Shown: piece by piece, positions 1 to 64,000 of the stretch | How positions within the stretch are numbered: the first letter of the stretch is position 1 | Layout of the letters: each line of letters begins with the position of its first letter | DNA from: a virus | Reading direction: 5' to 3' (one strand) | Length of the DNA stretch: 64,000 nt | Virus record (IMG/VR): IMGVR_UViG_3300027792_000010 | The notes under the pieces: model-generated | Seen by the model: only the letters and a program-made list of their open reading frames with translations | Told to the model about the DNA's origin: nothing | Databases searched by the model: none | Made by a program: the position numbers and the translations under genes

Positions 1-397
1 ATCTGTTTTTTTTCAAGTAAAAAAAGAACCAATATATAAGGAATATTTTTTCCTTATATCTACTATAGAGGATAGTAGATTTTTTGGATCTATTTTTTTT
101 CAAGTAAAAAATAATAGTGATACTATTATTTGTAAAGAAGCTATAATTTGCCAAAAGTAAAGGAAACACCCCCCACCCCGTTTGAGGTCCGTGGAAATTT
201 TCTCCATTTTTGAATTTTCAAAAACCTTTTCCTAATTTAACCCCTTAAATAGAAAAATATGGGACCCACCCCTCAGCTACCGCTATCATCCTTATCCCCT
301 TACCTATCCTTATCCCCTTACCGCTCCCTATCCCCTTACTTATCCTTATACCCTTAGCTATCCTTCTCGCTCCTGCCCCCATCTTCACCCTTAGCTA

Positions 398-434
398 CCC
401 CCTTTAATTTTAAGGTGAACTTTAAAGGTATCCC
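398..434. repeat. 37-bp dispersed repeat, copy 1 (copy 2 at 1456-1492, partial copy 3 at 1889-1913)
   Basis: CCCCCTTTAATTTTAAGGTGAA(C/T)TTTAAAGGTATCCC; copies 1 and 2 differ at one base. Confidence 0.85.
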
Positions 435-574
435 TATATGTTTACTTAGCCCTTAGGATAGGAAAGTTGAAGTAGATAATAGATAAGATAGTCCTCTTTT
501 AATTTTCTATTAATAATATACAAACAAGTGATATTCTATAGACTATTATTAACTTAACTATTGAGTCTTCCCGA

Positions 575-1408
575 ATGAGAACAAATGTATCCTTATTTAT
601 AAGACAGTTATCGAGTCGAATAGCACTTAGCCGAGACGACTTGATAAAAGAGTACCATACACATTCTCCTCAGGTACATAGTATACGAGGTGAGCTTATA
701 GTATCGAACATCATAGATATAGGTGATAACAAGTATAAAGTAATAACTAGCTTAGAGACTAAGAAAATAGAAGATAAGAATATAATTAGGATAGATTTTT
801 CTACAATAGAATTGAATAAAAAGACAAAAAATATACAAGATTCTTATCAATTACATGACTACAATCTAATAGAGACCACAAAAGAGTATATAGGTTACTT
901 TAAAGACATAAAAAATATTGGACCATTTTATGAAGAGTTAATAAAGATAACAAAATTTGATCAGTTAGAGCCTACTTTTACTAAAGTATTAGATCGTTTG
1001 AAAATACTTAAAGATAGGGATTCTAACTATGAATTAGCCTACAAGAAGATAGATCAAGTATGGTCGTGGTTAGGTATTAGGATTAAAGAAATGGATGAAG
1101 ATTCTATGTCTCCTACGTTAAATGTTCCGGGATTATCTACTAGGGTATTTTCCTCAGTTATATTGAGTATTATGGAAGGGTTGAAGAGATTGCTTAAAAT
1201 TAAGTCTAATAATTCTATCGATGGTTTTGAGATAGATTCCAAGAAAGATAACCCAGGTGATAAAAGGCGAGAAAATATATATTCCAGATTATATGATAAG
1301 TTTTTTCCTATGCTATTAAGTTCTGAATTAAAATACACAAAGAAAATGGGACCAGATGGATATCTATATCTATTTGATAGACCTTTAGTATTAAAGGATT
1401 TAAAATAA
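575..1408 (+). CDS. hypothetical protein (277 aa)
   Basis: long ORF, no recognised motif. Confidence 0.7.
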   Translation: MRTNVSLFIRQLSSRIALSRDDLIKEYHTHSPQVHSIRGELIVSNIIDIGDNKYKVITSLETKKIEDKNIIRIDFSTIELNKKTKNIQDSYQLHDYNLIETTKEYIGYFKDIKNIGPFYEELIKITKFDQLEPTFTKVLDRLKILKDRDSNYELAYKKIDQVWSWLGIRIKEMDEDSMSPTLNVPGLSTRVFSSVILSIMEGLKRLLKIKSNNSIDGFEIDSKKDNPGDKRRENIYSRLYDKFFPMLLSSELKYTKKMGPDGYLYLFDRPLVLKDLK

Positions 1409-1515
1409 CTTTTATAGGTTATTTTTTTAGCAGCTTCCTAATGTTAGATACCTGACCCCCTTTAATTTTAAGGTGAATTTTAAAGGTATCCCCTTTATGG
1501 CCTTATAAGGTGATA

Positions 1516-1872
1516 TTACTTATTAGACTTGATATTATCCCAGAAGGCTTTTTCTCCAGCGGGGGAATTAGGAGGGAAGGCTTCTGGGTCATAGGGAGGT
1601 TGGTCTATGGAATCGAAGTCGGGTAGCGGTATGGTTTGACCTTTGAGGTTATGGAAGCAGTCATCGAGGAATTGGATATTACCATCGGTGACGAAGGAGT
1701 GGCATCTACGTTCTGGTTTGGAGTACCATACTAGGATGGAGTCTCTTACCGTTGGATTATTGAAGTCATTATTGAATGACCATATAGATGTATTGAAGTA
1801 GTGTCCGCAATTACATCCTGGGCAGAAGAATACGAATTTAGAGGGTTCATTAGTGGGGATGATTTTAGCCAT
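1516..1872 (-). CDS. DUF6527-like protein
   Basis: FxCPGC..H..W.FN....PT...SIL..RCHSFVTDG.IQFL.DC.H.L.GQT pattern. Confidence 0.7.
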   Translation of the reverse strand: MAKIIPTNEPSKFVFFCPGCNCGHYFNTSIWSFNNDFNNPTVRDSILVWYSKPERRCHSFVTDGNIQFLDDCFHNLKGQTIPLPDFDSIDQPPYDPEAFPPNSPAGEKAFWDNIKSNK

Positions 1873-1968
1873 AGGGTACCCGGTCTATTTTTAGGTGAAT
1901 TTCAAAGGTATCCTTATTAAGCTATAAGGGGATTAATTGTAATCCCCTTATCTACTCTATCACATAAT

Positions 1969-2304
1969 TTAGAAGCGTAAATGGATAGCCATATCAAAGC
2001 CTTTAGATTTGGAGTACGTCCAAGATACTTCTAAGAAGCGTATTACTTTATTTAGTTTAGCTTCAAAGAACTGTTTAGCATCTTCGGTATAGTTTTCCTT
2101 TTCGAGAAAGTCTGGTATATTACCTTCTTCAAGGTTGCAGTTGGGGTCACAGAAAGACAAAGAATAAAAACCTTTATCATCCTTATCTCTTTTAGATTCC
2201 CGAGATGTTGATATGCAGTATTCCCCGGATTCCGAGAAATAGGTTTTTTTGAAGAGTTCGACAGCTTCGACAATTTTTAGGGACTTGATACTTGCCGTTT
2301 TCAT
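1969..2304 (-). CDS. hypothetical protein
   Basis: ORF with AGGAGG RBS. Confidence 0.7.
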   Translation of the reverse strand: MKTASIKSLKIVEAVELFKKTYFSESGEYCISTSRESKRDKDDKGFYSLSFCDPNCNLEEGNIPDFLEKENYTEDAKQFFEAKLNKVIRFLEVSWTYSKSKGFDMAIHLRF

Positions 2305-2415
2305 ATTTTACCTCCTAATAGGGTTACGCCGAAAACCGAAGGGCGCGTGGTTAAAAGAACAGCAGTTATTTAACTGCCTATATAATATACTATAAGCGCT
2401 GTATTATTTAACATT

Positions 2416-2790
2416 TTATTTAGGACCTTCAGGTATATACATCCAGTGGGTAGGAGTTTCTATTTTTTGGTTACTATCAGAGAACCAATTCCCATCTGAG
2501 TAGTAAGCTACATATCCTACATAGGGGTCTTGGTGATAAATGATGACTCTTTTGCAGTGTCCCTCTGGTTTTTTAGAGGATACAGGTATCCATTGTTCAC
2601 TTAGTACTATTTTTTCATTTAAGTTTTGAAAGGCATCATTGACTATATCTTTGGCATCATTGAGGGCATCAGTTCGTCCGTTATGGAATATTCGTAGGAA
2701 GTCTGAGTTTTGTTCGGCTCGTTGTTGAGATTTATTGGAGGCATTTATGAGGTCATTAATTATTTTCATGTTGAGGTTTGTTAGAGTCAT
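2416..2790 (-). CDS. DUF551-domain phage protein
   Basis: WIPVSSKKPE...THWMYIPE.P C-terminal motif. Confidence 0.65.
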   Translation of the reverse strand: MTLTNLNMKIINDLINASNKSQQRAEQNSDFLRIFHNGRTDALNDAKDIVNDAFQNLNEKIVLSEQWIPVSSKKPEGHCKRVIIYHQDPYVGYVAYYSDGNWFSDSNQKIETPTHWMYIPEGPK

Positions 2791-2962
2791 CTATATCTCC
2801 TTTGAGGGTATCTGGGTCTATAAGCCAACCTTTAGTAACAGAGAAGGTACCATCATAGCAAGCGCATTCTATGGAGCAGTAGAGGTATTCTTCTTCACCT
2901 GGTTTGATTTCCCATGTTCTATTACAGTTTTTGTATCGGCATTTTTGTATAGAGTTTTCCAT
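2756..2962 (-). CDS. small Cys-rich (putative Zn-binding) protein
   Basis: CxxxxC and YCSxECA motifs. Confidence 0.5.
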   Translation of the reverse strand: MENSIQKCRYKNCNRTWEIKPGEEEYLYCSIECACYDGTFSVTKGWLIDPDTLKGDIDDSNKPQHENN

Positions 2963-3087
2963 ATTAGTCTTTCCAGCTTTTAGTCATCTATCTGGGATTA
3001 TTAGCACCACAGCAACAAATGAATATTACTAAGCCTATAAAGACTCCAACAGCTATTTGGGCAACAAGTTCCATGTTTTTTCCTTTT

Positions 3088-3774
3088 TTAGATTTTCTTT
3101 ACATTAGTTTGTATGACTCGTATTTTCTGCCAAATTTTTTGAGATATTCCTGTAGTAAGTCCCTCCAGGTCATTAGAGGCATTCAGGGCTTCATGGTCAT
3201 TGAAGTCTTGGGCATAGAGGAATCCTATTTTACTTATGATGGACAGCATATCAGAGCAGCTATCTAGATATCTGACTAATAGGTATTCATCATATGAGAC
3301 TTTAGTATCTATATCACTTATAGTAAGTGGATCTTTGGATATTTGGTGAGCATCTATGATATGAGCTATGCATCTAAGTTGGTTGATAGCTTTGATGATT
3401 CTTTTTCTTTTTTGTTTTACTTCGTATGATGTTAGAGCTAAGATAGTAGCTCCTATAAGTATGATGGTATTGAATCCAGCATCTATCATTTGAAAGAAAT
3501 CAGCTACATTAATATCCTTTGTTTGTATATTTAGGGATCTAAATGTTTGTATGATTGGTATAATCAGGAATAGTATAACCATATAGGAGGATATTCTTAT
3601 ATAATAATTAGGTTTCTTTATCCATGATACGATGATCTCAGATTCTCCTGCTACATCGCATAGTGATGAACATGTTTTAACCAGACCAGCATTAGGGAAC
3701 AATTTAAAAAGTCGGTCCCTAATGCTATTGAGGGTTTTATGCAGTTCTGTGTCTATAAGTCTTATATCATGCAC
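3088..3774 (-). CDS. membrane protein of unknown function
   Basis: two hydrophobic segments; AHIIDAHQISKDP resembles a conserved bacterial hypothetical family (from memory). Confidence 0.6.
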   Translation of the reverse strand: MHDIRLIDTELHKTLNSIRDRLFKLFPNAGLVKTCSSLCDVAGESEIIVSWIKKPNYYIRISSYMVILFLIIPIIQTFRSLNIQTKDINVADFFQMIDAGFNTIILIGATILALTSYEVKQKRKRIIKAINQLRCIAHIIDAHQISKDPLTISDIDTKVSYDEYLLVRYLDSCSDMLSIISKIGFLYAQDFNDHEALNASNDLEGLTTGISQKIWQKIRVIQTNVKKI

Positions 3775-4870
3775 AGGCTATAGGTTCCATGGAACGAGTG
3801 AATAGTTGTAATCCTTGTAGAGTATCTATGTGATAGGACTCGACTGTATTTTGAGAAGAAGCCCACTCTTTAGGATGCGGGCAGCCGCAGTGCCCAGCTA
3901 CTCTGACATATTTATTACCTTCGGGGTCATTATACATATTGATAGCTATATCTAAGGGTACGGGTCCTTCTACCATCCAGTATCTCCAGGCTCTCCTGAA
4001 CTTGAATTTCCCAAGGGTTCCGGCAAATTTGGTAGGGACTTCTCTATTTGGTTCTTGTAGTATTTTAGTTATGTTTGCCATTCTCAGTTCGGCTTCTACA
4101 TAGAGGTCAGCTTCCTCATTGCCAGCCAAATTGGGAAGATCGGTATAGGATAGTTCAGGATTCTTCATATGTTCAACGAGACGAGTGCTAATGACTTGTC
4201 TCATACATTCGGGATGGAAGTATTTCCACTCATTGATGTAGACTTCATCACCTTCTTCTATGATATGGTTTATAGTGATACCTTCATTTTTTCCTACCCA
4301 TCCTCGCTCATTTATTTTGAGGTATGTATATTCAGGATGAGGGGTAAGGTCTATATATTTATCATTACGGACGAGCATCCTATCATCGAATCTTACCATC
4401 CAGGCTTTATCTTTGATAGTTTTTGTCCAACTTATTACATCTTTGAAAGTTTTCCCGATAAAGTCTTTTAGTGGGTAGACTATCGAATCATTCTCTACTC
4501 GGATATTATAACAGGTATTTAGTGTCCATGGTTTCCCACAGTGGCTGCAGACGTTATTAGCTGGTGGTAGGTTGTTTTTGAAGTCCCATAAGATACGTTG
4601 TTTATCTTTTGGTAGGCATCTTATTATCGTCTCGAACTCACCCTTAGTAATTACCTTAGGTAAGGTAGGTACGATGTTTAGGGGTCTGCATTCTGGGGAT
4701 GCTTTTAGGCAATTTCCGCAGGTGTCGAGGTAGTAGCTTCCTAGCACCACGAATTCGTCCAAGCGCTTCTTATCTTCATACCCAGCTTTATGACGATCTT
4801 TGATCATCTCCATGAAGGATTCATAGCATAACAAGGAATTAGAGATGGACTGACAGGTGTTCATAGGCAC
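3767..4870 (-). CDS. hypothetical protein (367 aa)
   Basis: long ORF overlapping the next gene; CxxC motifs. Confidence 0.7.
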   Translation of the reverse strand: MPMNTCQSISNSLLCYESFMEMIKDRHKAGYEDKKRLDEFVVLGSYYLDTCGNCLKASPECRPLNIVPTLPKVITKGEFETIIRCLPKDKQRILWDFKNNLPPANNVCSHCGKPWTLNTCYNIRVENDSIVYPLKDFIGKTFKDVISWTKTIKDKAWMVRFDDRMLVRNDKYIDLTPHPEYTYLKINERGWVGKNEGITINHIIEEGDEVYINEWKYFHPECMRQVISTRLVEHMKNPELSYTDLPNLAGNEEADLYVEAELRMANITKILQEPNREVPTKFAGTLGKFKFRRAWRYWMVEGPVPLDIAINMYNDPEGNKYVRVAGHCGCPHPKEWASSQNTVESYHIDTLQGLQLFTRSMEPIACA

Positions 4871-4944
4871 TCCTTTTACTTTTTATCTACGTTTATTAGG
4901 CAGCAACAGCATGCATATTATTAAAATAATAGCAGCAATGACTA

Positions 4945-5292
4945 TTATCTGGTCCACAAAATTACTCCTTGCTTTATTAAAGCCACCCAACCCATTATCG
5001 CTATACCGCATAGGAAACCAGTATAGAAGCGTCTTGGGTTAGTGCTCATTAGTTTTAGCCTATACTGTCTGTATACATCTATAAGCATTGGTATGCATAG
5101 TATTGATAGAGGCAGCATTATCGATATCTTTGGACTTAAAGATAAATAGATTATATCTACCAATATGACTCCTACTAGGGCTCCCGTGCATCTCCAGCAT
5201 AAAGGAAAAACGTGTCCACATATATGCGGAGCACGTTCTGGTCGTTTGTTGCAAAGGGGGTATATCATTCTTTTCCTGATCCTTCTTTCCAT
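4945..5292 (-). CDS. DUF2085-like membrane protein
   Basis: CNKRPER....G..FPLCWRCTG, PMLID, RRFYTGFL.G. Confidence 0.65.
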   Translation of the reverse strand: MERRIRKRMIYPLCNKRPERAPHICGHVFPLCWRCTGALVGVILVDIIYLSLSPKISIMLPLSILCIPMLIDVYRQYRLKLMSTNPRRFYTGFLCGIAIMGWVALIKQGVILWTR

Positions 5293-5582
5293 AGCTCTGA
5301 TTTAAGTACTTTTCTACCGCATCGTTTGCACACATGTCCTATATAGGTACTTTCTACGTCTCTATATTTTTGAAGTGTAGTTTCCAGCTCTTTCTCCCTA
5401 CCTCTTACATTGGAATGGGGGTATTTAGTGGCAGACTCTTTTGTATCGCAGGCGGCCTCGTAGTTATGTCCAAATATCTTACCCATGATACCGTTACAAT
5501 CCGTGGGTCCGGTTGGAACATTTGAGGCTACCCATCCTAAGAAGCAGAATACTGTTAGAAGTATTATAACAAGGGCTACCAT
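5265..5582 (-). CDS. hypothetical protein with N-terminal TM helix
   Basis: hydrophobic N-terminus; C..FGH and C.RCG motifs. Confidence 0.55.
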   Translation of the reverse strand: MVALVIILLTVFCFLGWVASNVPTGPTDCNGIMGKIFGHNYEAACDTKESATKYPHSNVRGREKELETTLQKYRDVESTYIGHVCKRCGRKVLKSELWKEGSGKE

Positions 5583-5585
5583 AAG

Positions 5586-6167
5586 TTATCCTTTACGCTT
5601 TAGTGTTAAACGTAGGGACACTATTGTAATGATGATTGCCCCTACTAACCATAGATACATCCATATAGTAGGAGTTAGTCCCATTATATTTGAGAATGCT
5701 TTCAAATCAGAAGATGGTCCGACATTATAATCTTTTATGACATAGAGTACTGAATATGCCCCTGAGCCTATCATGAATACTCTTCCTGACCAAGCTATTT
5801 TCAGAAAGCATATAGCGAGGATAAGCCCTGTAATAAAGGTTATGACGAAGGAGGACAGCGTACTGAACCAAACTACAGAGACTACCACCATGATAACAGA
5901 TAGGGCAAGAGCTGCGGATTTTGAGAAGTCTTTGTGCTTGATACCGAAGTATAGCATAAGGTTTCCAAAGATGATACTTCCCAGATAACCTCCCGCGATT
6001 ATGATCAGGGGGTTCCCACCAGAGGTTATACATAGGCCGCTACCATTAGGATTGACCTGTAGGGATAGGACGTGGCCCCCGGTAATTAAGGAGGCGGAGG
6101 CATGACCTAACTCATGCAGGAAGGTGACTAATAAAGAGAGGATGGGTATATTTATCATATTAGTCAT
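5586..6167 (-). CDS. M50B-family membrane metallopeptidase
   Basis: TFLHELGHA, AGGYLGS, SDL motifs, several TM helices. Confidence 0.8.
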   Translation of the reverse strand: MTNMINIPILSLLVTFLHELGHASASLITGGHVLSLQVNPNGSGLCITSGGNPLIIIAGGYLGSIIFGNLMLYFGIKHKDFSKSAALALSVIMVVVSVVWFSTLSSFVITFITGLILAICFLKIAWSGRVFMIGSGAYSVLYVIKDYNVGPSSDLKAFSNIMGLTPTIWMYLWLVGAIIITIVSLRLTLKRKG

Positions 6168-6633
6168 GTGCTATAGATAAGAAATAGTATCCCATAGATC
6201 CTACATAATCAGGGGTCATTTCATAGGCATCTATAACGATTAGATAGGTACCTGATACGGTAGGTGTAAAAGCTATCTTAGCAACTGATTCTACAGCCTG
6301 GTCGCTAGCTACAAGTACTTGTTCTCCGTCATTAGTGATAAAAAAGACTTTGATATCGAGGTCTTTTATTCTGGAAGGAATTCCTACGGCTATTATAGCG
6401 TAATTAAATCCTACTGAGAATTTTTTTAAAGTTTGTTTGGGGTTCCCTTTTCCTACAAGGTCTATATCGATTTTCACTATCTCAAGATTATTTTCTTCAG
6501 CAGTTGATACAAAAACAGAGCCTAGTGCCATTATTTGACGAAACATAGCATAGGAATCCTTATACTGGGATTCGCTATATGTTTGTGTACAAAAAGCACA
6601 TAAGATTAGGATTGTGATTAGATGTTTAAGCAT
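6160..6633 (-). CDS. putative exported protein
   Basis: signal-peptide-like N-terminus; DLDIKV..SGTYLIVI beta-sandwich-like motifs. Confidence 0.55.
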   Translation of the reverse strand: MLKHLITILILCAFCTQTYSESQYKDSYAMFRQIMALGSVFVSTAEENNLEIVKIDIDLVGKGNPKQTLKKFSVGFNYAIIAVGIPSRIKDLDIKVFFITNDGEQVLVASDQAVESVAKIAFTPTVSGTYLIVIDAYEMTPDYVGSMGYYFLSIAHD

Positions 6634-6642
6634 GACTTCTCC

Positions 6643-7356
6643 TTAGTTATTATTAGGTGGCTCAGGTAGATACATCCAGTGTGTAATATTTTCTACATCT
6701 TCTCTACCATACATGACTACAAATACTCCATCTATGTAGGTACCTCTCATTCTATTCTTTCCATCCCACAATAGTAGTTCAAAACCTTCCGTTGGTTTTC
6801 TGCTCTGGACTTTATACCAGAAGTATTCTCTAAAAGGGCCTACATCCTCGAATGGTTTGGGGGTATCGGGACGGTTATCCATGATAGTTTTTATTTCATT
6901 GAAAGATACAGGGCAATAGTTGAATTCGTCCACCCCTACATCCAGGCTTTTTCCCCAGGGGGGAAGAGCAGCATGTGTGTGCCCATAGAGCATATAGGAG
7001 CCGTAGTGGGATGCATCCCAGGTACGCATAGAGTAATGGCAGAGTACTATAAATTGACCTTCTACTCTGATTTTATCAATAAATTTAATAGATTTAAAGA
7101 GGTCTTTCCTATTTATTGCTTCGTGGTCGTGGTTTCCGGCGATAAGATGGATTTCACCATTTAGTCTTTTGGTATATCTGGAAGGATTATGCCAGCAAAA
7201 GTCTCCAAGTACATAAATGGTATCTGTAGGTTTGACTCTACCATTCCAGTTAGCTATAAGTGTTTCGTCCATTTCTTCTACAGTAGAGAAGGGACGATTA
7301 CAATACTTCATTATGTTAGTGTGGCCAAAATGATTATCTGCGGTAAAGTAGACCAT
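6643..7356 (-). CDS. calcineurin-like metallophosphoesterase with C-terminal DUF551-like tail
   Basis: D.HFGH, LGDF, GNHD, HY, GH.H motifs; THWMYLPEPP tail. Confidence 0.85.
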   Translation of the reverse strand: MVYFTADNHFGHTNIMKYCNRPFSTVEEMDETLIANWNGRVKPTDTIYVLGDFCWHNPSRYTKRLNGEIHLIAGNHDHEAINRKDLFKSIKFIDKIRVEGQFIVLCHYSMRTWDASHYGSYMLYGHTHAALPPWGKSLDVGVDEFNYCPVSFNEIKTIMDNRPDTPKPFEDVGPFREYFWYKVQSRKPTEGFELLLWDGKNRMRGTYIDGVFVVMYGREDVENITHWMYLPEPPNNN

Positions 7357-7357
7357 A

Positions 7358-7747
7358 CTATAGGCTCTTTTCTATTTTCGGTAAGTTTTCGGTAGTAGAA
7401 GTTTTATATGCTGGATAGGCATCTACTACATAGTTTCGTTTTTGCTTAATATCCTCAGGTAAGTCATTATGTATTTGGTGTCTAGTAACCTGCTGTATAT
7501 CGCAAGCTATTCTATAGTCTTCTGATATTTCTGAGCTACTTATCCCCCATGATGCCCCCATCTCAAAACCTGTGAGTTCTTTCTTCAGGTCATCACACAG
7601 GCTTTTTACTTTTTTAGGATTATCCATTTTAGATAGATAGCATAGTTCTATAGCGGTATTTATCTGTCCCAAGCCCATTCGCACCAATACTTCAAGGGCA
7701 TGGTCAACAACTCTGAGTTGTTCTTTAGATAGTGTGATAGTATACAT
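7358..7747 (-). CDS. hypothetical protein
   Basis: ORF downstream of AAAAAGTATATT promoter motif. Confidence 0.65.
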   Translation of the reverse strand: MYTITLSKEQLRVVDHALEVLVRMGLGQINTAIELCYLSKMDNPKKVKSLCDDLKKELTGFEMGASWGISSSEISEDYRIACDIQQVTRHQIHNDLPEDIKQKRNYVVDAYPAYKTSTTENLPKIEKSL

Positions 7748-7844
7748 TAAAAACCTCTTTATATTTTTTTAAAGTACTCTCAACCTTCTATAATATACTT
7801 TTTGGCAAAAAATATTTAAAATCTTTCTCGATAAAAAGCAAATA

Positions 7845-7858
7845 ATAATCTTCTAATA
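7845..7858 (+). promoter_or_regulatory. putative late-promoter motif ATAATCTTYTAATA (also 19364-19377 + and 56163-56176 -)
   Basis: three near-identical 14-mers, each just upstream of a gene start on the same strand. Confidence 0.55.
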
Positions 7859-7929
7859 AACTCAGATATATAACTTGCCTCTTGGGACTAAGGGTATTTT
7901 ATTGTTATTTCTGCCTATGCGGAGCAAAT

Positions 7930-10713
7930 ATGATAAGTAATGTAACTTCAGCATTAATGTACAGGGTAGCCTCTCAATATTTGAAAGGGGCTGATAAGAT
8001 AGCATCAGAAGTTGTTTCCATGTATTTACAGGATTACAATCTTCTCCAGAATCTATTAGGAGAAGAGGGTATGATAAAACTTGCTGAGATGGAGCATGAG
8101 AGTTTCAGGATGCCCCAGGATAAGCAGCAATTTTTTAAAGCTCCAGAAAATTTGAAGAAGGGTTTTGCTGATTTAATAGTAATGACATTGGAAAAAGCAG
8201 GTATCCACGGTCATCATTTTACTCATGTTTCCGATAAAGAAGAGAATGAGTCAGATGAAGCCTTTGAAGATAGAAAGCGACTTAAAGCTAAAGTAGTAGA
8301 ATCTCTTAATAATTTTTATGAGATAGTATCTAATGATTTGAGTAAGAGACTTCCTAAAGTATTGGCTAAAAAATTCAATGATACTTTTGCTAATAAAAGA
8401 TATGAGTTATTTCAAAGCCCTAGTGAGGCTAAATCTCCAAAATCTAATCCACTATTAAGTGTAGACCTTCAAAGAAATGTTATTGGTAAAAGTGGTAAAT
8501 TAGCTCCAGTAGATGTAAGAGATGCTGTAGAAATTTTTCAAAGTCGGATTGAATTAAATCCTAGATTGAGCTATCTTTCGGACAAATTTAGCGGAAAGCC
8601 CCAGCAATCTGAAAATAATAATATGTATACTTTTCCTAGTGGGCTTTCGATTAGGACTAGGGAACTTCCTACGGTTACAGATTCTGACATATTCATAAAG
8701 GCTTCTGGTAGCAGGGAGGGTAATGAACAATTCCATGATGCTATGACGGCTCTTGTTGGAGATATGATTACGCATTATATAAAAGAGGATAATACGGGGC
8801 TCAAGAATATGATTCTTGATACTGTTTTGGGTGAAGTAAAAGAGACAAAAAGACCTACTAAAGGTAAGGGAGACACTAAGACTTTAAGTGAGCGTGAAGA
8901 GAGAAAATTGGAGCTTGGTGATGTTAAGTTTATACCAAGGATAGATCCTAAACGTAGAGAAGAGATACTTGAAAATTTAAGAAAAGAGCAGGGCATAACT
9001 AATTTAAAAGAATATGTTGCGGGTAGTGAAGACTATGAGGTAGGTATGGTAGATACCGAATTAGTGTCATTTATGAATAGAATGGTAATATCTTTTGATT
9101 GGAAAATGCATCATATAGAGCCAGGACAAAAAGGCGGGGCTGAGGATAAATATAAATCGGCACGTTTAGAATTTACAATTGAAGAGTCTGGGGATGAGTT
9201 CCCGGGTGTTAGACCAGATAGGATATTTAATGTAAATCTCCCATCTTATGTCTCCGGTATAGAGGGTGGAAAGAAATATACCTTTGAAGTAAATAAGTCT
9301 GATAGTAGGAAGGTATGTTCACTTAAGTTTAGAGAATTTTCTCAGGAGGAAGCTGAGTCTGAATTTGAGACCATAGCTGATAAAGGTCTTAATCCAGATG
9401 AGTTAAAGAAGTTAGCTCAGAAGATGGCTGTAAAATATGCGGATGTTATCAAAGCTGTTCCATTAGAAGAGCTTATTGAGAAACTTTCAGGTACTATTTT
9501 TGTTGGTAATAAGCAAGTATATGAGATAGGTGACTTATCAAGTGCTATGAGTGAAAAAGAATCCATAATACCTAGAGGACGAGAAGAAGCAGTAGAAGAG
9601 GCTAAACGTAGAGAAGAAGAGGAAGAAGAGGGAGAGGAGCAAGTAAAAGAATTTGCGGGTGGGATGCCAGAGCTAACTCAGTTCCTTTTAAACCAAGGGG
9701 TCAGAAAGCCTATTATTGTGAAGAAAATTTCGGATAAATTTCCTATCGTGCCTAAATTGAAAGGACAGGCGATTACACCTCTTCTAAGAACCAGAAAAAT
9801 GGTACACTGGGCTTTAGATTTGATCTCTCAAAGCAAAACTCCTCCTTCCACTAAAGGTACTGATCCTTGGATGAGTATTGCTGTAAATGATTTGGTAACC
9901 GGGAAAGCTTTCAAAAATAATAAGGATGCAGAGGACCTACTTATCAACATCATTAAAATGTTTGGGTGGGAAAAGGCTGCTAAAAAAGAGTTGGAGGAGA
10001 GGGTAGGCTACGATCCCCGTTTTGACAGGTCCGCCTTTATGAAACAAAAAAGTCTGGAGATATTAGAGAGAGCTAAACAGGTCGTAAGAAAGAATGAGAA
10101 TGAAATTCATATTTTCTACACAACTAAATTCAAAGATGAGATTAGGAGCGTAATACTTAGCATGCTCACAAAAGACAAAGATAAGAATTTGATGGAGATT
10201 CTTGATAATTCAGGATATAGGAAAATAGTTGAAGAAGTTATCCATGGTGAACCTATCTCGGATAAGCCAGCAGAGATTGATTCTAAGAAGCCTATAGCTC
10301 CCTCCCCAAAAGCTCCTGCACCTGTAAGTGAGGATGCTATCATAGATGCTATTCTTAGACGAGATTTTGAAAAACTAAGAAGCATGGGATTAAAAGTTAC
10401 AGATAAGACTGAAGCTTTGATTAAGACTATGAAAACTATGGGCAAAGACGGAAATCCTTTACCAAAAGAGCAATGGACATCAGCACTTACTAAGTTTGTT
10501 GAGAGAGCTTTGGTACAAGCTAAGAAGCGTACTGAAAAAGGTGAGATTGGTAAAAAGTTAAAGCAGTTAAAAGAAAAGCTAGAAAAGAAAGCATTTGATC
10601 ACGGAAGAGTGATATATGCATCATTAATGGATGGTATACCAGTAGAATCTTTCTCAAGAGATCATTATTCAAATATAATACATCTTATTCGTAAGACAAG
10701 AAAAGGAATCTAA
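7930..10713 (+). CDS. large Lys/Glu-rich protein, putative virion-internal protein
   Basis: ATG 7930 with GGAG RBS (ORF track starts 7882); charged helical composition. Confidence 0.75.
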   Translation: MISNVTSALMYRVASQYLKGADKIASEVVSMYLQDYNLLQNLLGEEGMIKLAEMEHESFRMPQDKQQFFKAPENLKKGFADLIVMTLEKAGIHGHHFTHVSDKEENESDEAFEDRKRLKAKVVESLNNFYEIVSNDLSKRLPKVLAKKFNDTFANKRYELFQSPSEAKSPKSNPLLSVDLQRNVIGKSGKLAPVDVRDAVEIFQSRIELNPRLSYLSDKFSGKPQQSENNNMYTFPSGLSIRTRELPTVTDSDIFIKASGSREGNEQFHDAMTALVGDMITHYIKEDNTGLKNMILDTVLGEVKETKRPTKGKGDTKTLSEREERKLELGDVKFIPRIDPKRREEILENLRKEQGITNLKEYVAGSEDYEVGMVDTELVSFMNRMVISFDWKMHHIEPGQKGGAEDKYKSARLEFTIEESGDEFPGVRPDRIFNVNLPSYVSGIEGGKKYTFEVNKSDSRKVCSLKFREFSQEEAESEFETIADKGLNPDELKKLAQKMAVKYADVIKAVPLEELIEKLSGTIFVGNKQVYEIGDLSSAMSEKESIIPRGREEAVEEAKRREEEEEEGEEQVKEFAGGMPELTQFLLNQGVRKPIIVKKISDKFPIVPKLKGQAITPLLRTRKMVHWALDLISQSKTPPSTKGTDPWMSIAVNDLVTGKAFKNNKDAEDLLINIIKMFGWEKAAKKELEERVGYDPRFDRSAFMKQKSLEILERAKQVVRKNENEIHIFYTTKFKDEIRSVILSMLTKDKDKNLMEILDNSGYRKIVEEVIHGEPISDKPAEIDSKKPIAPSPKAPAPVSEDAIIDAILRRDFEKLRSMGLKVTDKTEALIKTMKTMGKDGNPLPKEQWTSALTKFVERALVQAKKRTEKGEIGKKLKQLKEKLEKKAFDHGRVIYASLMDGIPVESFSRDHYSNIIHLIRKTRKGI

Positions 10714-10714
10714 T

Positions 10715-13700
10715 ATGCTTTATAGACATGCAGACGCTACAGGTAGTGCTATTGAGGAGAAGAAAGCCGCTGTAAATCCCTTTGATAGGCTTCGGAAGGA
10801 ATTTGGAATAAAGTCTGACCTTGATGAAAAAGATGTAAAGCTATTTTCATTAGATAGTCCTTTTGGGAAAAACATTATTGCGGATATATATAAAGCTAAC
10901 AGCGCTGATCAAATAGAACAACTTATTTTGAAGCTAATCAGTAATGCGTATGATGAAAGTCCTATTTTTCAAAATGCGGTACATAAAAGTAATCTGGGAC
11001 AGATACCCGATCCAGACAAGCTCAAGGCGGCTATTGCTGCCTCTCCTATTACGCAGAGTGTAAAAACACTGATTGAACATCTTTCTCAAAAAACCAAGGT
11101 ATTCTATGCTGGGGGTAATGCTCCTCGTTTAATAGGTAAGCTAGTTAAAGCTATTAGAGAAGATACTGAGGCTCCATTTGGTAAGACCCCCAATAAATTT
11201 GATCCTCTTTCTAATGATGAATTGAGGGGGTTCAATATATTTGAAAAAGACCTTGTACCAGAAATATCTGAGCGAGAAGTCAAAAAAGCGATAGCCTATT
11301 TTCTTGGGAAAGATATTGAGGGGCACATAGATGCTGAGAATAAGTTTATAAAAACTTTCAAAAATAAGCTTACGGATAATCTTACAGAGGATCAAAAAAA
11401 GGACCGTATATATAGGCTCCTTTCTATGGTAAGAGCAAAAAAGCCTGATTCCGTCTATTTAAAAGGAGACCTAAGAGCTAAAGCTGATGAGTACTATAAA
11501 GAGTTATCTGAGATAAAAGAGCCTACAGAAGTTATACCAAATGAAAAGATGAAGCTTCTTTTTGGTGTAACAGATAATGAACTTAGTAGTTTGAATGAGA
11601 ATAAAGCATCTAATGTTATAGCTTATTACTTTAATAAACAAGTATCCTATGAGGATGGTAAGCGTCAGGTATCCAGACTACCTAAAGGTGAGAAGGGTAT
11701 CAATGAAGACCATATAGACGCTATTGCTGAGCTTACTATATCTGAGCAGTTAAAACTTTTGCATAACTTTTTAGTTCAATTGAAAGCGGAGAGAACAAAA
11801 GTAGGTATCAAGGATGAGTGGTTAAATGACGACCTTAATAAGGTTGCTCAATCTTTTGTAAAAAGTTTGGTAATAGAAGATAAACAGAAACTTAGAGAAA
11901 GAGATACACAGCAGATTAAACAAGATTCTGAGCGTATGGTTATTATGATAGATCAAATCAATAGAATGATACATACTAAGGGATTTTCTGATGATGGAAA
12001 AGCCATAGATGAGATAACTAAAAAAGGGACTCTAACGGATGAGGAGATTTCTCCATATGTTGAAAAAATTAAAAAGTCTTATGAGGATCTAAAGATACCT
12101 GATGATATTAAGAAAAGATTAATAAATGTTAATTTAGAGCATCTTAGGTATACCCCCCTCGATCCTTTTATTATAGAAAAAGATATGAGTGCTGCGATGT
12201 CTTTTACAAAAGAGAAACAGAGTGAAGCAGCCATGATTCTTAAAAAATTAAAGGATAAACAAGAAAAAGGGACTCCATTATCAGATACTGAAAAAGTTAC
12301 ATTAGAGGAGAAGACAAAAGACTATGAAGAGGCAGAGGCTCGTATACAAGAGCTTAGGAGTAAGGAGGATAAATTATTGAAGTTGATAACTATCCCTGAA
12401 GTTGAAAACCTTACAGATAGCGTTAGCGATTATATAAATTTTATTAATAGCAAGAAATCTATTATAGATGGTCTTTTAAAATTCAGGGAGGCAGGGACTT
12501 TTGACGCTCTTATTGAAAGAGTTCAAAAATTTGCTAAAGAGTTTAATAGAGTAGTTGTATCTAATCCTACATTTATTACCCTCTTGGGAAAAGGACATCA
12601 TATATCTGAGTTTCCTAAAGGTGTAGGAGACGAAAATAATAATTCTACATCTAAAAGTGCAGACGAACAGGATCAGTATAAGTACAAGGAATTGGATGAA
12701 ACTAAGTTAAAAGATAAAAGTGAGCCTGAAATAGAAAAGCTTAGAAAAGAGCATGAGGCTCTTTATCACCCGCTTGTTAAGTATTTTGGTGAGAACAAAT
12801 ATGAAATAGATAAGATTAAAAAAGTACTTCAACTTATAGTGGATGGAAAAACATTATCTCATTTAGAAGCAGAACAGATAGCGGAGATGGTTAATCATAT
12901 GAGTGATAGAATAGAGGATATGAAAAAGGCTATGTATAAATATAAGCCTGATAAACTACATGATCGCTTGATTGATAGCCTTAGGAATAAAGCGGATATT
13001 GAAAAAATAGTAATGCCTAAGAAAGAAAGGACTAAAAAGAAAGCTTCTATATCTTATCTTATTAGGAAAATAGCTGGAGAAGTTAGAGAGAAAGAGAAAC
13101 CAAACTGGTTAGTCTATGGGGAAAAATATAGACCAGTCGGTGGTGAAGTTAAAAGACAATTTACAAAAAGTTTCTTTGATAAGCCTGATTATGTAAACTC
13201 TTTTATTGATGCTCTTGCAGCCAGAGGGTTTAAGTTCTTCAGTGAAAAAGGCCATGAGATATCTGATCCTACACAATATGATCCTAAGATAGATGATATT
13301 GTGGCAGAAGTTATTCTAAGAGGATCACGAAGTATAGAGGAAAAGATATTAAATAAGGTCGGTACAGATCGCATTCTTAACGATAATCGAAAAGAGGCTC
13401 AAGAAGAAGTTTTACGTGGTAATAAGGATCTTCAGAAATTTGAAGCGGCTATCGTAAAAGTTAAAGATCAATATCTACCGCAACTTGAAGATTACGCAAA
13501 ATTTTTTAATCGCCCAGAGGATGCTATTGCAGAAGCTGCAGAAAAGCAAGGGTTATCTGGAGTCCGTGAAGAACTAACTTTGAAAAAGAAGAGAGACTTA
13601 GGATTAGAAGATGGGCTAAGACAGCTTCAGGAAGCTATCATAAAAAAAGATGTAACTAAGATTAAGGAACTAGTTAATCTTGAAAAGAAGGATGACCAGG

Positions 13701-16700
13701 ACCCTAAAAAAGCTATTAATGATGAAGATGATATCATGAGGGCTAAGTTTAAACCATTGAATCAAGAACAGACTGACCCTCTTGCTAAGAAGGTTCTTAA
13801 AGAGCTTTCTGCTCGTTTCAGGGATGAATGGAAAGAAGAAATCGGAGAAGCAGAGCCTGATAGAGAAAAAGTTAGAGAAGAGATGAAAGAGAAGGAACGT
13901 GATGTCTCTGCAATTTTTGATCGCACTTCTGTGAGGAAGTTACTAATTAAGTTCTTTGATAACTATGTAGACTACAAGAAAAAGTTACCTGATGGTCTAA
14001 CTATGGAAGATATGGCTCCTGTTTCAGACCCTGTTAAGAATTTCTTAAGTGGACAAGGTAAGGCAGTTATTGATAGAAGGCTTACCATAGAAGAAATGAA
14101 GAACAGAGATGCAGCAATGGAGGCTTTGAAGGCTAAGTATGAAAAGGCTCAAAAATTATTCTTGTACTTAAGAGGTCAAGAAGTCTTTAAAGAGACCGAT
14201 ATAAGAGCTTTTAAGAGTATAGAAACTGAGATGGATTCAAATAAGGCTGCCACTGATGAAGCTTTAAAAGACCTTAATAAGTCTATAGAGGCTACAAAAA
14301 AGGATTTTAAGGTAGATGTAGAAACATATACTAAGGCTGTGGATTTTATAAAGAATAACAAAGATAACTTCAAAGAAGATAAAGACTATGAAGCTTCTAT
14401 AGATAGAGCCAGGGAAATAACTAAGAAAATCAATACTTATAAGTCTGAACTTGATTCTCTTGAAAATAAGTATGAGGAAGCTCGTAGCGCTCATGATAAA
14501 GCTATAGAAGATATTAAGAGGATAAGAGCTACTATATCTCCTGGAGGTACTAAAGAATTAGATAGAAAAATGGAAGAGGGACTAAAGCAGCTTCAAGAAG
14601 CTATTGTAAAGAAGGACATAGCTAAGGTTAAGGAACTAGTTAATCTCGAAAAGAAGGATGACCGGGACCCTAAAAAAGCTATTAATGATGAAGCAGATAT
14701 CATGAGGGCTAAATTCCAGCCTGTGACTCAGAAACAGACTGATCCCCTCGCTGAAAAGGTTCTCAAAAAGCTTTCTGAACGCTTTAGAGATGATTCTGAG
14801 AAGAAGAAGGCTGTGCCCCTTAGTGAAAAAGAAATAGAACTACCTGATGATAAAAAAGTAACGGTTTTAGAAAGTCCTATGGTAGAGGTAAGAGGTATTC
14901 GGAAAGATATTGATTTACTTCTGTACAAAAAGGGTCAGCTCCAGAGAGAGCTTGATGGTATGAGGTCTATGACGACTCCTCCTTCAACTAGGGTAGAGAC
15001 TGTTACGGACCAGTTAGAAGAACTTAAGAAAAAATTCTTTGATTTAATGGAAAGAGAATTGGAGGCTCTCAAGAAGGTAACTACTTATCTTGAAAAAGAG
15101 AGACAGAAACTGGAAGTTAAAAAAGATTCTATTCAGAATGACCCTACAAAGGATAAGGAACTTAAGAGTAGAGAAATTAAGGAATTAGATAATAAAATAA
15201 AGTCTATAAAGTCTAATGAGGTACAGATAAAGGTGCATATTGAGTATGTTAATAGAAACGATCTAACTGACATAAACAAGTATTTAATTGAGAAAGAAAA
15301 AGGGACACCACAGATGAGGCTGGCAGGTGCTGCTGATAACATGGGAGATAATACGCTACCTAGTATAGAAGATGAGGCTATGCCTATGCAGAAGGTAGGA
15401 CCTAGAGAAATGCCAGAATATAAAAAAGTTGAGCTACAGACTCAGATGCCGGAGCCTAAAGTTAAGGATTGGGATATAGTGCTTTACCTATTTGGTCAGG
15501 AAAAAGCAAGGTCAATAGCTGAAATAGCTAGGCTACAAAAAGGTATAGGGGACATAGCTGATGTAGAAGTACTAAAGCAAATAGTGAATGAAATTAATAG
15601 GAAACATACTGACCTTGAGAAGAGAGGAAAATTTCTCGATCTCAAAGTCAAAGTAGGGGATAGGACAGTAGCCGTAAAAGATGTAGGTCAGGAATTTAAA
15701 AAACTTCTTGAGAAGTACCAGAAGGATGTTAATGGCCCCCTTATTAAGAAGAAATCCCTAATACAAAAGATAAATAAAGCAAGGTCAGTATTGATAGATG
15801 TAAATAATTATGTAGATCAAAATACTGGTGAGTTCAGAGAGTTTAATAAGGAAGAAAAAGCAGTATTTGTAAGACTCTTCTACAAACAACTCTTTTGGGA
15901 CCTTATGGGATATTGGAAAACCAATGTTGGAAGAAATGCTTTGTTTGGTGGGCGTGAAATGGCTCCTTTTAGTCGTGTTTTTGATACATTCAAAAACATA
16001 GCAGGTGTAAAATCAAATCCTGTTATATCTGGTCAGCTAAATACAATCGCTAATGAATTCAGGGCTAAAGATACCACACATACCAAAAGTAGAGTTACTG
16101 AGCTAAAGAATGAAATTAAAGATATTATTGATGGTATGAAATTAATTACAAAAGGTAGTGCCAAGTATAATGAGTATGAGAAGGAAGTAATGGATAAGCA
16201 AAAAGAACTTGAGCAATTAAGTCATCTTAGAAAGCAAAAAGACATTCTTATGAGAAAAATGATGGATACTGCTGATACAGGATTCCAGGTATCGGTACTT
16301 AATGCTATAAGTAAAAAAATAGATACGGATAATGCTAAAGAAAAAGAGATGCTAGAAAAGAAGAAGAAGGAGTTAGAGGATAAGAAGGGTGAGACCTACG
16401 AAGTTATATCAGAGGTACAACCCGAGCCTATAGAAAAAGGAAAAGCTCCTACAAGACCTGAACTTAAATTGAAGGCCCCTAAACTAGATATGGATACTTT
16501 GAAGGGTAGGATGTCTGATAACTTATCCTATAAGCAAATCAATAAAATCCATACTATAATGTCTACTTATAAAAATGTTAAGACAAAAGAGGCTGTTCCT
16601 CAATCTACGGTAGAGAAGGCTAAAGATATTATGCTTGTTTCCTTGGATAAGATATTTAAGGAAGTAGACATGGAAAAGACTTTTGAGCAATATAAAGATA

Positions 16701-17173
16701 TTATATCTAAGGACCCTGAGTCTTTCCAGGAAGTTACGGAGGCTCTCTTTACTACTGAAAAGGATGTAGAGGACTCAATAGCTAAAGTAGTAGAAGATAT
16801 CCCTGATCCAGATAAAGCTATACGGTCTCTTGATAAAGCTATGCTTCAGATAGGTAGAGCCCCTGATGGCAGCGAAGAGAAGGATAAACTTGTTAATAAG
16901 CTTGTAGACAAGATAGAAGCACTTTTTGAGGCTTCTGAACAACATTTTACTTTCAGAAAAGTAAAAGAGTCGATACAGGAAGATCCAAATCTTTTCCTTA
17001 CAAAAATGAAGAAGAGACTGGAGAAGATGGAAGAGCTATCTAAGAAAGAAGCTTATTGGCAAGATAAAAATTTCAATCCTAAAATACTATACGGAAGAAA
17101 GATGCAGAGCGTAATAGCTACACTACTTGAGAGATATTTGTATGAAGATGAGACAAATAGCACTGATGCCTAA
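10715..17173 (+). CDS. giant 2152-aa coiled-coil Lys/Glu-rich protein, putative virion-internal protein
   Basis: uninterrupted ORF starting 1 nt after the previous stop; function is inference only. Confidence 0.8.
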   Translation: MLYRHADATGSAIEEKKAAVNPFDRLRKEFGIKSDLDEKDVKLFSLDSPFGKNIIADIYKANSADQIEQLILKLISNAYDESPIFQNAVHKSNLGQIPDPDKLKAAIAASPITQSVKTLIEHLSQKTKVFYAGGNAPRLIGKLVKAIREDTEAPFGKTPNKFDPLSNDELRGFNIFEKDLVPEISEREVKKAIAYFLGKDIEGHIDAENKFIKTFKNKLTDNLTEDQKKDRIYRLLSMVRAKKPDSVYLKGDLRAKADEYYKELSEIKEPTEVIPNEKMKLLFGVTDNELSSLNENKASNVIAYYFNKQVSYEDGKRQVSRLPKGEKGINEDHIDAIAELTISEQLKLLHNFLVQLKAERTKVGIKDEWLNDDLNKVAQSFVKSLVIEDKQKLRERDTQQIKQDSERMVIMIDQINRMIHTKGFSDDGKAIDEITKKGTLTDEEISPYVEKIKKSYEDLKIPDDIKKRLINVNLEHLRYTPLDPFIIEKDMSAAMSFTKEKQSEAAMILKKLKDKQEKGTPLSDTEKVTLEEKTKDYEEAEARIQELRSKEDKLLKLITIPEVENLTDSVSDYINFINSKKSIIDGLLKFREAGTFDALIERVQKFAKEFNRVVVSNPTFITLLGKGHHISEFPKGVGDENNNSTSKSADEQDQYKYKELDETKLKDKSEPEIEKLRKEHEALYHPLVKYFGENKYEIDKIKKVLQLIVDGKTLSHLEAEQIAEMVNHMSDRIEDMKKAMYKYKPDKLHDRLIDSLRNKADIEKIVMPKKERTKKKASISYLIRKIAGEVREKEKPNWLVYGEKYRPVGGEVKRQFTKSFFDKPDYVNSFIDALAARGFKFFSEKGHEISDPTQYDPKIDDIVAEVILRGSRSIEEKILNKVGTDRILNDNRKEAQEEVLRGNKDLQKFEAAIVKVKDQYLPQLEDYAKFFNRPEDAIAEAAEKQGLSGVREELTLKKKRDLGLEDGLRQLQEAIIKKDVTKIKELVNLEKKDDQDPKKAINDEDDIMRAKFKPLNQEQTDPLAKKVLKELSARFRDEWKEEIGEAEPDREKVREEMKEKERDVSAIFDRTSVRKLLIKFFDNYVDYKKKLPDGLTMEDMAPVSDPVKNFLSGQGKAVIDRRLTIEEMKNRDAAMEALKAKYEKAQKLFLYLRGQEVFKETDIRAFKSIETEMDSNKAATDEALKDLNKSIEATKKDFKVDVETYTKAVDFIKNNKDNFKEDKDYEASIDRAREITKKINTYKSELDSLENKYEEARSAHDKAIEDIKRIRATISPGGTKELDRKMEEGLKQLQEAIVKKDIAKVKELVNLEKKDDRDPKKAINDEADIMRAKFQPVTQKQTDPLAEKVLKKLSERFRDDSEKKKAVPLSEKEIELPDDKKVTVLESPMVEVRGIRKDIDLLLYKKGQLQRELDGMRSMTTPPSTRVETVTDQLEELKKKFFDLMERELEALKKVTTYLEKERQKLEVKKDSIQNDPTKDKELKSREIKELDNKIKSIKSNEVQIKVHIEYVNRNDLTDINKYLIEKEKGTPQMRLAGAADNMGDNTLPSIEDEAMPMQKVGPREMPEYKKVELQTQMPEPKVKDWDIVLYLFGQEKARSIAEIARLQKGIGDIADVEVLKQIVNEINRKHTDLEKRGKFLDLKVKVGDRTVAVKDVGQEFKKLLEKYQKDVNGPLIKKKSLIQKINKARSVLIDVNNYVDQNTGEFREFNKEEKAVFVRLFYKQLFWDLMGYWKTNVGRNALFGGREMAPFSRVFDTFKNIAGVKSNPVISGQLNTIANEFRAKDTTHTKSRVTELKNEIKDIIDGMKLITKGSAKYNEYEKEVMDKQKELEQLSHLRKQKDILMRKMMDTADTGFQVSVLNAISKKIDTDNAKEKEMLEKKKKELEDKKGETYEVISEVQPEPIEKGKAPTRPELKLKAPKLDMDTLKGRMSDNLSYKQINKIHTIMSTYKNVKTKEAVPQSTVEKAKDIMLVSLDKIFKEVDMEKTFEQYKDIISKDPESFQEVTEALFTTEKDVEDSIAKVVEDIPDPDKAIRSLDKAMLQIGRAPDGSEEKDKLVNKLVDKIEALFEASEQHFTFRKVKESIQEDPNLFLTKMKKRLEKMEELSKKEAYWQDKNFNPKILYGRKMQSVIATLLERYLYEDETNSTDA
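13607..14794 (+). repeat. 74-codon internal duplication (13607-13828 and 14573-14794)
   Basis: E(D/E)GL(R/K)QLQEAI.KKD..K.KELVNLEKKDD.DPKKAINDE.DIMRAKF..QTDPLA.KVLK.LS.RFRD twice, 966 nt apart. Confidence 0.95.
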
Positions 17174-17256
17174 GTTACGGCTTAAGGATACTATAAAAAG
17201 CCCTCCTAAGGTTGAAAGACCTAAGAAGGGCAAATACTCATATCGTAGGATAAAAG

Positions 17257-18246
17257 ATGTACAAAATTATATCGACTGTTAATATAGAAAAAAAGTTTTA
17301 TATTTATGAATTTTGGGACTCACTTAAAAATGAGCCTTTCTATGTAGGTAAAGGAACAAAAAGCGCTATTAAAGGAAGATACCAAAGGTTTAGAGATCAT
17401 ATTAATATTGCTTTAGGTATTAAAAAGCAAAGAGATCCTAATAATCATAAAATTAGACGTATATCAAAAATTGTAAGATTGGGTGGGCAAATATTAGTAA
17501 AATTTGTTTTCCAAACAGACATAGAATCAGAGGCTTTAGAAAAAGAAAAAGTTCTTATTAAACTATATGGGAGAAGAGATTTAGGTACAGGAACTCTTAC
17601 TAATATGACTAACGGTGGGGAAGGACAATCTGGTAGAATATTTACTGAAGAAGAAAAAAGAAAAATAAGTTTAAGAGTAGCTGGTATAGGAAATCCTATG
17701 TATGGAAGAACACATACAAAAGAGTCAAGGGAACTTATAGCTATAGGTCACAGAGGAAAACCAGGACATAAGCACACAGAGGAGTGGAAGCAACATCTAA
17801 GGGTGTGTAATGCTGGTGGGATATCAGTTTCTAATCCTATATATCAAATAGGGTTAGATGGTAAAGTTATTAACAGATTTGATTCCGCTAAAAAAGCGGC
17901 TGAAACTTTAAATCTAAAAACTTATGGAAATATATATTCTTCAATAAAATATAAATATAGAACATATGGAGGGTATTATTGGAGAAGTATAGATGATTCA
18001 AATATTGAAAATGGTAAACTTATAAACATAGATGAAATTAATAAAAAAAGACTCAAACCTCACCATACTAAAAATATAAACCAATATGACATGAATGGTA
18101 ATTTATTAAAAAGTTGGAAATCAGCTTTAGATATAAAAAGAGAATTAGGTATAAGTAATAGTATAATATCTAATATTATTAATGGTAAAAGAGTAACAGA
18201 TATATACTATGGGTATAGATGGGAGTCTTTATGTACCTGTTCATAG
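17257..18246 (+). CDS. free-standing GIY-YIG (LEM3-like) homing endonuclease with NUMOD3/NUMOD1-like repeats
   Basis: YIYEF..PFYVGKG..R..DH; LTNMTNGGEG; NPMYGRTHT; FDSAKKAA, WKSALDI. Confidence 0.85.
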   Translation: MYKIISTVNIEKKFYIYEFWDSLKNEPFYVGKGTKSAIKGRYQRFRDHINIALGIKKQRDPNNHKIRRISKIVRLGGQILVKFVFQTDIESEALEKEKVLIKLYGRRDLGTGTLTNMTNGGEGQSGRIFTEEEKRKISLRVAGIGNPMYGRTHTKESRELIAIGHRGKPGHKHTEEWKQHLRVCNAGGISVSNPIYQIGLDGKVINRFDSAKKAAETLNLKTYGNIYSSIKYKYRTYGGYYWRSIDDSNIENGKLINIDEINKKRLKPHHTKNINQYDMNGNLLKSWKSALDIKRELGISNSIISNIINGKRVTDIYYGYRWESLCTCS

Positions 18247-19367
18247 ATCTTGATAACACCCTTACTGACTTTACTAAACAGCTATCTAAAATATTAGGCT
18301 ATCCAGTAGACAAAGAATTTGGTAATGACCCAAAGATATGGAAAGCTATAGATAAAGCAGGGACTAAATTTTGGAGCACCATGGCTTGGCTACCTGGGTC
18401 GCGTAGGCTATGGGATGAGATTAGTAAATTTGATCCTATTATACTTTCATCTCCTTCTCGGCACGAATCTTCTATACAAGGTAAAAAAGAATGGTTAAGG
18501 GATAACCTACCTGGAGTGCCCTTCATCATAGAGCAAGAAAAAGAGAAGTATGCTGCCCCTGATGCTATACTTATTGATGACCGTGAGAAAAATATTAAGA
18601 AGTGGGAAGAGAAGGGTGGGATAGGGATACTTCATAAAAGTGTACCTGAGACCTTAATCAACCTTGCGGATGCTATACAAAATCTTGATAAAAATATCAA
18701 GAATGCATCTGATAGAGGGTATGTTAAGTTCTATAAGGATTCAAGTAATCCTATGGATCTATATGCTCTGGCTAATGATACGGTATTCTCTGTTAACTCT
18801 AACAAAGGATACCCTCTTTTTGAGGCATCAAAAACAAAACTGGATGACTTTAGAGGTAGCGTACAAAAAGGTAAATATTTAGAGGTCCCTTTCAGTAGAG
18901 TGATTGATTACCCAACTGAGGGAGAAGGTACTTCTTTCACGCCATATACTGCTTCTTCTAAGTACAAAATAGAGTGGAAGAAACCTGATGTATCTAAAGA
19001 GGCAGACGAATATTTTAATAATGCAATAACATCTTCGACGTTACTAAAAGCGAAGGTAAAGTTTAATAACCTTAAAGAGTTTGAAGATAAATTTAAAAAA
19101 GGCAAAGTAGAAGACCTCCCTGTTGCAGGCTTACAAAATATAACTACATCTCCTGATGATTTTAAAATAGAGCTTAATGTCCCAGAATATAGATATAGCT
19201 ATGAAAGTATGAAAAAAGAGTTAATAGATAAAGGATATATAGCTTTAGAAATGCCTATCATAGTTAAATTAAATGATGATAAGTACTGGGGATTTTCAGG
19301 TAACAGAAGAACTAACTTAGCTTTTGAATTTGGGATACCAGTAAAAGTATGGATGGTAGAATTATAA
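18231..19367 (+). CDS. HAD-family 5'(3')-deoxyribonucleotidase-like protein with C-terminal extension
   Basis: FIDLDNTLTDF, ILSSP, GKKEWL, LIDDREKN; GGGAG RBS before ATG 18231. Confidence 0.75.
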   Translation: MYLFIDLDNTLTDFTKQLSKILGYPVDKEFGNDPKIWKAIDKAGTKFWSTMAWLPGSRRLWDEISKFDPIILSSPSRHESSIQGKKEWLRDNLPGVPFIIEQEKEKYAAPDAILIDDREKNIKKWEEKGGIGILHKSVPETLINLADAIQNLDKNIKNASDRGYVKFYKDSSNPMDLYALANDTVFSVNSNKGYPLFEASKTKLDDFRGSVQKGKYLEVPFSRVIDYPTEGEGTSFTPYTASSKYKIEWKKPDVSKEADEYFNNAITSSTLLKAKVKFNNLKEFEDKFKKGKVEDLPVAGLQNITTSPDDFKIELNVPEYRYSYESMKKELIDKGYIALEMPIIVKLNDDKYWGFSGNRRTNLAFEFGIPVKVWMVEL

Positions 19368-19378
19368 TCTTTTAATAA

Positions 19379-20044
19379 GTGCCTCCATGTTATATACACA
19401 TGGAGACCTATATGATACAGACTCTCTTTTATAAGACCTATTATGCCTATCTGATGGGCGATAAAAATACTGCCTCTCTCTACTATGCTCTTCTGAAGGA
19501 AGAATTCAAGATATCTGGTAAATCAGATAGCTTAAAACCCTCTCAACTTAAAGAGCTAAAGAACATCAAGGAATCCCTCTCCTCCGGTAGTATAGCTACT
19601 ACAAGCTGGTTAGCTGAGCCTGTAGTATCAACAGAGGAACAGGATAAGTCTATAGGGCTTGAGAAAGAAGTGGTCAGAAAGATATACTATGAGGGTTTTG
19701 AAAAGCTCAAAGAGATACTTAACGCTAATGAAAATTTCTACCTATACAATTTGGAGCATCCTTGTGCGGACTACGGTAAGGCGGACATGGTTTATATGGA
19801 TGATAGAATAGTTTATATAGTAGAAGTAAAAAAAGGAATAGGTAAGCACGACTTACTAGGTCAAGTAATGAAATATACCCTGGCTATGAAAATGAAGCTT
19901 CATTACAAACTATATGATGAAGTACGAGCTATTACAATATGTAGTGGGTATAAGGACTATGCTGTGAAGGAATTAAAAAAGCATGGAATTATTACCTTAG
20001 TATACGAGTTTATAGAAGATAAATTTACATTGAAGTTAGTTTAG
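19379..20044 (+). CDS. PD-(D/E)XK nuclease, NucS C-terminal-like
   Basis: ADMVYMD...IVEVKKG...LGQVMKY. Confidence 0.6.
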   Translation: MPPCYIHMETYMIQTLFYKTYYAYLMGDKNTASLYYALLKEEFKISGKSDSLKPSQLKELKNIKESLSSGSIATTSWLAEPVVSTEEQDKSIGLEKEVVRKIYYEGFEKLKEILNANENFYLYNLEHPCADYGKADMVYMDDRIVYIVEVKKGIGKHDLLGQVMKYTLAMKMKLHYKLYDEVRAITICSGYKDYAVKELKKHGIITLVYEFIEDKFTLKLV

Positions 20045-20179
20045 CATTCTTTGATAAAAGCATACCATCATCACTTATCTCAATCTGATCTTTCGGTAGA
20101 TAGTAAATGCCCGTTTCGGAAGACATGTGATAATCAGAAATACGGTTTATTGGATGTATCTCTTTTATGGGTTCTACTC

Positions 20180-21196
20180 TCATAAATCTAATAGCTGCAC
20201 TTTCCCAGTGCCTGGTACGATTTCACCTATAACATAAGATGGAAGACCTATAAGGTCGAAGTGTCTCAATGTTTTTTCTACATCCTCTTTAGAACAAACT
20301 ATAGCCATACCTATGCCCATATTGAAAGTTCTGAACATTTCAGCATATGATAAATCCATTGCATTCTTTATCATAAAAAATATAGGAAGGATATCTATTT
20401 TATTTGTAGATACTATGGCATCTACATTACCTGGAAGGATACGATCAAGATTTTCTGCTATACCTCCTCCTGTAATATGAGCCATACCCTTTATAACTTT
20501 ATGTCTGAATAGTCCTTTTACATAAGGGTAATAGCACCTATGTATCTCTAAAGCCATGTTAATAAAAGTTTTATTACGTATTTTAGCATCCTGAAGCTCA
20601 GGGTACTCCTCTAGCATCTTTCTAATTAAACTATAACCGTTAGTGTGCGGCCCAGAGGATCGTAGCCCTATAACTACATCTCCTGGTAGGATGGTTGAAC
20701 CATCGATAATGTCATCCTTCTCTACAATGCCTACAATGCTTGATGTGAGGATGTAAGTCCCTTCAGGTATAACAGAGGGCTGTTCTGATATCTCACCTCC
20801 TGTAAGCACGCAGTCCTGGGCTATACAAGCCTCATTGATGCCTGTGATTATCCTGGTAACTTTATCTTTTTCAAGTTTTCCGCAGATTATGGCATCTTGT
20901 ACTGCAAGGGGTTTAGCGCCCATAACGATACAGTCATTAATAAGGTGATTGATCATATCCTTACCGATTGACTCATATCGATCATATTGAAATGCGAGAA
21001 GCTGTTTTGACCCTGGTTCTTCAGTTTTAGTAACAAGGACAGGATGCTTATACTCAGGAAAATGGAAGTCGAATAAAGAACCGAAAGCTCCTATACCATT
21101 AAGTACGCGAGGATTATTGGTTTTAAGAAGAGTCTTTAGTCCATTTTTAGTATCATTGGCGGTATCTATATCAACACCTGATTGTTTGTAATTCAT
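20180..21196 (-). CDS. purM: phosphoribosylformylglycinamidine cyclo-ligase (AIR synthetase)
   Basis: Y..SGVDI, GAFGSLF, GGEISEQP, SSGPHTNGYSLIR, AHITGGGI..N..R, RTFNMGIG. Confidence 0.95.
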   Translation of the reverse strand: MNYKQSGVDIDTANDTKNGLKTLLKTNNPRVLNGIGAFGSLFDFHFPEYKHPVLVTKTEEPGSKQLLAFQYDRYESIGKDMINHLINDCIVMGAKPLAVQDAIICGKLEKDKVTRIITGINEACIAQDCVLTGGEISEQPSVIPEGTYILTSSIVGIVEKDDIIDGSTILPGDVVIGLRSSGPHTNGYSLIRKMLEEYPELQDAKIRNKTFINMALEIHRCYYPYVKGLFRHKVIKGMAHITGGGIAENLDRILPGNVDAIVSTNKIDILPIFFMIKNAMDLSYAEMFRTFNMGIGMAIVCSKEDVEKTLRHFDLIGLPSYVIGEIVPGTGKVQLLDL

Positions 21197-21201
21197 ACTA
21201 T

Positions 21202-22218
21202 TTATACTCTTCTTTCTCTGAGGTCTTCCAAAAGGGTTTGCATCTCTCGCACGGTATATTGGTTAGCCCTATTAAAAAGAGCATTCAGACGCAACTCTGG
21301 AACACTGCAGTTTGGTATCTTACAAGCATCCTTACCGCAGCTATTATAATCTCCGCCTACTACAGTGTTTAATATATAACAAGTATCATGCAATGTAATA
21401 TTTTCATCTTCAAAGACTTCTTTAGCTATGTCATATCTTTCTAAATCATTGTAGGATGCCTTCAACCGTACACCGTATGACTTTAATTTTTCTTTGCGCT
21501 TTTCTAGTATAGATGAGGAATCATCTTTATATTTAAGTTGGAGGATAGTAAAAAATAAGCCAACCCCACCTACTATTCCAAGATTAAGGGTCTTGAGCAT
21601 AAAACCTCCAACCAAAAAGAGAGAAAAAAAACCAAGTGCTGCATAGAGTGCTATACTTGTTCCTTTCTTTTCTCCGTTACGCAACACCATCGTAGCTTTG
21701 AAGATTCTTCCACCATCCATAGGATACGCTGGAATCATATTGAAAAGGAATAGCCCTAAGTTAACAATAGCTATCCATTCAAAAGCGTGAATGTTGGTAA
21801 TCGCATAAATTATAATTGAAATTACACATATGACTATATTAGAAATAGGCCCTGCCCAAGCTACTTTAAGTTCATGGTGAGGGTTATCTATTTCCCTCTC
21901 TAAACTAGCTATACCACCAATAGGGGTGAGTAGAATGTCCTTTGTTGCTATTCCGTACTTCCTGGCAACCAAACAATGACAGTATTCATGTATAGTAACA
22001 CACCCAAAAAGTATGAGATACTTTGTAACATCTTTAAGAGCTAAGAAAGCTTCTCCATGGCAAGTAGCTGAGATAAGCATATAGAGAAGAAGAAAAGAAA
22101 AAGTCCAATGAAGCTTCAGTTCGATACCGAAGAACTTTCCTATACCACGGGATTTGAACATATTATCTTTTATTTTTTTTAACATAAAAATCTCCTTCAT
22201 AGGTACATTCAAATTCAT
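21202..22218 (-). CDS. site-2 protease (M50 family)
   Basis: HEYCH, PIGGIA, AGPISN, FNMIPAYPMDGGRI. Confidence 0.9.
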   Translation of the reverse strand: MNLNVPMKEIFMLKKIKDNMFKSRGIGKFFGIELKLHWTFSFLLLYMLISATCHGEAFLALKDVTKYLILFGCVTIHEYCHCLVARKYGIATKDILLTPIGGIASLEREIDNPHHELKVAWAGPISNIVICVISIIIYAITNIHAFEWIAIVNLGLFLFNMIPAYPMDGGRIFKATMVLRNGEKKGTSIALYAALGFFSLFLVGGFMLKTLNLGIVGGVGLFFTILQLKYKDDSSSILEKRKEKLKSYGVRLKASYNDLERYDIAKEVFEDENITLHDTCYILNTVVGGDYNSCGKDACKIPNCSVPELRLNALFNRANQYTVREMQTLLEDLRERRV

Positions 22219-22278
22219 GCTTAGTACTACCTTAACTTTCTAAAATAATATACTTTTTGGTAAAGTAAGATGAAAAAA

Positions 22279-22707
22279 TTAATTACTACATTTCCAGGAT
22301 GTTTTGGTACCACCATCGTATGATTTAGCATATCCTAATTTAATTAATTCTTTTGCAAGGTCTGATCCATCTACATAGATATCAGCATCTATTCTAAAGT
22401 ACTTATCTCTAGACATTCTTTTAAGTTCTATCTTTTTTGCATTTTTAAATTTAGCTATTACATAGTCACGTACTTCTATAGCTAAAATTTTTGAGCACTC
22501 TTTTCTTATTTCCGGGCAATCTACTCCTCTAAGTCTAATCCCAACATTAGTGCCTATAATAGGAGGAAAATCTTTTAAATTAACATAGTAGGTATCTCCA
22601 TCATAGACTCTTAAGATTCTCTCTATAACGGCATCCCCATAAAACACTTCTGCAGAATAGGCTGAATATAAAGCCAATAATATGACAATTGTGATAATTT
22701 TACGCAT
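22279..22707 (-). CDS. thermonuclease (SNase) family protein with signal/TM helix
   Basis: VYDGDT, IRLRGVDCPE, DKYFR. Confidence 0.9.
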   Translation of the reverse strand: MRKIITIVILLALYSAYSAEVFYGDAVIERILRVYDGDTYYVNLKDFPPIIGTNVGIRLRGVDCPEIRKECSKILAIEVRDYVIAKFKNAKKIELKRMSRDKYFRIDADIYVDGSDLAKELIKLGYAKSYDGGTKTSWKCSN

Positions 22708-22722
22708 AGCTAAAGTTCCTTA

Positions 22723-23616
22723 TTAAAAGTTGAAGTCATTAACTTGAAGTACTGTTATCCCTAACCCTCTAAAGAGTTTACAGACTTGTGGCCTATCATC
22801 CACTGCGAATAATACTTGATACTCAGGCTCTACTATGGTATGATACAGTTCTTCTTTTACGATAGAATCTTTTCTGGAATCCCCTGTAATTCTCATGATA
22901 AGTTTTTCATAGGGTACATTATGTTTCATTAACCAATTAGCTGTGGCATCCCTACAACTATCATCCCTACCAGACATAATTATAATCTCAAGCCCTGCCT
23001 CATAAAATAGATTAACAAGATATGCCACATACTCATCGAGGGTATCTTCCTCTACAAGGTCATAGGCATAGTAGTCCCTACCGCTGTAATTTAGGGCAAG
23101 AGTACCATCTAAGTCAATTATGACAGCATCTTTTTTTTCTGGATGGCTTATGAAAGCTTTTCTTACAGGGGGGAAATAAGCATCTCGTACTTCTACTTTT
23201 CTACCTCTGATATATTTATTAAACATATTCTCGATAATATGGGCGGGGACTATTTTTTCTCTTTTGGAGTTATTCTCCTGGGCCTCTTTAAGAGTAACTT
23301 CAAAGTATTTCTCAAATACCCGTACATCTCCCATTCTTTTCGCAATCTCACATATAGCCTCGTATGTTTTCTCACTCAGGTTAGTATCATCTATTATTAC
23401 ATCAAGACCTTTAGCTAAGCATTGCTCGATAAGAACATCTCTCACATTGGTGATGAAATTTTCATTAACTGTGTTATGCACATCATTATCAAGCATTACT
23501 CTAAGAAGGTCTTTATTTATCCTTTTATATTTCCCAGGATACTTCATTAGCATTTCTTTAGCCCAGGTACTCTTTCCTGATCCAGGTAATCCTCGTAATA
23601 ATATAATTATGCGCAT
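22723..23616 (-). CDS. T4 PseT-like polynucleotide kinase/3'-phosphatase
   Basis: RGLPGSGKST, INKD.LR; DLDGTLA, SGR, DDRPQV. Confidence 0.92.
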   Translation of the reverse strand: MRIIILLRGLPGSGKSTWAKEMLMKYPGKYKRINKDLLRVMLDNDVHNTVNENFITNVRDVLIEQCLAKGLDVIIDDTNLSEKTYEAICEIAKRMGDVRVFEKYFEVTLKEAQENNSKREKIVPAHIIENMFNKYIRGRKVEVRDAYFPPVRKAFISHPEKKDAVIIDLDGTLALNYSGRDYYAYDLVEEDTLDEYVAYLVNLFYEAGLEIIIMSGRDDSCRDATANWLMKHNVPYEKLIMRITGDSRKDSIVKEELYHTIVEPEYQVLFAVDDRPQVCKLFRGLGITVLQVNDFNF

Positions 23617-23618
23617 AT

Positions 23619-24254
23619 TTAATTCCTCAATTTATTAGGGACTACAGGTTTACTCATCCAATGTTCATCTGTTTGAACATGTCCTGAACGTACATATTTA
23701 ATATGATATTTACTAAAATCATTATACGGTATTTTGTCTGCTAACCTAACAACATACCCCTCTACCTCGTCTGTAGAATTTTTACAGTATTCTTCATATT
23801 TTTCATGTATAAGTTTTCTATCGTATATTCCTTTATAAAATACGTCTACTGTTTCTAACTCCAGTAAGCTTGCCCATGTGATTGTTTCATTCCATGATAC
23901 GGCTTCATTATATTCGTTAAATACAGTATAAAGATAAAAATAACTTTTTAAATTATTATAATGTATAGAGTGCGTTGCATATAGATTCTCACCGCACAGT
24001 CTGTGCCCCGGTGGTATTAAGTATCCTATTTTTCCATGTAACGACTTTATCCATACTCTCGAAGGATGCATCGCCGAATCTATAGATCTTGCATGTACCT
24101 TAGATGTGTACAAAGAAGATGATTCACCATCAACTTTTATACTACCTATTATTTCCTTTCCTTCAAAAACCGTTTCATTCTCATGCCTCCTGTCATCATT
24201 TTGTAGATTAGGAGAATCAGAAAAATGATATATACGTGGAAATTTATAATACAT
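23619..24254 (-). CDS. ATP-dependent RNA ligase family protein
   Basis: KFPRIYH, motif I KVDG, GENLYATHSI.Y, EGYVVR, KYVR. Confidence 0.85.
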   Translation of the reverse strand: MYYKFPRIYHFSDSPNLQNDDRRHENETVFEGKEIIGSIKVDGESSSLYTSKVHARSIDSAMHPSRVWIKSLHGKIGYLIPPGHRLCGENLYATHSIHYNNLKSYFYLYTVFNEYNEAVSWNETITWASLLELETVDVFYKGIYDRKLIHEKYEEYCKNSTDEVEGYVVRLADKIPYNDFSKYHIKYVRSGHVQTDEHWMSKPVVPNKLRN

Positions 24255-24299
24255 ATTTTTTTCTTTCCTGGGTTTTCCGTATTTTATTTCTATGCATCC

Positions 24300-24548
24300 T
24301 CAAAATGCATCCTCAAAAAACATAGCCACAAGTTGATCTGCTGGATTCATTTCCTCTATATCAGCTTGTACTAAACTAACTTTCATTTCCATATATGATT
24401 TAAGTTTTTCCATATATTCAGGTGTAACTTCTAAAAAATTATAATGGAATCCTGGGTGTATAACCACACTTTTTACTTTGTCCCCATTGTAGATTTTGTA
24501 ATCTAATTTCTGAAGAAACTCTTCAACAGTTTGCTTTTCTTTTTTCAT
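24300..24548 (-). CDS. hypothetical protein
   Basis: ORF with RBS. Confidence 0.55.
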   Translation of the reverse strand: MKKEKQTVEEFLQKLDYKIYNGDKVKSVVIHPGFHYNFLEVTPEYMEKLKSYMEMKVSLVQADIEEMNPADQLVAMFFEDAF

Positions 24549-24561
24549 TTAGTTACCTTTT

Positions 24562-25263
24562 TTAATCCTGTTGATAGCCTAATAAATCAAACAAAGCTCT
24601 ATGAGACCTCTTTTTTGGATTATAATTGAATCTCATAATAACCATATCACCTTTCCTTTGTGAAGGGGTGAAAGGTTTTCTGATAAGCCTTAGTCCTGCT
24701 TCCTCTGGAGTCTGGTTCTTTTTAATAACCACATTACAATGAAAACACGCAGTTACACAGTTATCAAAAGTGTTCTTACCGCCTCTTGATGTAGGCTGAA
24801 TATGATCGATAGTCCTATCTTCAGAAGTACACCTGTACTTATAAGGTTTGCATGGGGTCTCATACCCATTTTTATCAATTATATATTCATGATAGTACTG
24901 ACAAATATTATCATCTCTATTATAAATAGCAGTTTCACTAAAAGCCACAGTATCTGACTTAACCTTGTAACCGACGAACTCTATCAATCTAACAATAAGG
25001 GGCATCTTTAGCCTTACAACAAATTGATTATCCTGATCGAATATACACATCTTCTCAGAACCCCTAACATCAAGTATCCCATTGAGGAACTTATTGCGAG
25101 GATCTGAAGTTCCTATGATACGTTCATCATCGACTTTGATAATCTCTATTACTTTCCTGCTAAGAAGACTAAAGAATCTTTCAAGGTTAATCTCATCCCA
25201 GAAATGATAGCTCTGGTTTAGAACAACAATAGATGCACTCATATAGGCACCACTCCAATCCAC
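24562..25263 (-). CDS. HNH endonuclease (McrA-like)
   Basis: RD...CQY; TIDHIQPTSRGG.NTFDNCVTACFHCN. Confidence 0.9.
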   Translation of the reverse strand: MDWSGAYMSASIVVLNQSYHFWDEINLERFFSLLSRKVIEIIKVDDERIIGTSDPRNKFLNGILDVRGSEKMCIFDQDNQFVVRLKMPLIVRLIEFVGYKVKSDTVAFSETAIYNRDDNICQYYHEYIIDKNGYETPCKPYKYRCTSEDRTIDHIQPTSRGGKNTFDNCVTACFHCNVVIKKNQTPEEAGLRLIRKPFTPSQRKGDMVIMRFNYNPKKRSHRALFDLLGYQQD

Positions 25264-25356
25264 ATAAAAAAGACCTTCTTCCTATAGCACAGGTTTCGAT
25301 CTTTTATTATTAAATTAGTTGAATACAATATTACTTCCTCTCAAGCCACGGTTCGA

Positions 25357-26241
25357 TTAATAATCACCTTCTGCTACCTGAAACACTGGAAGTCCTAGCT
25401 CCCTATACATTTTAACGTTTCTCACTCGGTCCTCCCAGACGCTGAGGACATTGTACTTACCCTTAAAGTTCTGCTCATACAACTCCTGTTTGACTTCAAC
25501 ATCTGGTCTACGATCCCCAGTAGGTCTCATGTATATCTTATCAAACTGAATATTGTTCTTTATGAGCCACTCTTTTGTAACGTCATAGAATTTATCTTCC
25601 CTACCTGTAACAATAAATATTAAAAGATTAGGGTACATAACTTTTAGAGCATTAACAGCACATGCCACAGGCTCATTTCTCTTGTCTTTATATGAGCTAC
25701 CTGTGTCATATGGACTTCGCCCTTTGATTAGAGCTAATGTACCATCCATATCCACCAAAATACATACAGGGAGTCCGTCTATAGGCTTATATTCTGTCTT
25801 AGACTGCGCCTCCTCTGCTTTATCTGATTTGTACTGCTTCAGCATACGGTATATGACTGCGAGACCCACACGGGCTATCCCTGTGCGCATAGCATCTCTT
25901 GCTATGCACTCTTCAACTGGAATATCCATAAAGCTCTTGTACTCATACTCAGCCTTCCCAGCCAGAAACTCTTCCATTTTCCTTCTGGTATTTGCATTAC
26001 AGAAAGTCTCATCGACTATGACATTGAGATCTTTCGCCAATGCCTCCAGAATAAGTCTGTCCCTTTCGGCAAGTACTTGCTTCTCTACTTTGTTGTTGAA
26101 CTTGTAGTCTGGTCCTCCAAACTGGATACGGAGGTCATCGCGGTTCACACGGACCCAATTAGGGTTCTGTGCTATGAACTCTTTCGCCCAGGTGGATTTA
26201 CCACTTGCTGGAAGCCCTTGTAAAAGAAGTACTTTATTCAT
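25357..26241 (-). CDS. second T4 PseT-like polynucleotide kinase/3'-phosphatase
   Basis: GLPASGKST, VNRDDLR; DMDGTLA, TGR, EDR. Confidence 0.92.
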   Translation of the reverse strand: MNKVLLLQGLPASGKSTWAKEFIAQNPNWVRVNRDDLRIQFGGPDYKFNNKVEKQVLAERDRLILEALAKDLNVIVDETFCNANTRRKMEEFLAGKAEYEYKSFMDIPVEECIARDAMRTGIARVGLAVIYRMLKQYKSDKAEEAQSKTEYKPIDGLPVCILVDMDGTLALIKGRSPYDTGSSYKDKRNEPVACAVNALKVMYPNLLIFIVTGREDKFYDVTKEWLIKNNIQFDKIYMRPTGDRRPDVEVKQELYEQNFKGKYNVLSVWEDRVRNVKMYRELGLPVFQVAEGDY

Positions 26242-26342
26242 ATGTTCCTCGTTTAAATGATTATCGTATAATATACTTTTTTAAAGTTTGAGTTTCAAAT
26301 CTATTTAGGAAGCTGCGGAAGGGACACACTATCAGACGTTCA

Positions 26343-26888
26343 TTATAGATTGATATCAGCTACACTAGTGTAAATACTAGCTATAACTTTACCTTTTATA
26401 TCCCAGTTATAGCACGTATGACTACTGCTGACTATACATGTACGTATACCCATATTAGTAGAAGCTATTACATCCTTAGGATTGTCATCTATCCAAACAT
26501 CTATCTTTTCGGATTTGAATAAGGATTCTTTTGAATTTCCTATTCCAACAAAATGAATAGTATCTACCATTGGAAAATATTTCTTAACAGCTTCCCTTGT
26601 AACTTCCTCTACGCATAAATCCCTAGCAGTTATTATGACTATCTTATGCCCCTCTTGTTTCCACTGCTTGAGCTTGCTCGTTACTCCGGGAATAGGTACT
26701 ATTCTTTTCATGTATACGGGATCTTTAAATAATCTAAATATCTCTTTCCTCATCTCTTCTGGAAATTCAGAAAAGTTATAGTCAAATCTTTTAGGATAGC
26801 TTTTTGTCTTTGTATTAGTAGCTGCTATCTTAATAACAGACTCTTCCATATAAACTAATGTTTGGTCAAGATCTATTCCGATTATCAT
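26343..26888 (-). CDS. HAD-family 5'(3')-deoxyribonucleotidase-like protein
   Basis: IGIDLDQTL, ITAR, WIDDNP. Confidence 0.8.
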   Translation of the reverse strand: MIIGIDLDQTLVYMEESVIKIAATNTKTKSYPKRFDYNFSEFPEEMRKEIFRLFKDPVYMKRIVPIPGVTSKLKQWKQEGHKIVIITARDLCVEEVTREAVKKYFPMVDTIHFVGIGNSKESLFKSEKIDVWIDDNPKDVIASTNMGIRTCIVSSSHTCYNWDIKGKVIASIYTSVADINL

Positions 26889-27532
26889 TCTATCTCCTCT
26901 GATATAAAAGCAGTACCTGTCCCTGTCAAACCTTTATCTTTTTTGAGTATCTCTATTTTCTCTAATACTTGTAGGCACTCTTCTACTCTTTCTAAAAGAC
27001 CTGCAGATTCTATAGTAATGAAATGCTTTGGAGGAAATAGGTCAAAAACATATTTGATGCGCCAGTCAGCTTTCTCTCTCCAGGAATCTTTGAAATGGTC
27101 CTCGTGTCGTATTCCATCATTGACTGGTTTCAATACTGGAGGTAGATGAAAAACAATATCATATCTTTTTTCAGGACTGTTTATTTTATTCAATCTCTTG
27201 AAGATATCATTAAGGTACATTGTATCTTTAATAGTATTTTTTCTAAGTTCTAAAGCATATATGAATCCTAAATGAACCGGACTGTCTGTTAGGATAAGAT
27301 CCGTCTCGGGTGGTATAGCATCCTCCCATTCTAACTGCTTTTGCATAATCTTGTATTGGTCAGATAAGTCTATACCCTCACTGCCGTATTTATGTATGTA
27401 CCTACGAGCGTACTCAGCTATAAGTTCTACTCTTTTATACGATTCTATTCTTCTGCACATTGCAGCTAATGCGCGTGCTGTGCTAGTCTTACCTGTTCCG
27501 GGAGTTCCAGAGAAGCCTACTCTTACAGTCAT
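26885..27532 (-). CDS. AAA_28/NadR-like P-loop kinase
   Basis: GTPGTGKTS, EYARRYI, LTD. Confidence 0.75.
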   Translation of the reverse strand: MTVRVGFSGTPGTGKTSTARALAAMCRRIESYKRVELIAEYARRYIHKYGSEGIDLSDQYKIMQKQLEWEDAIPPETDLILTDSPVHLGFIYALELRKNTIKDTMYLNDIFKRLNKINSPEKRYDIVFHLPPVLKPVNDGIRHEDHFKDSWREKADWRIKYVFDLFPPKHFITIESAGLLERVEECLQVLEKIEILKKDKGLTGTGTAFISEEIE

Positions 27533-27540
27533 ATATCCTC

Positions 27541-28056
27541 CTACTTATTTATTGCTAGTCTCCAATGATAATACAATTCTATGTCTTTATTTGAAGAAAA
27601 CTCACTGATTTTATAATTAGGCAAGAAAAACAGAAATGTATGCAGGTCATGCTTTAAAAATGACGTACAATAATCAATAAACTTTATATAGTCGGTTTCT
27701 TTAATACTATCAAAATAGTCGGCAGCCATTTCCCACTTATCCGATATACTTTTAATAACTGATTTATAGTCATCATAGTTTCTACATACGTATCCTAAAT
27801 TATATAACTTCATACATTTAGTAACATAATCATTACTATAATCAATATATAATTTTTCTAGATTAGGATTACTTATATCTTTAAATATGTTATGAAGTGC
27901 TTCAATATCTTCCATATCATAAAAAATAAGAGACATATCTTCTCTTTTCAAGATATGTCCCCAAAGATTTATTTCGGGCATAGAAAATAAATAAGATTTA
28001 TTTTCCTGTATCATCCTATCAGCGTTATGTACCGCTGACTGTTGTGGGAACTCCAT
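27541..28056 (-). CDS. hypothetical protein
   Basis: ORF overlapping upstream gene. Confidence 0.6.
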   Translation of the reverse strand: MEFPQQSAVHNADRMIQENKSYLFSMPEINLWGHILKREDMSLIFYDMEDIEALHNIFKDISNPNLEKLYIDYSNDYVTKCMKLYNLGYVCRNYDDYKSVIKSISDKWEMAADYFDSIKETDYIKFIDYCTSFLKHDLHTFLFFLPNYKISEFSSNKDIELYYHWRLAINK

Positions 28057-28684
28057 CTTGAATACCTCTCTCCTTATGTATCACTTTAATCAAGTCTATT
28101 TGGCTAAGTAACACCAACTTTATATTCTCATAAATAGGTTCTTGTTCAATATATTTACGTCTAGCCGATTTCAACATAGGTATGATATACTTCTCTGTTT
28201 CTTCTATGTACCCTATTTGCCCGTTAACAGAAAAGACATTTACCATAGTTTGTATATTATGTATCCTGTCACATCCCTTACCAATAGAAGCTATACTATC
28301 TTCTCCTATATCCTGATAATAGTTCTCTATAGATTTTTTGATCCCGCGATATTGCTTAGTAAGAGCTACAACTGCCCTATATACCTTATCTCCAAATAGA
28401 CTTAAAATCTCTTGCGGAGATACATCATAGTCTTCCACTACATCATGTAGAAAAAGAGCAGCGAAGGTATCATCAGGGTTTAGGAGGTACCCCTCGAAGA
28501 CTCTCATATAGTGGGCAATAGAGAGCTGATGTTGAAACTCGGGGGTAACTCCATCCTTACGCCTGCCTATATGATACTTAAGGCCAAACTCCATTGCCTT
28601 TAGAGCCAGCATGTACTTTCTTCCAAGGAGCCAGTAGCGCATTGCTACTTTGTTCTTCTTAAAAAGCATCATTTCGTTGTTCAT
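28025..28684 (-). CDS. stand-alone RelA/SpoT-type HD-domain protein (Mesh1/SAH-like)
   Basis: H.GRRKDG..P..QH, LHDVVED, ALTK, K..DR.HN. Confidence 0.8.
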   Translation of the reverse strand: MNNEMMLFKKNKVAMRYWLLGRKYMLALKAMEFGLKYHIGRRKDGVTPEFQHQLSIAHYMRVFEGYLLNPDDTFAALFLHDVVEDYDVSPQEILSLFGDKVYRAVVALTKQYRGIKKSIENYYQDIGEDSIASIGKGCDRIHNIQTMVNVFSVNGQIGYIEETEKYIIPMLKSARRKYIEQEPIYENIKLVLLSQIDLIKVIHKERGIQDGVPTTVSGT

Positions 28685-28904
28685 TATGTAACTCCTCGAT
28701 TTTGTACCTATCGTTATAACTATTAAAAACTATATCGGGTATATTATTCTGTACGTAACCGCATGTTACACATTTCAACTTTACTTCATTATCATCTATG
28801 AATCCTATTAGTATCTCATGATTTGATTCTATACAAGTCATAGGGTGGAAATAATCAGTTGTCTGCCACCACTTAATTGCTTCTAACTTTGTTTCATTAT
28901 TCAT
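28659..28904 (-). CDS. hypothetical protein
   Basis: ORF; HPMTC and CxxC motifs. Confidence 0.55.
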   Translation of the reverse strand: MNNETKLEAIKWWQTTDYFHPMTCIESNHEILIGFIDDNEVKLKCVTCGYVQNNIPDIVFNSYNDRYKIEELHNEQRNDAF

Positions 28905-28913
28905 ATATTTTTA

Positions 28914-28995
28914 CGGAGGAAACAGGACTCGAACCTGCAAGGCCGATGAAAGCCTACACGCTTTCCAGGCGTACCACTTATCCAGTTAGTGTACC
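28914..28995 (-). tRNA. tRNA-Ser(GGA), interrupted: 5' acceptor strand GGAGG(G) displaced to 30314-30319 by the TnpB element
   Basis: D arm, TACGC-CTGGAAA-GCGTG anticodon arm, long V arm, T arm, TTCCTCC-G; 5' strand absent locally. Confidence 0.85.
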
Positions 28996-30313
28996 GTTCA
29001 TAAAAACTTGGACAAATCCAAATTAGTATGTCTTTGTTCTTGAGGGACGGTAGACTCCTCAATCGATCCAAAATGAAGTATATTTTTAGATGCATTATAA
29101 TCTGCATCACATGTATACCCACAAGATATACACTCATATACTTCTCCTTGTCTTGAATCTTTGTGGGTCTCCCCACAAGATGAACATCTCTGAGAAGTAT
29201 AAGCAGGAGATATTTTGATCAGATGAACACGGTTCTCTTCACAAATATCTTCGATCCTTCTATACACTTGTCTCAGGTTCCAATGAGCCTGTTCAGCTCT
29301 TTGAAATTTGTTCATACGTCTTTCTTGACGTGTTTTATGATTCATATTTATTAAATCCTCCATGACTACAGTTTTGTATTCATGGAGGTTAAGTTTCTTT
29401 ATCTCACAATCTATATAATCTTTCAAACTATTTAACGCTTGATTATAGTTCTTACTATGCTTCTTTTTTCTTAATAAATTCTGGATTTTAGAAGTTATCT
29501 CGGTACCGAGGAAACGACCATCAGAACATGAAAATAATTTATTTCTTCCAAGGTCTATTCCTAATGTTTTAAACTTAGCTATTGGGGTATCTTGAATATC
29601 TTTTTGAAAGAATAAGTTTGCATAGTACCTGTTTTGTTCTTTATTAAAATATAGTGTTAGGGATTTAGATAAGGAATAGCCACTATTACATAACTTATTA
29701 TACTGTCTATGCTTATGAGATGGAAGTATAAGTGAAAACCTGTTACCAAAAATGGAACCAAGTCTGATCCACAGGTCAAAACTTGAAGAAGTTTTTGACT
29801 CTTGTACATGGCATAGGTCAGAGTTTAGTTCTATAGTAGAACCATCAAATATAGGTTTATTTATTCTCGGTCTAAAAGTTTTACCTTTAGACCAAACAGA
29901 CCACGTTTTATTTACTATGGGATATTTTTTCTTCTTAGATTTAGCTTTAGCGTATATTTTTTTATATTTTGAATATATTCTTTTTTTATTATTAGTGTGA
30001 GCTGATTTAAGTATTTTCATAGCTTGATTACCTGCACACTTCATAGCTTTACCAAGTAACCAAGAGTATATTTGTTTATAGTGATTTGAGTTTATTTTAG
30101 AAGGTAGTTTTTCTTTTAACCAGTACAGGTCTATAAAGACATTAACGACTCTTTGATATTCTTCAAAGAATGATTTAAGTTTATCGATTTTAAAATTAGT
30201 AGCCTCATTCAAGGATACTTGAGATCGTTTAATAAGTTTCATAGTATTTATAGCCAAGTAAGAAATGTATAATATTATCTAAATATGTCTAAATTTTCTT
30301 TAAATAGTTTCAA
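28996..30313 (-). mobile_element. non-autonomous IS607-like element carrying only tnpB
   Basis: flanked by GG at both junctions (GGAGGG|TTGAAAC...AAGTTTTTATGAAC|GG); tnpB fills the element; no TnpA. Confidence 0.75.
28998..30242 (-). CDS. tnpB: RNA-guided endonuclease TnpB (Cas12f-like)
   Basis: RuvC GIDLG, VMEDL, PAYTSQRCSSCG, CISCG..DADYNASKNI; ATG 30242 (ORF track starts 30257). Confidence 0.9.
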   Translation of the reverse strand: MKLIKRSQVSLNEATNFKIDKLKSFFEEYQRVVNVFIDLYWLKEKLPSKINSNHYKQIYSWLLGKAMKCAGNQAMKILKSAHTNNKKRIYSKYKKIYAKAKSKKKKYPIVNKTWSVWSKGKTFRPRINKPIFDGSTIELNSDLCHVQESKTSSSFDLWIRLGSIFGNRFSLILPSHKHRQYNKLCNSGYSLSKSLTLYFNKEQNRYYANLFFQKDIQDTPIAKFKTLGIDLGRNKLFSCSDGRFLGTEITSKIQNLLRKKKHSKNYNQALNSLKDYIDCEIKKLNLHEYKTVVMEDLINMNHKTRQERRMNKFQRAEQAHWNLRQVYRRIEDICEENRVHLIKISPAYTSQRCSSCGETHKDSRQGEVYECISCGYTCDADYNASKNILHFGSIEESTVPQEQRHTNLDLSKFL

Positions 30314-30328
30314 CCCTCCAAAGTCCCC

Positions 30329-30622
30329 TTACCCAATTACCGCAAGAATCTGAGTATCGAGTGTAATATAATATTTAATACCTCCCATTTCGATCTCTAC
30401 TGCTCGTTTACTGTCAAAAATAACTTTATCCCCTACAGCGACCTGCATCGGGAGAAGAACCCCCTCAGAACTTATCAAGCCGGGACCAACCGCTACAGCT
30501 GTGCCTTTCTGCGTCACCTCTTCTTTCTCTCTTTGGGCTAAGAGGATACCTCCGTCGCTTACTGATGCAGCAGCATCAGGAAGAATAAAAACTTTGTTTG
30601 AAATTGGATTTAACTTTTCCAT
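30329..30622 (-). CDS. groES: co-chaperonin GroES
   Basis: LNP..NKV, GGILL, GT.VAVGPG, V.VGDKV.F, ILAVI. Confidence 0.92.
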   Translation of the reverse strand: MEKLNPISNKVFILPDAAASVSDGGILLAQREKEEVTQKGTAVAVGPGLISSEGVLLPMQVAVGDKVIFDSKRAVEIEMGGIKYYITLDTQILAVIG

Positions 30623-30694
30623 TTGAATCTCCTCATTTGAATGTAGATGTGAATATTATAATATACTTTTTATCTTAAGATTTTTAAAGCATCA

Positions 30695-31198
30695 TTAAAT
30701 AATCATTTTAAGCAGTTGATTAAACCACCCAGGATTAGATACCCCATTGTTATACTCTATAGCTTGGTATATCTTGTGACTTTTTATAGGACTAGGTAAT
30801 CTATTAGCTAATTTTGAGGCTAAAAAGTATATTCTATCTTTTTTATATGTTTTGGTCTTATACAAATCACATATTTCTTTCCACATATATTCTGCGACCC
30901 CATATAATTTCAGTAGTCGAGCTATTCTTACTCCCCATAGCTGAGCCTGTAGCTCATCTTTAGATTTACTTTTTGATATGCCAGTATAAATATGACCTAA
31001 CTCGTGAAGTACTACAGAATAGATTATTAGGGAGTTAAATTTGGTAATATCTTTAATGAAGCAGACTAGCCATTTGTAGGGTTCAGCATATGCAATAGAG
31101 TTCACTTTTCTTTTCTTCATCGTACCCTCAGTTACAAACTCTACTTTTATCTCTGGATCTATATACTTTATAAAATCTGTAATTTGCTGTTTAGTCAC
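30695..31198 (-). CDS. HExxH protein (putative Zn peptidase)
   Basis: VVLHELGH. Confidence 0.5.
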   Translation of the reverse strand: MTKQQITDFIKYIDPEIKVEFVTEGTMKKRKVNSIAYAEPYKWLVCFIKDITKFNSLIIYSVVLHELGHIYTGISKSKSKDELQAQLWGVRIARLLKLYGVAEYMWKEICDLYKTKTYKKDRIYFLASKLANRLPSPIKSHKIYQAIEYNNGVSNPGWFNQLLKMII

Positions 31199-31295
31199 CT
31201 TATCCCCACTTGATAAGACCTTAGCAATTTACGCGCATTAAGGGCCGCACCAATAATCGCCAGAGAAGAGGGTATCCAACCGAGGGCGGTTATCT

Positions 31296-31544
31296 TTAGC
31301 ATATTCTACCGTTCTTACTTTCCCACTCTTCCCGGTAAACATTTGCAAACTTCATAATCCAATCGATACAAGCTTCATCACCAAGGTCTCTTTTAGCTTT
31401 CTCACTCTCAAGCCACTTATACTTCAAGATTTCTTGTATCTGATCATGAATGAATCTAGTATACAAGTCTTTTTTGGTTTTATGATTCGGAGACTCAGAC
31501 TCTTCTATAACTAACCCTGTCTCTCCAAGGACACTAATAGTCAT
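31296..31544 (-). CDS. DUF4032-like small protein
   Basis: EILKYKWLESEKA.RDLG..AC.DW. Confidence 0.55.
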   Translation of the reverse strand: MTISVLGETGLVIEESESPNHKTKKDLYTRFIHDQIQEILKYKWLESEKAKRDLGDEACIDWIMKFANVYREEWESKNGRIC

Positions 31545-31564
31545 ATCTTCTCCCTGGTGATTAT

Positions 31565-31650
31565 TGGTGCGTCCGAGAGGATTTGAACCTCCACGAGATT
31601 ACTCTCACAAGATCCTGGGTCTTGCGTGTCTTCCATTCCACCACGAACGC
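31565..31650 (-). tRNA. tRNA-Leu(CAG), C at position 33
   Basis: CAAGA-CCCAGGA-TCTTG, long V arm, encoded CCA. Confidence 0.9.
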
Positions 31651-31713
31651 AAAAATAGTTCAAAGATAATATACTATTTATAATAATAATATTAAAAATA
31701 AAAAGACAATAAA

Positions 31714-31980
31714 TCAATACTGCAGAGTTTCAATTAGGTGGGCAATCGCTTCAGCGGCCTCGCACTCATCCGGGCCTGAGGCTCTGACTAAGAGGGTATC
31801 TCCCTCTTCAAAACAGCAACTTAACAGAGGAAGGACCTCTTTTGCATTAACATTATCTTTGATGCTATCCTTATGTATGAGGATAATAGATTTATACTCT
31901 CTAGCTTTGATAGCAATGCTCATCGAAGGTCGGGCATGTATTCCATTTGTACTTAAGACTATAGCCCTTATCTCCACCAC
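31714..31980 (-). CDS. ptsH: HPr family phosphocarrier protein
   Basis: GIHARP (His15), NAK, GD.L.V.ASGPDE.EA; Ser46 position is Glu. Confidence 0.88.
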   Translation of the reverse strand: MVEIRAIVLSTNGIHARPSMSIAIKAREYKSIILIHKDSIKDNVNAKEVLPLLSCCFEEGDTLLVRASGPDECEAAEAIAHLIETLQY

Positions 31981-32006
31981 AGCTTAATCTCCCTGAAAGA
32001 ATTTAA

Positions 32007-32079
32007 TGGAGCTAGGCGGATTCGAACCGCCGATCTTTTGAATGCCATTCAAACGCGATCCCAGCTTCGCTATAGCCCC
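32007..32079 (-). tRNA. tRNA-Ala(GGC)
   Basis: GGGGCTA acceptor with G3.U70; TTTGA-ATGGCAT-TCAAA. Confidence 0.93.
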
Positions 32080-32256
32080 TTAATCCTTTAGATACGTACT
32101 TATGAATACATTATTATTTTATTTCCATAGCAAAAGATGTGGCAAGTAACTCATAGGGCTCAGTTTCTATAAGTTCATAATATGTGTTCCGTGGTATATA
32201 CTGTATCGTTTTTCTATTAAATACTCCTACCTTTTTTGACTTCTTATATTTATCTT

Positions 32257-32448
32257 TTATCTTTTTAGATATACTTCATCTCTTATATCATAAAACGAAT
32301 GATATGAAAAAAATCGAGTCCCTTTTATTCTTATAGCCCCTTCTTCTTTTTCTACTGAAACATCCCTCAAGGTTACTTCAACTCTATACTCACTAACAAT
32401 AACAGCAGTTGATTCTTTAGTATTATACTTGATATGTAACATAGCCAT
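32257..32448 (-). CDS. hypothetical protein
   Basis: start at MAMLH with AAGGAG RBS; the longer ORF-track start overlaps tRNA-Ala. Confidence 0.5.
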   Translation of the reverse strand: MAMLHIKYNTKESTAVIVSEYRVEVTLRDVSVEKEEGAIRIKGTRFFSYHSFYDIRDEVYLKR

Positions 32449-32462
32449 CTCCTTATTTATAG

Positions 32463-32535
32463 TGGAGCCTGAGGGGATCGAACCCTCGACCTTTGGCTTG
32501 CAAAGCCAACGCTCTCCCAATTGAGCTAAGGCCCC
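32463..32535 (-). tRNA. tRNA-Ala(UGC)
   Basis: TTGGC-TTTGCAA-GCCAA, G3.U70. Confidence 0.95.
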
Positions 32536-32543
32536 ATAATCCA

Positions 32544-33083
32544 CTATCCTCTTTTAATATTTTTGTACGCCTTTTTTAGCTTATCTTTAAGTACCATATA
32601 CTCCCCGCATGATAACTTTTCAATAAAAAGTAAACCTTCAAGATGCTCGTACTCATGCTGTATGACCCTTGCCAAGAGTCCTGCGGCTTTCTCTATTACT
32701 ACTTCCTCACCGCTTTCATTAAGAGCTTTGATAGATACTGTGTCGGGTCTCTTGATCCTCAGTTGTAATCCTGGAAAACTTAGGCATCCCTCAAGGTCTT
32801 CAACCAGAGTATCTGACTGATAAGTTATCTCTGGGTTAACAAATACCTGAGGACTATCGTGAGCCTCTGAAATATCTATAATGAAGAATCTGGCAGGTAT
32901 GCCTATTTGAGGGGCTGCGATACCTATTCCTTTTTTGTCATACATTACTTTCAAAATCTCTGGGAGTACCTCTTTTAGGTCTTCTATATCAGTACTATTG
33001 AGAAGTCCTGCAGTTTTTCGTAAAACAGAAGAACCGTATATCTTAATAGAATAGGGCGGATCTGAAGGAAGCTCTGTTTCCAT
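32544..33083 (-). CDS. def: peptide deformylase
   Basis: GIGIAAPQIG, EGCLS, QHEYEHLEG (E in place of the usual D). Confidence 0.93.
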   Translation of the reverse strand: METELPSDPPYSIKIYGSSVLRKTAGLLNSTDIEDLKEVLPEILKVMYDKKGIGIAAPQIGIPARFFIIDISEAHDSPQVFVNPEITYQSDTLVEDLEGCLSFPGLQLRIKRPDTVSIKALNESGEEVVIEKAAGLLARVIQHEYEHLEGLLFIEKLSCGEYMVLKDKLKKAYKNIKRG

Positions 33084-33122
33084 ATTATCTCCTATGTATG
33101 TGTATATGTTTGTGTATATATA

Positions 33123-33203
33123 AGCCGGATGAGGGACTCGAACCCCCGATGCCTTGCGGCGCTTGATTACAAGTCAAGTGCAGTACCACTCTGCAAATCC
33201 GGC
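33123..33203 (-). tRNA. tRNA-Thr(UGU) with long variable arm
   Basis: CTTGA-CTTGTAA-TCAAG; V region CGCCGCAAGGCAT. Confidence 0.85.
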
Positions 33204-33217
33204 GTATTATTTAATAT

Positions 33218-33457
33218 TTAATATTCTCTGCGTTTGGACTTTCTACGGATACCACTCTGCTCTTCTCTTTCCCGAGTCTCATTCATCTGTACTTTACGAA
33301 TTGCAGCTTTTGTTTTAGCTCTCTTAATAACGCTAGGTTTATCATAGCGCTGTTTGTTTCTTACTTCTGATAGGACACCGGAATCATCCATTGTCCTTGA
33401 GAACCTTTTGAGAGCTTTCTCAATGTTTTCATTGTCTCTAATCTTTACGCCATTCAT
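33218..33457 (-). CDS. rpsU: ribosomal protein bS21
   Basis: V.IR.NE.IEKALKRF....SGVL.EVR...Y.KPS; ATG 33457 with AGGAG. Confidence 0.9.
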   Translation of the reverse strand: MNGVKIRDNENIEKALKRFSRTMDDSGVLSEVRNKQRYDKPSVIKRAKTKAAIRKVQMNETREREEQSGIRRKSKRREY

Positions 33458-33585
33458 CTTAAACTTACTCCTGAGGGTTTTCAACCCTCTGTTGTTTTTA
33501 TAAACATATAATTGGACTCGAACAGACGGCTTGATCCTTATTACCAGAATTTTAGCCCTTAACCATAATGGAGGTCTGATCTAAC

Positions 33586-33750
33586 CTATTTTACTACTAA
33601 CCACTTAAATAATCCATAAAAAATAGTAATTACAACTGCTCCCGCCAAGGGAGACTCACTCTTCAATCTCCAGGCTATTAGGGTCGAAAGAATCCAAATG
33701 CATATTAATAGAATATGCGCCCCGGTAATTTGTGAGACGATGTGATCCAT
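33586..33750 (-). CDS. 54-aa two-TM membrane protein (below ORF-track cut-off)
   Basis: AGGAG RBS, MDHIVSQITGAHILLICIWILSTLIAW... Confidence 0.5.
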   Translation of the reverse strand: MDHIVSQITGAHILLICIWILSTLIAWRLKSESPLAGAVVITIFYGLFKWLVVK

Positions 33751-33849
33751 AAAGCTCCTGTTTTTAATGTACTACTTGTTCATTTATATTCATAATAAAA
33801 CCTGCATGGTTGGTTCCCATAAGCATCATCAATAGCACCTATGATAAGT

Positions 33850-34047
33850 TTATGCATTTAATACCATATTTACCTTTATATGCTTTAGAGGAGTCGATAG
33901 AGCGACATACGTATGTAACTCTACTTCTCCTGTAAAAGAATTGGCATCTATATCATAGGAAAATCCTTGATTTTTAGTCGTAAAGAACCTTCCTAGTATA
34001 TGTGCTTGTTCTATTTCTTTTTCGAATTTTTTGAGAGCTTCACCCAT
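33850..34047 (-). CDS. hypothetical protein
   Basis: short ORF with AGGA RBS. Confidence 0.5.
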   Translation of the reverse strand: MGEALKKFEKEIEQAHILGRFFTTKNQGFSYDIDANSFTGEVELHTYVALSTPLKHIKVNMVLNA

Positions 34048-34288
34048 ATATCATTTCCTATTCTGATATTCAAAAGTGCATAGTGAAGACATATATAATT
34101 ATGCGTTCAAGCTTATTATGTTTCTAAGTCTATATCTCTAAAGTGTATAGATAGCTGATAAGTGCGCAGTATAAACACTCGTACAGCACTGACGTTTTTT
34201 ATGCTTGGCTTGTTGGTCGCAAGTCTCTTAGGACCCACTTGGTACTCCTATTACGGCGGCACCTACAAGTTGCCAGGGAATCGATTCT

Positions 34289-34432
34289 CCGATCTATAAA
34301 ACTTACTCAAAACCAACAGGAGTTAGTTTTGATGTTTATTTCTTGCTTCATAGAAACAGCTTTTAAGTTTTAGGTCCTTAAAAGTCTTACACTTTCTCCA
34401 CAAGCTTAAGTTCCGGTCGATCTGACCGTACC
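34289..34432 (-). ncRNA. orphan IS607/TnpB omegaRNA-like right end
   Basis: TACGGTCAGATCGACCG..GCTTGTGGAG..GTAAGAC..GCTGTTTCTATGAAGCAAGAA..hairpin..AAGTTTTATAGATCGG; shares GCTGTTTCTATGAAGCA with the end at 63931-64000. Confidence 0.65.
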
Positions 34433-34530
34433 GATAACTCATATCCCCGAAGGGAAAGGAGGTATCGTTATTCGAAAGGATAAACTCTTACGGTTAAACC
34501 TATTTGATTCTAACCAGCCCTTAAAGTCTA

Positions 34531-34542
34531 TGTCAAAGAACT
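34531..34542 (-). promoter_or_regulatory. boxA-like motif GTTCTTTGACA (copies 34531-34542, 34848-34859, 42680-42691)
   Basis: three exact copies, all on the transcribed strand of tRNA array 1; resembles rrn boxA. Confidence 0.55.
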
Positions 34543-34931
34543 AATACCTACTTGTTTTTCGTAGGCATACTTAATATACTTCTTGAATAATTAAAAATTA
34601 AATATTTTTATTAATAGCCTTGAGTAAATTTAATTATATTTTGTATAAATTTATGTGACTGTTAGATTCCCTACATATCTACCTTATAACCGTTGAGGCT
34701 ATAGACTGATACTCCTCTTATGCTCTATTAGCACCACTTCTCATCCGTTTGCATTGAAGCATAGATACATTTTCATAGATGAGATTTATTGCTTCATTTC
34801 CGGGTAGTGTATACCCATGCATCACTATGCACTTTTCAATACCAGAATGTCAAAGAACAGATACTGACTACAGATTCGAACTACCCTAATTTATTAGCCA
34901 ACTTAAGGGTATTCGTATCTTTAAAACTTAA

Positions 34932-35040
34932 CGGAGGGTGAGGGATTTGAACCCCCAAACCCGTAAGGGTGACGGTTTTCGCCGGAACATCTCATGGGTG
35001 TGCCGACAAGACCGTTGACTTACCATTAGCCTAACCCTCC
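34932..35040 (-). tRNA. tRNA-Ser(UGA) with 27-nt hairpin insertion in the anticodon (34980-35006)
   Basis: ACGGT-CTTG[27 nt]AAA-ACCGT, long V arm, G73. Confidence 0.88.
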
Positions 35041-35138
35041 GATTATTGAGTCGGAACCGACCACCGAGGTAAACCTCGCCACCAGGGAGTTGGTCCATTT
35101 CTGGAATGATAGCTTTTTTAACGCCCTGCCGACTCCTT

Positions 35139-35576
35139 TTAAACTTTCTCCCAACTCTCTACTACACCTTCAATAGATTTAAAGATAGGGTTTACATCAG
35201 GTACCCCTATATTTTGTATTTTTTGCAATCTATCTGGATCTCTTATCTTCAATTTACTTTTAAGATGGTCAAACTCATACAGAATTTGCCCAGTAGATAC
35301 GGTTATCACACTGCTTTCTTTCACTATCCTCTTTATAACTATTTTATCTACACTATATCTGTATCCCCTTTTTTTAGCTTCATCGTATATGGTATATAGG
35401 TAGTTACAGATAGTATACACAGGATCTGAAGTCTTTTTGAACCTCTCAAGCTGCGGGTGATTTTTATATCCCACGGTTCTACTCAGTAATACATCCTGAG
35501 CTAGAAGTCCCTCTCTCCAGCAAGCTGTTAATCCCTTAACATCCAGATACTTTGGGTGTATACTCCATAGCCTCAT
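35139..35576 (-). CDS. pyrimidine-dimer DNA glycosylase / endonuclease V family
   Basis: MRLWSIHPKYLD.KGL.A.WREGLLAQ, GYKNHPQL.RF, EA.KRGY. Confidence 0.88.
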   Translation of the reverse strand: MRLWSIHPKYLDVKGLTACWREGLLAQDVLLSRTVGYKNHPQLERFKKTSDPVYTICNYLYTIYDEAKKRGYRYSVDKIVIKRIVKESSVITVSTGQILYEFDHLKSKLKIRDPDRLQKIQNIGVPDVNPIFKSIEGVVESWEKV

Positions 35577-35957
35577 TTATTTTTCAATCTCCATGCGCCA
35601 GTAAACTATTGGAAGTAATTCTTTTTCTATAGTCCCTAATTCTTTTGGCAGCTGCTCCAAGGATATATCATACATAAGATACTTTAATTTTCTATGAAAG
35701 TCCACACTTGTTTTTGTACTTACTTGTATAGTCTGACCCCTGACTATAACTTTCGAAGTTTTACCAAAGTCAGAAAAGGTTACGTTATCATCAATGACTA
35801 TTTCTGAGATATCTATTAGATATCTCTGGAAGTCCTCATTATCGAACTGCACATGCGTGAGTACTTTTACAAGATTATTCAATTTACTTTCTTCAAGTAT
35901 AGGAATAAGTTTTTTAAAATTTTCTTTAGTGTAGTAAGTAGATATAACTATTTCCAT
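35577..35957 (-). CDS. hypothetical protein
   Basis: ORF with GAAGGAG RBS. Confidence 0.6.
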   Translation of the reverse strand: MEIVISTYYTKENFKKLIPILEESKLNNLVKVLTHVQFDNEDFQRYLIDISEIVIDDNVTFSDFGKTSKVIVRGQTIQVSTKTSVDFHRKLKYLMYDISLEQLPKELGTIEKELLPIVYWRMEIEK

Positions 35958-36037
35958 AACAACTCCTTCAGTGGTAACATATTATTAAGTACATAAATCT
36001 GTTGTATATAACAACTATACTGCATGCGCATTAATCT

Positions 36038-36247
36038 CTACCTTGTTACTGCCGAAGTAGCAGTCTCAGTTTTGATGTATTCTATTTCTTCAGGAACGTT
36101 AGTAGTTCCTGTTATAACTACGTTTTTGAGGCAGTTAGTACATTCAAAAACATAGGCTCGAACTCCTATTGCAGTAGGGTAACTTGCTGTTTTCTTCATA
36201 GTACCCTTTTTGCAGGTCATACATGAGTCATTGATCCTAATCGCCAT
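36038..36247 (-). CDS. small zinc-ribbon protein
   Basis: CxxC...CxxC. Confidence 0.55.
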   Translation of the reverse strand: MAIRINDSCMTCKKGTMKKTASYPTAIGVRAYVFECTNCLKNVVITGTTNVPEEIEYIKTETATSAVTR

Positions 36248-36250
36248 TAT

Positions 36251-36706
36251 TTACCCCTTGGAAAGCTTATCTCTGACTATTTGGTTTATTGTTTTTCCGT
36301 CTGCTCTACCTTTAACAATAGATAAAATCTTACTCATCACCATACCCATTTGTTTAATAGATACGGGCTCAGATATTGATATAACCGTATCAATAATTTG
36401 AGATAGTTCTTCTTCGGTAAGAGGAGTTGGTAGGTAGGACTTATATACCTTTACCTCGTATTCATTAATATCAACCAAATCTTGTCTTGATGCTTTCTTA
36501 AACATCTCTGAAGCATCTTCTCGTTGTTTAATACACCTGGAGATAACAGTAATAGCCATATCGTCTGAAACTTCTTTTCGATTTTTGATAACTTCATTCT
36601 GGATCTCTGAATCGAGAAGACGAAGACAAGAAACTTTAGATGATTCACGGGCTTTCATTGCAGCCTTAATGTCATCCCTAATTTTGATGTAAATATCTGA
36701 AGCCAT
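36251..36706 (-). CDS. GatB/YqeY domain protein
   Basis: D.KAAMKARE, LR.L.SEI, IKQRE.A..F..A.R.DL, MG.VM, G.ADGK. Confidence 0.9.
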   Translation of the reverse strand: MASDIYIKIRDDIKAAMKARESSKVSCLRLLDSEIQNEVIKNRKEVSDDMAITVISRCIKQREDASEMFKKASRQDLVDINEYEVKVYKSYLPTPLTEEELSQIIDTVISISEPVSIKQMGMVMSKILSIVKGRADGKTINQIVRDKLSKG

Positions 36707-36867
36707 AAAAGTCCCTTTCTGTAATTAATTATAATATACTTTTTACCAATTTAATTTTAAAGAAAATTATTATGAATTACTTTTAATAATAAATATTTGA
36801 TAATCTACTAATTAAAGCGGTAAAATATGGGTAAATCTATAACTGCAACTATAGGAGTACAGGCATC

Positions 36868-37677
36868 ATGTGGGTCTTCTTAGCAAATCTCAATCCGTGG
36901 CTTTCTTACAGTCTTCTTGTCTTATGTTTAATAGCACTAGTAGTTATCTCTTTAAGAGGTAAACTTTTTGTGCAGTGGGATAAAGACAAGGTTATAGGAG
37001 TAGGTAGAGGCAGTAAAAAGGATGAAAAAGAATTAGAATCCTCGAATAAAAAGGGGGACCCTGTTAGTAGACACCCAGATACGTATATAGTCCCTAGCTG
37101 CTCTGATTGTATACTCCTTGTATTAGGGATGAGGGAGAAGGCTCAGATGGCTATGGATAAAGTAGAAAATCATATATTGAAAAATCAGATGAACTTTTGT
37201 GAACAAAAGCTTGCCGAATTAACATCTCTAATACTTAATGAATTTTCTAAAGTCATTGGTAATAAGGAGGCTATAATAAGTGAAGCTCTCCGATATGAGA
37301 TTGTTAGGGCATTACTGTCAGAGATCATAGAAAGACTTAAATCTGAGATAAGAAGGTCATTTAAAGAGAATGGCTTCTATGAGTTCGGGGATGGAGAATT
37401 CTCTAATTACGTAAATAATAGATATGACTATCTGGCTACAATCTCTGACCAGCACTATAGCAACAGGTATCTTGCCTATAGTTCTATCCTACCCTTTGAT
37501 TTGATAAGTGGAATTTTTGATAATAATAAGGACAAAATATACTCTATAGTAAGGGAAATATATACAATATCTAAGAGTATAAAAGCAAAAGCTAACGAAG
37601 ATATGGAAGAAGAAAAGAAAGCTTTTGCTGAAGAAGTTAGATCATTCGTAAAATCAAGAGGAGCACCAATATACTAA
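36868..37677 (+). CDS. membrane-anchored hypothetical protein
   Basis: AGGAG RBS, N-terminal TM helix; only plus-strand gene in this block. Confidence 0.7.
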   Translation: MWVFLANLNPWLSYSLLVLCLIALVVISLRGKLFVQWDKDKVIGVGRGSKKDEKELESSNKKGDPVSRHPDTYIVPSCSDCILLVLGMREKAQMAMDKVENHILKNQMNFCEQKLAELTSLILNEFSKVIGNKEAIISEALRYEIVRALLSEIIERLKSEIRRSFKENGFYEFGDGEFSNYVNNRYDYLATISDQHYSNRYLAYSSILPFDLISGIFDNNKDKIYSIVREIYTISKSIKAKANEDMEEEKKAFAEEVRSFVKSRGAPIY

Positions 37678-37730
37678 GCCTATGAAAGGGTTATTTTTCC
37701 ATCTTAGATACATAATAAAAATAACCCAAT

Positions 37731-38360
37731 TTAATCTTTTCCAGCAATAAGATTTTCCCAGTTTGGAAGGCGCTCAGTAAACTTGAAGAATGTAGCCCAC
37801 TCTTCTGACTTCTGAGTCTTTCTGGCAAGGTACATACCTCGGATAGCTTGATAAGACACCATAACAGTAGCTCCTAGTAATCTACCAGAAGGCATTCTTT
37901 TTTTTATTCGACGAAGTATCTTAGTCTTTGTACTGGTATCAGCTTTTTGGTACTGACCGATAAGACTATTTAGGTCTGAGATAATATTTTGAAAACTTTC
38001 TCGGTCATCATCGTCTTCATCTACAAAATCTTTTATAGTCAAAGGTCTATCAAAAGACTCCTCATCTACAGGATCTGTTATAACCTCTACACCAGTTCTA
38101 TAGGATTTGAACTCTAACCACCAATGCCTTGGACCTATGATATCTGCATAGACCAGAATAAAACGATTGAATTTACTCTTATCAGGGCCTGCTTTCACAA
38201 AGGTCTTCATGATAGCAAGTTCATTTTTGGTGGGTTGGTATCCTTCAGCAAATGATAAAGCTTGGTTGTCATCCCCTAAATTAGAGTTATGAAATCTACG
38301 AAGACCTCTAAGCGCATGCTGAGTACCGTACACAGCTACATTTGTAATTAATAGTGACAT
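37731..38360 (-). CDS. phage hypothetical protein (possibly distant ThyX-like)
   Basis: I.GPRHWWLEF.SYR.G; resemblance from memory only. Confidence 0.5.
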   Translation of the reverse strand: MSLLITNVAVYGTQHALRGLRRFHNSNLGDDNQALSFAEGYQPTKNELAIMKTFVKAGPDKSKFNRFILVYADIIGPRHWWLEFKSYRTGVEVITDPVDEESFDRPLTIKDFVDEDDDDRESFQNIISDLNSLIGQYQKADTSTKTKILRRIKKRMPSGRLLGATVMVSYQAIRGMYLARKTQKSEEWATFFKFTERLPNWENLIAGKD

Positions 38361-38434
38361 TTCATCCTCTGGTGTATTAGTTCTTTCATGTCCCTTAATA
38401 ACTTAATATACTTTTTGGAAGATAGAATTGAAAG

Positions 38435-40456
38435 CTAATCCTTCTTTTTAGAGTAAGATTTCTTTTTGAACTCCATAGGAGTCCCGTCTATGTTGAACAT
38501 CTGGCGACAGGCCGGGAATTTTGAGCAACCTCCAAACTCTTTACCCGTCTTTGTACTTACTCGTATAGCTATCTTAGCTCCGCATTTATTACACTTTACT
38601 CCATCCAGATATCTTACTTCTTTTTTAGCTATAGGTTGTTTATCCTCACCTATCTGGAACATTGCTTTACATTGGTCTTTTCCTTTAAGGATAAAACCCG
38701 AGCATCCGTAAAATTCTCCAAATTTACTTCTTTTTATAGATAGCTTGTTTCTACCGCAGGTAGGACATACTATGTCTGTTTCAACATTATGTTTGGAACT
38801 TTTACTACTACTTGCCGTATCTAACCTCTTTTTTAGTTCCGTATAAAAGTCACCTACAGTATCGTACCATACCAATTTTCCTTCTGCTATCTCATCTAAC
38901 TTATCTTCTATACGAGCTGTGTATCCTATATCCATAAGCTCTGGAAAAGCACCAACAAGATACTCACATACTATATTACCTAGGTCTGTAGGTTTAAAAG
39001 CCTTACCTTCCCTTGTAACATATGTCCGTAGCGTAAGAGTGTCTATGATACTAGCGTAAGTAGAAGGACGACCTACTCCAGACTCTTCAAGAGTTTTCAC
39101 TAATGAAGCGTCATTAAAAGCCGCTGGAGGTTTGGTAAAGTGCTGTTCCGGGACTACCTCAGTTAGATTAGTATTCTCTTTTTCATGCATCTCCGGCAAT
39201 TCCTCATCTTTCGTATTAGCATAAGGCCATGCTTTAAGGAATCCATCAAATACTATCTTCTGACCGTTAGCCACAAAAAGATGCTTTCCGCTGTTAGATT
39301 GTACTGTTACTTTCCCTGCATCAAATATGGCATCTGCCATCTGACACGAAACAAACTTATAGTATATCGCCTCATAGAGCTTATACTGGTCAGTATCCAA
39401 AGAATTTCTATAGTTAGATAGAGGTTCATCTATATGAGATGGCCTTATACCTTCATGAGCTTCTTGGGCTGACTTATTTTTAGTTTTGTAGAATCGAGGT
39501 TGTGCAGGAAGGTACTTCTGTCCAAAAGCTGATGGGATAAAAGCCCTCACGGAGTCCATGGCTTCCTTACTGATATTTGTGGAGTCCGTTCTGTGGTATG
39601 TAATACACCCTGCCTCATAGAGACTCTGAGCCACGCTCATTGTCTTCTTCCCAGGCCATCCAAAGTTAGTAGCGCAGAATTGCTGCATTGTTGAGGTAGT
39701 AAATAAAGGAGTTGGTTTGCGTATCTTCTCATTCTTTTCGAGAGAGGCGATCTTCCATCCTGATTCTTTATTTATACTCTGTACAAGATTCTCTGATTGA
39801 GTACTATTAGTTATCTTATCTTTAGAACTATACATAGCAGTAAATGGTTTATTTCTTACTGTTTTAAATAGTCCTGTTATATCCCAGTATTCCTCTGGTA
39901 CAAAAGAATCTATTTCCTTCTGCCTATCTACTATAAGTTTCAAGCCTATAGACTGAACTCTACCAGCACTAGTACCTTTCATTACTTTACGCCATAGTAT
40001 CGGTGATACACTATACCCGACTAGTCTATCAAGTACGGCTCTAGCTTGCTGAGAGTGGTACATAGGTTCATTTAGAGTTGTGGCGTTATTGAATGCCCCT
40101 AAGACAGCCGATTTGGTAATTTCATGGAAGGTTACTCTTTTTATCGGAGCACCATTCTTAACAATAAACTTTGCAATATGCCATCCTATGGCCTCTCCCT
40201 CTCTGTCTGGGTCGGAAGCTATATATACTGTTGAACAGGATTTCACAGCATCCTTGAGTTCTTGGATTACTTTTGACTTTTTTAAAGCCGGAACATACTT
40301 AGGTTCAAAGTTATTATCGATATCGATAGAGGTACCTTTTGGGTCTATTTGGAAACAGTGCCCGAAAGAAGCTTTCACTATATAGCCAGAACCTAAAAAA
40401 CCTTGTATCTTATTTACTTTTGCTGGACTTTCGACTATTACTAGACTTTTTCCCAT
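38435..40456 (-). CDS. topA: DNA topoisomerase I (type IA)
   Basis: LVIVESPAK, ASDPDREGEAI, SAGRVQS, ITYHRTDS, GVGRPSTYA, zinc ribbons. Confidence 0.97.
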   Translation of the reverse strand: MGKSLVIVESPAKVNKIQGFLGSGYIVKASFGHCFQIDPKGTSIDIDNNFEPKYVPALKKSKVIQELKDAVKSCSTVYIASDPDREGEAIGWHIAKFIVKNGAPIKRVTFHEITKSAVLGAFNNATTLNEPMYHSQQARAVLDRLVGYSVSPILWRKVMKGTSAGRVQSIGLKLIVDRQKEIDSFVPEEYWDITGLFKTVRNKPFTAMYSSKDKITNSTQSENLVQSINKESGWKIASLEKNEKIRKPTPLFTTSTMQQFCATNFGWPGKKTMSVAQSLYEAGCITYHRTDSTNISKEAMDSVRAFIPSAFGQKYLPAQPRFYKTKNKSAQEAHEGIRPSHIDEPLSNYRNSLDTDQYKLYEAIYYKFVSCQMADAIFDAGKVTVQSNSGKHLFVANGQKIVFDGFLKAWPYANTKDEELPEMHEKENTNLTEVVPEQHFTKPPAAFNDASLVKTLEESGVGRPSTYASIIDTLTLRTYVTREGKAFKPTDLGNIVCEYLVGAFPELMDIGYTARIEDKLDEIAEGKLVWYDTVGDFYTELKKRLDTASSSKSSKHNVETDIVCPTCGRNKLSIKRSKFGEFYGCSGFILKGKDQCKAMFQIGEDKQPIAKKEVRYLDGVKCNKCGAKIAIRVSTKTGKEFGGCSKFPACRQMFNIDGTPMEFKKKSYSKKKD

Positions 40457-40520
40457 ATTTCTCTTTTCTCAAAGGTGTCCTTAAATATACCTTCTGGGCA
40501 AATAAAATTAAAGAAAGAAT

Positions 40521-40595
40521 TGGGGTGAGTAGTCGGTATCGACCCGGCTCTAATGGTTTCACAGACCATCGTGCTACCTTTACACTATACTCACC
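40521..40595 (-). tRNA. tRNA-His(GUG)
   Basis: ATGGT-CTGTGAA-ACCAT, G-1:C73, CCA. Confidence 0.92.
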
Positions 40596-40806
40596 GTAAT
40601 CTGTTTTTATTACCCCATGTATCTGTTTGAGTATGGCAGTTAGGGCATAACATTATTATGTTTTCCAATTTATTATTTTTTTATTTCCATCTTTATGATG
40701 CAGCTGAATAGCTATTTCTATACCATTCCACGAAACTATATTACAATTTTCACACTTATTTGATTTGTAACCATATTCTATAAGTTTATTCTTAAATTTA
40801 TAATTA

Positions 40807-41037
40807 TTACTTATTTGAATACCTATCCGAATACCAATCTAATCTCTTAATAACTTCATCTCTATACTCTGGTCCATAAATATCTCCGACCGAGGTGCTG
40901 ACTCGTTCTCTGGTAGTTTTATATTTCCACTTATGTTTTACTGAAGCATCGTAGAAATGGGTCCAACTTACCATCATGTTATTTTTCTTCAATATCTCCA
41001 GGATATACTCAAGAGGTATACCTAAAATTGAAGACAT
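40807..41037 (-). CDS. hypothetical protein
   Basis: short ORF. Confidence 0.5.
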   Translation of the reverse strand: MSSILGIPLEYILEILKKNNMMVSWTHFYDASVKHKWKYKTTRERVSTSVGDIYGPEYRDEVIKRLDWYSDRYSNK

Positions 41038-41187
41038 AGGCTCAAAGACTCCTGATACGATCAGCTTACCATCATCAGTTTCACCTACAACTGTTAAGGT
41101 AACAGTACTCCGTTTGCTTTTAGCATGGGGGTGTCTCCTTTTCTATTTATATTACAAGTTTTTCATATGGATTACAATTATTTTAAA

Positions 41188-41271
41188 CAAGTGCGGAGGG
41201 ACTCGAACCCCCACAGACTCAAAGAGTCACGGTTTTGGAGACCGCTGAACTACCTATTATTCTACGCACTT
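41188..41271 (-). tRNA. tRNA-Trp(CCA) with long variable arm
   Basis: GCGGT-CTCCAAA-ACCGT; V region GACTCTTTGAGTCT; A1-U72, G73. Confidence 0.85.
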
Positions 41272-41463
41272 ATGTTTATTTTCATGTATGTCATGTACAC
41301 TATAGACAATTGTGGTAATTTTTTCTGCTTGATTCAATATTGATATTAATCTTTGTTTTATCTTTTCGTCAGTGGCAGATAGAAGTAATAGTTCAGCATT
41401 TCCGATGATACAGCATAGAGCGTTACAGATATCATGATGTTCTTTCATGATTAACCCCCTCAT
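41257..41463 (-). CDS. stand-alone HisKA-like phosphoacceptor fragment
   Basis: HDICNALCCIIGNAELL resembles H-box HD.NN.L..I.G.AEL. Confidence 0.55.
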   Translation of the reverse strand: MRGLIMKEHHDICNALCCIIGNAELLLLSATDEKIKQRLISILNQAEKITTIVYSVHDIHENKHKCVE

Positions 41464-41552
41464 TAGATGTTAGTAGAGTCACATAGGGGTATTATATGGG
41501 TCTGCGTATAATAGTATTAAATAAATTAATGTATTATTATAAAGTAAAGAAA

Positions 41553-41636
41553 TGGTGTCCGAGGAGGGACTCCAACCCCCATGCCATAAGCGGCAGGGCT
41601 TAAACCTGCTGTGTCTAGCAATTCCACCACTCGGAC
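41553..41636 (-). tRNA. tRNA-Leu(UAA)
   Basis: GCAGG-TTTAAGC-CCTGC, long V arm, CCA; C19/G56 swap. Confidence 0.88.
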
Positions 41637-41643
41637 AAATATA

Positions 41644-41755
41644 TGGTGGTAGAGAGAGGATTTGAACCTCTGTACCCCGAAGGGAGCGGATTTGCTAAGT
41701 TCACCGCTCGGATGAACTTAACAGTCCGCCGCTTTTTCCACTCAGCCACTCTACC
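41644..41755 (-). tRNA. tRNA-Tyr(GUA) with 27-nt hairpin insertion in the anticodon (41694-41720)
   Basis: GCGGA-CTGT[27 nt]AAA-TCCGC, long V arm, G1-C72, A73, CCA. Confidence 0.88.
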
Positions 41756-41770
41756 GTTAATTTAAAAAAT

Positions 41771-41856
41771 TGGTGCGTTCGAGAGGACTTGAACCTCCAC
41801 GGGTATATGCCCAGTAGCTTTTGAGGCTACTGTGTCTACCGTTCCACCACGAACGC
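41771..41856 (-). tRNA. tRNA-Leu(CAA)
   Basis: GTAGC-CTCAAAA-GCTAC, CCA. Confidence 0.93.
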
Positions 41857-41868
41857 AAAAAAGGTTAG

Positions 41869-41951
41869 TGCGGATGATAGGATTCGAACCTACACAGGAT
41901 GACTCCCAATAGAACCTCATTCTATCGTGGCTACCATTACACCACATCCGC
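41869..41951 (-). tRNA. tRNA-Leu(GAG)
   Basis: ATAGA-ATGAGGT-TCTAT, long V arm, A73. Confidence 0.88.
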
Positions 41952-41970
41952 ATATAAAATATTTTCTAAT

Positions 41971-42195
41971 TTAGAATCCTCTATTAGTTCCTTCTCCAGG
42001 AGGTACAAACATCATCCCCGGCATCCATCCAACATTCTTAGGGGTTTTATTTGTGCCTTTAGGAGCTAAGTCACTATAGGAGGAATGAATAGCTTTAGTG
42101 TTTTGAGTAGGAACTATATCGCTACTCTCAATATTATCTCTTGTTGTTATATTCTGTTTTTGAACCAAATTCATTAATTCCTGTACTTTAGACAT
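41971..42195 (-). CDS. hypothetical protein
   Basis: start MSKVQ with AAGGAG; the longer start overlaps tRNA-Leu. Confidence 0.55.
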   Translation of the reverse strand: MSKVQELMNLVQKQNITTRDNIESSDIVPTQNTKAIHSSYSDLAPKGTNKTPKNVGWMPGMMFVPPGEGTNRGF

Positions 42196-42210
42196 CTTAT
42201 ACTCCTTAAT

Positions 42211-42295
42211 TGCTAGTAGAGGGGCTCGAACCCACACGGGGAAAATCCCCACAAACTTCTAAGGCTTGCGCGGCTACCAGTTACGCCATACTAGC
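42211..42295 (-). tRNA. tRNA-Leu(UAG)
   Basis: CAAGC-CTTAGAA-GTTTG, long V arm, A73. Confidence 0.9.
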
Positions 42296-42308
42296 ATAAA
42301 AGATATTA

Positions 42309-42481
42309 ATCGAAAATTAAGAGGGTCTTATACGAGTTATCAGAGCGTTAATGAAAGCTTATAGGCTTTTGCGGTTACCATTTCGCCATCCCTGCGTAAA
42401 GATGCAGGGACCAGGATTCGAACCTGGAAATTTTAATGTATGCTCGTAAAGTTAGAGTATAAAACCCACTTAATACTCGAT
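42309..42481 (-). ncRNA. circularly permuted tRNA-like RNA (or Y-RNA-like)
   Basis: order T arm, TCCCTGC-A, 7-nt linker, GCAGGGA, D arm, anticodon-like hairpin; flanks pair (42457-42467 with 42323-42333). Confidence 0.75.
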
Positions 42482-42487
42482 TATTTT

Positions 42488-42563
42488 TGGAGGCGGTGAT
42501 GGGCCTCGAACCCACATACTCGGTTTTGCAGACCGATGCATGAACCTATTCTGCTACACCGCC
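42488..42563 (-). tRNA. tRNA-Cys(GCA)
   Basis: TCGGT-CTGCAAA-ACCGA, U73, CCA. Confidence 0.95.
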
Positions 42564-42576
42564 CTATTTATAGATG

Positions 42577-42621
42577 GGCTATATTCCTGCGGAGCAATAC
42601 TGCTCGTACAGGAATGTAGCC
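42577..42621 (-). other. long hairpin upstream of tRNA-Cys
   Basis: GGCTA-C-ATTCCTG..GAGCA-GTAT-TGCTC..CAGGAAT-A-TAGCC. Confidence 0.6.
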
Positions 42622-42779
42622 ATTTATTTAGAAACAGTTATTTCCGTTTCACAAAGTGCTTATTACATCGAACCATGACTGTCAAAGAACTTAAAAACAA
42701 CCTACCAGATCATATAGCACCTTGGCGTAACCTCGCCTACCACAACTCCGATCTGGCCCAGGGGCACTGCCGGGCTATG

Positions 42780-42965
42780 TTATTTCATAGTTTCTGGTTG
42801 TATTTTAATTACTCGTACCCTATCAAGTCTTTTACGTATCTTATCTTCAGGGAGCATAGAAACTAATCTTCGTGCCTCCGCTTTACTCAGACAAATACGT
42901 TTCTCTATAATTCCATCTATCAATTCTTTAGCTTTCTTATCTTCTATATCCATATTATCCTCCAA
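42780..42965 (-). CDS. small S4-like RNA-binding-domain protein
   Basis: ICLSKAEARRLV resembles the S4 motif SxSEARRLI. Confidence 0.5.
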   Translation of the reverse strand: MEDNMDIEDKKAKELIDGIIEKRICLSKAEARRLVSMLPEDKIRKRLDRVRVIKIQPETMK

Positions 42966-42970
42966 GTACT

Positions 42971-43009
42971 AAAACAAAAAACCCCGCTTCAGTTTCCTGG
43001 GCGGGGTTT
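42971..43009 (-). terminator. intrinsic terminator of attenuator 1
   Basis: AAACCCCGC...GCGGGGTTTTTT; 5' arm can instead pair with TGGGTGGG (43047-43054). Confidence 0.85.
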
Positions 43010-43037
43010 CGTATTTTTTCTGGTTTACCAGTTTACG

Positions 43038-43151
43038 TCAAGTTTTCCCACCCACCACTATATTATTACAGAGTAAATATGACAATAACCATGCGGCTGC
43101 TGTATGCAGCTTGGTCATTGTCGAACATAGTGTAGAATGGACTTTTTTCAT
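43038..43151 (-). CDS. 37-aa leader peptide of tRNA array 1 (MKKVHSTLCSTMTKLHTAAAWLLSYLLCNNIVVGGKT)
   Basis: between promoter and terminator; 21 of codons 5-28 are cognate to downstream tRNAs. Confidence 0.85.
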   Translation of the reverse strand: MKKVHSTLCSTMTKLHTAAAWLLSYLLCNNIVVGGKT

Positions 43152-43179
43152 TTTAAATACCTATTACCTTTCAATTTAT

Positions 43180-43208
43180 AATATACCATTTTGTAGAACC
43201 AAGATCAA
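43180..43208 (-). promoter_or_regulatory. sigma70-type promoter TTGATC-N17-TATATT for leader 1
   Basis: 25/29 identical to the leader-2 promoter; extended -10 TG. Confidence 0.8.
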
Positions 43209-43393
43209 GAAAATATTTCAGAATCTTTTTTGAGCCACATTTCCTTTAGGCTTTTTATGGCTTCCGTGCATATAGTGTTGTTTACTGAATTTTTCTCCAT
43301 AAGGGATATGAAATTCCAGGTTGTTTTTAATTCTTCCCTGGTTTTGCTACCAAGGACCATCCGTGCGGCTTTATCGTATAGGTCCTGTTCCAT
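43205..43393 (-). CDS. hypothetical protein
   Basis: short ORF. Confidence 0.5.
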   Translation of the reverse strand: MEQDLYDKAARMVLGSKTREELKTTWNFISLMEKNSVNNTICTEAIKSLKEMWLKKDSEIFS

Positions 43394-43641
43394 AATGGCT
43401 GTAATTACTCCTCAACTTTTAGATACTTCCTCAGCTTATTTGCTGCCAGGATGTATTGCTCTCTTAACTCATGAAATATTTTATCATTGATTTCTTCGAA
43501 TCTTGAGTAGTGTATAAAGGTATAGTCAAAACCTTCCTGGCCTACTCTCTGTGCTACTTTTTTTCTATCCTCTTCTTTCATAACAGCTCCTTTTAATTTT
43601 AAAATAGGGCTTTAATAATATACTTTTTTAAATGATAGAGA

Positions 43642-45063
43642 TCAAATTTTGTTTTTTATAGTTTCTACTAAATACTTTATCCTTTTCTCCTGAATGTCTC
43701 TAACTTTTGGGTCTGACTCCACTACCGTATTATGTATATAGCAAAACCAAAATAACTCTTCGTGGAACTTCTCCAAGTCTTTATACCACTTTTCTACTTT
43801 TGGATCAACATACTCATGATGTCTTTCCCATTTCAAATCAACATATGAAACCCAGTCATTTAACGATGAAGGCTTTGGCATCCCTCTTTTTACGCATTCA
43901 GTGTATACATCGGTATTGGGAGTAGGTATCAATTTTTTTATATTTACCTGGGCCATCCCATTCTCTAATAACAAATTAATCATTGTAATATACGTGCATT
44001 TTATGTCTTGTAAGGTTTCTTCTGGAAATCCCGCTATGAAATTGTAATTTACTATGATATCAAAATCTCTTAGTCTACGATTGATTGTAAGAACCATATC
44101 TGTTTTGTGCTTCTTACCAATTATTTTTAGCATCCTATCAGAACCAGTTTCAGCACTTATCCCTATAGTTTTTATTCCGCATTTTTGTAAAAGTTCTATA
44201 TGGATAGGTAACATATTATATAGTATCGTAACGGGAATAGATACATATACTTCAAACTTAAGATTAGATGCTATTATTGCTCTAATGTAATTCATAGCAT
44301 TTGTATTAACAAAAAAGTTATCATCAGCTATAACTAATGCTCTAAATCCTATATCCCATATATTCCTTAGATGCCTAATCATATTGTCTATACTCATGCA
44401 TCTGAATTTTGTTCTAAAGTTGTTCTGTACGCAATAGTAGCAGGAGAGGGGACATCCTCTCGTTATTTCTATGGTGGCTACTTTGTCTGAGCTAAATTTG
44501 TAAAAAGGATTTGTAGTAGGATTCTGAAATTTATCTAATGATAAGTCTTCGTAAGACAAAAGTGGTAATTCATCTAAATCAAAGTTCTCTGGATCTGCCT
44601 CTGTCTTTTGTACTTTTCCTTTTACTTTGTAGTAGATACCTGGAATTTTACTCAAATCTTCTTTATGCTGTATACTTAGTACTAACTTTGTTATCGTTCT
44701 TTCAAACTCACCAACACAAACTATATCTATATATTCATTCTCAATAGTTTGTTCTGGGGTGAGTGTCGGATGTATTCCTCCCCAGATTATAGTAATTCCT
44801 GGGTGCTTTTCTCTTATTTGTTTTGAAAGAGTGAGGGCCTCAGATATTTGAGGCCCTGTCATAACGCTAAACCCGCAACATACCGTATCATCTTTTATAT
44901 GGTCCTCAATATCATCTACAAGATCGATATTTGCGAAACCACTTGAAGTACAGTAAATCTCTGAAGATATGTTGCTCTTCTTAAGTATCGAGCTTAGGTG
45001 TAGTAATCCTAATGGAGGAGAACTTAGAGGATTATCTTTACAGGGGTAAATAAATAGTACCAT
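43642..45063 (-). CDS. B12-binding radical SAM protein
   Basis: PPLGLL.L, WGGIHPT, VGEFE, RGCPLSCYYC, ETGS, FIAGFPEET. Confidence 0.9.
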   Translation of the reverse strand: MVLFIYPCKDNPLSSPPLGLLHLSSILKKSNISSEIYCTSSGFANIDLVDDIEDHIKDDTVCCGFSVMTGPQISEALTLSKQIREKHPGITIIWGGIHPTLTPEQTIENEYIDIVCVGEFERTITKLVLSIQHKEDLSKIPGIYYKVKGKVQKTEADPENFDLDELPLLSYEDLSLDKFQNPTTNPFYKFSSDKVATIEITRGCPLSCYYCVQNNFRTKFRCMSIDNMIRHLRNIWDIGFRALVIADDNFFVNTNAMNYIRAIIASNLKFEVYVSIPVTILYNMLPIHIELLQKCGIKTIGISAETGSDRMLKIIGKKHKTDMVLTINRRLRDFDIIVNYNFIAGFPEETLQDIKCTYITMINLLLENGMAQVNIKKLIPTPNTDVYTECVKRGMPKPSSLNDWVSYVDLKWERHHEYVDPKVEKWYKDLEKFHEELFWFCYIHNTVVESDPKVRDIQEKRIKYLVETIKNKI

Positions 45064-45066
45064 TAA

Positions 45067-45510
45067 CTATCTCCACCAAGTTAATAAAATAGGCCCTATA
45101 TGGATGCCCTCACACCATTTGTACACTGTGCCTATATTTTTTCCATCTATAGGGCGTGTTACTATATGACAGCCGAATCCCCAATCAAACGGGGTGAAAT
45201 GGATTCCAACATCATTTATCTTATCATATACCTTATACCACCACTTTTTTTCTTTCTCTTTCCTCTTATTCTCAAACTCTGTATACTTTTTGTCTTCTAC
45301 ATATACATCGGGCTCTGCAGCTTTCATCTTGTCTAGTAACTTAATGATGTCCTCAAGATGGCTGTCAGAGAAGTCAAAACAAATCCCAGTACCCTCATCA
45401 TCCGCATTTCCCTCATCTACTTTAAAAGGCTCCCAGATTGTATATCCAATTCCATCAGGATACTTAACTTTCTCTCCACGCATTTTTCCAGATTTATGTA
45501 TATTTCTCAT
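45067..45510 (-). CDS. hypothetical protein
   Basis: ORF with overlapping start/stop. Confidence 0.6.
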   Translation of the reverse strand: MRNIHKSGKMRGEKVKYPDGIGYTIWEPFKVDEGNADDEGTGICFDFSDSHLEDIIKLLDKMKAAEPDVYVEDKKYTEFENKRKEKEKKWWYKVYDKINDVGIHFTPFDWGFGCHIVTRPIDGKNIGTVYKWCEGIHIGPILLTWWR

Positions 45511-45734
45511 TTCATCCTAGCTTTATAATAAGGCCAAAAACTCTCATCAGAGGGATTCCACAATCCTTTGTAGTCGCTGATATTCCAGGATTCAAAATAC
45601 TTCCTGTAGGTTTTTCCGTTTGGAATATCGTGAGTATGACGAATAATACGGTTGGCATAGTTTTTAATAAAACGCTTGTAGGAACTCCCTTCATTGCAGG
45701 ATTCCCAGAGATGCTTTTTGTATGAACGAGACAT
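45507..45734 (-). CDS. small basic phage protein
   Basis: MSRSYKK..K..ANR.IR. Confidence 0.6.
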   Translation of the reverse strand: MSRSYKKHLWESCNEGSSYKRFIKNYANRIIRHTHDIPNGKTYRKYFESWNISDYKGLWNPSDESFWPYYKARMK

Positions 45735-45772
45735 ATGAAACTCCTTGTTAAGGTGCTACATATAGTCCTCCT

Positions 45773-46054
45773 TTAGTCAGTTAATGATGTATCTACTTCA
45801 ACACTATGAATAAACCAATTCATATATATATTTAATTCATAAATCATTCTTTCTGTTACCGACGGTACCTTCTCCCGTATTTTGTTAAAGCACTGTTCTT
45901 TATTAATCTTTAACTCCAAATAAGAAAAATGGACCTCGGTATTCGGGTCCTTACATTTAATACAAAATAATTGATTTCTTCTTCTTAGAGAATTATCGAC
46001 GCTTCTATCGTAGTAGGTAAACCAAAAACTTCTATCCCACCGACTGTAGGCCAT
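45773..46054 (-). CDS. hypothetical protein
   Basis: MAYSRW start, AGGA RBS. Confidence 0.55.
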   Translation of the reverse strand: MAYSRWDRSFWFTYYDRSVDNSLRRRNQLFCIKCKDPNTEVHFSYLELKINKEQCFNKIREKVPSVTERMIYELNIYMNWFIHSVEVDTSLTD

Positions 46055-46324
46055 GTCAATCCTTTTTGTATTTTATCTTGATAATATTCATTATGTAGTC
46101 ATATCCGTCTTCTGTATGAGGCAAATTACATTCCGAACAATATTTTATTCCATTATCCAAGGTCTTGTAATTTCCTCCACAATCTGAAAACGGATAACAT
46201 GGACAAAAACAAAATAAACAATTGATTTCTTTAAACTTATGACATGGGTAGTATCCGCATCCCAGATTAGTGAAAAACTAGTAACTACTCATAGTCCTGA
46301 TTCATAGTCCATATGAATAGATCA

Positions 46325-47191
46325 TTAAAATAGAATACTCCCCTCATTATCCCATCTTGTGTATAGTTTACAGTTCGGTCTAAGGACCAGATATTTGACG
46401 GGTCCTACTGCCAACCCTGTACTCATACTATTTGAGTCTATTACCGTTGAGATACCTTTATAGCTATATCTAACAGCCCCAAAAGGCAACTTCTCCAGGG
46501 GTTCACCATTTCTTAGAATAAAGTCATCCAATTCTTTTTTATTTTTATACTGGTGCTCATTGATCCATATATTCTGAGGAAGAGTCTCATCTCCCGAAGT
46601 ATATAGACATCGGAAAGTTATTTGATCTGCTCCTAATCTTTTTGCCCTGTTAAAGAATTCTTCGAAACCCACATAATCATAGACACTACTCATGTTCAGA
46701 GATAGTCTGAGCATAAATCCGTTAGTCTTAATTATGCGACATAAATCTTCCATATCGAATCTAAACGATTGCAGTGTGCCCTCAATCTCGGCATTGCTGT
46801 AACTATCAAATAGGTCAGCTACACTCAAACTGATCGTAGAAACTCCTATATCTTTAAGAAACATGAGCTTTTTTTCATCAAGACCCACACCACTGGTTTG
46901 CAGTTCTATCAAGCGGAAGGGAGATGTAAGCTTATTATTCAGTTGAGAAAACTTATTAAGAAAAGCGGCATTCAAAGCGGCTTCACCCTCTCCTGTGAGT
47001 ATTGCACAGTTACAATGATTGTCACGGGCAAAAGCTAACCTGTACATATACGCTTGTTCATATCTTGCTTGTTCAAGGTGGTGTCCGGTAAGAAGATTAG
47101 TATAAGGACTATCGTGCATCTGACTCACACAGAATTTGCATTTGTTGGGACATTTACCAGGGACACAGATCGACAGACTTTGAATTTCCAT
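46325..47191 (-). CDS. radical SAM protein
   Basis: CPNKCKFC (CxxxCxxC), LTGEGEA. Confidence 0.85.
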   Translation of the reverse strand: MEIQSLSICVPGKCPNKCKFCVSQMHDSPYTNLLTGHHLEQARYEQAYMYRLAFARDNHCNCAILTGEGEAALNAAFLNKFSQLNNKLTSPFRLIELQTSGVGLDEKKLMFLKDIGVSTISLSVADLFDSYSNAEIEGTLQSFRFDMEDLCRIIKTNGFMLRLSLNMSSVYDYVGFEEFFNRAKRLGADQITFRCLYTSGDETLPQNIWINEHQYKNKKELDDFILRNGEPLEKLPFGAVRYSYKGISTVIDSNSMSTGLAVGPVKYLVLRPNCKLYTRWDNEGSILF

Positions 47192-47254
47192 TAAGTACTC
47201 CTTAGTTTAATTCCCAGTAATATACTTTTTTGGAATAGGGATATCAAATTTTTG

Positions 47255-49303
47255 TTAAATTTTGTAAGAAGTATAACTGTTCTTCTCTGTTACCACTATG
47301 TGGTCTGTTTTTCCAGCTATCTTCAAGAACTTCTTCCTGCACCTCTCACAAGTGTTGAATCTCACAAAAATTGCGGGTTGATCATCACATCGGATGTTGT
47401 ACCCACTCCAGGCATCCTCTGAATTCAGAAGCTCAGGATCATGTTTTTTTGCAGTCCACCAAGGGTTTACTACCATCTTTAAAGGATCTACATCATTAAG
47501 TATAGAATTTCCATGATATAATGTCCTGTTCTGATTAAGATAGAGTAGCATCTGTTTAGGTATCTCTTTATCTGATACCCCAAAGAAAGCCATAAACTGC
47601 ATAGCATCTATAAATTGCAAATAGTATTTATTCTTAGACTTGAATGGGCACCATCCGCATGTGTCATAGTTTACAGCATAGTTAATTATACGTATATCAT
47701 TATATCTATTACTTAGACCATTAACTTTTCCTATTCTTGTACACTTAGTCCCGCTGGGAAATTTATCAGTAGCCCAAAATAAAATGTTTTCTTCACTGGA
47801 TGGACTTTCATCCTCGCAAAATCCTCCACCTTTTACACCATAGTTTCCCAGAGGGTAGGCAAGGTCTTCAAAAGCTTTTACTATGAATTTGTCTTTATCT
47901 GGTGCCCTATCTCTTACAATCTCTTCTATCCTTTTTATCACACTCGGAAAGTTCTTACCAAAATCCTCCCACAACTCTTTCTCTAAATTTTTCGATTCTT
48001 GTTTCCTCTTCTGATATACCAGATGACCTTGGGCCTGCTTTAGAGAGGAAAGACTTTCTACAGGGAAAACAGTAAGGTCAAGCTTCTCAATGGGTAGCTT
48101 TTGAACGAGAGTCGCTAAGTAGGCTCCAGACCCTTCTGTATAGCTATCATAAGAATCGATAAAGTTTGGACTCCAGGATAGGTCCAAACTGTGAACTGAA
48201 GGTATATGAGGTTTATACTCTGCAGGAAGATTATCATTCACATGTTCAGATAGCTGCGGCAGCAGAAAACCCAAAGATACTGCGGGGGATACTTCATCAA
48301 GTACCCCATCATCTCTGAACTGTCGTATACACTCATCAGCAAAATACTGACTCCATAGTTTTACTATATCTTTTTCATCATCGAACTTCGCTATTACTCT
48401 GAAAGGAAATTCTTTATCCTTAACAGCCACGTCTTTATCTTCTGACTCTTTATTGAAAAACTCTAATACAGTTTCCGCAGGAAGAAAAATGTTCTCAATG
48501 GACATCCACAACCACCTGGCTCTTCCTTCTTCTCCTTTTGAGGAATTACGATATATCTGTTCACGATAGCTGTGTTTACCAAAATCTATCAGGTATCCAT
48601 CTTCTTCTGTTCTAAAAAGAAGATACATGGATAGCTCTTCCATTTTTCCATAGGGGACATTCGCTACGAAATAAACTCCAGGCTTTGCTACATGTGCCAT
48701 CTGTATGATCTTGTCAGGGGAGTTTGTATAGATGATGCGGTTATCAAAGCTCAAAGTCTGCATACGGAAGGGTTTATTCTGTATCGGTATCTTTGAGACT
48801 ATGAAAGCATTTTCCCCAAAATGCTGTAGCTCATAACTCTTAGTATGAGACAGTATCTTAAGGACTTCTAATAAATCTTTATCATCTTCTATAAACTTTG
48901 TATCCTTAACACCTATACTTTCAAGCAATGACTTTGCATGTCCTTTGAGTACATCTCCTGCTTGATACAGTTTATAGAGTTGATCTACTGTTTCTTTCAA
49001 AGCATGGTCATCACTGCCTTTGTAGGTTCTGATGTCTATTTCATATTTAACAGTTTGTGAGAAATGAAGGAGAAAGAGGGATAGGAACAAATCCTCGAAG
49101 ACTTCAGTACAGAATCCCTTATTTAGAAACTCTGATAACTTTTTATAATCATACTCATAGGAACCAATATGAGTAGAAAAAGAGCCAGTAATTTTACTAT
49201 TTTCAATCTTCTTAAGTAGATCTTTGTAGGAGTTTTGAAAATCCTCTTGCACTATTCTTTTTGCTTCCTCAAGGTTCATAACTAATTTATTTATAACTTT
49301 CAT
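47255..49303 (-). CDS. hypothetical protein (682 aa)
   Basis: long ORF, no recognised motif. Confidence 0.75.
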   Translation of the reverse strand: MKVINKLVMNLEEAKRIVQEDFQNSYKDLLKKIENSKITGSFSTHIGSYEYDYKKLSEFLNKGFCTEVFEDLFLSLFLLHFSQTVKYEIDIRTYKGSDDHALKETVDQLYKLYQAGDVLKGHAKSLLESIGVKDTKFIEDDKDLLEVLKILSHTKSYELQHFGENAFIVSKIPIQNKPFRMQTLSFDNRIIYTNSPDKIIQMAHVAKPGVYFVANVPYGKMEELSMYLLFRTEEDGYLIDFGKHSYREQIYRNSSKGEEGRARWLWMSIENIFLPAETVLEFFNKESEDKDVAVKDKEFPFRVIAKFDDEKDIVKLWSQYFADECIRQFRDDGVLDEVSPAVSLGFLLPQLSEHVNDNLPAEYKPHIPSVHSLDLSWSPNFIDSYDSYTEGSGAYLATLVQKLPIEKLDLTVFPVESLSSLKQAQGHLVYQKRKQESKNLEKELWEDFGKNFPSVIKRIEEIVRDRAPDKDKFIVKAFEDLAYPLGNYGVKGGGFCEDESPSSEENILFWATDKFPSGTKCTRIGKVNGLSNRYNDIRIINYAVNYDTCGWCPFKSKNKYYLQFIDAMQFMAFFGVSDKEIPKQMLLYLNQNRTLYHGNSILNDVDPLKMVVNPWWTAKKHDPELLNSEDAWSGYNIRCDDQPAIFVRFNTCERCRKKFLKIAGKTDHIVVTEKNSYTSYKI

Positions 49304-49472
49304 TGTATCTCTTTAATCTCCTAAAATATAAGTATAATTATCCAAGACCTCATTTACTTCTTCTATGCTCATGCATACATAGTGAGATATCTCAGCTACT
49401 GAAGCACTCTGTAAGTACATAGTAAGTATTTCCTCTATACGCTCTCTGGTATAGAAAGTGCCATAATATATC

Positions 49473-49661
49473 TCACTCATTGTTGCTCACAACTATTCTG
49501 TTTGGTCCATCGAAACACGACCGTTGTAGTAGCACGTTAATATGCGAGTGCTTAAATCCGCGCTCTTGTTCGATAGCTCGTTTTAGCTCATCCAAGTCTA
49601 ATACAACGCGATCTTGGTTGGCATCAACAGAAAGCTTAATAGAAATTGTTTTGTCACTCAT
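49473..49661 (-). CDS. hypothetical protein
   Basis: short ORF with overlapping start. Confidence 0.45.
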   Translation of the reverse strand: MSDKTISIKLSVDANQDRVVLDLDELKRAIEQERGFKHSHINVLLQRSCFDGPNRIVVSNNE

Positions 49662-50631
49662 CTTTTTCCATCATGCTGTAAAAGTTATAAATGCCCTCCG
49701 CTGTCGGATATTCGTCTTCTTCCAGTTCGCGATCTTCACTCACTTCTTTTATAACCTCTTCAGTTTTCTTTAATATACCTTTTGCTAGTATAGCGTGTAA
49801 ATCATATTCTCCAAACTGGGAACCTTTACCGCATTGAGGAGCGTACATTACCCGCATAAGGCGAAGTGCCGTGTTAAAAGCGAAAAGGTCTATTACATCT
49901 TTGATAAGCACCACATTACTCATATCTTTCAGTACTGCTTCAAGATACAATATCCCGTCTAAGAACTGATTATTTCTCACTCCTGCTTCTCCGTTAAAGA
50001 AGCTGAATACCTCGTTGTCTTTGGATTCTATCTCTATACTTCTCATTGTCCTTTTTCTGATTATTTCTTCTTCTGTTGAATCAGACCTATCTATTTTATA
50101 GATCACTTCTAATATATCCTTATTTTTCTTAGCCTTTTTAAGGCACTCCTCAATTTCATTTTTAAAAGTGTTATTGTTAGGGATCAGCTTTCTTTTCAGT
50201 ATCCTGTCAGTAATCGCATCATAAAATTCCTCGTGCATAGCCATAAATCCTATGGCTCTTTTACCACCATAAAAAAGCCTTTCGCGCTCTATTAGTTCCT
50301 GCAGACTATATATATCTTTTATCTCAGTGGGACCATCGCTGTCCTTCCAATCTTCTATAGTAAGCTTTTTATCTTCTAATAGCTTTTGAAAGCACTTAAC
50401 AGTCAGGGCCATACTTGAAGTATCATCAACTTTTTCCAGGGTGCCATAGTCATTATAGGTTCCTCGAATGGGAAGCCCTGAGACCTGGAACATATCACTA
50501 GGGTAGTAATAACATATTGGAATTTTGTAATTGCCATAGTGAGCTACTTCTGCAATAGGTAAGTATACGGCTCTATCACCATAAGTAATTGGTAGATGAG
50601 TAAGAGCACAAGTTTCATTCCAGCACCCCAT
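49654..50631 (-). CDS. phage hypothetical protein
   Basis: MGCWNETC..T.LPI..GD start; GAGGA RBS. Confidence 0.7.
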   Translation of the reverse strand: MGCWNETCALTHLPITYGDRAVYLPIAEVAHYGNYKIPICYYYPSDMFQVSGLPIRGTYNDYGTLEKVDDTSSMALTVKCFQKLLEDKKLTIEDWKDSDGPTEIKDIYSLQELIERERLFYGGKRAIGFMAMHEEFYDAITDRILKRKLIPNNNTFKNEIEECLKKAKKNKDILEVIYKIDRSDSTEEEIIRKRTMRSIEIESKDNEVFSFFNGEAGVRNNQFLDGILYLEAVLKDMSNVVLIKDVIDLFAFNTALRLMRVMYAPQCGKGSQFGEYDLHAILAKGILKKTEEVIKEVSEDRELEEDEYPTAEGIYNFYSMMEKDE

Positions 50632-50641
50632 ACGATCCTCC

Positions 50642-51400
50642 TTAAATAGATTTCATTCTTTTGAAACTAAAAGTATCCAATAATTCTTGCCACTTATTTT
50701 TGTACTTTAAACTATATCCTTCATAGAATTTGAAAGGTACACTTTTGTCAGGATCAATTGGTATACCAGAAGCTGCATCTATCCTATATGAATCTTTTGG
50801 TATGTGAGTGTTAAAACCAATGGGACTTCCATGAATGGTATATTTCTGATTGTATTTATACAAAGGGACTATCTCTGCATTAATATCAGGAGTCTGACTT
50901 TGTAAGTGTTGCTCTAATGGGGTATCTCTTAAATCCCCAAAAGGAGCAGGATATAAAATATCTTTTCTATAATAGGCTGTATCTGCAAATCCTTGATCTA
51001 TCTCCGATATGAAGTATTCAAATGGAGATATTAATGTTATATTGCTATGGACACAATTAGCTTTAATAGCATAGTATTGTAAAAAGGGTTTAGTATATAA
51101 CCAGTAACTATATCCTTCAGCCCAAAGAAGATGTTTTCTACTATTTGTGTACCAACATAACTTCTTTATCAAAGAAAGAATTTTATCAGTATATTTATAG
51201 TAATTATTACTATAATCGATAAGAACATAGTGTCGAATAACTAGATTACCTGGGACTAACCTACTGGCTAACTTAACCCAAAGATTATCTTTTAATCTTC
51301 TAATCTCAGATTTTTCGAAAGGTTTCCCTTTCAAAACTTTATTTTCAAATAATTCCTGCTGAAAGCCCGCAAGAGAGTCTCCAGTTTCGAAGTTAATCAT
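50642..51400 (-). CDS. hypothetical protein (weak heparinase/alginate-lyase-like EGYSYW, PFGD)
   Basis: ORF; motif resemblance weak. Confidence 0.55.
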   Translation of the reverse strand: MINFETGDSLAGFQQELFENKVLKGKPFEKSEIRRLKDNLWVKLASRLVPGNLVIRHYVLIDYSNNYYKYTDKILSLIKKLCWYTNSRKHLLWAEGYSYWLYTKPFLQYYAIKANCVHSNITLISPFEYFISEIDQGFADTAYYRKDILYPAPFGDLRDTPLEQHLQSQTPDINAEIVPLYKYNQKYTIHGSPIGFNTHIPKDSYRIDAASGIPIDPDKSVPFKFYEGYSLKYKNKWQELLDTFSFKRMKSI

Positions 51401-51410
51401 CTTTTTTCCC

Positions 51411-51767
51411 CTACACTTTCCAGCTAAATATTTTTTCGGGCTCTCCTAAGAACTCTGTCTCATATTCCCATTCAGAACCTTCATAACTATGACTCAACCA
51501 ACTTCTGCAGTATATTTTACACTTATAGATCCCATGCTCAAATTTGAAGTCGTCATATTCAAAAAAGTATATCAACTCATCCTTCCAAAAAGACATATCT
51601 ACTTGGTCTTTATTTAAGATATCAAGTAGAAAGCACTCACATTCTCCGTTGCACCCGAACACAACAAAAGGGTCTTCATAACTGGGATGATTTTCTTCTT
51701 TAGCATTATCCATAGCTAATATCCCATCTAAATTTAATATGTCACTCATTTTTGATAATCCTCCCAT
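51411..51767 (-). CDS. hypothetical acidic protein
   Basis: ORF. Confidence 0.55.
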   Translation of the reverse strand: MGGLSKMSDILNLDGILAMDNAKEENHPSYEDPFVVFGCNGECECFLLDILNKDQVDMSFWKDELIYFFEYDDFKFEHGIYKCKIYCRSWLSHSYEGSEWEYETEFLGEPEKIFSWKV

Positions 51768-52573
51768 TCTTTAATGGCTAACCTATTAGCTGTTTCTACT
51801 ATAGGTACCAAATCAAGTGCATAGAGCCCACCACAGCTAAAACTATTAATCTCCATGAGGTAGTAGCTACCCCTGCTGAGGCATATATCAACTATGTACA
51901 TAGGATCAGGTTTGTACTCTTCCGCAGCTATTACATCAGCAAGCTCTTTAGCTTTAGGATCATAGCCTTCTTGAAAAGATAGTTTTCCATCCCTTTCATA
52001 CTGACACCCAGTTATTACTTTACCTTCAGCGCAGACGAATCTCCATTCCCCATCGATAATCTTAGGAGTAGAGATAATAACCATACTGTCGGGATCAGAG
52101 AACTCTTCTACCCAACGCCACAAGGAAGGCACATTATATTTGCTATATACTCCAGCTGTCCATGGTTTTAGTCCTGAACTCGGTCTAAAGAAAAGCTCTT
52201 CACGAACGAAACATTTGTCATAAAGCCAATCAAGTCTTCTTAGAACATCGGCTCTTGGGAGCATGACATACTCCCAGTTGAAGAGATATTTCCCGAAGTG
52301 AGCATAGTATCTGGTACATTCATAGTTTTTTGCTGTGAGCCAGGGTCCAGGAATCCATTGTTTTTCACGCTGAAGCTGCTGTGCAAGATTGATTGATCCT
52401 TGGAAGAGAACGCAATCGTTTCCCCCGAATATATCATAGGAGCCAGCCTGGAATGGAGTGTAGGTGATAACTTCAACATCACATCCTTGCCGTCTACATT
52501 CATCGGCAAGAGGACCGAATTTGTTGTCCGGTTCGAAATCTTCGATGACCCATTTTGGTCGTATACTAGACAT
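51746..52573 (-). CDS. ATP-grasp (DUF4343/R2K-like) protein
   Basis: FFRP..G.K.W.AG, EWRF, YIVDI, MEINSFSCGGLY. Confidence 0.8.
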   Translation of the reverse strand: MSSIRPKWVIEDFEPDNKFGPLADECRRQGCDVEVITYTPFQAGSYDIFGGNDCVLFQGSINLAQQLQREKQWIPGPWLTAKNYECTRYYAHFGKYLFNWEYVMLPRADVLRRLDWLYDKCFVREELFFRPSSGLKPWTAGVYSKYNVPSLWRWVEEFSDPDSMVIISTPKIIDGEWRFVCAEGKVITGCQYERDGKLSFQEGYDPKAKELADVIAAEEYKPDPMYIVDICLSRGSYYLMEINSFSCGGLYALDLVPIVETANRLAIKEWEDYQK

Positions 52574-52705
52574 CCTATGCTCCTACAGTTAAATGATTTT
52601 CTTAGATAATGAGTTTGATATACAGGTTGTACACCACTTGATAAAAAACGGATAATAGGTTTTTCCCAGGGGTCATCTGCTAACCACAGATTACTTCTCG
52701 GAGTT

Positions 52706-52918
52706 TCAAAAAAGTCTTTTATCATTACTTTGTTCATGTAATTTTTTATCCTCTAAAGATTTTAAATACTCCAGATATAGAAAGGATTTCCCAATGATCG
52801 GTGATCCATAAATAGCGTTAAAAGGTGGTACATACCAAGGATCATCTGAACGCCAGGAACGAGCACTCTCTCGATCCATTATAACTAATTGCCTACCTTC
52901 AGTATCTACATAGACCAT
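52706..52918 (-). CDS. WxxDDPW-family small protein
   Basis: WRSDDPW; AGGAG RBS. Confidence 0.65.
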   Translation of the reverse strand: MVYVDTEGRQLVIMDRESARSWRSDDPWYVPPFNAIYGSPIIGKSFLYLEYLKSLEDKKLHEQSNDKRLF

Positions 52919-53001
52919 TCGTAATCTCCTATATGATGGATATTTTCGTAGTGTTCCATTAATTCTTCTATTGTTTTTTTATATCATAGGAATCTATTAT
53001 C

Positions 53002-53061
53002 CTATTCAAAATCTTTCCTATCCCCCCAAGGATCATCGCTGTCCCAGGTTTCTTGAAGCAT
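53002..53061 (-). CDS. 19-aa WxxDDPW micropeptide MLQETWDSDDPWGDRKDFE
   Basis: AGGAGG and GGAG upstream of ATG; below ORF-track cut-off. Confidence 0.6.
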   Translation of the reverse strand: MLQETWDSDDPWGDRKDFE

Positions 53062-53329
53062 CTCTCCAGCCTCCTAAAGCCTCTACTAACTTTTTGGCTT
53101 CTTGATTTGATACTGACATCTCAAAAGTACTTGTATGCCCCCCATGAAAGTATCTAAAATCTACCAAGAACCAAGGATCGTCAGAGTACCACGGGGTCGA
53201 TAAATTGACAGTCATCGGAAAGGTGCTGAACCCATGATACTTCGAAAAATGAGGGACCTGTGCCACACCTGTGCCACAATCTACTCTTATAATCAACCAG
53301 GGGTCATCTGCTAACCACACTTGATCCAT
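53033..53329 (-). CDS. WxxDDPW-family protein with two motifs
   Basis: WLADDPW and WYSDDPW. Confidence 0.7.
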   Translation of the reverse strand: MDQVWLADDPWLIIRVDCGTGVAQVPHFSKYHGFSTFPMTVNLSTPWYSDDPWFLVDFRYFHGGHTSTFEMSVSNQEAKKLVEALGGWRDASRNLGQR

Positions 53330-53507
53330 ACTTACTCTCTAATATTAAGGGATCTTTCCTTAACTCCTCCATAGTAACATTTATTTCTTCCATCGAAGGC
53401 ATAGGAGGAACAATAATTGGCTTAAACCATCCCCAAGGATCATCAGAAAACCAAATATCGTGATTATAAACACATAAGGTTGGTTTAGATAACTTAATAG
53501 AACTCAT
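53304..53507 (-). CDS. WxxDDPW-family small protein
   Basis: WFSDDPW. Confidence 0.65.
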   Translation of the reverse strand: MSSIKLSKPTLCVYNHDIWFSDDPWGWFKPIIVPPMPSMEEINVTMEELRKDPLILESKYGSSVVSR

Positions 53508-53558
53508 AAAACTAATATACTATTTGGAAAACTCAAATTAAATAAGTTTCCAAAAGTC

Positions 53559-53852
53559 TTAGTTAGGGATACGAAATTTAGGAGGGCAATCTTGCTGGGA
53601 GGCACATAACTTTTTTTCAAACTCTTCTGCTTCTTTATCCCAATCTCTACCATCATATTGATGAAGTTTATCATAGGCACATGAAGCACAATAATATTCG
53701 AACTCATCCTCTCCTGTTGGAGAAGCCCATATCGGCTCCCCAATTACTGCTTCCTTGCACATACAATCGTAAGGATCTTCTACCTTGAAATTACACCTTA
53801 GAAAGTGCTCATCTAATTCTTCTTCCCTCGTGGTCATAATCCTTTCCTCCAC
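53559..53852 (-). CDS. hypothetical protein
   Basis: ORF; Cys pairs. Confidence 0.5.
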   Translation of the reverse strand: MEERIMTTREEELDEHFLRCNFKVEDPYDCMCKEAVIGEPIWASPTGEDEFEYYCASCAYDKLHQYDGRDWDKEAEEFEKKLCASQQDCPPKFRIPN

Positions 53853-53860
53853 ATCTTTGC

Positions 53861-54073
53861 TCAGCCTCCTGAAGTCTCAAAGTACATAGCTAACATAGCT
53901 TCTTCAGTTATCCAAGGATCGTCAGAAATCCAGATAACTTTAGTACTACCTAATAGATCTATAACTTTTGCTACCGCAGGATCTACTGAGCTATACATTT
54001 TTCTATAGTACCTTCTCTTCTTTAGCTCCTCTGATATCAAAGAATCGTCAGAATCCTGTAGTTTCATTAGCAA
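53861..54073 (-). CDS. WxxDDPW-family small protein
   Basis: WISDDPW. Confidence 0.6.
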   Translation of the reverse strand: MLMKLQDSDDSLISEELKKRRYYRKMYSSVDPAVAKVIDLLGSTKVIWISDDPWITEEAMLAMYFETSGG

Positions 54074-54389
54074 AAGCCTTTATATCATTATATGTTTCTT
54101 CATCTAAATATATAGTATTAGGTACTAAAGGAAAATTAGTAATACGATCAAAAGCTTCCATAATGTCGTTTATAACCCAAGGGTCATCTGAGTACCATAT
54201 CTTACCACATAGCGTATCTACTTTTATCAAATCACGATCTTTTAATAGGTCGTGATAAGAACCGTCATTAGACTTTGCTGTATCTAAGTTCCAATCAGCA
54301 TTTACGCCATATACAGAATAATCGCTAGGGCAGTTTCGCTTTGCTTCCTCATAGTTGTCCCACACTGTCCCTCCAGCATAATCTTTCAT
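54048..54389 (-). CDS. WxxDDPW-family protein
   Basis: WYSDDPW. Confidence 0.65.
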   Translation of the reverse strand: MKDYAGGTVWDNYEEAKRNCPSDYSVYGVNADWNLDTAKSNDGSYHDLLKDRDLIKVDTLCGKIWYSDDPWVINDIMEAFDRITNFPLVPNTIYLDEETYNDIKAFANETTGF

Positions 54390-54516
54390 GCGTCATGCGC
54401 CCCTTTTTCTTTGGTGTGCCTTGCTCTTTAAAGTAGGTTTCATAGTTTGTAGTGTGACCGATAGTGTAAATCATAGCAATAATATACTAATTAGGAAGGA
54501 AGTTTTAAATATAAAA

Positions 54517-54605
54517 CGGAAGGTACAGGATTTGAACCTGTGAAGGTATTTAAACTCCCTGACGGTTTAGCAAACCGTTGCAATAGGCCGCTCTGCCAAC
54601 CTTCC
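54517..54605 (-). tRNA. tRNA-Ser(GCU)
   Basis: ACGGT-TTGCTAA-ACCGT, long V arm, G73. Confidence 0.94.
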
Positions 54606-54645
54606 ATTATTTTTTCTTTATGTTTCTTTTGTCCATAATCGAAAA

Positions 54646-54722
54646 TGGTGGGAGTATCACGAATTGAACGTGAGACCTTTCGGTTATCAGCCGAACGCTC
54701 TAACCATCTGAGCTATACTCCC
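54646..54722 (-). tRNA. tRNA-Ile(GAU)
   Basis: TTCGG-CTGATAA-CCGAA, CCA. Confidence 0.95.
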
Positions 54723-54737
54723 TATAAGCTATTAGGT

Positions 54738-54813
54738 TGGTAGCGGAATGTTGGAGTTGAACCAACTTAACCAAGTTTATGAGACTCGGTGAGATGCCGA
54801 CCTCCCACCCGCG
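54738..54813 (-). tRNA. tRNA-Met(CAU), initiator-like
   Basis: CGCGGG start with C1 mismatch, loop CTCATAA, CCA; lacks the three G-C anticodon pairs. Confidence 0.8.
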
Positions 54814-54825
54814 ATGTATTTAAAA

Positions 54826-54896
54826 TAGTGAGAATCAGAATCGAACTGATCTAAACAGGATATGAGCCTGTTGAGGGGCCACTCCTCAATCTCACT
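54826..54896 (-). tRNA. tRNA-Met(CAU) (elongator Met or Ile2)
   Basis: ACAGG-CTCATAT-CCTGT. Confidence 0.85.
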
Positions 54897-54905
54897 GTAT
54901 GTTTA

Positions 54906-54981
54906 TGGCGGGGACGACGGGTTACGATCCCGCTCTCTTTGGCTTGACAAGCCAATGCTTTCCCGATTAAGCTACGTCCCC
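54906..54981 (-). tRNA. tRNA-Asp(GUC)
   Basis: TTGGC-TTGTCAA-GCCAA, G73, CCA; T loop ATCGTAA. Confidence 0.92.
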
Positions 54982-54991
54982 TAATATTTAA

Positions 54992-55474
54992 TTAATCCTC
55001 ACCTTCATAATCTATGATAGGTACTATTCTTACGTTCCTATCCTTATTGCCCCTAAGTATACGCTCAGCCTCTTTGTAACTATCGAATACTGTACTATCT
55101 ACAGTTCCTATTAAGGGGTCCAAAAATACATACCCTACTTTAAGACCTTGTTTCTTTAGATTCTCCAAAGCTGTATCTAAGTATTCTATCTTCTGCTTCT
55201 GTAATACAAATCCTATATTCAAATCAAAGACACGAACTAATTCATCATACTCTTTGTCTGGTAGGAATCCCTTCAAAAGGCATAAAGAACCTACGCAGCT
55301 TTCTAAGTATTTTCCGATTTTCAGAGAATGAAGTACATAGTAATAGCCATCCTCGTCTTCATCGAATCCTACTAATCTCACAACTTCGTGGAAGTCTATA
55401 AGTAGTTCTCCTTTATGTTTCTCTATAAACTCTAAAATCTCTGGCTTAGGATCTTTAAACTCTGATATGTCCAC
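54992..55474 (-). CDS. hypothetical protein inside tRNA array 2
   Basis: AGGAG RBS, GTG start. Confidence 0.65.
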   Translation of the reverse strand: MDISEFKDPKPEILEFIEKHKGELLIDFHEVVRLVGFDEDEDGYYYVLHSLKIGKYLESCVGSLCLLKGFLPDKEYDELVRVFDLNIGFVLQKQKIEYLDTALENLKKQGLKVGYVFLDPLIGTVDSTVFDSYKEAERILRGNKDRNVRIVPIIDYEGED

Positions 55475-55495
55475 TATATACTCCTAAGAAAAATA

Positions 55496-55571
55496 TGGTG
55501 CCGCCTTTCGGAGTTGAACCGAATTCTTTAGCTCTTCAGGCTAACGCAATCACCGGACTTGCTCAAGCGGC
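55496..55571 (-). tRNA. tRNA-Phe(GAA)
   Basis: TTAGC-CTGAAGA-GCTAA, CCA. Confidence 0.94.
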
Positions 55572-55621
55572 ATATAATTTGCCTTTGTAATTCTCTTACA
55601 TCAGATAGGCTATATTAAAAT

Positions 55622-55657
55622 AAAAAAGCCCCCGAACTTCTCAGTCCGGGGGCTTTT
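55622..55657 (-). terminator. intrinsic terminator of attenuator 2
   Basis: GCCCCCGGAC-TGAGAA-GTTCGGGGGC-TTTTTT; 5' arm can instead pair with GGTCCGGG (55674-55681). Confidence 0.88.
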
Positions 55658-55680
55658 ATAAGCTACTTGTTTACCCGGAC

Positions 55681-55758
55681 CTATACAATACTATCAAACA
55701 TACTATCAAAACTGATAGTATCGCTGTTGATGATAATGCTGAAAGTAGAGGTACACAT
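55681..55758 (-). CDS. 25-aa leader peptide of tRNA array 2 (MCTSTFSIIINSDTISFDSMFDSIV)
   Basis: 17 of codons 6-24 are cognate to the downstream Phe/Asp/Met/Ile/Ser(GCU) tRNAs. Confidence 0.85.
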   Translation of the reverse strand: MCTSTFSIIINSDTISFDSMFDSIV

Positions 55759-55798
55759 TGAAAATAGTTTTCCTTGAAAAAGTTTTTGTTCTGTCTTT

Positions 55799-55827
55799 AA
55801 TATACCACTTTGTAATACAAAGATCAA
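55799..55827 (-). promoter_or_regulatory. sigma70-type promoter TTGATC-N17-TATATT for leader 2
   Basis: near-copy of the leader-1 promoter. Confidence 0.8.
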
Positions 55828-55834
55828 ATAAATT

Positions 55835-56110
55835 TTAAGAATACATCAAAGTATCTGAAAGAGACTTAGGCATAGACATACTCCTCAGGTACCCACCACC
55901 ACCTGTCCCCTGGTGCTGAGTAGGCTTAATCGGGGCGTGAGTGCTATCACCCTGCACAACTGGATTGTAGTTCTGAGAGTTGTCTACAACGTTACCGCTA
56001 GTATTACCCATCTTTTGATCTCTTGGACTAGTTGTCCCCCGTCCTGTATTATTCTGCGTAAAACTTGCCATACCAGCAAAGACTACATCTACTGATTTAT
56101 CTGCTGCCAT
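55835..56110 (-). CDS. small low-complexity protein, putative late gene
   Basis: AAGGAG RBS; ATAATCTTTTAATA motif upstream. Confidence 0.6.
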   Translation of the reverse strand: MAADKSVDVVFAGMASFTQNNTGRGTTSPRDQKMGNTSGNVVDNSQNYNPVVQGDSTHAPIKPTQHQGTGGGGYLRSMSMPKSLSDTLMYS

Positions 56111-56279
56111 AATTATACTCCTTTACTAAACAAAAATTCAATACAATCACTTATATAATATATATTAAAAGATTATATGATTCAATTTATTTTGCTATAT
56201 CTAAAACTTTATTAACATCCTCATATGGAGTATCTTGACCTTATATTTCATCAGAGAACAAATTATTAGATAGGTCTTA

Positions 56280-56474
56280 TTAAACTAAAGGTTGAGGCTT
56301 GTTAATAGGCTCAATTAAAACGTAGGTACTATCCTCTTCAGTATTGTACCAAAAAATGAGTTTGCCATGATGCTCCGTAAAACAATCTAAAAGAGATGCC
56401 TTATTTCCACAAGGTTTTATCTTCTGATGCTTTTTTAAAGCCCTTTCAATTAACTCTTGTTTCAATTTATCCAT
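56280..56474 (-). CDS. small phage protein
   Basis: I.PCG.K..L.DCFT......FWYNT..DST. Confidence 0.55.
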   Translation of the reverse strand: MDKLKQELIERALKKHQKIKPCGNKASLLDCFTEHHGKLIFWYNTEEDSTYVLIEPINKPQPLV

Positions 56475-56566
56475 CTTGGTATCCTTACATAGTATACTTA
56501 AAAATTATCTGTATAAGTAGATAATTATAGTATTAGTCTAATTCTACCATTATCATCTCTAATATC

Positions 56567-57088
56567 TTATTGCCAACATTTTTCATAGTCTTTATTTATA
56601 CCAGAGATATATGCAAGTATATCATAAATATAGCTGTTAGGATTAATATATCTATTTACTTTTCTAAACTCTTTTTCGTCTAATCCTAAAAGTCTATTTA
56701 TGAATAAACCAACGGCACCACTTCTTGAAGTACCTGCGTCACAATGTACTACTAGTACACCTACATGTTCATCATTAAGTAACTTTACGAAATCTAGTAT
56801 CTTATGAGCATCTGTTTCATCAAACAAACGTAACCCAGAATCTAATTTTTTTGGGGTAATAGATTTTATTCTTTCAAACTGTTCTTTAGATATATCACCA
56901 AAACAAAGATTTAAAATGCTTTTGCAATTCATCCTATGCATGAGTTCTACTTTATCATCTGTAATTAGTTTCTCTGCAGGGGTGCTATATATAGAGATGA
57001 GCGCCCAACTTAGAGATGATATAGTCTCCTGATTCGTTATCACATCCGTAATAACTTTCCTCGGAAAAACACGTATATGCCTTATCAT
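56567..57088 (-). CDS. protein-tyrosine-phosphatase-like protein
   Basis: VHCDAGTSRSGA (CX5R), NPN. Confidence 0.85.
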   Translation of the reverse strand: MIRHIRVFPRKVITDVITNQETISSLSWALISIYSTPAEKLITDDKVELMHRMNCKSILNLCFGDISKEQFERIKSITPKKLDSGLRLFDETDAHKILDFVKLLNDEHVGVLVVHCDAGTSRSGAVGLFINRLLGLDEKEFRKVNRYINPNSYIYDILAYISGINKDYEKCWQ

Positions 57089-57870
57089 ACTGTTTTTACT
57101 TTCACTTTATAGGTTTTGTAGAAATCTCTGGTGATATTATGAAACTCTTCCGGTAGTAATTCTACAGTTTTTTGAGCAATATCTTTAGGGATTTCTTTAT
57201 AGAAAGCCTGAGCTATACCTCCGGCAATACATGCCATAGTATCCGCATCGCCATTAAGTCTTATAGCTTTTTTGATCGCGTCTATAAAGGAATCGGACTC
57301 AAGAAAACAAATGATAGATTCAGGTACTGACCCCTGACACGTCGCATCGAATTTGTAGGTCGGTGCGATATCTACCAGAGTACGATTAAGGTCATATCCA
57401 AAACTTTTTGATATGACTCTCTTAATCTCTTCTTTGGATTTCCCAATGCGTGCCATATAAACTGCTAAAGCTGTAGCTTGAGCACCTTTGATACCTTCTG
57501 GATGACTATGAGTACACTCTGCGCTTTTTTTAGCCTCTTCTAAGACCTTCCTAGGGTTATCAAAAGCATACCCTATAGGACTTACCCTCATGGCAGAACC
57601 ATTGCCAAAACTATTAAAAGGGGCATTAGAAGAAGAATCTAACCAATCTTGAAACATCCCGCCATATCCCCGACCTGGGTATCTATTACCGAAGTCTTTG
57701 TAACACTCACCATAGCTCTTCCCCGTTAGGATGGCTGAGCAGGTAGCGAAAGACATTACAGAGTCATCCGTGTAATCAGTCCCATCTGCAAACAATTCAA
57801 AATCATATACTTCTGTTTTCTTCCATTCATATGCACTCCCGATCACGTCACCTATGCAGGCACCCAGCAT
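57085..57870 (-). CDS. ADP-ribosylglycohydrolase (DraG/ARH family)
   Basis: G..IGD..GS.YE, TDDS, GNGSAMRVSP, THSHPEG, GDADT; ATG 57870. Confidence 0.92.
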   Translation of the reverse strand: MLGACIGDVIGSAYEWKKTEVYDFELFADGTDYTDDSVMSFATCSAILTGKSYGECYKDFGNRYPGRGYGGMFQDWLDSSSNAPFNSFGNGSAMRVSPIGYAFDNPRKVLEEAKKSAECTHSHPEGIKGAQATALAVYMARIGKSKEEIKRVISKSFGYDLNRTLVDIAPTYKFDATCQGSVPESIICFLESDSFIDAIKKAIRLNGDADTMACIAGGIAQAFYKEIPKDIAQKTVELLPEEFHNITRDFYKTYKVKVKTV

Positions 57871-58802
57871 GATATACCGCCTTTCACTCTTTCTTTTTCG
57901 TATCCCAACCATTCTTTCCACGATATCCAACCTTTATTTAGATATGTACGGCTAGGAAAAGAAGGTATAGTGATTGGTCTACTACCACTTTTACAAAAAC
58001 ATTCCCATTCGGTTTTACTTTGTATATTAAATTTTTTAATATATTCTTTAGCTTCTGAATAGGGCATAAAACCTGTTTTTAAGACTATTATACCTTTTAT
58101 TTTATAAAATTTATTATATTTTCTTAACAATTTTAAGCTACTATCTCTATACATGAAATCTCTTAATAGTATTGAATTATTGTTAGAAAACCTTGTGCTA
58201 TAATAAATGCTGTCTTTAGGTCTTGTATAGTCAAATAACTTTTCACCCTTTTTTCTAACTTTTATGTAAATAATACCGTGTATACCTTTTATGCTACTTT
58301 CTATTGCTTCTAATAATTTATATGCTAACTCTTTGCTCCCTGAAGTGAAATCTGTTTCAAGATTATTATTATCTTTTAGAATGCTCACGCTCCCATCTCC
58401 GTCAAAGTACCCTCTAATAAAGTCTGGTAAATATTCCTGAGGGACTGTTGGAAATCCAATATCTAAACTTTTTCTTTCTTTTCCTCCAAGATTTTTTATA
58501 TCTTCAATTATTTCTTTTGAGTAAATACATATAAAATAATTATTTTTACAAGTTTTCTTTATAGGATGATTAGATTCCATAACTTTTAAAATATTTTCTA
58601 ATATATATTTGTCATTTTTATGCTGGCTTATTCCAAAGCATTCTTTATCTATAAATCCATCGGCCCACCAAAATCCTAAAACATAGGCCATATCTTTAGT
58701 CCAAATTTTAAAAAAATCTTGATTAACGTTATATCTTCTTGCCCCCTGATTCCACTTATTTTTCCAACGTTCCAATTTTTCTGATTGTGCTTCTTTGCTC
58801 AT
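57852..58802 (-). CDS. LAGLIDADG homing endonuclease with C-terminal DNA-binding repeat
   Basis: AYVLGFWWADG, FIRGYFDGDG; PY.EAKEY...IP..P...Y..KGW.SW..WLG. Confidence 0.88.
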   Translation of the reverse strand: MSKEAQSEKLERWKNKWNQGARRYNVNQDFFKIWTKDMAYVLGFWWADGFIDKECFGISQHKNDKYILENILKVMESNHPIKKTCKNNYFICIYSKEIIEDIKNLGGKERKSLDIGFPTVPQEYLPDFIRGYFDGDGSVSILKDNNNLETDFTSGSKELAYKLLEAIESSIKGIHGIIYIKVRKKGEKLFDYTRPKDSIYYSTRFSNNNSILLRDFMYRDSSLKLLRKYNKFYKIKGIIVLKTGFMPYSEAKEYIKKFNIQSKTEWECFCKSGSRPITIPSFPSRTYLNKGWISWKEWLGYEKERVKGGISCWVPA

Positions 58803-58947
58803 CTTTCCCTCTATTTTCTTCCTCTATATAGCTATCAATTATCCTTCTTAAAAATTCTGCTTTAGAGATTCCCATCTCTTCAGATTTGTTTTTAAGAAAC
58901 TCTTGCTCTTTATCTGATAGACATATTTGAGTCCTGTTAAGTTTCAT
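58756..58947 (-). CDS. ribbon-helix-helix (CopG-like) protein
   Basis: RTQICLS....L...S...GISKAE.LRR.ID. Confidence 0.8.
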   Translation of the reverse strand: MKLNRTQICLSDKEQEFLKNKSEEMGISKAEFLRRIIDSYIEEENRGKDEQRSTIRKIGTLEK

Positions 58948-58989
58948 CTTACATCTCCATTACATCAAGTAGATGTTATTAATAGGTTA

Positions 58990-59691
58990 TTAAAGTTTAA
59001 CTATATTTTCATATAACATGTGGTATTTTCCAAAATCTATATTATCGTGCCAATGCCCACACCACAGGCTATTGAATGTAGTGTTTTGACAGACATGTTC
59101 TAAATATTTCTCGGTAGGATCAACCCTACCAATTTCACGACATAATCCTATAGACTTCAGGTATGTTTCGGCTATACTTGATGGAGCGGTATGAGCCAAA
59201 ATATAATCTACAGAATATTGGTGCTGCTCCAGATTCTGTAGCCCTAAATCCATCTCAGACCAACTTGGTATTTCTTCAGGCCACCATGACTTTCCTTCTG
59301 TCCTTGTAGCTTTATCTATACTTTGCGCGCCACCCATAACAAAGAATTTTTTACCCTCTATGGTATAGATGTGCCCTCTTTTAAGGTGAAAGATACTATC
59401 TGAGACCTTACCTACTTTACTCCCAAACATATCTATTTGTTCGAGGGCATATAGTCTGGGATGGTTCTCATGGTTACCACAAACAAATAATGTTGTAAAA
59501 GGTTTATTAGATAGCCACCAAGTCCAATAACTCTCTGTAGGGCTAGGGGTATTATCCCACACCAGCCCAAAGTCACCGAGAATGATTAGATAATCATTCT
59601 TGGTGAGCTTTACTCCTTCAGGCCACCTCTTTGCTGATAGCTTATGTATGTCGGTGTCACCGTGAGTGTCACCAGTTAAAAACGTCGCCAT
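58990..59691 (-). CDS. calcineurin-like metallophosphoesterase
   Basis: GDTHG, LGDFG, GNHENH, HT.P, CGHWH. Confidence 0.9.
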   Translation of the reverse strand: MATFLTGDTHGDTDIHKLSAKRWPEGVKLTKNDYLIILGDFGLVWDNTPSPTESYWTWWLSNKPFTTLFVCGNHENHPRLYALEQIDMFGSKVGKVSDSIFHLKRGHIYTIEGKKFFVMGGAQSIDKATRTEGKSWWPEEIPSWSEMDLGLQNLEQHQYSVDYILAHTAPSSIAETYLKSIGLCREIGRVDPTEKYLEHVCQNTTFNSLWCGHWHDNIDFGKYHMLYENIVKL

Positions 59692-59794
59692 TTTTATATA
59701 CCGCCTTAAGTATCATAGGATAAGGAGAACTTATTTTAATCACGTCACGCCAGGGGTCGTCTGCTTCCCTCACATCATCAGATAATATACTTTT

Positions 59795-59992
59795 TTACAA
59801 ATTAGTTCTACAAAGATTATAAGAGCGCTGGATAAAGTCAAAACGTCTTTCCTTAACCTGAGTCAAAGGGATCATTGGATTTTTACAGATTTCAAACAAA
59901 GGAGGTTTAAATCTATACAGCCTATTACCAAATAAATCATATATCCCATCAAACCAAGGGTCATCTACTTCCCAGACTTTATTATCTTTCAT
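59795..59992 (-). CDS. WxxDDPW-family small protein
   Basis: WEVDDPW. Confidence 0.6.
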   Translation of the reverse strand: MKDNKVWEVDDPWFDGIYDLFGNRLYRFKPPLFEICKNPMIPLTQVKERRFDFIQRSYNLCRTNL

Positions 59993-60150
59993 TTATACTT
60001 TAACTCTAATGAGAATATACTACTATGTTCTATACGCATAGGTACACACTACATCACCTATAATAAATAAAGGAACTTTATCTCGTATAAAACCATGATC
60101 ACTACACCAGGGGTCATCTGCTAACCATACTTTATTCGCTAATAGTTCAT

Positions 60151-60357
60151 CTATTGTTTTGATATATGACTCCTAGTAGTATTATCTTTATTATACATAG
60201 GTATCATTCCTTCAGGCAACTGTTGCACTAAAAAACATTTTCTGGCTATGGAACTATAGTCCATACGATTCATGAGAGGGGCTACCATTGCTTGTGCCAA
60301 CTTTGAAAAGTCTGGCATAGCCCAGGGATCATCAGCAAACCACAAATTTGTTTTCAT
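60151..60357 (-). CDS. WxxDDPW-family small protein
   Basis: WFADDPW; AGAGGA RBS. Confidence 0.65.
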   Translation of the reverse strand: MKTNLWFADDPWAMPDFSKLAQAMVAPLMNRMDYSSIARKCFLVQQLPEGMIPMYNKDNTTRSHISKQ

Positions 60358-60630
60358 ACATCCTCTTTATTATCTTTACAATTATCCGGCTTAGCAACAC
60401 TAGCTAACGCGATTAGATATCGATACAATTCATCGGGTGTTCGATTTGGTAAAGATTCTTGCAATCGAGTTAATTCTTTTGTAAAGTAGGCGACATCGAC
60501 ACCGAATCGATTTTTCATTGCTCAAGCTCCCGCAGCCGTTGCTGCATTTCCCGATATTTTCGTAGTTTTCGTTTTAGTATTATCAATCGAATAACTGAGA
60601 TAATGGATCTGATCATATGATACCTTCGAA

Positions 60631-61119
60631 TTATTTTGTTAGAAAAATAGCAGTTTTACAATCTTTTGTTATCGATTTTATGGTATCCAGCACATCACTA
60701 GGACAGTGTAAGAAGATTGCTGTATTTATTGAACCTGATGTTAACCATTCTTCTGCTTTATCTAAGGTAGCTGTTTGCAACGCAATAGTTTCGGATTCTT
60801 TGATAGGAACAATACATTGTTCAAAATCCCTTATAGAAAACCAATGAATATCTGAAGGGGAGATATCCAAACAAATACCGATGAGTCTATCTGCAAAATG
60901 CTCTACAATTCTTCCCCGTTCCCATAAAGGTGCGTTTGCAGGTACACCATTAACGATGCATGCTATAGGCTGGATAATTTTAACAGCGGTTCCTATTGGA
61001 TACTGTAAGGGAGCTACTCGAATATTAGGTTTGGATATTTTGATTTTGATATAGACTATACAGACAAGAATACTAATAATACCTAAGCTTACTACCAATG
61101 GATACGAAAAACTCAGCAT
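60631..61119 (-). CDS. membrane-anchored hypothetical protein
   Basis: N-terminal TM helix, AGGAG RBS. Confidence 0.6.
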   Translation of the reverse strand: MLSFSYPLVVSLGIISILVCIVYIKIKISKPNIRVAPLQYPIGTAVKIIQPIACIVNGVPANAPLWERGRIVEHFADRLIGICLDISPSDIHWFSIRDFEQCIVPIKESETIALQTATLDKAEEWLTSGSINTAIFLHCPSDVLDTIKSITKDCKTAIFLTK

Positions 61120-61128
61120 ACGATCTCC

Positions 61129-61641
61129 TTATTTATAACTATTTACATTTTCAGACACGTAAGTAACAGGAATACCTGCTTGTTTGAGCATTTCTTCGCT
61201 TTCTTGTGCGCATTGGTATTTCGATTCACAATGTACTGCAACTATACCAACAGAGATAATAAACATTGTGCATACCCGACAAGGTGTCATGCTGCAATAT
61301 AATGTACTGCCTGCTAAGCTAATACCAAGTTTGGCTGCTTGTAATATTGCGTTCTGTTCTGCATGAATTGTTCGGATACAATGCACAGTATATTCATCCG
61401 GCTCTAGCCGCAAAGAAACTTTTTGCTTAGTTAAAGGTGTAAGGTCGCCGTGAAATCTACCTTCATATCGATGACCTACCTCATCGCAATGACTTAATCC
61501 AGGAGGAGCACCAGCATATCCCGTTACTAAAATACGATTATCCCGAATGATTACACATCCTACTTTCCCTCGATCACATGATGACCTATCAGATATTGCT
61601 CGCATTACGGAAAAGAAATATTCATGCCATGTCGGTCGCAT
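61129..61641 (-). CDS. dCMP deaminase (ComEB-like)
   Basis: RP.W.EYF, RS.C.R..VG, TGY.G.P, HAEQNA, PC..C. Confidence 0.92.
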   Translation of the reverse strand: MRPTWHEYFFSVMRAISDRSSCDRGKVGCVIIRDNRILVTGYAGAPPGLSHCDEVGHRYEGRFHGDLTPLTKQKVSLRLEPDEYTVHCIRTIHAEQNAILQAAKLGISLAGSTLYCSMTPCRVCTMFIISVGIVAVHCESKYQCAQESEEMLKQAGIPVTYVSENVNSYK

Positions 61642-61695
61642 ACATACTCCTGGAGGTTAACCAAGGTAGCTAGCAGATGCCAGCTACCCATTTTG

Positions 61696-63546
61696 TTACG
61701 GTAAATAGACAATTGATTCTTTAACAGTAAATCGATTATTTAGATTTTCCGTCCAAACTACTTTAGCATAATCAGAGTACCTACCAACTTTAGGGTACTG
61801 ATAAGCAAAACCTGGGGACGTACCTAATGTTTGGGTAACCCAGCCACTTGTTTTATAGTATCCGAATTTAATACTGATGCTAGAATCTGGGTTCATCTTT
61901 TCCCAAGTAGCATTAAGGGATACACCAAAATTATTAATCGCATTAATAGAGCATGATTCTGTATCGATAGTATCCCGAAAGGATTTCCAGGAATTATTTA
62001 CATATTTTCTATGCACTAAGTACCCACGCTCGTCACCCACACCCATATTTTCCTTACCAGTCCAATATAAAAGATGAAGGGTATCAGATACCCGATTAAC
62101 GCTTACACCCATTACCCGAGTATTAGCATCTAGGGTTGTCACTGCTCCCCACGAAGTACCATTAAATATTCGATATCTAATAGGTTGCTTCCACTCACTG
62201 CAATCTTGGTTTATATACACCAACATCAGACTCTTTGTTGCAGGAGTTTGGCATACACTGAAAATGTATTGATTAGTTTTTCGAATATTATCGTATGCAG
62301 GATCTAATGTAATGTTGTCACCCGCTTGCTGTAATTCTAAGACTGGGCTAAATACACCATTCTTGTAAAACGTAGTCTGTATTTTAACTCCTACTTGTGA
62401 CTGAGATGCCCAAAAAACATGTGGAATACCCGAGGTCAAAATAACTTGACCTTGTTTTATGGAAGTATTTGGGGTGTTATATTCATAGACAAGAAGTCGG
62501 TTAGTCACAGTTAAAGAAAGAGAATCAATAGTAGTTAAATATAACTGTATGTTAGGAGGTGCATCAGTTTTCCAGAGCACATAAACAGTCGATGCCACTT
62601 TTATTGAATGTAAAAAAGTACTAGCCTTACCTGAATCGTAGCATAACGGACCATACCATAAAGAATTGTACCCATCTACTGACTTCCCTCGGTAGGAGTA
62701 GAATGTTAAGTCTGTTCGATTAGTTACAGAAGGATCATAGGTATTGGTAAAATTACAAACAGGGGTAGTTGGGGTGGGAGGTTTAATTAAGTCCAGCCTT
62801 TCAATTGATTGAATGGATGGAACACAATTATTTACTGCAAATGTTACAAGGGGGCCTGCTTGGTTTGTGGCATACCCACCAAATATAATTCTGCCTATGT
62901 TTGATAGCATTAGAGTGGAATTACAAGGTATAGACCAATGCATACCTATGATGATAATACTATTCGATTGGGGCTCAATAAAAATCCAATTATTTACGAG
63001 CGTAGGGTCGTCCCCAACAAGAATGGCATTTATACTATGATAAAATCCTTGTGAAGCCAAAGACACGGGATAAACAGGTAAATTAAATCGATTTGTTCCG
63101 TAATATGGCTCTGATAGGTCATTATAGTATCCGGTAAAATTGACATAAAACTGAATAGCAAAATTCCCACAAACATAATAAGGAAGATAAGGGTGATACT
63201 GTGTAAGGGATAGACATTTACTGACCCAAGATATCTTTTGCGCCTTGGTTAAATTATCCCAATCTCCTGGTAAATTACCTGATTGTAGTATTTGAATATC
63301 GGTTGAGGTAAGATAGTTATCAGCATCTACATCACCAAACCGATTAAACATCCCAAGATTAATTAATGATACGGCGGAATCAATGTCTAACTGATTAACT
63401 GACCCATCTTGATTAACATCACCCGATCCCCAATATGCTGTAGTTGGGTAAGGTCGATGAAAGGGATCATTTCCTTGCCATAAATCGTAGGCAATCGAAT
63501 AGCTCATTACTGGTAACAGGCATAAAAAGATAAGCACATTTTTCAT
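61696..63546 (-). CDS. exported protein with dockerin-like EF-hand repeats
   Basis: signal peptide; GDVNQDGSVNQLD and GDVDADNYLTSTD. Confidence 0.7.
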   Translation of the reverse strand: MKNVLIFLCLLPVMSYSIAYDLWQGNDPFHRPYPTTAYWGSGDVNQDGSVNQLDIDSAVSLINLGMFNRFGDVDADNYLTSTDIQILQSGNLPGDWDNLTKAQKISWVSKCLSLTQYHPYLPYYVCGNFAIQFYVNFTGYYNDLSEPYYGTNRFNLPVYPVSLASQGFYHSINAILVGDDPTLVNNWIFIEPQSNSIIIIGMHWSIPCNSTLMLSNIGRIIFGGYATNQAGPLVTFAVNNCVPSIQSIERLDLIKPPTPTTPVCNFTNTYDPSVTNRTDLTFYSYRGKSVDGYNSLWYGPLCYDSGKASTFLHSIKVASTVYVLWKTDAPPNIQLYLTTIDSLSLTVTNRLLVYEYNTPNTSIKQGQVILTSGIPHVFWASQSQVGVKIQTTFYKNGVFSPVLELQQAGDNITLDPAYDNIRKTNQYIFSVCQTPATKSLMLVYINQDCSEWKQPIRYRIFNGTSWGAVTTLDANTRVMGVSVNRVSDTLHLLYWTGKENMGVGDERGYLVHRKYVNNSWKSFRDTIDTESCSINAINNFGVSLNATWEKMNPDSSISIKFGYYKTSGWVTQTLGTSPGFAYQYPKVGRYSDYAKVVWTENLNNRFTVKESIVYLP

Positions 63547-63686
63547 TGTTGGCTCCTTGATTGTGGTTTAGAGGTGTTATCTTGCGCTCATAATTGAAAA
63601 TTTTTAGTCATTTGTCGGTCTCCTTTTTAATAGTATTTCGTATGCCCTTTATTACTATCAGCATAAAAATTATATGGTTTCTAATA

Positions 63687-63800
63687 TTATAACCTTATTG
63701 TTTTTATAATAGCTAAGGGATTAACTATACCAATACCTATGTTATCTCTAATAACAAATCCAATCGGTCTACCCCAAGGATCATCAGCTTGCCATATCAT
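63687..63800 (-). CDS. 37-aa WxxDDPW peptide MIWQADDPWGRPIG...
   Basis: motif at residues 3-9; below ORF-track cut-off. Confidence 0.55.
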   Translation of the reverse strand: MIWQADDPWGRPIGFVIRDNIGIGIVNPLAIIKTIRL

Positions 63801-63930
63801 GAACGTAGTTGCCTTTTTTTGAAGAAGCCCTCAAAAGAAGTATCTTTTTCTTCTAATAAACGAACATATCGGCTAGTATAGTTGTTATTTATTTTGAAAG
63901 GTTCGTTGTTTATATTAGTCACTATCATCT

Positions 63931-64000
63931 CCGTTCTGAAAAACTTATAAAATCTTTGCAAGACTCATGTTTTCTTCCTGCTTCATAGAAACAGCTTCTT
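63931..64000 (-). mobile_element. right end of an IS607-like element running off the window
   Basis: GCTGTTTCTATGAAGCAGGAA...AAGTTTTTCAGAACGG. Confidence 0.65.

Follow-up and report, generated by a model that had tools for sequence, protein, structure and literature searches.

The window, a 64,000-nt stretch of viral DNA, resembles a huge phage in its gene content, with about 19 tRNA genes on one strand, many matches to PHROGs, and genes for topA, def, YqeY, TnpB, ribosomal protein S21, Cpn10 and HPr. A 190.9-kb JGI contig contains identical DNA, as do Logan contigs of freshwater-sediment origin. At 34932..35040 of the minus strand lies an interrupted class II tRNA-Ser(UGA) gene of 109 nt (82 nt minus the insert). 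Read from the sequence, its 5' exon (35007..35040, minus strand; tRNA positions 1-35) ends in C32 U33 U34 G35. A 27-nt hairpin insert, here called a mini-intron (34980..35006, minus strand), follows and is supported by folds, by covariation and by a search model built without it. The 3' exon (34932..34979, minus strand) contains A36 A37 A38, the 3' half of the anticodon stem, the variable arm, the T arm, the acceptor strand and G73, and does not encode CCA.

The surrounding tRNA arrays have several features of their own. Long variable arms are found on tRNAs that normally belong to class I, namely Trp(CCA) with 86 nt, Thr(UGU) with 81 nt, Asn(GUU) with 86 nt and, in relatives, His(GUG) with 86 nt; the loci concerned are 41187-41272 and 33123-33203 in the window (both minus strand), L089:3167-3252 and L009:1283-1368. 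A tRNA with a CUA anticodon (an amber suppressor, labeled 'Pyl' by ARAGORN) lies about 2.5-2.6 kb past the window end in the same phage (L089:6938-7010), which may point to TAG recoding or to the suppression of stop codons of the host. Two TnpB genes (IS605 OrfB / Cas12f-like) are located among the tRNA arrays, at 28998-30257 (minus strand) and L089:8346-9602.

The Rfam model RF00005 matches positions 34932-35040 (minus strand) with 44.9 bits (gathering score 29) over its full length (model positions 1-71), and 30 nt in the anticodon loop are left unaligned. By direct reading, the body has a 7-bp acceptor stem, G73, a 4-bp D stem (GGCU/AGUC), a long variable arm, and a standard T arm with the T loop UUCAAAU. 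The anticodon arm reads ACGGU-CUUG-[27 nt]-AAA-ACCGU. When 35006..34980 is removed, the loop becomes the 7-nt CUUGAAA with the anticodon UGA, which is absent unless the 27 nt are taken out. The 18-mer across the predicted junction CUUG|AAA (ACGGTCTTG followed by AAAACCGTC) is absent from the DNA. The observation of an interrupted tRNA-Ser(UGA) gene is confirmed, and the Rfam match and the direct reading agree with the position, the length and the 35/36 site given in the preliminary description. As G is found at both ends of the insert, the cut in the Ser gene taken by itself could be placed at 35/36 or one base to the left (34/35); the relatives described below resolve this ambiguity.

Folded as a whole, the gene gives a minimum-free-energy cloverleaf in which the anticodon stem continues into the insert. 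Positions I1-I10 of the insert pair with I16-I25, with mismatches at I5/I21 and I9/I17, and I11-I15 form the loop. The tail (I26-I27, CG) pairs with G35 and U34, exactly as had been proposed for the last two bases. The insert alone has a fold z of +0.16 in respect to shuffles, and the complete arm a z of -1.74, with 10 of 200 shuffles equally stable. Since the folding energy is no better than that of shuffled sequences, the support for the Ser hairpin comes from comparison with the relatives, whose covariation backs the hairpin previously drawn from this gene.

A second interrupted gene, tRNA-Tyr(GUA), is located at 41647..41755 (minus strand; Rfam, 52.6 bits). It is of class II with the bacterial long variable arm, its CCA is encoded at 41646-41644, and its insert (41694-41720, minus strand), supported by its fold and by the same search model, likewise has 27 nt and follows position 35. 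The fold of the Tyr arm is well separated from shuffles (z = -5.95). An insert-free tRNA-Tyr(GUA) is present in two relatives (L010, L011), in the conserved order Leu(CAA)-Tyr-Trp-His-topA. ARAGORN run without introns missed the Ser gene. With introns allowed, it reported Asp(GUC) i(39,15) and Asn(GUU) i(38,27) for the two genes; these names were rejected on the class II bodies and on the corresponding slots of relatives, which hold Ser(UGA) and Tyr(GUA).

The UGA reading is supported by relative L157, because there an insert-free tRNA-Ser(UGA) occupies the matching slot (L157:1722-1810), followed by DNA 88% identical to window positions 34858-34668. The interval 33484-34932, between the S21 gene and tRNA-Ser, comprises about 1.45 kb without an ORF longer than 65 aa; it is conserved in L157 (81-88% identity), and an RNA-library contig covers 34029-34264 within it. 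In relatives with a TopA 92% identical (L009-L011, L120-L126), every contig ends about 260-275 bp past a 123-aa gene (the homologue of 35577-35957), short of the Ser slot. A break shared across many samples and assemblers points to a repeat, or to a site that varies between strains.

Short contigs of related phages (L130-L133) were reached via homologues of the neighboring peptide deformylase, and they carry further inserts in tRNA genes that are uninterrupted in the window. The window's tRNA-Ala(UGC) (32462..32535, minus strand) has an empty site, and so has its tRNA-Thr(UGU) (33123..33203, minus strand). In L130, tRNA-Ala(UGC) contains 28 nt after G35; its exons are identical to the insert-free Ala of the window at 73 of 73 positions, interrupted by one clean 28-nt gap (alignment A1), the flanks differ, and one register only restores UGC. 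The Thr orthologues in L131 and L132 (window counterpart 33203..33123) contain 27 nt after G35 of tRNA-Thr(UGU), the tRNA-Ala(UGC) of L132 is likewise interrupted by 27 nt, and in L133 an insert of 27 nt lies inside the tRNA of the Thr slot. The window Thr differs from its L131/L132 orthologue also by an additional GCAA-capped hairpin in the variable region. The alignments show that the same tRNA exists as insert-bearing and insert-free alleles. In total there are at least seven inserts (Ser, Tyr, two in Ala and three in Thr), five of them in related phages.

The Ser insert is not an assembly artefact, because the same DNA including the insert was assembled from other samples (L007; runs X2, X3). 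DNA runs from other samples and years contain both the Ser and the Tyr insert unchanged. A DNA variant, 41714 G>A, converts the C7-G19 pair of the Tyr insert to U-G and keeps the pair.

Judged by their common plan, the seven inserts are one family of 27-28-nt hairpins. All seven can be drawn with 12 pairs, two between exon and tail and 10 within the insert (about 10 stem positions; 9 in L133), closed by a loop of 5-7 nt. In each of them the 2-nt 3' tail pairs with the two exon bases preceding the 5' junction, which are UG or GU throughout; the two exon-tail pairs are held in all seven as UA, GC, UG or GU (four or more pair types). In an alignment (A2) of the two exon bases before the junction and the insert of each sequence, 86.9% of the cells are paired, compared with 65.4% in column shuffles, and the observed value is reached in none of 500 shuffles. 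Changes on both sides are present in 7 of the 12 pairs, and slid controls have at most 50% of the cells paired. Twelve G-U pairs favor the tRNA-sense strand (86.9% paired vs 76.2% antisense). The mismatch at I5/I21 is itself conserved (six of seven), C7-G19 is invariant in A2 and A8-U18 is near-invariant (six of seven). This pattern of changes shows that the structure of the insert RNA is conserved.

A covariance model (R2) built from the five inserts of other phages only, with Ser and Tyr left out, gives a single match in 95.7 kb of this phage, the Ser insert (22.6 bits, E = 0.0016). With filters off, over 15 kb, its top two matches are the Ser insert and the Tyr insert (20.7 bits), both in exact register, and the next match has 10.3 bits. 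The preliminary description had called the Ser insert unrelated to the Tyr insert; that model recovers both, and they belong to one family. The full model (R1) confines the element to anticodon loops over 190 kb of the clade, where all seven copies lie, with no match outside these loops and none in 1.1 Mb of unrelated DNA. A blastn-short search with the Ser and Tyr inserts found no further copy in the DNA collected, each being single-copy, and no INPHARED phage matched the Ser gene. In IMG/VR, a TopA protein search and four DNA patterns returned no family member, the matches being ordinary tRNAs, chance hits and some phage tRNAs, unrelated, that carry inserts of other kinds; one pattern run against GTDB species genomes matched 23 times, never in a tRNA. 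An origin as a miniature transposon (a MITE or an IS200-IS605 derivative) was rejected, given that all seven copies sit in anticodon loops, the inserts are single-copy, and TnpB is present but TnpA was not seen. By their distribution, the hairpin inserts are a mobile family sitting only inside the tRNA anticodons of this huge-phage clade.

The unrelated IMG/VR phage contigs with other tRNA inserts (L103:5345-5449; L100:4062-4181, minus strand; L099:1431-1537) carry a Leu(UAA) with 19 nt on the 5' side in the anticodon loop, a Met(CAU)-like tRNA with about 26 extra nt, and a tRNA whose D loop holds a hairpin. Short tRNA inserts of various designs seem to be common in large phages.

The inferred junctions, which are not mapped cuts, are staggered by 2 bp with a 3' overhang within a continuous helix, so that excision would yield a hairpin with a 2-nt 3' overhang. 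They are fixed by the insert-free alleles for Ala and Thr, by the expected anticodon and class II body for Tyr, and by slot and body for L133; the Ser gene fits the same arrangement. The helix order common to the members is the 5-bp anticodon stem, pairs 32/38 and 33/37, the 3' cut, the two exon-tail pairs, the 5' cut, and about 10 insert pairs, with one extrahelical base (N36; U34 in L133) absorbing the register difference. A pair between U33 and A36, drawn earlier for the Ser gene, is probably not general: in Ala and Thr, N36 is C or U and bulged and U33 pairs with A37, and Ser and Tyr can fold likewise. For L133 the stagger rule picks register 36/37, giving UGU as the slot predicts; the alternative register (UGC) was rejected, the tRNA body being without G3:U70.

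In the transcript the insert prolongs the anticodon stem, giving a single long helix in which the anticodon is buried. From this geometry we propose that a double-strand-specific endonuclease would cut both strands with the 2-bp stagger, releasing the overhanging hairpin. The cutter may be RNase III-like and come either from the host or from another part of the phage genome. An ATP-dependent RNA ligase of the phage would then seal the nick that remains between positions 35 and 36, two Pnkp enzymes healing the ends first should the cutter leave 5'-OH and 3'-phosphate, and the tRNA would mature only where the phage sealing enzymes are present.

Candidate sealing enzymes are encoded on the same genome. 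An RNA ligase gene (23619..24254, minus strand) matches PF09414 (Pfam, E = 5.7e-24) and phrog_24030 in PHROGs; the 211-aa product aligns to the C-terminal two thirds of phrog_24030 only and is maybe shortened or split. A second PF09414 ligase of the same phage is located at L089:3909-4895 (Pfam, PHROGs). Searches of solved structures with both ligases gave no match. Of two Pnkp paralogues, one adjoins the ligase (22723..23616, minus strand; PF25109, PF13671; phrog_505, 3.7e-85) and the other lies at 25357..26241 (minus strand; phrog_505, 2.1e-83; PF25109). Directly downstream of the ligase and Pnkp follows a gene for an SNase-fold nuclease (22279..22707, minus strand; PF00565, 7.2e-08; phrog_452, endonuclease). 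The whole RNA-repair string (22279-26241, minus strand) runs Pnkp, HNH endonuclease, an 82-aa ORF, RNA ligase, Pnkp and the SNase-fold nuclease.

Bacterial RNase III leaves 2-nt 3' overhangs with 5'-P/3'-OH ends, requires a cut-to-loop distance of at least about 11 bp, and has a minimal hairpin product of 28 nt (PMC1540722), a size that the present hairpins share. Such ends would fit the phage ligases, since 5'-P and 3'-OH are the ends that PF09414 ligases join. The helix on the insert side has 10 stem positions (9 in L133) and possibly a stacked closing pair, with one or two mismatches, set against a minimum of 11 bp for the E. coli enzyme (PMC1540722). No RNase III gene was found among the scanned ORFs of the window or the Pfam calls of another 18 kb (about 82 kb of a genome of about 190-200 kb), so RNase III would have to come from the host or from a gene elsewhere. 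Several points count against this proposal. The Ser hairpin, no more stable than shuffled sequences, contains two internal mismatches, and the tRNA-side helix next to the cuts is short and bulged. Ligases of the PF09414 (Rnl2) type are known for sealing duplex nicks rather than breaks in loops. The identification of RNase III as the cutter is, on the present analysis, a tentative one that we hold to be possible but short of even. The explanation as a whole, a mobile hairpin mini-intron with an RNase III-like staggered cut and sealing by a phage ligase, we regard as standing at an even chance.

The main alternative, itself somewhat unlikely, keeps the excision and changes the enzyme: a dedicated endonuclease, probably phage-encoded, would recognize conserved hairpin features and generate 5'-OH ends together with 3'-phosphate or cyclic phosphate, which Pnkp would heal and the ligase seal, on the pattern of tRNA repair in T4 or tRNA splicing in fungi. 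To our knowledge, all known protein-dependent tRNA splicing pathways use ends of this kind, which speaks for such a nuclease, as do the two full Pnkp paralogues flanking the ligase and the SNase-fold nuclease that is the next gene in the same direction. The conserved I5/I21 mismatch with C7-G19 and A8-U18 resembles a protein recognition site, and could mark a dedicated protein rather than a general double-strand RNase; the same conservation may equally stem from recent common descent. The analysis identified no candidate for this enzyme; the SNase-fold nuclease might be weakly put forward as an alternative cutter from gene order alone. Sets of Pnkp and ligase are also common in phages with intron-less tRNAs (PMC7824862), which makes their presence non-discriminating, and a 2-nt 3' overhang with an arm of about 10-11 bp would already suit RNase III, with no new enzyme needed.

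Both kinds of cutter presuppose that the insert leaves the RNA. It was also considered, as an improbable reading, that it is never removed, and is either a selfish or neutral insertion inactivating a dispensable tRNA or part of a non-decoding RNA (a decoy for anticodon nucleases, or a source of tRNA halves). Two things suit this reading: dispensable tRNAs are frequent in phages, and a buried anticodon would withstand anticodon nucleases. Spliced RNA was not seen in the wetland metatranscriptome runs X11 and X12, available as contigs only and containing small parts of the region: no contig crosses a spliced Ser junction, though contigs cannot prove that spliced RNA is absent, and an RNA-library contig from X12 (34974-35175) carries the intact Ser insert, being either precursor or contaminating DNA. 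Joints listed in the X11/X12 matches were rejected as splice junctions, as they are chimeric matches to other tRNAs. The conservation of the exons argues in the opposite direction. Between L131 and L132 the surrounding DNA is about 76% identical, whereas the Thr exons are identical at 72 of 72 positions and the insert differs at 4 of 27; two of these four differences keep a standard pair, one breaks A1-U25 and one falls at the I5/I21 mismatch. L130 and L132 differ in their Ala exons by a compensatory replacement in the anticodon stem, U28-A42 to C28-G42. The exons are also identical to those of the insert-free alleles, which are necessarily ordinary tRNAs, and no other Ser(UGA) or Tyr gene was found in the approximately 82 kb of phage DNA read.

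These comparisons show that the exons of insert-bearing genes are still under selection, and because the exons stay conserved, splicing of the insert-bearing tRNAs is very probable. The most economical reading is that the insert is taken out of the RNA, since an anticodon buried in a helix cannot decode. The covariation over seven inserts, taken with the conserved exons, also supports the earlier suggestion that the structure is selected for one processing machinery. A further argument of the preliminary description, that the codons of a leader point to functional tRNAs, is weak. A short leader ORF, followed by a G+C-rich hairpin and a U tract, does lie upstream of the tRNA array (42971-43208, minus strand), and it holds one TCA and one TAT codon (at about 43150..43036); the presence of these codons does not show that the tRNAs work. 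The best explanation of 35006..34980, as far as DNA comparisons reach, is a mini-intron of a working phage tRNA-Ser(UGA) gene, and we think it probable that the Ser insert is spliced by proteins.

That the insert is instead an archaeal or eukaryal bulge-helix-bulge (BHB) intron, or a self-splicing or self-cleaving RNA, is hardly credible: the anticodon-loop location is that of BHB and group I tRNA introns, but by hand neither anticodon-restoring register gives two 3-nt bulges 4 bp apart, the helix is continuous save for a 1-nt bulge, the site is 35/36 and not 37/38, tRNA-Tyr has the bacterial long variable arm among genes of bacterial type (def, topA, S21), and 27 nt are far below any group I or II core, with Rfam reporting tRNA only, even at E up to 1. 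The likeness to BHB introns would extend to short length, splicing by proteins, a place in or near the anticodon, and cut sites set by pairing with the anticodon region; the differences are the lack of the bulge-helix-bulge itself, the site (35/36 or 36/37), the stagger (2 bp, compared with 4 bp plus bulges) and the bacterial setting. Group I introns are likewise mobile and found in the anticodon loops of bacterial and phage tRNAs, but they exceed 200 nt and have a catalytic core, which the 27-nt insert, with no Rfam intron match, does not.

The closest description is that of the "enigmatic" introns in the tRNAs of Lak megaphages (Devoto et al. 2019; PMC6784885). Those introns too interrupt the anticodon loops of tRNAs in huge phages (Tyr-GTA and Thr-TGT among them), are too small to self-splice, are present or absent among relatives, and have no known mechanism (PMC6784885). 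They are neither group I nor BHB introns, a loose descriptive class into which the Ser insert falls as well. The single Lak intron compared, in tRNA-Tyr(GTA) of genome A1, has about 93 nt, and one Lak intron is tRNA-like, whereas the present inserts are plain 27-28-nt hairpins with a 2-nt tail on the anticodon; no sequence similarity between the Lak intron and the hairpin family was found. Lak phages are associated with gut Prevotella, the present phages with freshwater sediment and wetland. Literature searches returned no mechanism for huge-phage tRNA introns after the 2019 report, and neither phage tRNA introns of a hairpin type nor a tRNA splicing that depends on RNase III turned up in them.

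RNase III excises the intervening sequences of 23S rRNA; they differ from the present inserts in that no re-ligation follows and the rRNA stays fragmented, whereas a tRNA cut in its anticodon needs sealing. The likeness to RNase III substrates is that a hairpin is released by two cuts with a 2-nt stagger and a 3' overhang (PMC1540722), the cuts being inferred in our case. For the sealing step the nearest parallel is the PrrC pathway of T4, in which the phage enzymes Pnkp and Rnl1 repair a broken tRNA anticodon loop by healing and sealing the ends (background in PMC7824862); the present phage has two Pnkp and two RNA ligases. The T4 break is damage by a host defence nuclease, whereas here it would be a programmed step of maturation, and the T4 ligase is Rnl1, whereas the ligases found here are of the PF09414 (Rnl2-like) type.

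In general, the hairpin family is defined by exact junctions from allele pairs, a covariation-backed fold, a predicted cut geometry, and candidate sealing enzymes on the same genome. For annotation it means that standard tRNA finders miss or misname these genes, as in the Asp and Asn calls of ARAGORN. As far as we know, bacteria and their viruses splice tRNAs only via self-splicing group I introns. The inserts may represent a third, protein-only route of tRNA splicing in bacterial viruses, a suggestion that is on balance doubtful: mobile hairpin introns that pair their 3' dinucleotide with the anticodon would be cut by ordinary RNase III and the exons rejoined by a phage repair ligase, tRNA maturation and perhaps resistance to anticodon nucleases would depend on phage enzymes, and the elements would spread among tRNA genes with U and G before the junction. 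If RNase III and a repair ligase do act in this way, the RNA-repair enzymes of phages would gain a second, constructive role, and housekeeping RNases could suffice for a new class of mobile introns.

Follow-up and report, generated by a model that had tools for sequence, protein, structure and literature searches.

To our knowledge, the standard account is that bacteria and their viruses remove introns from tRNAs only by means of self-splicing ribozymes. Protein-catalyzed splicing of tRNAs is a hallmark of archaea and eukaryotes, and among eukaryotic tRNAs, tRNA-Tyr is the classic example of one with an intron. In 23S rRNA (for example, in Salmonella), an intervening sequence (IVS) of about 90-150 nt forms an extra stem-loop on an RNA helix and is excised by RNase III with a staggered cut. 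The fragments of rRNA that result are not rejoined, and they still work. In phage T4, a break in the anticodon loop of a tRNA is repaired: PrrC cuts tRNA-Lys, Pnkp heals the ends, and Rnl1 seals them. Finally, Devoto et al. 2019 (PMC6784885) described "enigmatic" introns in the tRNAs of Lak megaphages, including tRNA-Tyr(GTA). According to their Table S6 (PMC6784885), the Lak inserts are 79-93 nt long, they belong to none of the Rfam families, and they have no known mechanism.

Here we analyze a tRNA-Tyr gene whose anticodon is interrupted by a hairpin of 27 nt. The gene lies in a stretch of 64,000 nt of viral DNA (from IMG/VR record IMGVR_UViG_3300027792_000010), which we will call the window. 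The window is from a huge phage: its contig is 190-202 kb and has several tRNA blocks as well as genes for peptide deformylase, YqeY, a chaperonin, and homing endonucleases. There are about 78 relatives of the type I topoisomerase that the window encodes, 50-92% identical to it, and the phage-like contigs that carry them are as long as 416 kb. We compared the window to contigs of related phages (L001, L003, L008, L010, L098, and L170) and to L166, which is from the same phage and extends past the end of the window.

We read the 27 nt as a genuine intervening sequence in a working tRNA-Tyr, and we think that this phage clade has a small family of hairpin mini-introns to which it belongs. The full account, in which the insert would be cut out by RNase III, is built from sequence comparisons and predicted folds. 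We consider it plausible, at somewhat less than an even chance.

The tRNA-Tyr gene and its insert

The tRNA-Tyr gene is of the bacterial type and is on the minus strand at 41647-41755, with its CCA extending to 41644. The Rfam model for tRNAs (RF00005) matches the gene from end to end (model positions 1-71), with a score of 52.6 bits (the gathering score is 29) and with a block of 28 positions left unaligned in the anticodon loop. With default settings, ARAGORN does not report the gene. If 41694-41720 is deleted in silico, ARAGORN reports an 85-nt tRNA-Tyr(gta). The insert is exactly these 27 nt, and it lies between anticodon positions 35 and 36. The 5' exon (41721-41755, minus strand) comprises positions 1-35 and ends with G34 and U35, as placed by the Rfam alignment and by ARAGORN on the spliced sequence. 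The 3' exon (41644-41693, minus strand) runs from A36 to A73 and the encoded CCA (41644-41646), as seen in the sequence and with both tools. The insert between them (41694-41720, minus strand) was delimited by exact matching, by its fold, and by comparison to a relative's tRNA-Tyr (see below).

As encoded, the acceptor stem of the gene is 7 bp long, the D stem is 3 bp, and the anticodon stem is 5 bp and encloses a "loop" of 34 nt. The variable arm is long, the T arm is normal, and A73 and CCA follow. Taking out the 27 nt leaves a canonical anticodon loop of 7 nt, with U33, then G34-U35-A36 as the anticodon, and then A37. A class II body together with A73 is the bacterial tyrosine type, and this gene has all of the expected features: the class II variable arm, the 3-bp D stem, A73, and the GUA anticodon.

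To place the boundaries of the insert, we can use a related phage (L001) whose tRNA-Tyr gene is uninterrupted. The two genes are syntenic, as both are in arrays with the order Leu-CAA, Tyr, Leu-UAA, Trp. The joined exons from the window are identical to the 19-nt anticodon arm of the L001 gene. If the deletion is shifted by one base in either direction, then it no longer reproduces this arm, and the anticodon becomes GCA (Cys) or GUU (Asn). This genome has separate genes for both of those tRNAs: tRNA-Cys(GCA) is at 42488-42563, and tRNA-Asn(GUU) is at L166:3167-3252. Because of the match to the L001 arm and the presence of the separate Cys and Asn genes, the boundaries of the Tyr insert are unambiguous. 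A first-pass annotation of this DNA had claimed that removing the insert would restore a tRNA-Tyr(GUA) with A73 and a long variable arm, and that the gene does not encode a tRNA-Cys. ARAGORN's call and the match to L001 at the junction bear out the first claim. The second agrees with the class II body, the A73, and the separate tRNA-Cys(GCA), and tRNA-Asn is excluded in the same way.

ARAGORN's intron mode (-i) does report a tRNA-Asn(gtt), and it places an intron of 27 nt at position 38. On that reading, the insert would be an intron of the archaeal or eukaryal type, at the canonical position (37/38) of a tRNA-Asn(GUU), and it would be cut at a bulge-helix-bulge by a splicing endonuclease. Also, one distant relative of the topoisomerase is from a genome that is labelled as an archaeal MAG. 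Nevertheless, this reading is very improbable. The body is class II with A73, which is the bacterial type for tyrosine; tRNA-Asn(GUU) has its own gene elsewhere in the genome; and the syntenic gene in L001 is a tRNA-Tyr(GUA) with the same anticodon arm. The insert forms a continuous helix with the anticodon (see below), and when we tried to pair the bases manually, two 3-nt bulges and a 4-bp helix could not be drawn in either register (35/36 or 37/38), so we rejected the bulge-helix-bulge. Across about 60 ORFs of the window that we scanned with Pfam, we did not find a splicing endonuclease domain of the EndA/TSEN type.

We also considered a group I intron. The Rfam model (RF00028) has no match to the Tyr insert or to anything near it, even with E up to 1, and with the same settings, it does detect true group I introns in the relatives. 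We rejected this class, as 27 nt is too small for the P1-P9 catalytic core, which takes over 200 nt. Neither the other Rfam families nor any known ribozyme matched the insert. Overall, a 27-nt hairpin is unable to self-splice by any known ribozyme class. It had been noted from the first that the insert is too short to be a group I intron and lacks a bulge-helix-bulge, and both the RF00028 result and the continuous helix agree.

The tRNA region has other features, which we mention in their own right. Two of the tRNAs in the window have long, class-II-like variable arms, which are unusual for their amino acids: tRNA-Thr(UGU) at 33123-33203 (81 nt) and tRNA-Trp(CCA) at 41187-41272 (86 nt). The tRNA-Asn(GUU) (86 nt) has an unusual arm of this kind too. 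The next tRNA block, about 2.6 kb past the end of the window, includes a tRNA with a CUA anticodon (L166:6938-7010), which is an amber suppressor and which ARAGORN labels as "Pyl". At 55620-55742, just upstream of a block of tRNAs for Phe/Asp/Met/Ile/Ser, two Rfam models match weakly, those of the His operon leader (36 bits) and the Thr operon leader (33 bits), with scores that do not reach gathering. Also, a gene for a TnpB (Cas12f-like) lies inside the window's tRNA array (28998-30257); a HEARO (IscB-associated) RNA lies directly after tRNA-Trp in L001 (9339-9566); and the window encodes a LAGLIDADG endonuclease (57852-58802) and a GIY-YIG endonuclease (17257-18246). Because of these four elements, we describe the tRNA region as rich in mobile elements. 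Near the tRNA array of another relative, L170:16548-17237 encodes a Thg1-like protein, from the family of tRNA-His guanylyltransferases.

A second insert, a shared fold, and the distribution of the inserts

The window contains a second gene of this kind, a class II tRNA-Ser(UGA) with G73 (34932-35040, minus strand, 109 nt; 44.9 bits with the Rfam model). The Ser insert is also 27 nt (34980-35006), and it is in the same register as the Tyr insert. (A G is repeated at both ends of the Ser insert, so the junction could be at 35/36 or at 34/35.) After this insert is removed, ARAGORN recovers a tRNA-Ser, and the anticodon loop matches the identity of the body. The Tyr and Ser inserts share their length and register and have no sequence in common, and each of them occurs just once in the window.

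Homologous Ser inserts of exactly 27 nt are present in two of the related phages, within the genes at L001:15691-15799 and L010:8447-8560. L001 is from an ENA sample, and its topoisomerase is 78% identical to the window's; L010 is from a JGI sample, and its topoisomerase is 62% identical. In L010, the insert is housed in a different type of tRNA-Ser(UGA) body. Between the window and L001, 11 of the 27 bases of the insert differ, yet two double changes (C-G to G-C and G-C to A-U) preserve the pairing of the basal stem. In the exons, just 8 of 82 bases differ, and all of these are in compensated pairs (1:72 and one pair in the variable stem) or in loops. As judged from these sequences, this is the pattern of a selected tRNA with a structured, faster-evolving insert, and it is unlike a pseudogene. 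The first-pass annotation had suggested looking for similar inserts in related phages and for covariation within them, and the homologous Ser insert, with its two fully compensatory stem pairs, is such a case. The comparative support for the Tyr insert is borrowed from Ser, because the Tyr insert was seen in only one genome. By this analogy, the functional status of the Tyr insert rests on its match to the Ser insert in length and register.

We used RNAfold to predict the structures of four precursors (the window's Tyr and Ser and the Ser of L001 and L010). All four are predicted to form a cloverleaf with an extended anticodon arm. From the base, this arm has a stem of 5-6 bp, a 1x2 internal loop (C32 versus A37-A38), and then a helix that opens with U33-A36, continues with position 34 paired to i27 and 35 to i26 (the last two bases of the insert), and has about 10 more rungs and a small loop. 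In Tyr, the pairs are U33-A36, G34-C(i27), U35.G(i26), and 10 further pairs, or 13 bp without interruption, capped by a loop of 5 nt. This 13-bp helix spans both junctions in both the minimum free energy fold and the centroid fold. The z score for the Tyr precursor is -4.8, and none of 200 shuffled sequences folded as well. Across the four aligned anticodon arms, 95% of the cells are paired, versus 36-52% after sliding the 3' partners, and both members change in 7 of the pairs. In particular, 34:i27 and 35:i26 show covariation with the anticodon: they are U.G and G-C in Ser and G-C and U.G in Tyr. These folds reproduce the original proposal that the last two insert bases (GC) pair with G34-U35 and that U33 pairs with A36, which buries the anticodon in a continuous helix.

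The Tyr insert is known from one phage genome. Its three assemblies show 100% identity and probably share a single sample as their source. The Tyr insert is present in the Logan assembly of run SRR5468431, which is identical over 12.2 kb, but we do not count this as independent because the sample is probably the same. The tRNA-Tyr gene is uninterrupted in L001, L008, L098, L003, and L170. As for Ser, L003 has the same type of body as L010 and a topoisomerase that is 89% identical to L010's, and it does not have the insert; neither do L098 and L170.

More broadly, we ran ARAGORN in intron mode on the first 165 loci and found only four cases with an insert (Tyr and Ser in the window, and Ser in L001 and L010). 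We also scanned the whole records of ten related huge phages from IMG/VR for tRNAs, and none of the roughly 190 matches has an insert of 20-40 nt. Because these scans came back nearly empty, the inserts seem to be a rare class that is limited to a narrow clade, at least among the sequences that we reached. Neither the region nor the gene has a match by megablast or blastn among the INPHARED phages; IMG/VR has no match to the Tyr gene's exact 3' end; and the pattern of the Ser insert is unmatched in IMG/VR and in the contigs of GTDB genomes. A looser pattern, with the Tyr anticodon arm and any insert of 20-40 nt, had 41 matches in IMG/VR. None of these is a tRNA after the gap is removed, so we attribute them to chance.

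Some relatives have introns of another kind. Within class II tRNA genes, RF00028 detects true group I introns at L098:8350-8594, L098:17788-18083, and L010:6091-6345, with scores of 67-79 bits, and in each case, a 3' exon with a T arm and CCA follows directly. Since L098 and L010 carry these introns, the tRNAs of this clade have both ribozyme introns and hairpin inserts. Also, the IMG/VR record of L089 has a 172-nt match to the tRNA model (G005:C1:142658-142829, 33.7 bits), which suggests that another huge phage has a tRNA with an insert of about 100 nt.

Might the Tyr insert be an artefact of assembly, or else a dispersed palindromic DNA repeat that fell into the gene by chance? Palindromes that form hairpins can arise during assembly or library construction, and all of the assemblies with the Tyr insert may come from one sample. 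However, two different assemblers agree on the sequence, and the Ser counterpart is found in independent samples and assemblies (contigs from ENA and from JGI). Furthermore, the length and register agree between inserts whose sequences are unrelated. We found no other copy of the Tyr insert in the window or in any of the loci that we fetched; each of the two inserts is single-copy, and we rejected the dispersed repeat on that basis. We find the artefact hardly credible. The first-pass annotation had named assembly error or unconserved decay as outcomes that would overturn its reading, and three observations speak against these: the presence or absence of the inserts in relatives, the compensatory changes in Ser, and the exon changes that preserve the structure.

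How the inserts might be removed

A hairpin of this size cannot self-splice by means of any known class of ribozyme, and an anticodon that is buried in a helix cannot decode. Either proteins excise the insert and rejoin the exons, or else the RNA does not function as a tRNA. We lean towards the first of these: the insert is probably removed by proteins and the exons joined again.

If the RNA is never spliced, then the gene might be a recently inactivated tRNA with an insertion scar, or its product might be a tRNA look-alike whose masked anticodon makes it a decoy, a regulator, or a sponge for nucleases. The restriction of the Tyr insert to one genome fits with this, and its helix, a perfect 13 bp, might be of recent origin. 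Also, the relatives do well without the insert, and we know of no bacterial tRNA-splicing nuclease. On the other hand, the Ser insert persists across phages whose topoisomerases are only 62-78% identical, and it does so with a constant length, with compensatory changes in its stem, and with exon changes that all preserve the structure. In both genes, removing the insert restores a perfect anticodon loop that fits the identity of the body. In a decoy, there would be no need for the anticodon and the body to agree. Finally, we did not find a second gene for tRNA-Tyr or tRNA-Ser(UGA) in the 82 kb of this genome that we read. We think it is unlikely that these RNAs go unspliced.

If proteins do remove the insert, then which ones? 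The geometry of the precursor points to RNase III. As a criterion, we took a coaxial double-stranded helix of about two turns whose scissile bonds are offset so as to leave 2-nt 3' overhangs. The predicted arms have a stem of 5-6 bp, the 1x2 loop, and then 13 bp (Tyr) or 11-14 rungs (Ser), which fits. Given how Tyr pairs across the junctions, the 5' junction is 2 bp nearer to the tip of the hairpin than the 3' junction is, so the two cuts would have a 2-bp stagger and would leave 2-nt 3' overhangs on both products. Such overhangs had already been proposed; for Tyr, this is correct from the pairing, as a matter of geometry. In Ser, because of the repeated G, the offset is 2 or 0 bp, and staggered and blunt cuts are equally possible; the length and register that it shares with Tyr would favor the staggered cut. 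A nuclease that reads the geometry of a double-stranded helix is suggested by three features: the helix is continuous, the inserts have a constant length that amounts to about one turn past the cut, and the junctions are staggered by 2 bp.

In the route that we propose, the insert would turn the anticodon arm of the precursor into one long helix, with U33 paired to A36, the first two bases of the anticodon paired to the last two bases of the insert, and about 10 further rungs, or one helical turn, beyond these. A double-strand-specific nuclease that reads this geometry, most likely the host's RNase III, would cut both strands with a 2-bp stagger. The insert would come away as a hairpin of 27 nt that has a 3' overhang of 2 nt, and the 3'-OH of U35 and the 5'-phosphate of A36 would be left behind, held together by the body of the tRNA. 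A phage RNA ligase of the ATP-dependent kind would then seal the anticodon loop. RNase III leaves 5'-phosphate and 3'-OH ends with 2-nt 3' overhangs, and such ends are direct substrates for ATP-dependent RNA ligases. However, the 2-nt stagger comes from Tyr alone, and on the exon side, the helix has just 3 bp before the 1x2 internal loop. We know of no precedent for splicing by RNase III plus a ligase, and we found none in the literature that we searched. For this specific route, with RNase III and direct ligation, the excision, the nuclease, the chemistry of the ends, and the ligation are all read from the geometry and the gene content, and we would rate it as a reasonable bet that falls short of even.

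The window does encode candidates for the sealing enzymes. There is an RNA ligase (PF09414, E = 5.7e-24; 211 amino acids) at 23619-24254, and there are two copies of Pnkp, at 22723-23616 (PF25109, E = 2.6e-42) and at 25357-26241 (PF25109, E = 1.6e-37), each with a P-loop kinase domain. All three are on the minus strand and are 15.4-19 kb from the tRNA-Tyr gene. The first-pass annotation had mentioned a Pnkp and an RNA ligase, which Pfam confirms, with Pnkp present twice. Another RNA ligase is encoded just past the end of the window (L166:3909-4895). We did not find a match by sequence in PDB for either ligase. Genes for ligases and Pnkp are common in large phages as counter-defense, so their presence is weak evidence for splicing. 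Adjoining Pnkp is a gene for a staphylococcal-nuclease-like (SNase-like) endonuclease (22279-22707, minus strand; PF00565, E = 7e-08), which also matches thermonucleases in PDB (E ~ 3e-4) and phrog_452 ("endonuclease", E = 1e-14) and is a speculative candidate for the cutter. Within 22279-26241, the SNase-like nuclease, Pnkp, the 211-amino-acid RNA ligase, an HNH endonuclease, and the second Pnkp form one co-oriented block; the Pnkp duplication, split by the HNH gene, looks like the insertion of a homing endonuclease beside a gene duplication. Among the roughly 60 ORFs of the window that we scanned, we did not recognize RNase III, EndA, or RtcB, and we did not find RNase III (PF14622) in five records of related huge phages. 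If RNase III is involved, then the host would have to supply it.

Alternatively, the insert might be spliced by proteins with another endonuclease, from the phage or the host, such as a metal-independent RNase or the SNase-like enzyme next to Pnkp. This would leave a 3'-phosphate or a 2',3'-cyclic phosphate along with a 5'-OH; Pnkp would heal these ends, and an RNA ligase would seal them, much as T4 repairs tRNA-Lys after PrrC has cut it. This is the only end chemistry that requires Pnkp, and in this genome, a single block holds both Pnkp paralogues along with an RNA ligase and the SNase-like nuclease, with the second ligase on L166. The evidence for an intervening sequence (the conservation in Ser, the folds, the covariation, and the ARAGORN results) fits this route equally well. 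However, the match to SNase is weak, nothing links the block to the inserts, and we do not know of staphylococcal-type nucleases that are site-specific. Similar repair blocks are common in large phages without inserts, and this one is not close to the Tyr gene. Also, the constant length of 27 nt and the 2-bp stagger are explained less naturally than by an enzyme that measures double-stranded RNA. We consider this alternative doubtful. The idea that was first put forward, RNase III plus the phage's ligase and Pnkp, holds up in its geometry and in having these phage enzymes encoded nearby, but the combination is internally redundant, since the ends left by RNase III do not need Pnkp. The first-pass annotation also offered a more speculative reading, in which the insert may mask the precursor from anticodon nucleases such as colicin E5 or those of the PtuAB type.

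If RNase III and a ligase do remove these inserts, then this might be a third, undescribed route for tRNA splicing, in which hairpins of about 27 nt are released by a single double cut by RNase III and the phage's RNA ligase reseals the anticodon loop. The rule would be "U-N-N / insert / A", in which the U pairs with the A and N-N pairs with the last two bases of the insert. This generalization is tentative, and we would not be surprised if it proved wrong. If it is true, then the maturation of selected phage tRNAs depends on the phage's own ligase. More broadly, if the inserts are spliced, then a pair of a nuclease and a ligase carries this out in a bacterial cell; either RNase III has wider roles or there is a new nuclease; and phage RNA ligases are more than repair enzymes. 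Splicing would also explain why tools for finding tRNAs under-count the tRNAs of phages. The system is small, and one transcript, one or two enzymes, and suppression as a read-out would be enough for a direct test of it.

Comparison with known systems

In the literature that we searched, which was mostly outside of subscription journals, we did not find any bacterial or phage tRNA described as having a hairpin intron of 20-35 nt. Group I introns in the anticodon loops of bacterial and phage tRNAs are in the same class of location, but 27 nt cannot hold P1-P9. The introns of archaea and eukaryotes, which are cut by EndA/TSEN and joined by RtcB or Trl1, are similar in several ways: they are short, they are in the anticodon loop, they depend on proteins, the anticodon pairs with the intron, and two cuts are followed by ligation. 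In contrast, the inserts described here do not have the 3-nt bulges or the 4-bp central helix, and they are at 35/36 instead of 37/38. Also, the tRNA-Tyr is a bacterial class II tRNA, EndA and RtcB were not recognized in the window, and the cuts would be staggered by 2 bp within a continuous helix.

The Lak introns are similar in that they are inserts in the anticodon loop that are not group I introns, they are in very large phages, and they are optional between close relatives. The inserts described here share those traits: they are non-self-splicing, optional inserts in huge phages. However, they are not 79-93 nt long and have no T-arm-like element. The Lak inserts do have such an element, and they are placed after position 37 (according to a eukaryotic tRNA scan), while the inserts described here are plain 27-nt hairpins inside the anticodon (35/36) and are paired with it. 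In the broad sense of an optional, non-ribozyme insert in the anticodon loop of a huge phage's tRNA, these inserts are the Lak phenomenon, but they differ from it in size, shape, and position.

By analogy, the closest working systems are the IVS of 23S rRNA and the repair of tRNA by T4's Pnkp and Rnl1. The IVS of 23S rRNA is likewise a grafted stem-loop with a staggered double-stranded cut, but a tRNA that was cut in its anticodon would need to be religated. As in T4, the window has genes of homologous types for a kinase-phosphatase and an RNA ligase. In T4, the damage is done by a nuclease of the host's defense, and no sequence is removed, while in the present case, it is the gene itself that would program the break.

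What the first reader, a model, noticed from the sequence alone, without database searches (positions are those of the whole stretch)
42309..42481. Circularly permuted tRNA-like gene within the array
Minus-strand order: CCAGG-TTCGAAT-CCTGG (T arm), TCCCTGC-A (acceptor 3' strand), linker TCTTTAC, GCAGGGA (perfect acceptor 5' strand), Leu-type D arm, then AAAGC-CTATAA-GCTTT (only a 6-nt loop). The flanks pair (GGGTTTTATAC/GTATAAGACCC, GAGC/GCTC, TTAAG/CTTAA, TCGA), placing the break at the variable arm. Established: permuted tRNAs occur in red/green algae and Thermofilum, with junctions elsewhere; bacterial YrlA Y RNAs also have T-acceptor-D order closed by a terminal stem. Inference: a permuted tRNA matured by cut/ligation, a Y-like RNA (no Ro60 in this window), or a decoy for anticodon nucleases.
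Basis: partly seen in the sequence, partly recalled or inferred. Interest (0 to 1): 0.8.

Follow-up and report, generated by a model that had tools for sequence, protein, structure and literature searches.

The report
Phage Y-RNA-like permuted tRNA mimic
The flagged stretch is a real small-RNA gene in a phage tRNA operon: a tRNA look-alike with its halves swapped and its acceptor end sealed, sitting on a conserved stem that in related phages is encoded next to a Ro60-type RNA-binding protein, so it is most likely a Y-RNA-like tRNA mimic and not a decoding tRNA.

Summary
On the minus strand, 42308-42482 folds (z = -6.9) into T arm, sealed 7-bp acceptor hairpin, Leu-type D arm and a 5-bp hairpin with a 6-nt loop. 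A roughly 25-bp flank helix closes it and leaves at the variable-arm position.

It is not a lone oddity. A covariance model built from five relatives, without the window, hits 42322-42468(-) over its full length (87.9 bits, E about 2e-19). Ten members show 26 of 30 pairs with compensatory changes.

The members share a "handle": an outer helix, a ..ACU.. loop, a short helix, AUACAU, then GAYRACUY and the outer helix again. In relatives the same handle also carries normal-order tRNA-like or minimal cargo.

All four related phage records with this handle encode a 520-550-aa protein that folds as full-length Ro60. In three of them a handle RNA lies 0.6-0.8 kb upstream on the same strand. No such gene, TROVE, RtcB or RNase III lies in this 64-kb window, and the rest of the genome could not be searched.

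A decoding permuted tRNA is unlikely: the loop is 6 nt and not conserved, and some relatives seal the acceptor with a tetraloop.

This scan has found this kind of RNA before on other phage DNA. I call it a new variant of a known kind (YrlA / phage Y-like RNAs).

The parts
42468..42482 (-). Outermost helix, 5' strand (AAUCGAG-U-AUUAAG-U). It extends the basal stem beyond the conserved handle.
   Evidence: MFE and constrained folds; sequence verified.
42457..42467 (-). Handle outer helix, 5' strand (GGGUUUUAUAC).
   Evidence: 11/11 pairs with 42323-42333. This helix covaries in all 10 columns across 7 homologues and in 9 of 10 pairs.
42446..42456 (-). Handle 5' internal loop (UCUAACUUUAC) holding the ..ACU.. 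motif.
   Evidence: ACU is present in 6 of 7 homologues at this place.
42442..42445 (-). Helix C, 5' strand (GAGC).
   Evidence: Pairs with GCUC at 42343-42346. Equivalent short helices occur in L176, L230 and L219.
42428..42441 (-). Junction J1, starting with the conserved AUACAU (42436-42441).
   Evidence: RGCRUACAU is shared with L176, L230, L219, four units of L237 and L203.
42411..42427 (-). T arm (CCAGG / UUCGAAU / CCUGG).
   Evidence: Three of five stem pairs covary in homologues.
42404..42410 (-). Acceptor 3' strand (UCCCUGC).
   Evidence: 7/7 pairs with 42389-42395. All 7 pairs show compensatory changes in homologues.
42396..42403 (-). 8-nt loop sealing the acceptor stem (A + UCUUUAC). 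No CCA is encoded.
   Evidence: In homologues the loop is 4-27 nt and unconserved, and includes UUCG and CGAG tetraloops.
42389..42395 (-). Acceptor 5' strand (GCAGGGA).
42371..42388 (-). UG plus a Leu-type D arm (GCG / AAAUGGUAAC / CGC).
   Evidence: The 5' half is most similar to the neighbouring tRNA-Leu(UAG): local score 19, next best 13.
42354..42369 (-). Anticodon-position hairpin: 5-bp stem and 6-nt loop CUAUAA (42359-42364).
   Evidence: The stem covaries. The loop is 6-7 nt and its sequence is not conserved in homologues.
42347..42353 (-). Junction J2 (CAUUAAC).
42343..42346 (-). Helix C, 3' strand (GCUC).
42334..42342 (-). Handle 3' internal loop (UGAUAACUC), matching the family motif GAYRACUY.
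   Evidence: RACUY directly precedes the outer helix 3' strand in 7 of 7 homologues.
42323..42333 (-). Handle outer helix, 3' strand (GUAUAAGACCC).
42308..42322 (-). Outermost helix, 3' strand.
42488..42563 (-). Upstream tRNA-Cys(GCA) with encoded CCA. Its 3' processing would set the 5' end of the element.
   Evidence: The same order Cys - element - Leu occurs in L176.
42210..42295 (-). Downstream tRNA-Leu(UAG). RNase P cleavage at its 5' end would set the 3' limit of the element.
43180..43208 (-). Promoter-like site of the operon that contains the element.
   Evidence: TTGATC-17-TATATT with an extended -10 TG. No minus-strand terminator was found between it and the element.
22723..26241 (-). 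Context only: an RNA healing and sealing block. It holds two polynucleotide kinase-phosphatases (22723-23616 and 25357-26241), an RNA ligase (23619-24254) and an HNH nuclease (24562-25263).
   Evidence: Pfam PF25109 at E 2.6e-42 and 1.6e-37; PF09414 at 5.7e-24; PF01844 at 4.3e-10.

Best explanation
The segment encodes a structured non-coding RNA of about 150-175 nt that belongs to a phage family of Y-RNA-like scaffold RNAs.

A long basal stem, the handle, consists of an 11-bp outer helix, an asymmetric internal loop with ..ACU.. on one side and GAYRACUY on the other, a 4-bp helix, and AUACAU. It carries a tRNA-Leu-derived module in circularly permuted order: T arm, loop-sealed 7-bp acceptor stem, D arm, and a 5-bp anticodon-position hairpin with a 6-nt loop.

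It is transcribed as part of the tRNA operon. It is probably released by the same cuts that free tRNA-Cys upstream and tRNA-Leu downstream (inferred).

In related phages, RNAs with this handle are encoded beside a divergent but full-length Ro60 homologue. By analogy with Rsr-YrlA and the Thermus phage phiLo Ro60-Yrl pairs, the handle would dock on a Ro60-type ring, and the tRNA-shaped module would present a tRNA look-alike to tRNA-binding enzymes or nucleases. The likely role is RNA surveillance or repair during infection (inferred).

The RNA is not expected to decode. Shown here: the structure, family membership, covariation, and the Ro60 link in relatives. Inferred: expression, the ends of the RNA, the partner in this particular phage, and the biochemical role.
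For: Structure: fold z = -6.9.

Membership: model R1, built without the window, hits window:42322-42468(-) over its full length at 87.9 bits, E about 2e-19. It is the only strong hit in the window.

Covariation: in 10 members, 90.3% of cells pair against 62.6% in shuffles (0 of 500 shuffles as high). 26 of 30 pairs change on both sides, and slid registers pair only 36-48%. My own parse of 7 members gives 27 of 30 columns compensatory and 206 of 210 cells paired.

Shared single-stranded motifs RGCRUACAU and RACUY occur in all members.

Synteny: L176 has tRNA-Cys - element - tRNA-Leu plus the same upstream GTTCTTTGACA motif. The L237 contig has a topoisomerase 53% identical to the window's, 5 kb downstream of its handle RNAs.

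Partner in relatives: a 520-550-aa protein is present in 4 of 4 handle-bearing records. A handle motif lies 0.6-0.8 kb upstream on the same strand in three of them and 4.5 kb away in the fourth. Its AlphaFold model (pLDDT 82) matches Ro60 structures as the top 12 PDB hits, over its full length, TM 0.55-0.64. Profile searches agree.

A sister family that also leaves at the variable-arm position lies directly upstream of Pfam-TROVE genes in L124, L140 and L143.

Precedent: M. smegmatis YrlA has a 7-bp acceptor stem and is cut by RNase P and CCA-tailed, and D. radiodurans Yrn1 has a 5-bp stem with a 6-nt 'anticodon loop' (PMC4201824). The phiLo Ro60 binds phage Yrl RNAs (PMC12135203).
Against: - No Ro60, TROVE or vWA gene lies in the 64-kb window. 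An HMM of 61 family members gives a best E of 0.13. tblastn with three phage TROVE proteins finds nothing. Pfam on all ORFs of 150 aa or more finds none.
- At the position where the relative L237 has its Ro60 block, this phage has tRNA genes.
- The rest of the genome could not be searched, so the partner may be absent.
- The Rfam YrlA and Y RNA models do not match, and the GNCGAA / CGAA motif of described Y RNAs is not present as such.
- There are no transcript or binding data.
Confidence: 0.62

Rival explanations
1. Orphan tRNA mimic that works without Ro60 in this phage. The RNA would act as a decoy or sponge for tRNA-targeting host defences such as anticodon nucleases, or for tRNA-modifying or processing enzymes. 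It would be expressed together with the phage tRNAs and its RNA-repair enzymes.
For: No Ro60-type gene lies within 42 kb on one side and 21 kb on the other. The element sits in a tRNA operon near two kinase-phosphatases and an RNA ligase. A sealed acceptor and a non-canonical loop fit a molecule that is bound but not used. In the sister family the anticodon-like loops copy those of ordinary tRNAs in the same phage.
Against: The conserved handle has no obvious role in a pure decoy, and elsewhere it always co-occurs with the Ro60 homologue. The loop sequence is not conserved between syntenic homologues: CUAUAA here, CUGCAAA in L176.
Confidence: 0.17
2. Genuine circularly permuted tRNA gene. The flank helix would be cut, for example by RNase III, and the ends either joined by the phage RNA ligase or left as a two-piece molecule. 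RNase P and CCA addition would then open the acceptor loop, giving a class II (Leu-type) tRNA with a long variable arm.
For: The element has a perfect 7-bp acceptor stem, an A at the discriminator position, a T arm and a Leu-type D arm. The phage encodes kinase-phosphatases and an RNA ligase. Two tRNAs in the same operon carry 27-nt hairpin inserts that also need a cut-and-join route. Some members of the sister family encode ACCA right after the acceptor 3' strand and have canonical 7-nt loops.
Against: The loop here is 6 nt, and loops of 6-7 nt are unconserved among close homologues. Relatives seal the acceptor with the tetraloops UUCG and CGAG. The same handle carries normal-order tRNA-like and minimal T-arm-only cargo. 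There is no bulge-helix-bulge motif. In the sister family the 'anticodons' duplicate ordinary tRNAs of the same phage. The family is linked to Ro60.
Confidence: 0.07
3. Evolutionary relic: a handle RNA left behind after this lineage lost the Ro60 block. It is still transcribed but has no function.
For: The Ro60 block present in the relative L237 between the handle RNAs and the topoisomerase is missing here. The anticodon-position loop is one base shorter than in most homologues.
Against: All six helices are intact: 11/11, 4/4, 5/5, 7/7, 3/3 and 5/5 pairs. Both handle motifs are kept. The score of 87.9 bits is as good as that of members next to a Ro60 gene. L230 shows an equally intact copy, also with a 6-nt loop, sitting in a tRNA array 26 kb from that phage's Ro60 gene.
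Confidence: 0.08
4. Processing or insulator element of the polycistronic tRNA transcript: a long double-stranded stem serving as an RNase III entry site, with the tRNA-like part incidental.
For: The basal stem is about 25 bp and lies between two tRNAs.
Against: Conservation and covariation cover the whole tRNA-like module and the specific internal-loop motifs, not only a generic duplex. Arrays of such units also occur without any tRNA genes, as in L237 and L188.
Confidence: 0.04

Closest known systems
YrlA, the tRNA-like Y RNA of bacteria and mycobacteriophages that binds Ro60/Rsr (Chen et al. 2014, PMC4201824; Rfam RF02553)
   Same: The module order is T arm, loop-closed acceptor-like stem, D arm, carried on a stem formed by the RNA's own 5' and 3' ends. 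YrlA is encoded near Ro60 on the same strand, as the window element's relatives are. The M. smegmatis form has a 7-bp acceptor stem, as here.
   Different: In YrlA the basal stem replaces the anticodon stem. Here an anticodon-position hairpin is kept and the stem leaves at the variable-arm position. The handle motifs differ (RGCRUACAU / GAYRACUY here, GNCGAAN0-1G in YrlA). The Rfam model does not match at E up to 10. No Ro60 gene lies within 4 kb, or anywhere in the 64-kb window.
Thermus phage phiLo Ro60 with Yrl1 and Yrl2 (PMC12135203; PDB 9KOP, 9L5Y)
   Same: A phage-encoded Ro60 with Y-like RNAs encoded just upstream. The Ro60-fold protein of the window element's relatives matches these structures.
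   Different: Yrl1 and Yrl2 were defined by a CGAA motif in a stem-bulge-stem and are not described as tRNA-shaped. The partner family here is not detected by Pfam TROVE.
Deinococcus radiodurans Yrn1 (described in PMC4201824)
   Same: A Y RNA with a T-arm-like element and an 'anticodon arm' of 5 bp with a 6-nt loop, the same odd loop size as here.
   Different: A different order of arms relative to the ends, no clear D arm, and a metazoan-like Ro-binding helix.
Circularly permuted tRNA genes of the red alga Cyanidioschyzon merolae, green algae and Thermofilum (from my own knowledge of Soma et al. 2007 and later work; PMC3673656 mentions them for prasinophyte algae)
   Same: The 3' half (T arm and acceptor 3' strand) lies upstream of the 5' half, joined by a short linker, and the flanks pair.
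   Different: Those precursors form a bulge-helix-bulge motif for the splicing endonuclease, have junctions in the D, anticodon or T loops, and give decoding tRNAs with 7-nt anticodon loops. None of this holds here.
Abundant non-coding RNAs upstream of an Rsr-like gene in Listeria phage CKA15 (PMC12282133)
   Same: Highly expressed phage RNAs lie within 2 kb upstream, on the same strand, of a Ro60-like protein that only sensitive searches detect. This is the arrangement seen in L237, L219 and G007.
   Different: The authors gave no structure or family for those RNAs, and I did not compare the sequences.

Membership tests
Phage handle RNAs (uncatalogued Y-like family, here called clade B) | Full-length match to a covariance model built from other members only. 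| tested here: met
   R1, built from L176, L230, L219 and two L237 units, hits window:42322-42468(-) at 87.9 bits, E about 2e-19, over model positions 1-145 of 145.
Phage handle RNAs (uncatalogued Y-like family, here called clade B) | Handle anatomy: outer helix of 10-13 bp, 5' loop with ACU, short helix C, RUACAU, and RACUY directly before the outer helix 3' strand. | tested here: met
   All of these are present at 42323-42467.
Phage handle RNAs (uncatalogued Y-like family, here called clade B) | A Ro60-fold protein encoded in the same genome, usually within 1-5 kb on the same strand. | tested here: inconclusive
   Absent from the 64-kb window. The whole genome is not held. In the relative G007 one member also lies 26 kb from the gene.
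YrlA (Rfam RF02553) | Match to the Rfam covariance model. | tested here: not met
   No YrlA or Y_RNA hit at E up to 10 on 42150-42650, and none on the relatives L176, L197, L203 and L237.
YrlA (Rfam RF02553) | GNCGAAN0-1G motif near the 5' end. | tested here: not met
   The nearest strings are UCGAG and ACGAGC.
YrlA (Rfam RF02553) | T arm, closed acceptor-like stem and D arm on a stem made by the RNA's ends. | tested here: met
YrlA (Rfam RF02553) | Encoded within about 4 kb of a Ro60 orthologue on the same strand. | tested here: not met
   No TROVE or Ro60-fold ORF in the window.
Circularly permuted tRNA genes (algal / archaeal type) | 3' half upstream of the 5' half, with complementary acceptor strands. 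| tested here: met
   7/7 acceptor pairs across an 8-nt linker.
Circularly permuted tRNA genes (algal / archaeal type) | Bulge-helix-bulge motif formed by the flanks. | tested here: not met
   The flanks form an 11-bp helix, an 11 x 9 nt internal loop and a 4-bp helix. There are no two 3-nt bulges spaced by 4 bp.
Circularly permuted tRNA genes (algal / archaeal type) | Canonical 7-nt anticodon loop giving a needed decoder. | tested here: not met
   The loop is CUAUAA (6 nt). Homologues have unrelated loops of 6-7 nt.
Circularly permuted tRNA genes (algal / archaeal type) | A circular or ligated intermediate and a mature CCA-ended tRNA. | not testable with these tools
   This needs RNA from infected cells.

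The most novel reading that the evidence does not exclude
The sealed acceptor may be opened by RNase P, trimmed and CCA-tailed, as happens to M. smegmatis YrlA. That would give a two-piece, Leu-type tRNA held together by its acceptor stem and by the long variable-arm helix. LeuRS does not read the anticodon, so it could charge this molecule. The phage would then make a Ro60-dockable, aminoacylatable split tRNA that reports on, or takes part in, tRNA damage and repair during infection.
Probability: 0.1. Interest if true: 0.85.

Novelty: new variant of a known kind. Interest (0 to 1): 0.5.

Why it matters
Y RNAs with tRNA-like domains are known from a few bacteria and mycobacteriophages, but what the tRNA mimicry is for remains open.

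This element shows a design I found in none of the papers I searched. It is a complete tRNA shape, anticodon-position hairpin included, in permuted order. It hangs by its variable arm on a conserved handle that matches no Rfam family. In relatives it is paired with Ro60 homologues that Pfam does not recognise.

Because the same handle carries permuted, normal-order and minimal tRNA-like cargo, the family is a natural set of variants. It could be used to test what a Ro60 particle needs from its tRNA mimic.

The location also matters. The element sits inside an attenuator-gated tRNA operon, next to kinase-phosphatases and RNA ligases, which links Y-like RNAs to the contest between phages and hosts over tRNA integrity.

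Tried and rejected
Searches that found nothing:
- Rfam at gathering and at E up to 10: only tRNA hits, no YrlA or Y RNA.
- megablast and blastn of the region against 50,697 phage records: no homologue, only T-loop matches.
- Close relatives by the radical SAM and topoisomerase proteins in IMG/VR: none.
- An exact 25-mer of the element in IMG/VR: none.

- The window's own genome is not held.
I redid the analysis by parsing the referenced sequences programmatically.

Method limits:
- MAFFT alignments of the family (A3, A4) were not consistent with the structure. I therefore realigned with the covariance model (A7), which leans towards the model's structure.

Readings rejected:
- Two decayed neighbouring tRNAs. 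The acceptor strands are perfectly complementary and every helix covaries.
- Archaeal-type splicing. There is no bulge-helix-bulge motif.
- A gap-filling decoder. The loop is 6 nt, and the sister family's loops duplicate ordinary tRNAs of the same phage.

Full report
**1. The observation**

Read on the minus strand, 42308-42482 contains, in this order:

- two outer helices;
- an 11-bp helix (GGGUUUUAUAC with GUAUAAGACCC);
- an asymmetric internal loop;
- a 4-bp helix (GAGC with GCUC);
- 14 unpaired bases that begin AUACAU;
- a canonical T arm;
- a 7-bp acceptor stem whose two strands are joined by an 8-nt loop;
- UG;
- a Leu-type D arm;
- a 5-bp hairpin with the 6-nt loop CUAUAA;
- 7 unpaired bases, then the returning strands.

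The fold is far more stable than shuffles (-57.5 against -32.6 +/- 3.6 kcal/mol, z = -6.9). ARAGORN and the Rfam tRNA model skip it while calling 17 tRNAs around it. One U-G pair in the outer helix, and the orientation of all neighbouring tRNAs, place the RNA on the minus strand. Its 5' half is most similar to the adjacent tRNA-Leu(UAG).

**2. Setting**

The window is part of a large uncultured phage. It holds 17-19 tRNA genes, a TnpB element, a type IA topoisomerase, radical SAM enzymes and homing endonucleases. It is absent from INPHARED and IMG/VR, and no whole genome is held.

The element lies 5 nt after the CCA of tRNA-Cys and 12 nt before tRNA-Leu(UAG). It sits downstream of a promoter-like site at 43180-43208, with no terminator in between. 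About 16-20 kb away are two polynucleotide kinase-phosphatases, an RNA ligase, an HNH nuclease and a staphylococcal-nuclease homologue.

**3. Relatives**

A generic pattern (T loop, 18-32 nt, Leu-type D loop) run over IMG/VR returned 120 loci. Ten of them had 7/7 complementary acceptor strands, where about 0.1 is expected by chance. Sealed-acceptor permuted tRNA modules are therefore common in viral contigs.

A tighter pattern gave 10 viral and 66 metagenome loci, about 45 of them permuted. These fall into at least two groups that both leave the tRNA-like core at the variable-arm position.

- *Sister group.* It has a junction motif UUACUUCGAU and an internal loop UAGUCA opposite AAUAUUCU. Most members have canonical 7-nt anticodon-like loops, and some encode ACCA after the acceptor 3' strand. 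Three of three records tested encode a Pfam-TROVE protein. In L124/L197, L140 and L143 the RNA ends less than 0.4 kb upstream of that gene on the same strand. The anticodon-like loops copy those of ordinary tRNAs in the same phage.
- *The window's own group.* It is marked by RGCRUACAU before the T arm and RACUY before the returning outer helix. It contains L176, L230, L219, L237, L203, L188 and L173.

Three observations tie the window to its own group:

- L176 is syntenic with the window: tRNA-Cys, element, tRNA-Leu, a second element, tRNA-Tyr, and the same GTTCTTTGACA motif upstream.
- L237 comes from a 173-kb contig whose topoisomerase is 53% identical to the window's and lies 5 kb downstream of the RNAs.
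- L230 shares three further proteins with the window.

**4. Membership and covariation**

I built a covariance model from five relatives, leaving the window out. It hits window:42322-42468(-) end to end at 87.9 bits, E about 2e-19. The next window hits are weak partial matches to tandem tRNAs (E 0.013 or worse).

On the ten best members:

| Measure | Observed | Control |
|---|---|---|
| Cells that pair | 90.3% | 62.6% in shuffles (0 of 500 as high) |
| Pairs changed on both sides | 26 of 30 | - |
| Pairing in registers slid by 1-3 columns | - | 36-48% |

That alignment is fitted to the model, so the counts lean towards it. An independent programmatic parse of seven members gives 27 of 30 columns with compensatory changes and 206 of 210 cells paired.

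Two features are not conserved:

- The acceptor-sealing loop is 4-27 nt and includes UUCG and CGAG.
- The anticodon-position loop varies: CUAUAA, CUGCAAA, CUUAGA, CUUGAAA, UCGCAAA, AUUCGGA, UCAUAAA.

**5. The handle is the constant part and the cargo varies**

In L237 four units stand in a row. Two have permuted cargo. Two have a normal-order tRNA-like body, one ending in CCA, between the same handle strands. In L203 one unit carries only a T arm and a hairpin, and another carries a permuted tRNA with an insert of about 150 nt in the sealing loop. This argues that the conserved function lies in the handle plus a tRNA-shaped surface, not in decoding.

**6. The partner in relatives**

Downstream of the L237 units, and of the L219 unit, lies a protein of about 520 aa with no Pfam hit. 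The two copies are 28% identical.

- It belongs to a family of at least 885 proteins, mostly labelled hypothetical and found on contigs up to 512 kb.
- Profile comparison with phage TROVE proteins gives 96.7% probability.
- Its profile finds Ro60 chains as the best PDB sequences (E 3.9e-6).
- Five of 24 members touch the Ro60 vWA model.
- Its HMM cross-hits Pfam-positive phage TROVE proteins.
- An AlphaFold model (pLDDT 82) matches human, Xenopus, Deinococcus and phage phiLo Ro60 as its top 12 PDB hits, over the full length (TM 0.55-0.64, E 1e-10 to 4e-7).
- The family is present in 4 of 4 records that carry handle RNAs.
- Handle motifs lie 0.6-0.8 kb upstream on the same strand in three of those records and 4.5 kb away in the fourth. 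G007 also has the L230 unit 26 kb away inside a tRNA array, which parallels the window.

**7. This phage**

Neither this family nor TROVE, vWA, RtcB or RNase III is encoded in the window. Where L237 has its Ro60 block, the window has tRNA genes. Whether a partner is encoded elsewhere in the genome cannot be decided here. This is the main uncertainty.

**8. Mechanism**

The best-supported reading is a Y-RNA-like scaffold. The handle would dock a Ro60-type ring. The permuted, sealed tRNA module would offer a tRNA look-alike to enzymes that recognise tRNA.

Published precedent:

- YrlA is modified by tRNA enzymes (PMC4201824).
- The M. smegmatis form, the one with a 7-bp acceptor stem, is cut by RNase P and CCA-tailed in vivo (PMC4201824).
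- Yrn1 has a 6-nt 'anticodon loop' (PMC4201824).
- A phage Ro60 binds phage Yrl RNAs and host PNPase (PMC12135203).
- Jumbo phages are noted to carry TROVE proteins among their RNA-repair genes (PMC7824862).
- A Listeria phage makes abundant RNAs upstream of an Rsr-like gene (PMC12282133).

With its perfect 7-bp acceptor stem, the window RNA is a plausible RNase P substrate. That is an inference.

**9. Comparison and novelty**

The element works like YrlA but fails the YrlA membership tests that could be run: the Rfam model, the GNCGAA motif and proximity to Ro60. It also differs in anatomy, because it keeps an anticodon-position hairpin and leaves by the variable arm.

It is not a permuted tRNA of the algal or archaeal kind. 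I found no paper on permuted tRNA genes in phages.

Earlier agents of this scan have described Y-like permuted tRNA mimics and the divergent Ro60 family on other phage DNA. My results agree with them and were obtained independently here.

**Verdict:** a real gene, a new variant of a known kind, of moderate interest.

Noticed in passing
window 41647-41755 (-) and 34932-35040 (-): tRNA-Tyr and tRNA-Ser(UGA) each carry a 27-nt hairpin between anticodon positions 35 and 36. In the extended helix the two splice points are offset by 2 bp, leaving 2-nt 3' overhangs, which is the geometry of an RNase III cut. Earlier notes of the scan describe the same.
   Followed up: partly
window 28914-28960 (-), just after the TnpB ORF 28998-30257: An orphan T arm plus acceptor 3' strand (GGTTCGAGTCC ... 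TTCCTCC-G) follows the tnpB stop codon. It looks like the 3' part of a tRNA-Ser split by the TnpB element.
   Followed up: no
window 22279-26241 (-): An RNA healing and sealing block: a staphylococcal-nuclease homologue, two polynucleotide kinase-phosphatase paralogues, a 211-aa RNA ligase (PF09414) and an HNH nuclease. The ligase is 38% identical to one in the Ro60-bearing phage record G001.
   Followed up: partly
L237 2953-3270 (+): Two units carry the same handle as the window element but with a normal-order tRNA-like body, one ending ACCA and having an enlarged anticodon arm. ARAGORN finds no tRNA in this 14-kb locus.
   Followed up: partly
L119 about 7520-7720 (+): A sealed-acceptor permuted module (T arm, closed acceptor, D arm) appears to be nested inside the anticodon loop of a normal-order tRNA-like gene.
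   Followed up: no
L157 and L169 (rumen metagenomes): Two nearly identical sister-family RNAs differ at the middle anticodon-like base (GTA versus GCA) and at the discriminator position (C versus U). U73 plus GCA is the cysteine identity set.
   Followed up: no
It contains a TTGACA -35-like hexamer.
   Followed up: no
L205, L207, L225, L252, L254, L220: Another conserved RNA-like region starts with GCATACAT and a T arm. It is followed by about 150 nt that are conserved between contigs and match nothing I recognised.
   Followed up: no
L237 480-1847 and 11649-12293: Two small stand-alone vWA proteins lie upstream of the Ro60-linked RNA array and a ThiF/E1-like protein lies downstream. Earlier notes of the scan describe a ubiquitin-like module at this locus.
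   Followed up: no

Follow-up and report, generated by a model that had tools for sequence, protein, structure and literature searches.

How does a phage that carries its own tRNA genes decide when to make them? Clusters of phage tRNA genes have been read as compensation for the loss of host tRNAs or for a mismatch in codon usage, and cleavage of tRNA is a common antiphage defence. As far as we are aware, the timing and dosage of phage-encoded tRNA production are poorly understood. The question is raised sharply by a 64,000-nucleotide stretch of viral DNA (the window; IMG/VR record IMGVR_UViG_3300027792_000010), in which a short module (module 1, 43208-42970, minus strand) lies upstream of 14 tRNA genes of a phage with a contig of about 202 kb. 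As in the tRNA clusters of T4, T5, vibriophages and mycobacteriophages, these tRNA genes lie among small ORFs and mobile elements in a large genome. A sequence-only reading of the window had proposed that module 1 is a leader-peptide attenuator whose leader lists the codons of the tRNAs encoded after it. The core of that proposal appears to be backed by a second, paralogous module, by the placement of an antiterminator strand at the stop codon and by analogues in two other phages, all of them lines of evidence that do not depend on the codon match from which the proposal set out and that mostly come from outside its coordinates. As such, module 1 is probably a ribosome-dependent transcription attenuator of the trp/ilv type ahead of tRNA genes, and one of at least two in this phage.

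Architecture of the modules

The promoter, the 37-codon ORF and the GC-rich hairpin with a U tract from which the proposal had started are all present (Table 1). The 30-nt pattern that defines the promoter occurs only twice in the window, once in each module, against an expectation of zero. Leader ORF 1 starts about 22 nt past the predicted transcription start site and has a weak Shine-Dalgarno sequence (AGGU, 7 nt upstream of the start codon). It carries no gene call in the public collection, and its peptide, which has a Lys-Lys N-terminus and a moderately hydrophobic core, found no homologue among 1.84 billion representative proteins (phmmer; one repetitive, irrelevant match). The stem of terminator 1 contains an internal loop and was missed by a simple terminator scan, so that a hairpin scan of our own was used. 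Hairpins with a U tract at or below -17 kcal/mol occur at only three sites on the minus strand of the 64 kb, and modules 1 and 2 hold two of them. The 57-aa ORF that follows terminator 1 belongs to no PHROG family and is a singleton in the protein collection, as are the small proteins that flank module 1.

Module 2 repeats this layout ahead of a different set of tRNA genes. The Shine-Dalgarno spacing of leader 2 is 12-14 nt, and tRNA-Phe begins about 50 nt past terminator 2. Within the window, no further module of short ORF and terminator precedes any other tRNA gene.

Table 1 Features of the leader modules, of the tRNA genes and of recurrent motifs (positions refer to the window, except those on L001, the 264-kb relative, and on L088, phage Marchewka)
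Feature	Position	Strand	Remarks
Promoter-like site, module 1	43179..43208	-	-35 TTGATC, extended -10 TGgTATATT; sigma-70-like, from consensus scan
Leader ORF 1	43038..43151	-	ATG start, 37 sense codons, TGA stop
Codon-matched block, codons 5-28	43068..43139	-	21 of 24 codons decoded by the 14 downstream tRNA species
Antiterminator 5' strand, UGGGUGGG	43047..43054	-	codons 33-35, 10-17 nt upstream of stop
Small spacer hairpin between ORF 1 and terminator	43020..43031	-	in every predicted fold
Antiterminator 3' strand, CCCGCCCA	42998..43005	-	within 5' arm of terminator 1
Intrinsic terminator 1 with U tract	42970..43008	-	stem 43008-42980, -17.1 kcal/mol, G+C-rich
57-aa ORF	42780..42953	-	first gene past terminator 1; GGAGG ribosome-binding site
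Proximal tRNAs	40521..42563	-	Cys, Leu(UAG), Leu(GAG), Leu(CAA), Tyr, Leu(UAA), Trp, His
tRNA-Tyr(GUA)	41644-41755	-	27-nt insert in anticodon loop
Distal tRNAs	28922..35041	-	Ser(UGA), Thr(UGU), Ala(UGC), Ala(GGC), Leu(CAG), split Ser(GGA)
tRNA-Ser(UGA)	34931-35041	-	27-nt insert in anticodon loop
tRNA-Ser(GGA)	28993-28922	-	without 5' acceptor strand; abuts TnpB gene
Promoter-like site, module 2	55798..55827	-	paralogue of the module 1 promoter
Leader ORF 2	55681..55758	-	25 sense codons, TAG stop
Antiterminator 5' strand, module 2	55674..55681	-	starts at last base of stop codon
Intrinsic terminator 2 with U tract	55616..55655	-	stem 55655-55626, -24.5 kcal/mol
tRNA cluster 2	54516..55571	-	Phe, (160-aa ORF), Asp, Met, Met, Ile(GAU), Ser(GCU)
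AAAAAGTATATT, examples	43617-43628, 38405-38416, 36733-36744, 30660-30671	-	recurrent motif
GTTCTTTGACA, three exact copies	42680-42690, 34848-34858, 34531-34541	-	inside the tRNA island
Leader, 264-kb relative	L001 4801-4935		44 codons, head of tRNA island
Terminator, 264-kb relative	L001 4962-4991		-19 kcal/mol, strongest of the locus
Marchewka leader 1	L088 11206-11340		rich in Leu, Ser, His, Ala, Pro; terminator next
Marchewka leader 2	L088 17582-17677		contains the run NNVQQIQVV

Codon content and predicted folding of the leaders

The listing of codons 5-28 of leader 1 in the sequence-only reading, with 21 of 24 codons decodable and all 14 downstream tRNA species represented, was exact on re-reading under a decoding rule of Watson-Crick pairing plus G:U and U:G wobble. 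How surprising such a match is depends on the comparison. Among sets of 36 random codons drawn with genome usage, coverage of all 14 species has P = 4.5e-5 and 21 decodable codons have P = 2e-4. In a six-frame scan of 26,362 stop-free 37-codon windows, leader 1 is the sole locus to reach 14 species; 72 windows over many loci reach 13, so that about one locus at 14 is expected by chance in a stretch of this size. When the nearest eight and the distant six tRNAs are scored as separate sets, 30 and 39 loci, respectively, match equally well in the six frames. When the peptide is kept unchanged and only its synonymous codons are redrawn, 14-species coverage has P = 0.037 and a count of at least 21 has P = 0.15. 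Most species have just one to three codons in leader 1, scattered and not in tandem. The signal of module 1 is mostly one of amino-acid composition. Set 1 is also permissive, as shown by the module 2 region read in the wrong frame, where 16 of 24 codons fall into tRNA set 1.

The codon match of leader 1 is by itself suggestive, no more, and its use as a stand-alone proof was dropped in view of the one such locus that the six-frame scan expects. A P value of about 1e-4 can be taken at face value for module 1 because the module is specified by its promoter and terminator and not by its codons; pre-specified in this way, 14-species coverage has P of about 1.5e-4 from the six-frame windows or 4.5e-5 from the codon-usage model.

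Module 2 provides an independent comparison. Of the 24 codons after the start of leader 2, 17 specify Phe, Asp, Met, Ile (AUY) or Ser (AGY), the identities of its own six tRNAs, and among 38,567 six-frame windows leader 2 is the top locus, with 18 matching codons (start ATG included) versus 15 for the next best. Cross-tabulated, leader 1 holds 21 codons of set 1 and 1 of set 2, and leader 2 holds 2 and 17 (Fisher p = 1.9e-8). The agreement extends to synonymous codons. Specifically, leader 1 spells serine with UCN codons and five of the six serine codons of leader 2 are AGY, a switch that matches the Ser(UGA) and Ser(GGA) tRNAs of set 1 and the Ser(GCU) tRNA of set 2. All five isoleucine codons of leader 2 are AUY, though AUA is the commonest isoleucine codon genome-wide, at more than half of the total. 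Synonymous resampling of leader 2 with the peptide fixed gives P = 0.0003. Outside the promoter the two leaders have no common sequence, and the leader 2 peptide is not hydrophobic. The lack of shared sequence together with a match at the synonymous level therefore points to selection on the decoding tRNAs and not on the peptide. The sequence-only reading had asked whether leaders of related phages track their tRNA content; within this phage, the paralogous leader of module 2 does follow its different tRNA set, down to synonymous codons. As far as sequence comparison goes, the codon match becomes convincing through this replication in module 2, not through module 1 alone.

A leader of this kind would act through a choice between two RNA folds. 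The pairing of UGGGUGGG with CCCGCCCA, said to overlap the 5' arm of the terminator, does so and comprises eight pairs, one of them G.U (duplex -16.9 kcal/mol); the corresponding duplex of module 2 with its terminator 5' arm has 8 bp and -15.9 kcal/mol. Complementarity between stop region and terminator arm lies in the top 1.8% of genomic 28-mers for module 1 and in the top 0.5% for module 2, and for three modules it falls within the top 0.5-2% of genomic windows. With the footprint assumed here, a ribosome positioned on the stop codon would cover the antiterminator strand of either module. The leader regions fold far better than shuffled sequences (z = -5.6 for module 1 and -5.8 for module 2), and the predicted folds of both consist of a long hairpin across the ORF followed by the terminator.

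The timing of this choice was modelled by folding the nascent RNA before the 3' arm of the terminator is made, with a ribosome footprint of about -15 to +14 nt around the A site masked codon by codon. Under this model, the terminator 5' arm of either module pairs upstream (8-11 pairs) unless the A site has come close to the last codons. Antiterminator pairing is predicted to be lost with the A site from codon 30-32 on in module 1 and from about codon 24 on in module 2, and the modelled permissive stall range of module 1 stops at codon 28, the end of the matched codons. At equilibrium the terminator always wins in both modules, that of module 2 being about 9 kcal/mol more stable than the antiterminator, and the switch would therefore have to be kinetic. 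The nascent model also lets the antiterminator form without a ribosome, unlike in trp. Viewed as an attenuator, module 1 has a short 5' ORF with a weak ribosome-binding site, cognate codons, a terminator, a predicted antiterminator and, in the model, a fold set by the ribosome.

Known attenuators and analogous modules in other phages

In the trp leader, the terminating ribosome masks region 2, and besides trpL, hisL, leuL and pheL, multivalent leaders are known, such as that of ilvGMEDA, which senses Ile, Leu and Val, and that of thr, which senses Thr and Ile. Module 1 resembles these enterobacterial leaders in its short ORF rich in monitored codons, in a terminator ahead of the genes that would be regulated, in an antiterminator that uses a strand of the terminator and, under the footprint model, in a stop codon placed for masking by the ribosome. 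It differs from them in listing up to 14 tRNA species with scattered codons instead of tandem runs, and in belonging to a phage that has several such elements, each suited to the cluster behind it. Unlike those of amino-acid operons, the products downstream of module 1 are tRNAs, which act directly on the sensed quantity. The Rfam models Trp_leader, Phe_leader, His_leader and Thr_leader score 20.9, 19.4, 15.9 and 13.9 bits, respectively, versus thresholds of 41-55 (601-nt search, E = 0.1-8). It is mostly the terminator that gives rise to these sub-threshold matches, and they are not counted as evidence for that reason; module 1 belongs to none of the described Rfam leader families tested.

The closest functional precedents concern other parts of the translation apparatus. 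Attenuation at the pheM leader controls pheST, which encodes phenylalanyl-tRNA synthetase. Module 1 shares with it leader-peptide attenuation of a component of the translation apparatus, whereas pheST control acts on a synthetase and senses a single amino acid without multiplexing, and module 1 precedes tRNA genes. T-boxes bind uncharged tRNA directly and need no ORF. They too translate tRNA status into a choice between terminator and antiterminator ahead of translation-related genes; in module 1, by contrast, the signal would be in-frame codon choice, and no T-box was matched at the gathering threshold in the window or at E up to 10 in the region. A search of the full-text literature found no published description of ribosome-mediated attenuation of tRNA genes, in agreement with the sequence-only reading, which knew of none, and no description of demand-sensing transcriptional control of phage tRNA clusters.

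Analogous modules are present in other phages. A 264-kb relative, whose radical-SAM neighbour gene product is 49% identical to that of the window, carries 45 tRNAs in 21 kb. All 13 species of the cluster that follows are represented in its leader (top 0.6% of windows), with Tyr, Trp, Phe, Gln, Asn, Gly, His, Pro, Ile, Glu and Ala among the covered identities, and a 9-bp complement to the terminator arm begins inside the leader stop codon. Further upstream in the same relative (L001 4429-4580, plus strand), a near-consensus promoter precedes an ORF of 13 codons, many of them for Phe, Gln, Pro, Gly, Glu or Ile. A weaker terminator (4538-4574) follows this ORF just upstream of tRNA-Met and of the 44-codon leader, so that the relative may have two attenuators in tandem.

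The radical-SAM gene, which encodes a B12-binding protein, lies inside the tRNA island both in the window (43642-45063, minus strand) and in relatives (L001 10001-11278; L004 1020-2348), and in L004 it adjoins a methyltransferase gene. Its product may be a tRNA- or RNA-modifying enzyme.

The cultured Brevundimonas phage vB_BpoS-Marchewka (ON529851.1; host B. pondensis LVF1) carries two leaders. Downstream of leader 1 lie tRNAs for Pro, Pro, Leu (three), His, Ala and Ser (three); all 10 species are represented in the leader, which ranks first among the loci scanned. Leader 2 is followed by a G+C-rich inverted repeat with a T run, as read from the sequence, and then by Val, Ile, Val, Gln and Asn tRNAs. 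Cross-tabulated against the two tRNA sets, the Marchewka leaders again give a diagonal, with 24 and 1 codons for leader 1 and 3 and 12 for leader 2 (p = 1e-6). One misfit is the eight Thr codons of leader 1, as no Thr tRNA is present nearby. Between the terminator of leader 2 and tRNA-Val, at about L088 17810-17895 (plus strand), lies a stretch that resembles a tRNA, with GUA in its anticodon loop and CCA at its end, and that is neither annotated nor called by ARAGORN; Marchewka leader 2 has one Tyr codon.

Closer comparisons were sought more widely. Searches of IMG/VR via the radical-SAM and topoisomerase neighbours, the leader DNA and the shared promoter pattern found nothing close. The promoter pattern was likewise not found on metagenome contigs, and a radical-SAM profile retrieved 80 metagenome loci at no more than 35% identity, none with a tRNA island. 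The closest homologue in the search for relatives had 63% identity and lay on a 2.3-kb contig, and the deposited phages include no close relative of the approximately 202-kb phage.

Proposed mechanism, alternatives and reach of control

The sequence itself gives the leader frame with its codon match, the terminator, the placement of an alternative pairing, the paralogue and the analogues in other phages. Translation of the leader, a response of read-through to tRNA availability, the distance that read-through covers and the cause of tRNA depletion are inferred. Specifically, transcription would start at the dedicated promoter and a ribosome would translate the 37-codon leader. If decoding is fast, the ribosome would reach the stop codon and cover UGGGUGGG, the terminator would form and the RNA would end at about 200 nt. 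A delay at any of codons 5-28 would instead leave UGGGUGGG free to pair with the 5' arm of the terminator, so that polymerase would continue through the 57-aa ORF to the eight nearest tRNA genes and perhaps beyond. In turn, the tRNAs produced would relieve the stall, which would amount to a per-cluster feedback on tRNA supply during infection; the sequence-only reading proposed that such a circuit would answer anticodon nucleases or starvation.

Other explanations have to be weighed against ribosome-dependent attenuation. Terminator 1 might simply end an upstream operon (the 58-aa and 62-aa genes from 43628) or free a structured sRNA of about 200 nt, with the ORF an untranslated product of chance and other promoters driving the tRNAs. 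Such an account would be at ease with the weak ribosome-binding site of leader 1, with an ORF that is not gene-called and has no homologues, with a module 1 codon match within window-wide chance and with the promoter motif at 43617-43628, which would read into terminator 1; the fold of z = -5.6, with its 5' hairpin, small hairpin and terminator, is sRNA-like as well. We nevertheless consider it unlikely, since it leaves unexplained the synonymous-level match of module 2 to its own tRNAs, the diagonal cross-table, the repeated antiterminator strand at the stop codon and the recurrence of the pattern in two other phages, and since a dedicated promoter right before the ORF would be pointless at a mere operon end. 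A true attenuator could also work without a signal from ribosome speed, if a phage or host protein or a T-box-like contact between RNA and tRNA picked the fold. In-frame codon selection and the position of the antiterminator relative to the stop codon are expected only where a ribosome reads the frame, and neither T-box nor other riboswitch models match at E up to 10. These points make a protein or RNA contact a rather improbable cause, even though the alternative pairing exists, the shared promoter spacer could hold an operator and the T-box core has a part similar to a GGGUGG motif of module 1. The T-box reading that this motif had prompted was rejected, as no covariance model matched.

The ORF might, finally, encode a small hydrophobic protein that is functional and has nothing to do with tRNA, the promoter and terminator serving this gene only. 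Micro-genes of this type are abundant in phage genomes and the hydrophobic core and Lys-Lys N-terminus of peptide 1 would suit one, yet the peptide has 0 homologues in 1.84 billion representatives, leader 2 is unrelated and not hydrophobic despite having the same promoter and layout, and the function of a peptide does not explain a signal in synonymous codons; we hold this to be very unlikely. A small membrane protein or lipoprotein was rejected on the same grounds.

If ribosome-dependent attenuation is the preferred reading of module 1, the question arises how far its control would extend. The array of 14 tRNAs described in the sequence-only reading holds up in number, with 14 genes downstream, and not in continuity, as they are spread over 14 kb. 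Between terminator 1 and tRNA-Cys lie the 57-aa ORF and about 220 nt, and the protein genes among the 14 tRNAs encode, among others, a topoisomerase, a YqeY-like protein, a pyrimidine-dimer glycosylase and a peptide deformylase; one protein gene inside the 14-kb stretch is on the plus strand. With the YqeY-like gene (36251-36706, minus strand) and the peptide deformylase gene (32544-33083, minus strand), translation-related functions are gathered in the tRNA island.

The motif AAAAAGTATATT occurs 15 times in the window versus 2.3 expected, mostly on the minus (gene) strand, in intergenic positions and ahead of genes, and it is probably the common promoter class of this phage, distinct from the two attenuator promoters. 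No copy lies between the terminators and their nearest tRNAs, from 43008 to 38416 and from 55626 to 53525, which fits a dependence of the nearest clusters on read-through. Promoter-like copies do occur upstream of the distal six tRNAs, at 38416, 36744, 34584 and 31679. Of the three copies of GTTCTTTGACA, one is placed between the 57-aa ORF and tRNA-Cys; no conserved -10 element accompanies the copies at the usual spacing. The data support control of the nearest eight tRNAs by module 1 as a plausible reading. The further claim of one sensor for all 14 tRNAs over 14 kb is not supported in the form in which it was put, given the distal promoter-like motifs, the plus-strand gene and one split tRNA.

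Several of the tRNA genes are unusual in themselves. Eleven of the 14 are plain genes according to ARAGORN and Rfam. The inserts of tRNA-Tyr and tRNA-Ser(UGA) form hairpins, are unrelated to each other in sequence and are too short for a group I intron; ARAGORN labels the two genes Asn and Asp with introns, and their long variable arms fit Tyr and Ser. tRNA-Trp(CCA) (41187-41272, minus strand; 86 nt), which ARAGORN draws with an 8-bp acceptor stem, and tRNA-Thr(UGU) (33123-33203, minus strand; 81 nt) both have a long variable arm that is unusual for their identity. Beside tRNA-Ser(GGA) lies a TnpB/Cas12f-like gene of 419 aa (28998-30257, minus strand), with a candidate 5' acceptor piece across it at about 30318-30310, and this tRNA gene looks split by an IS605-type element of about 1.3 kb (region 28922-30320, minus strand).

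A broader model, to which we give an even chance, is that such modules act as parallel tRNA 'thermostats', in which the leader of each cluster lists its own codons and slow decoding switches on the matching tRNAs until decoding recovers. The slowdown could stem from host anticodon nucleases, from a phage-driven loss of host tRNAs or from unmet codon demand of the phage. The idea is directly testable, as an analogous pair of modules is present in the cultured phage Marchewka, whose host is known. If true, it would be the first ribosome-mediated attenuation known for tRNA genes and would give phages a built-in sensor of tRNA attack, with the leaders serving as compact, portable sensors of specific tRNA availability. 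It would also put a textbook mechanism to a new purpose, in which the tRNA that is sensed is itself the output and decoding capacity is fed back on directly. The splitting of tRNA islands into clusters would then be explained, and the host tRNAs whose loss each phage anticipates could be predicted from its leaders.
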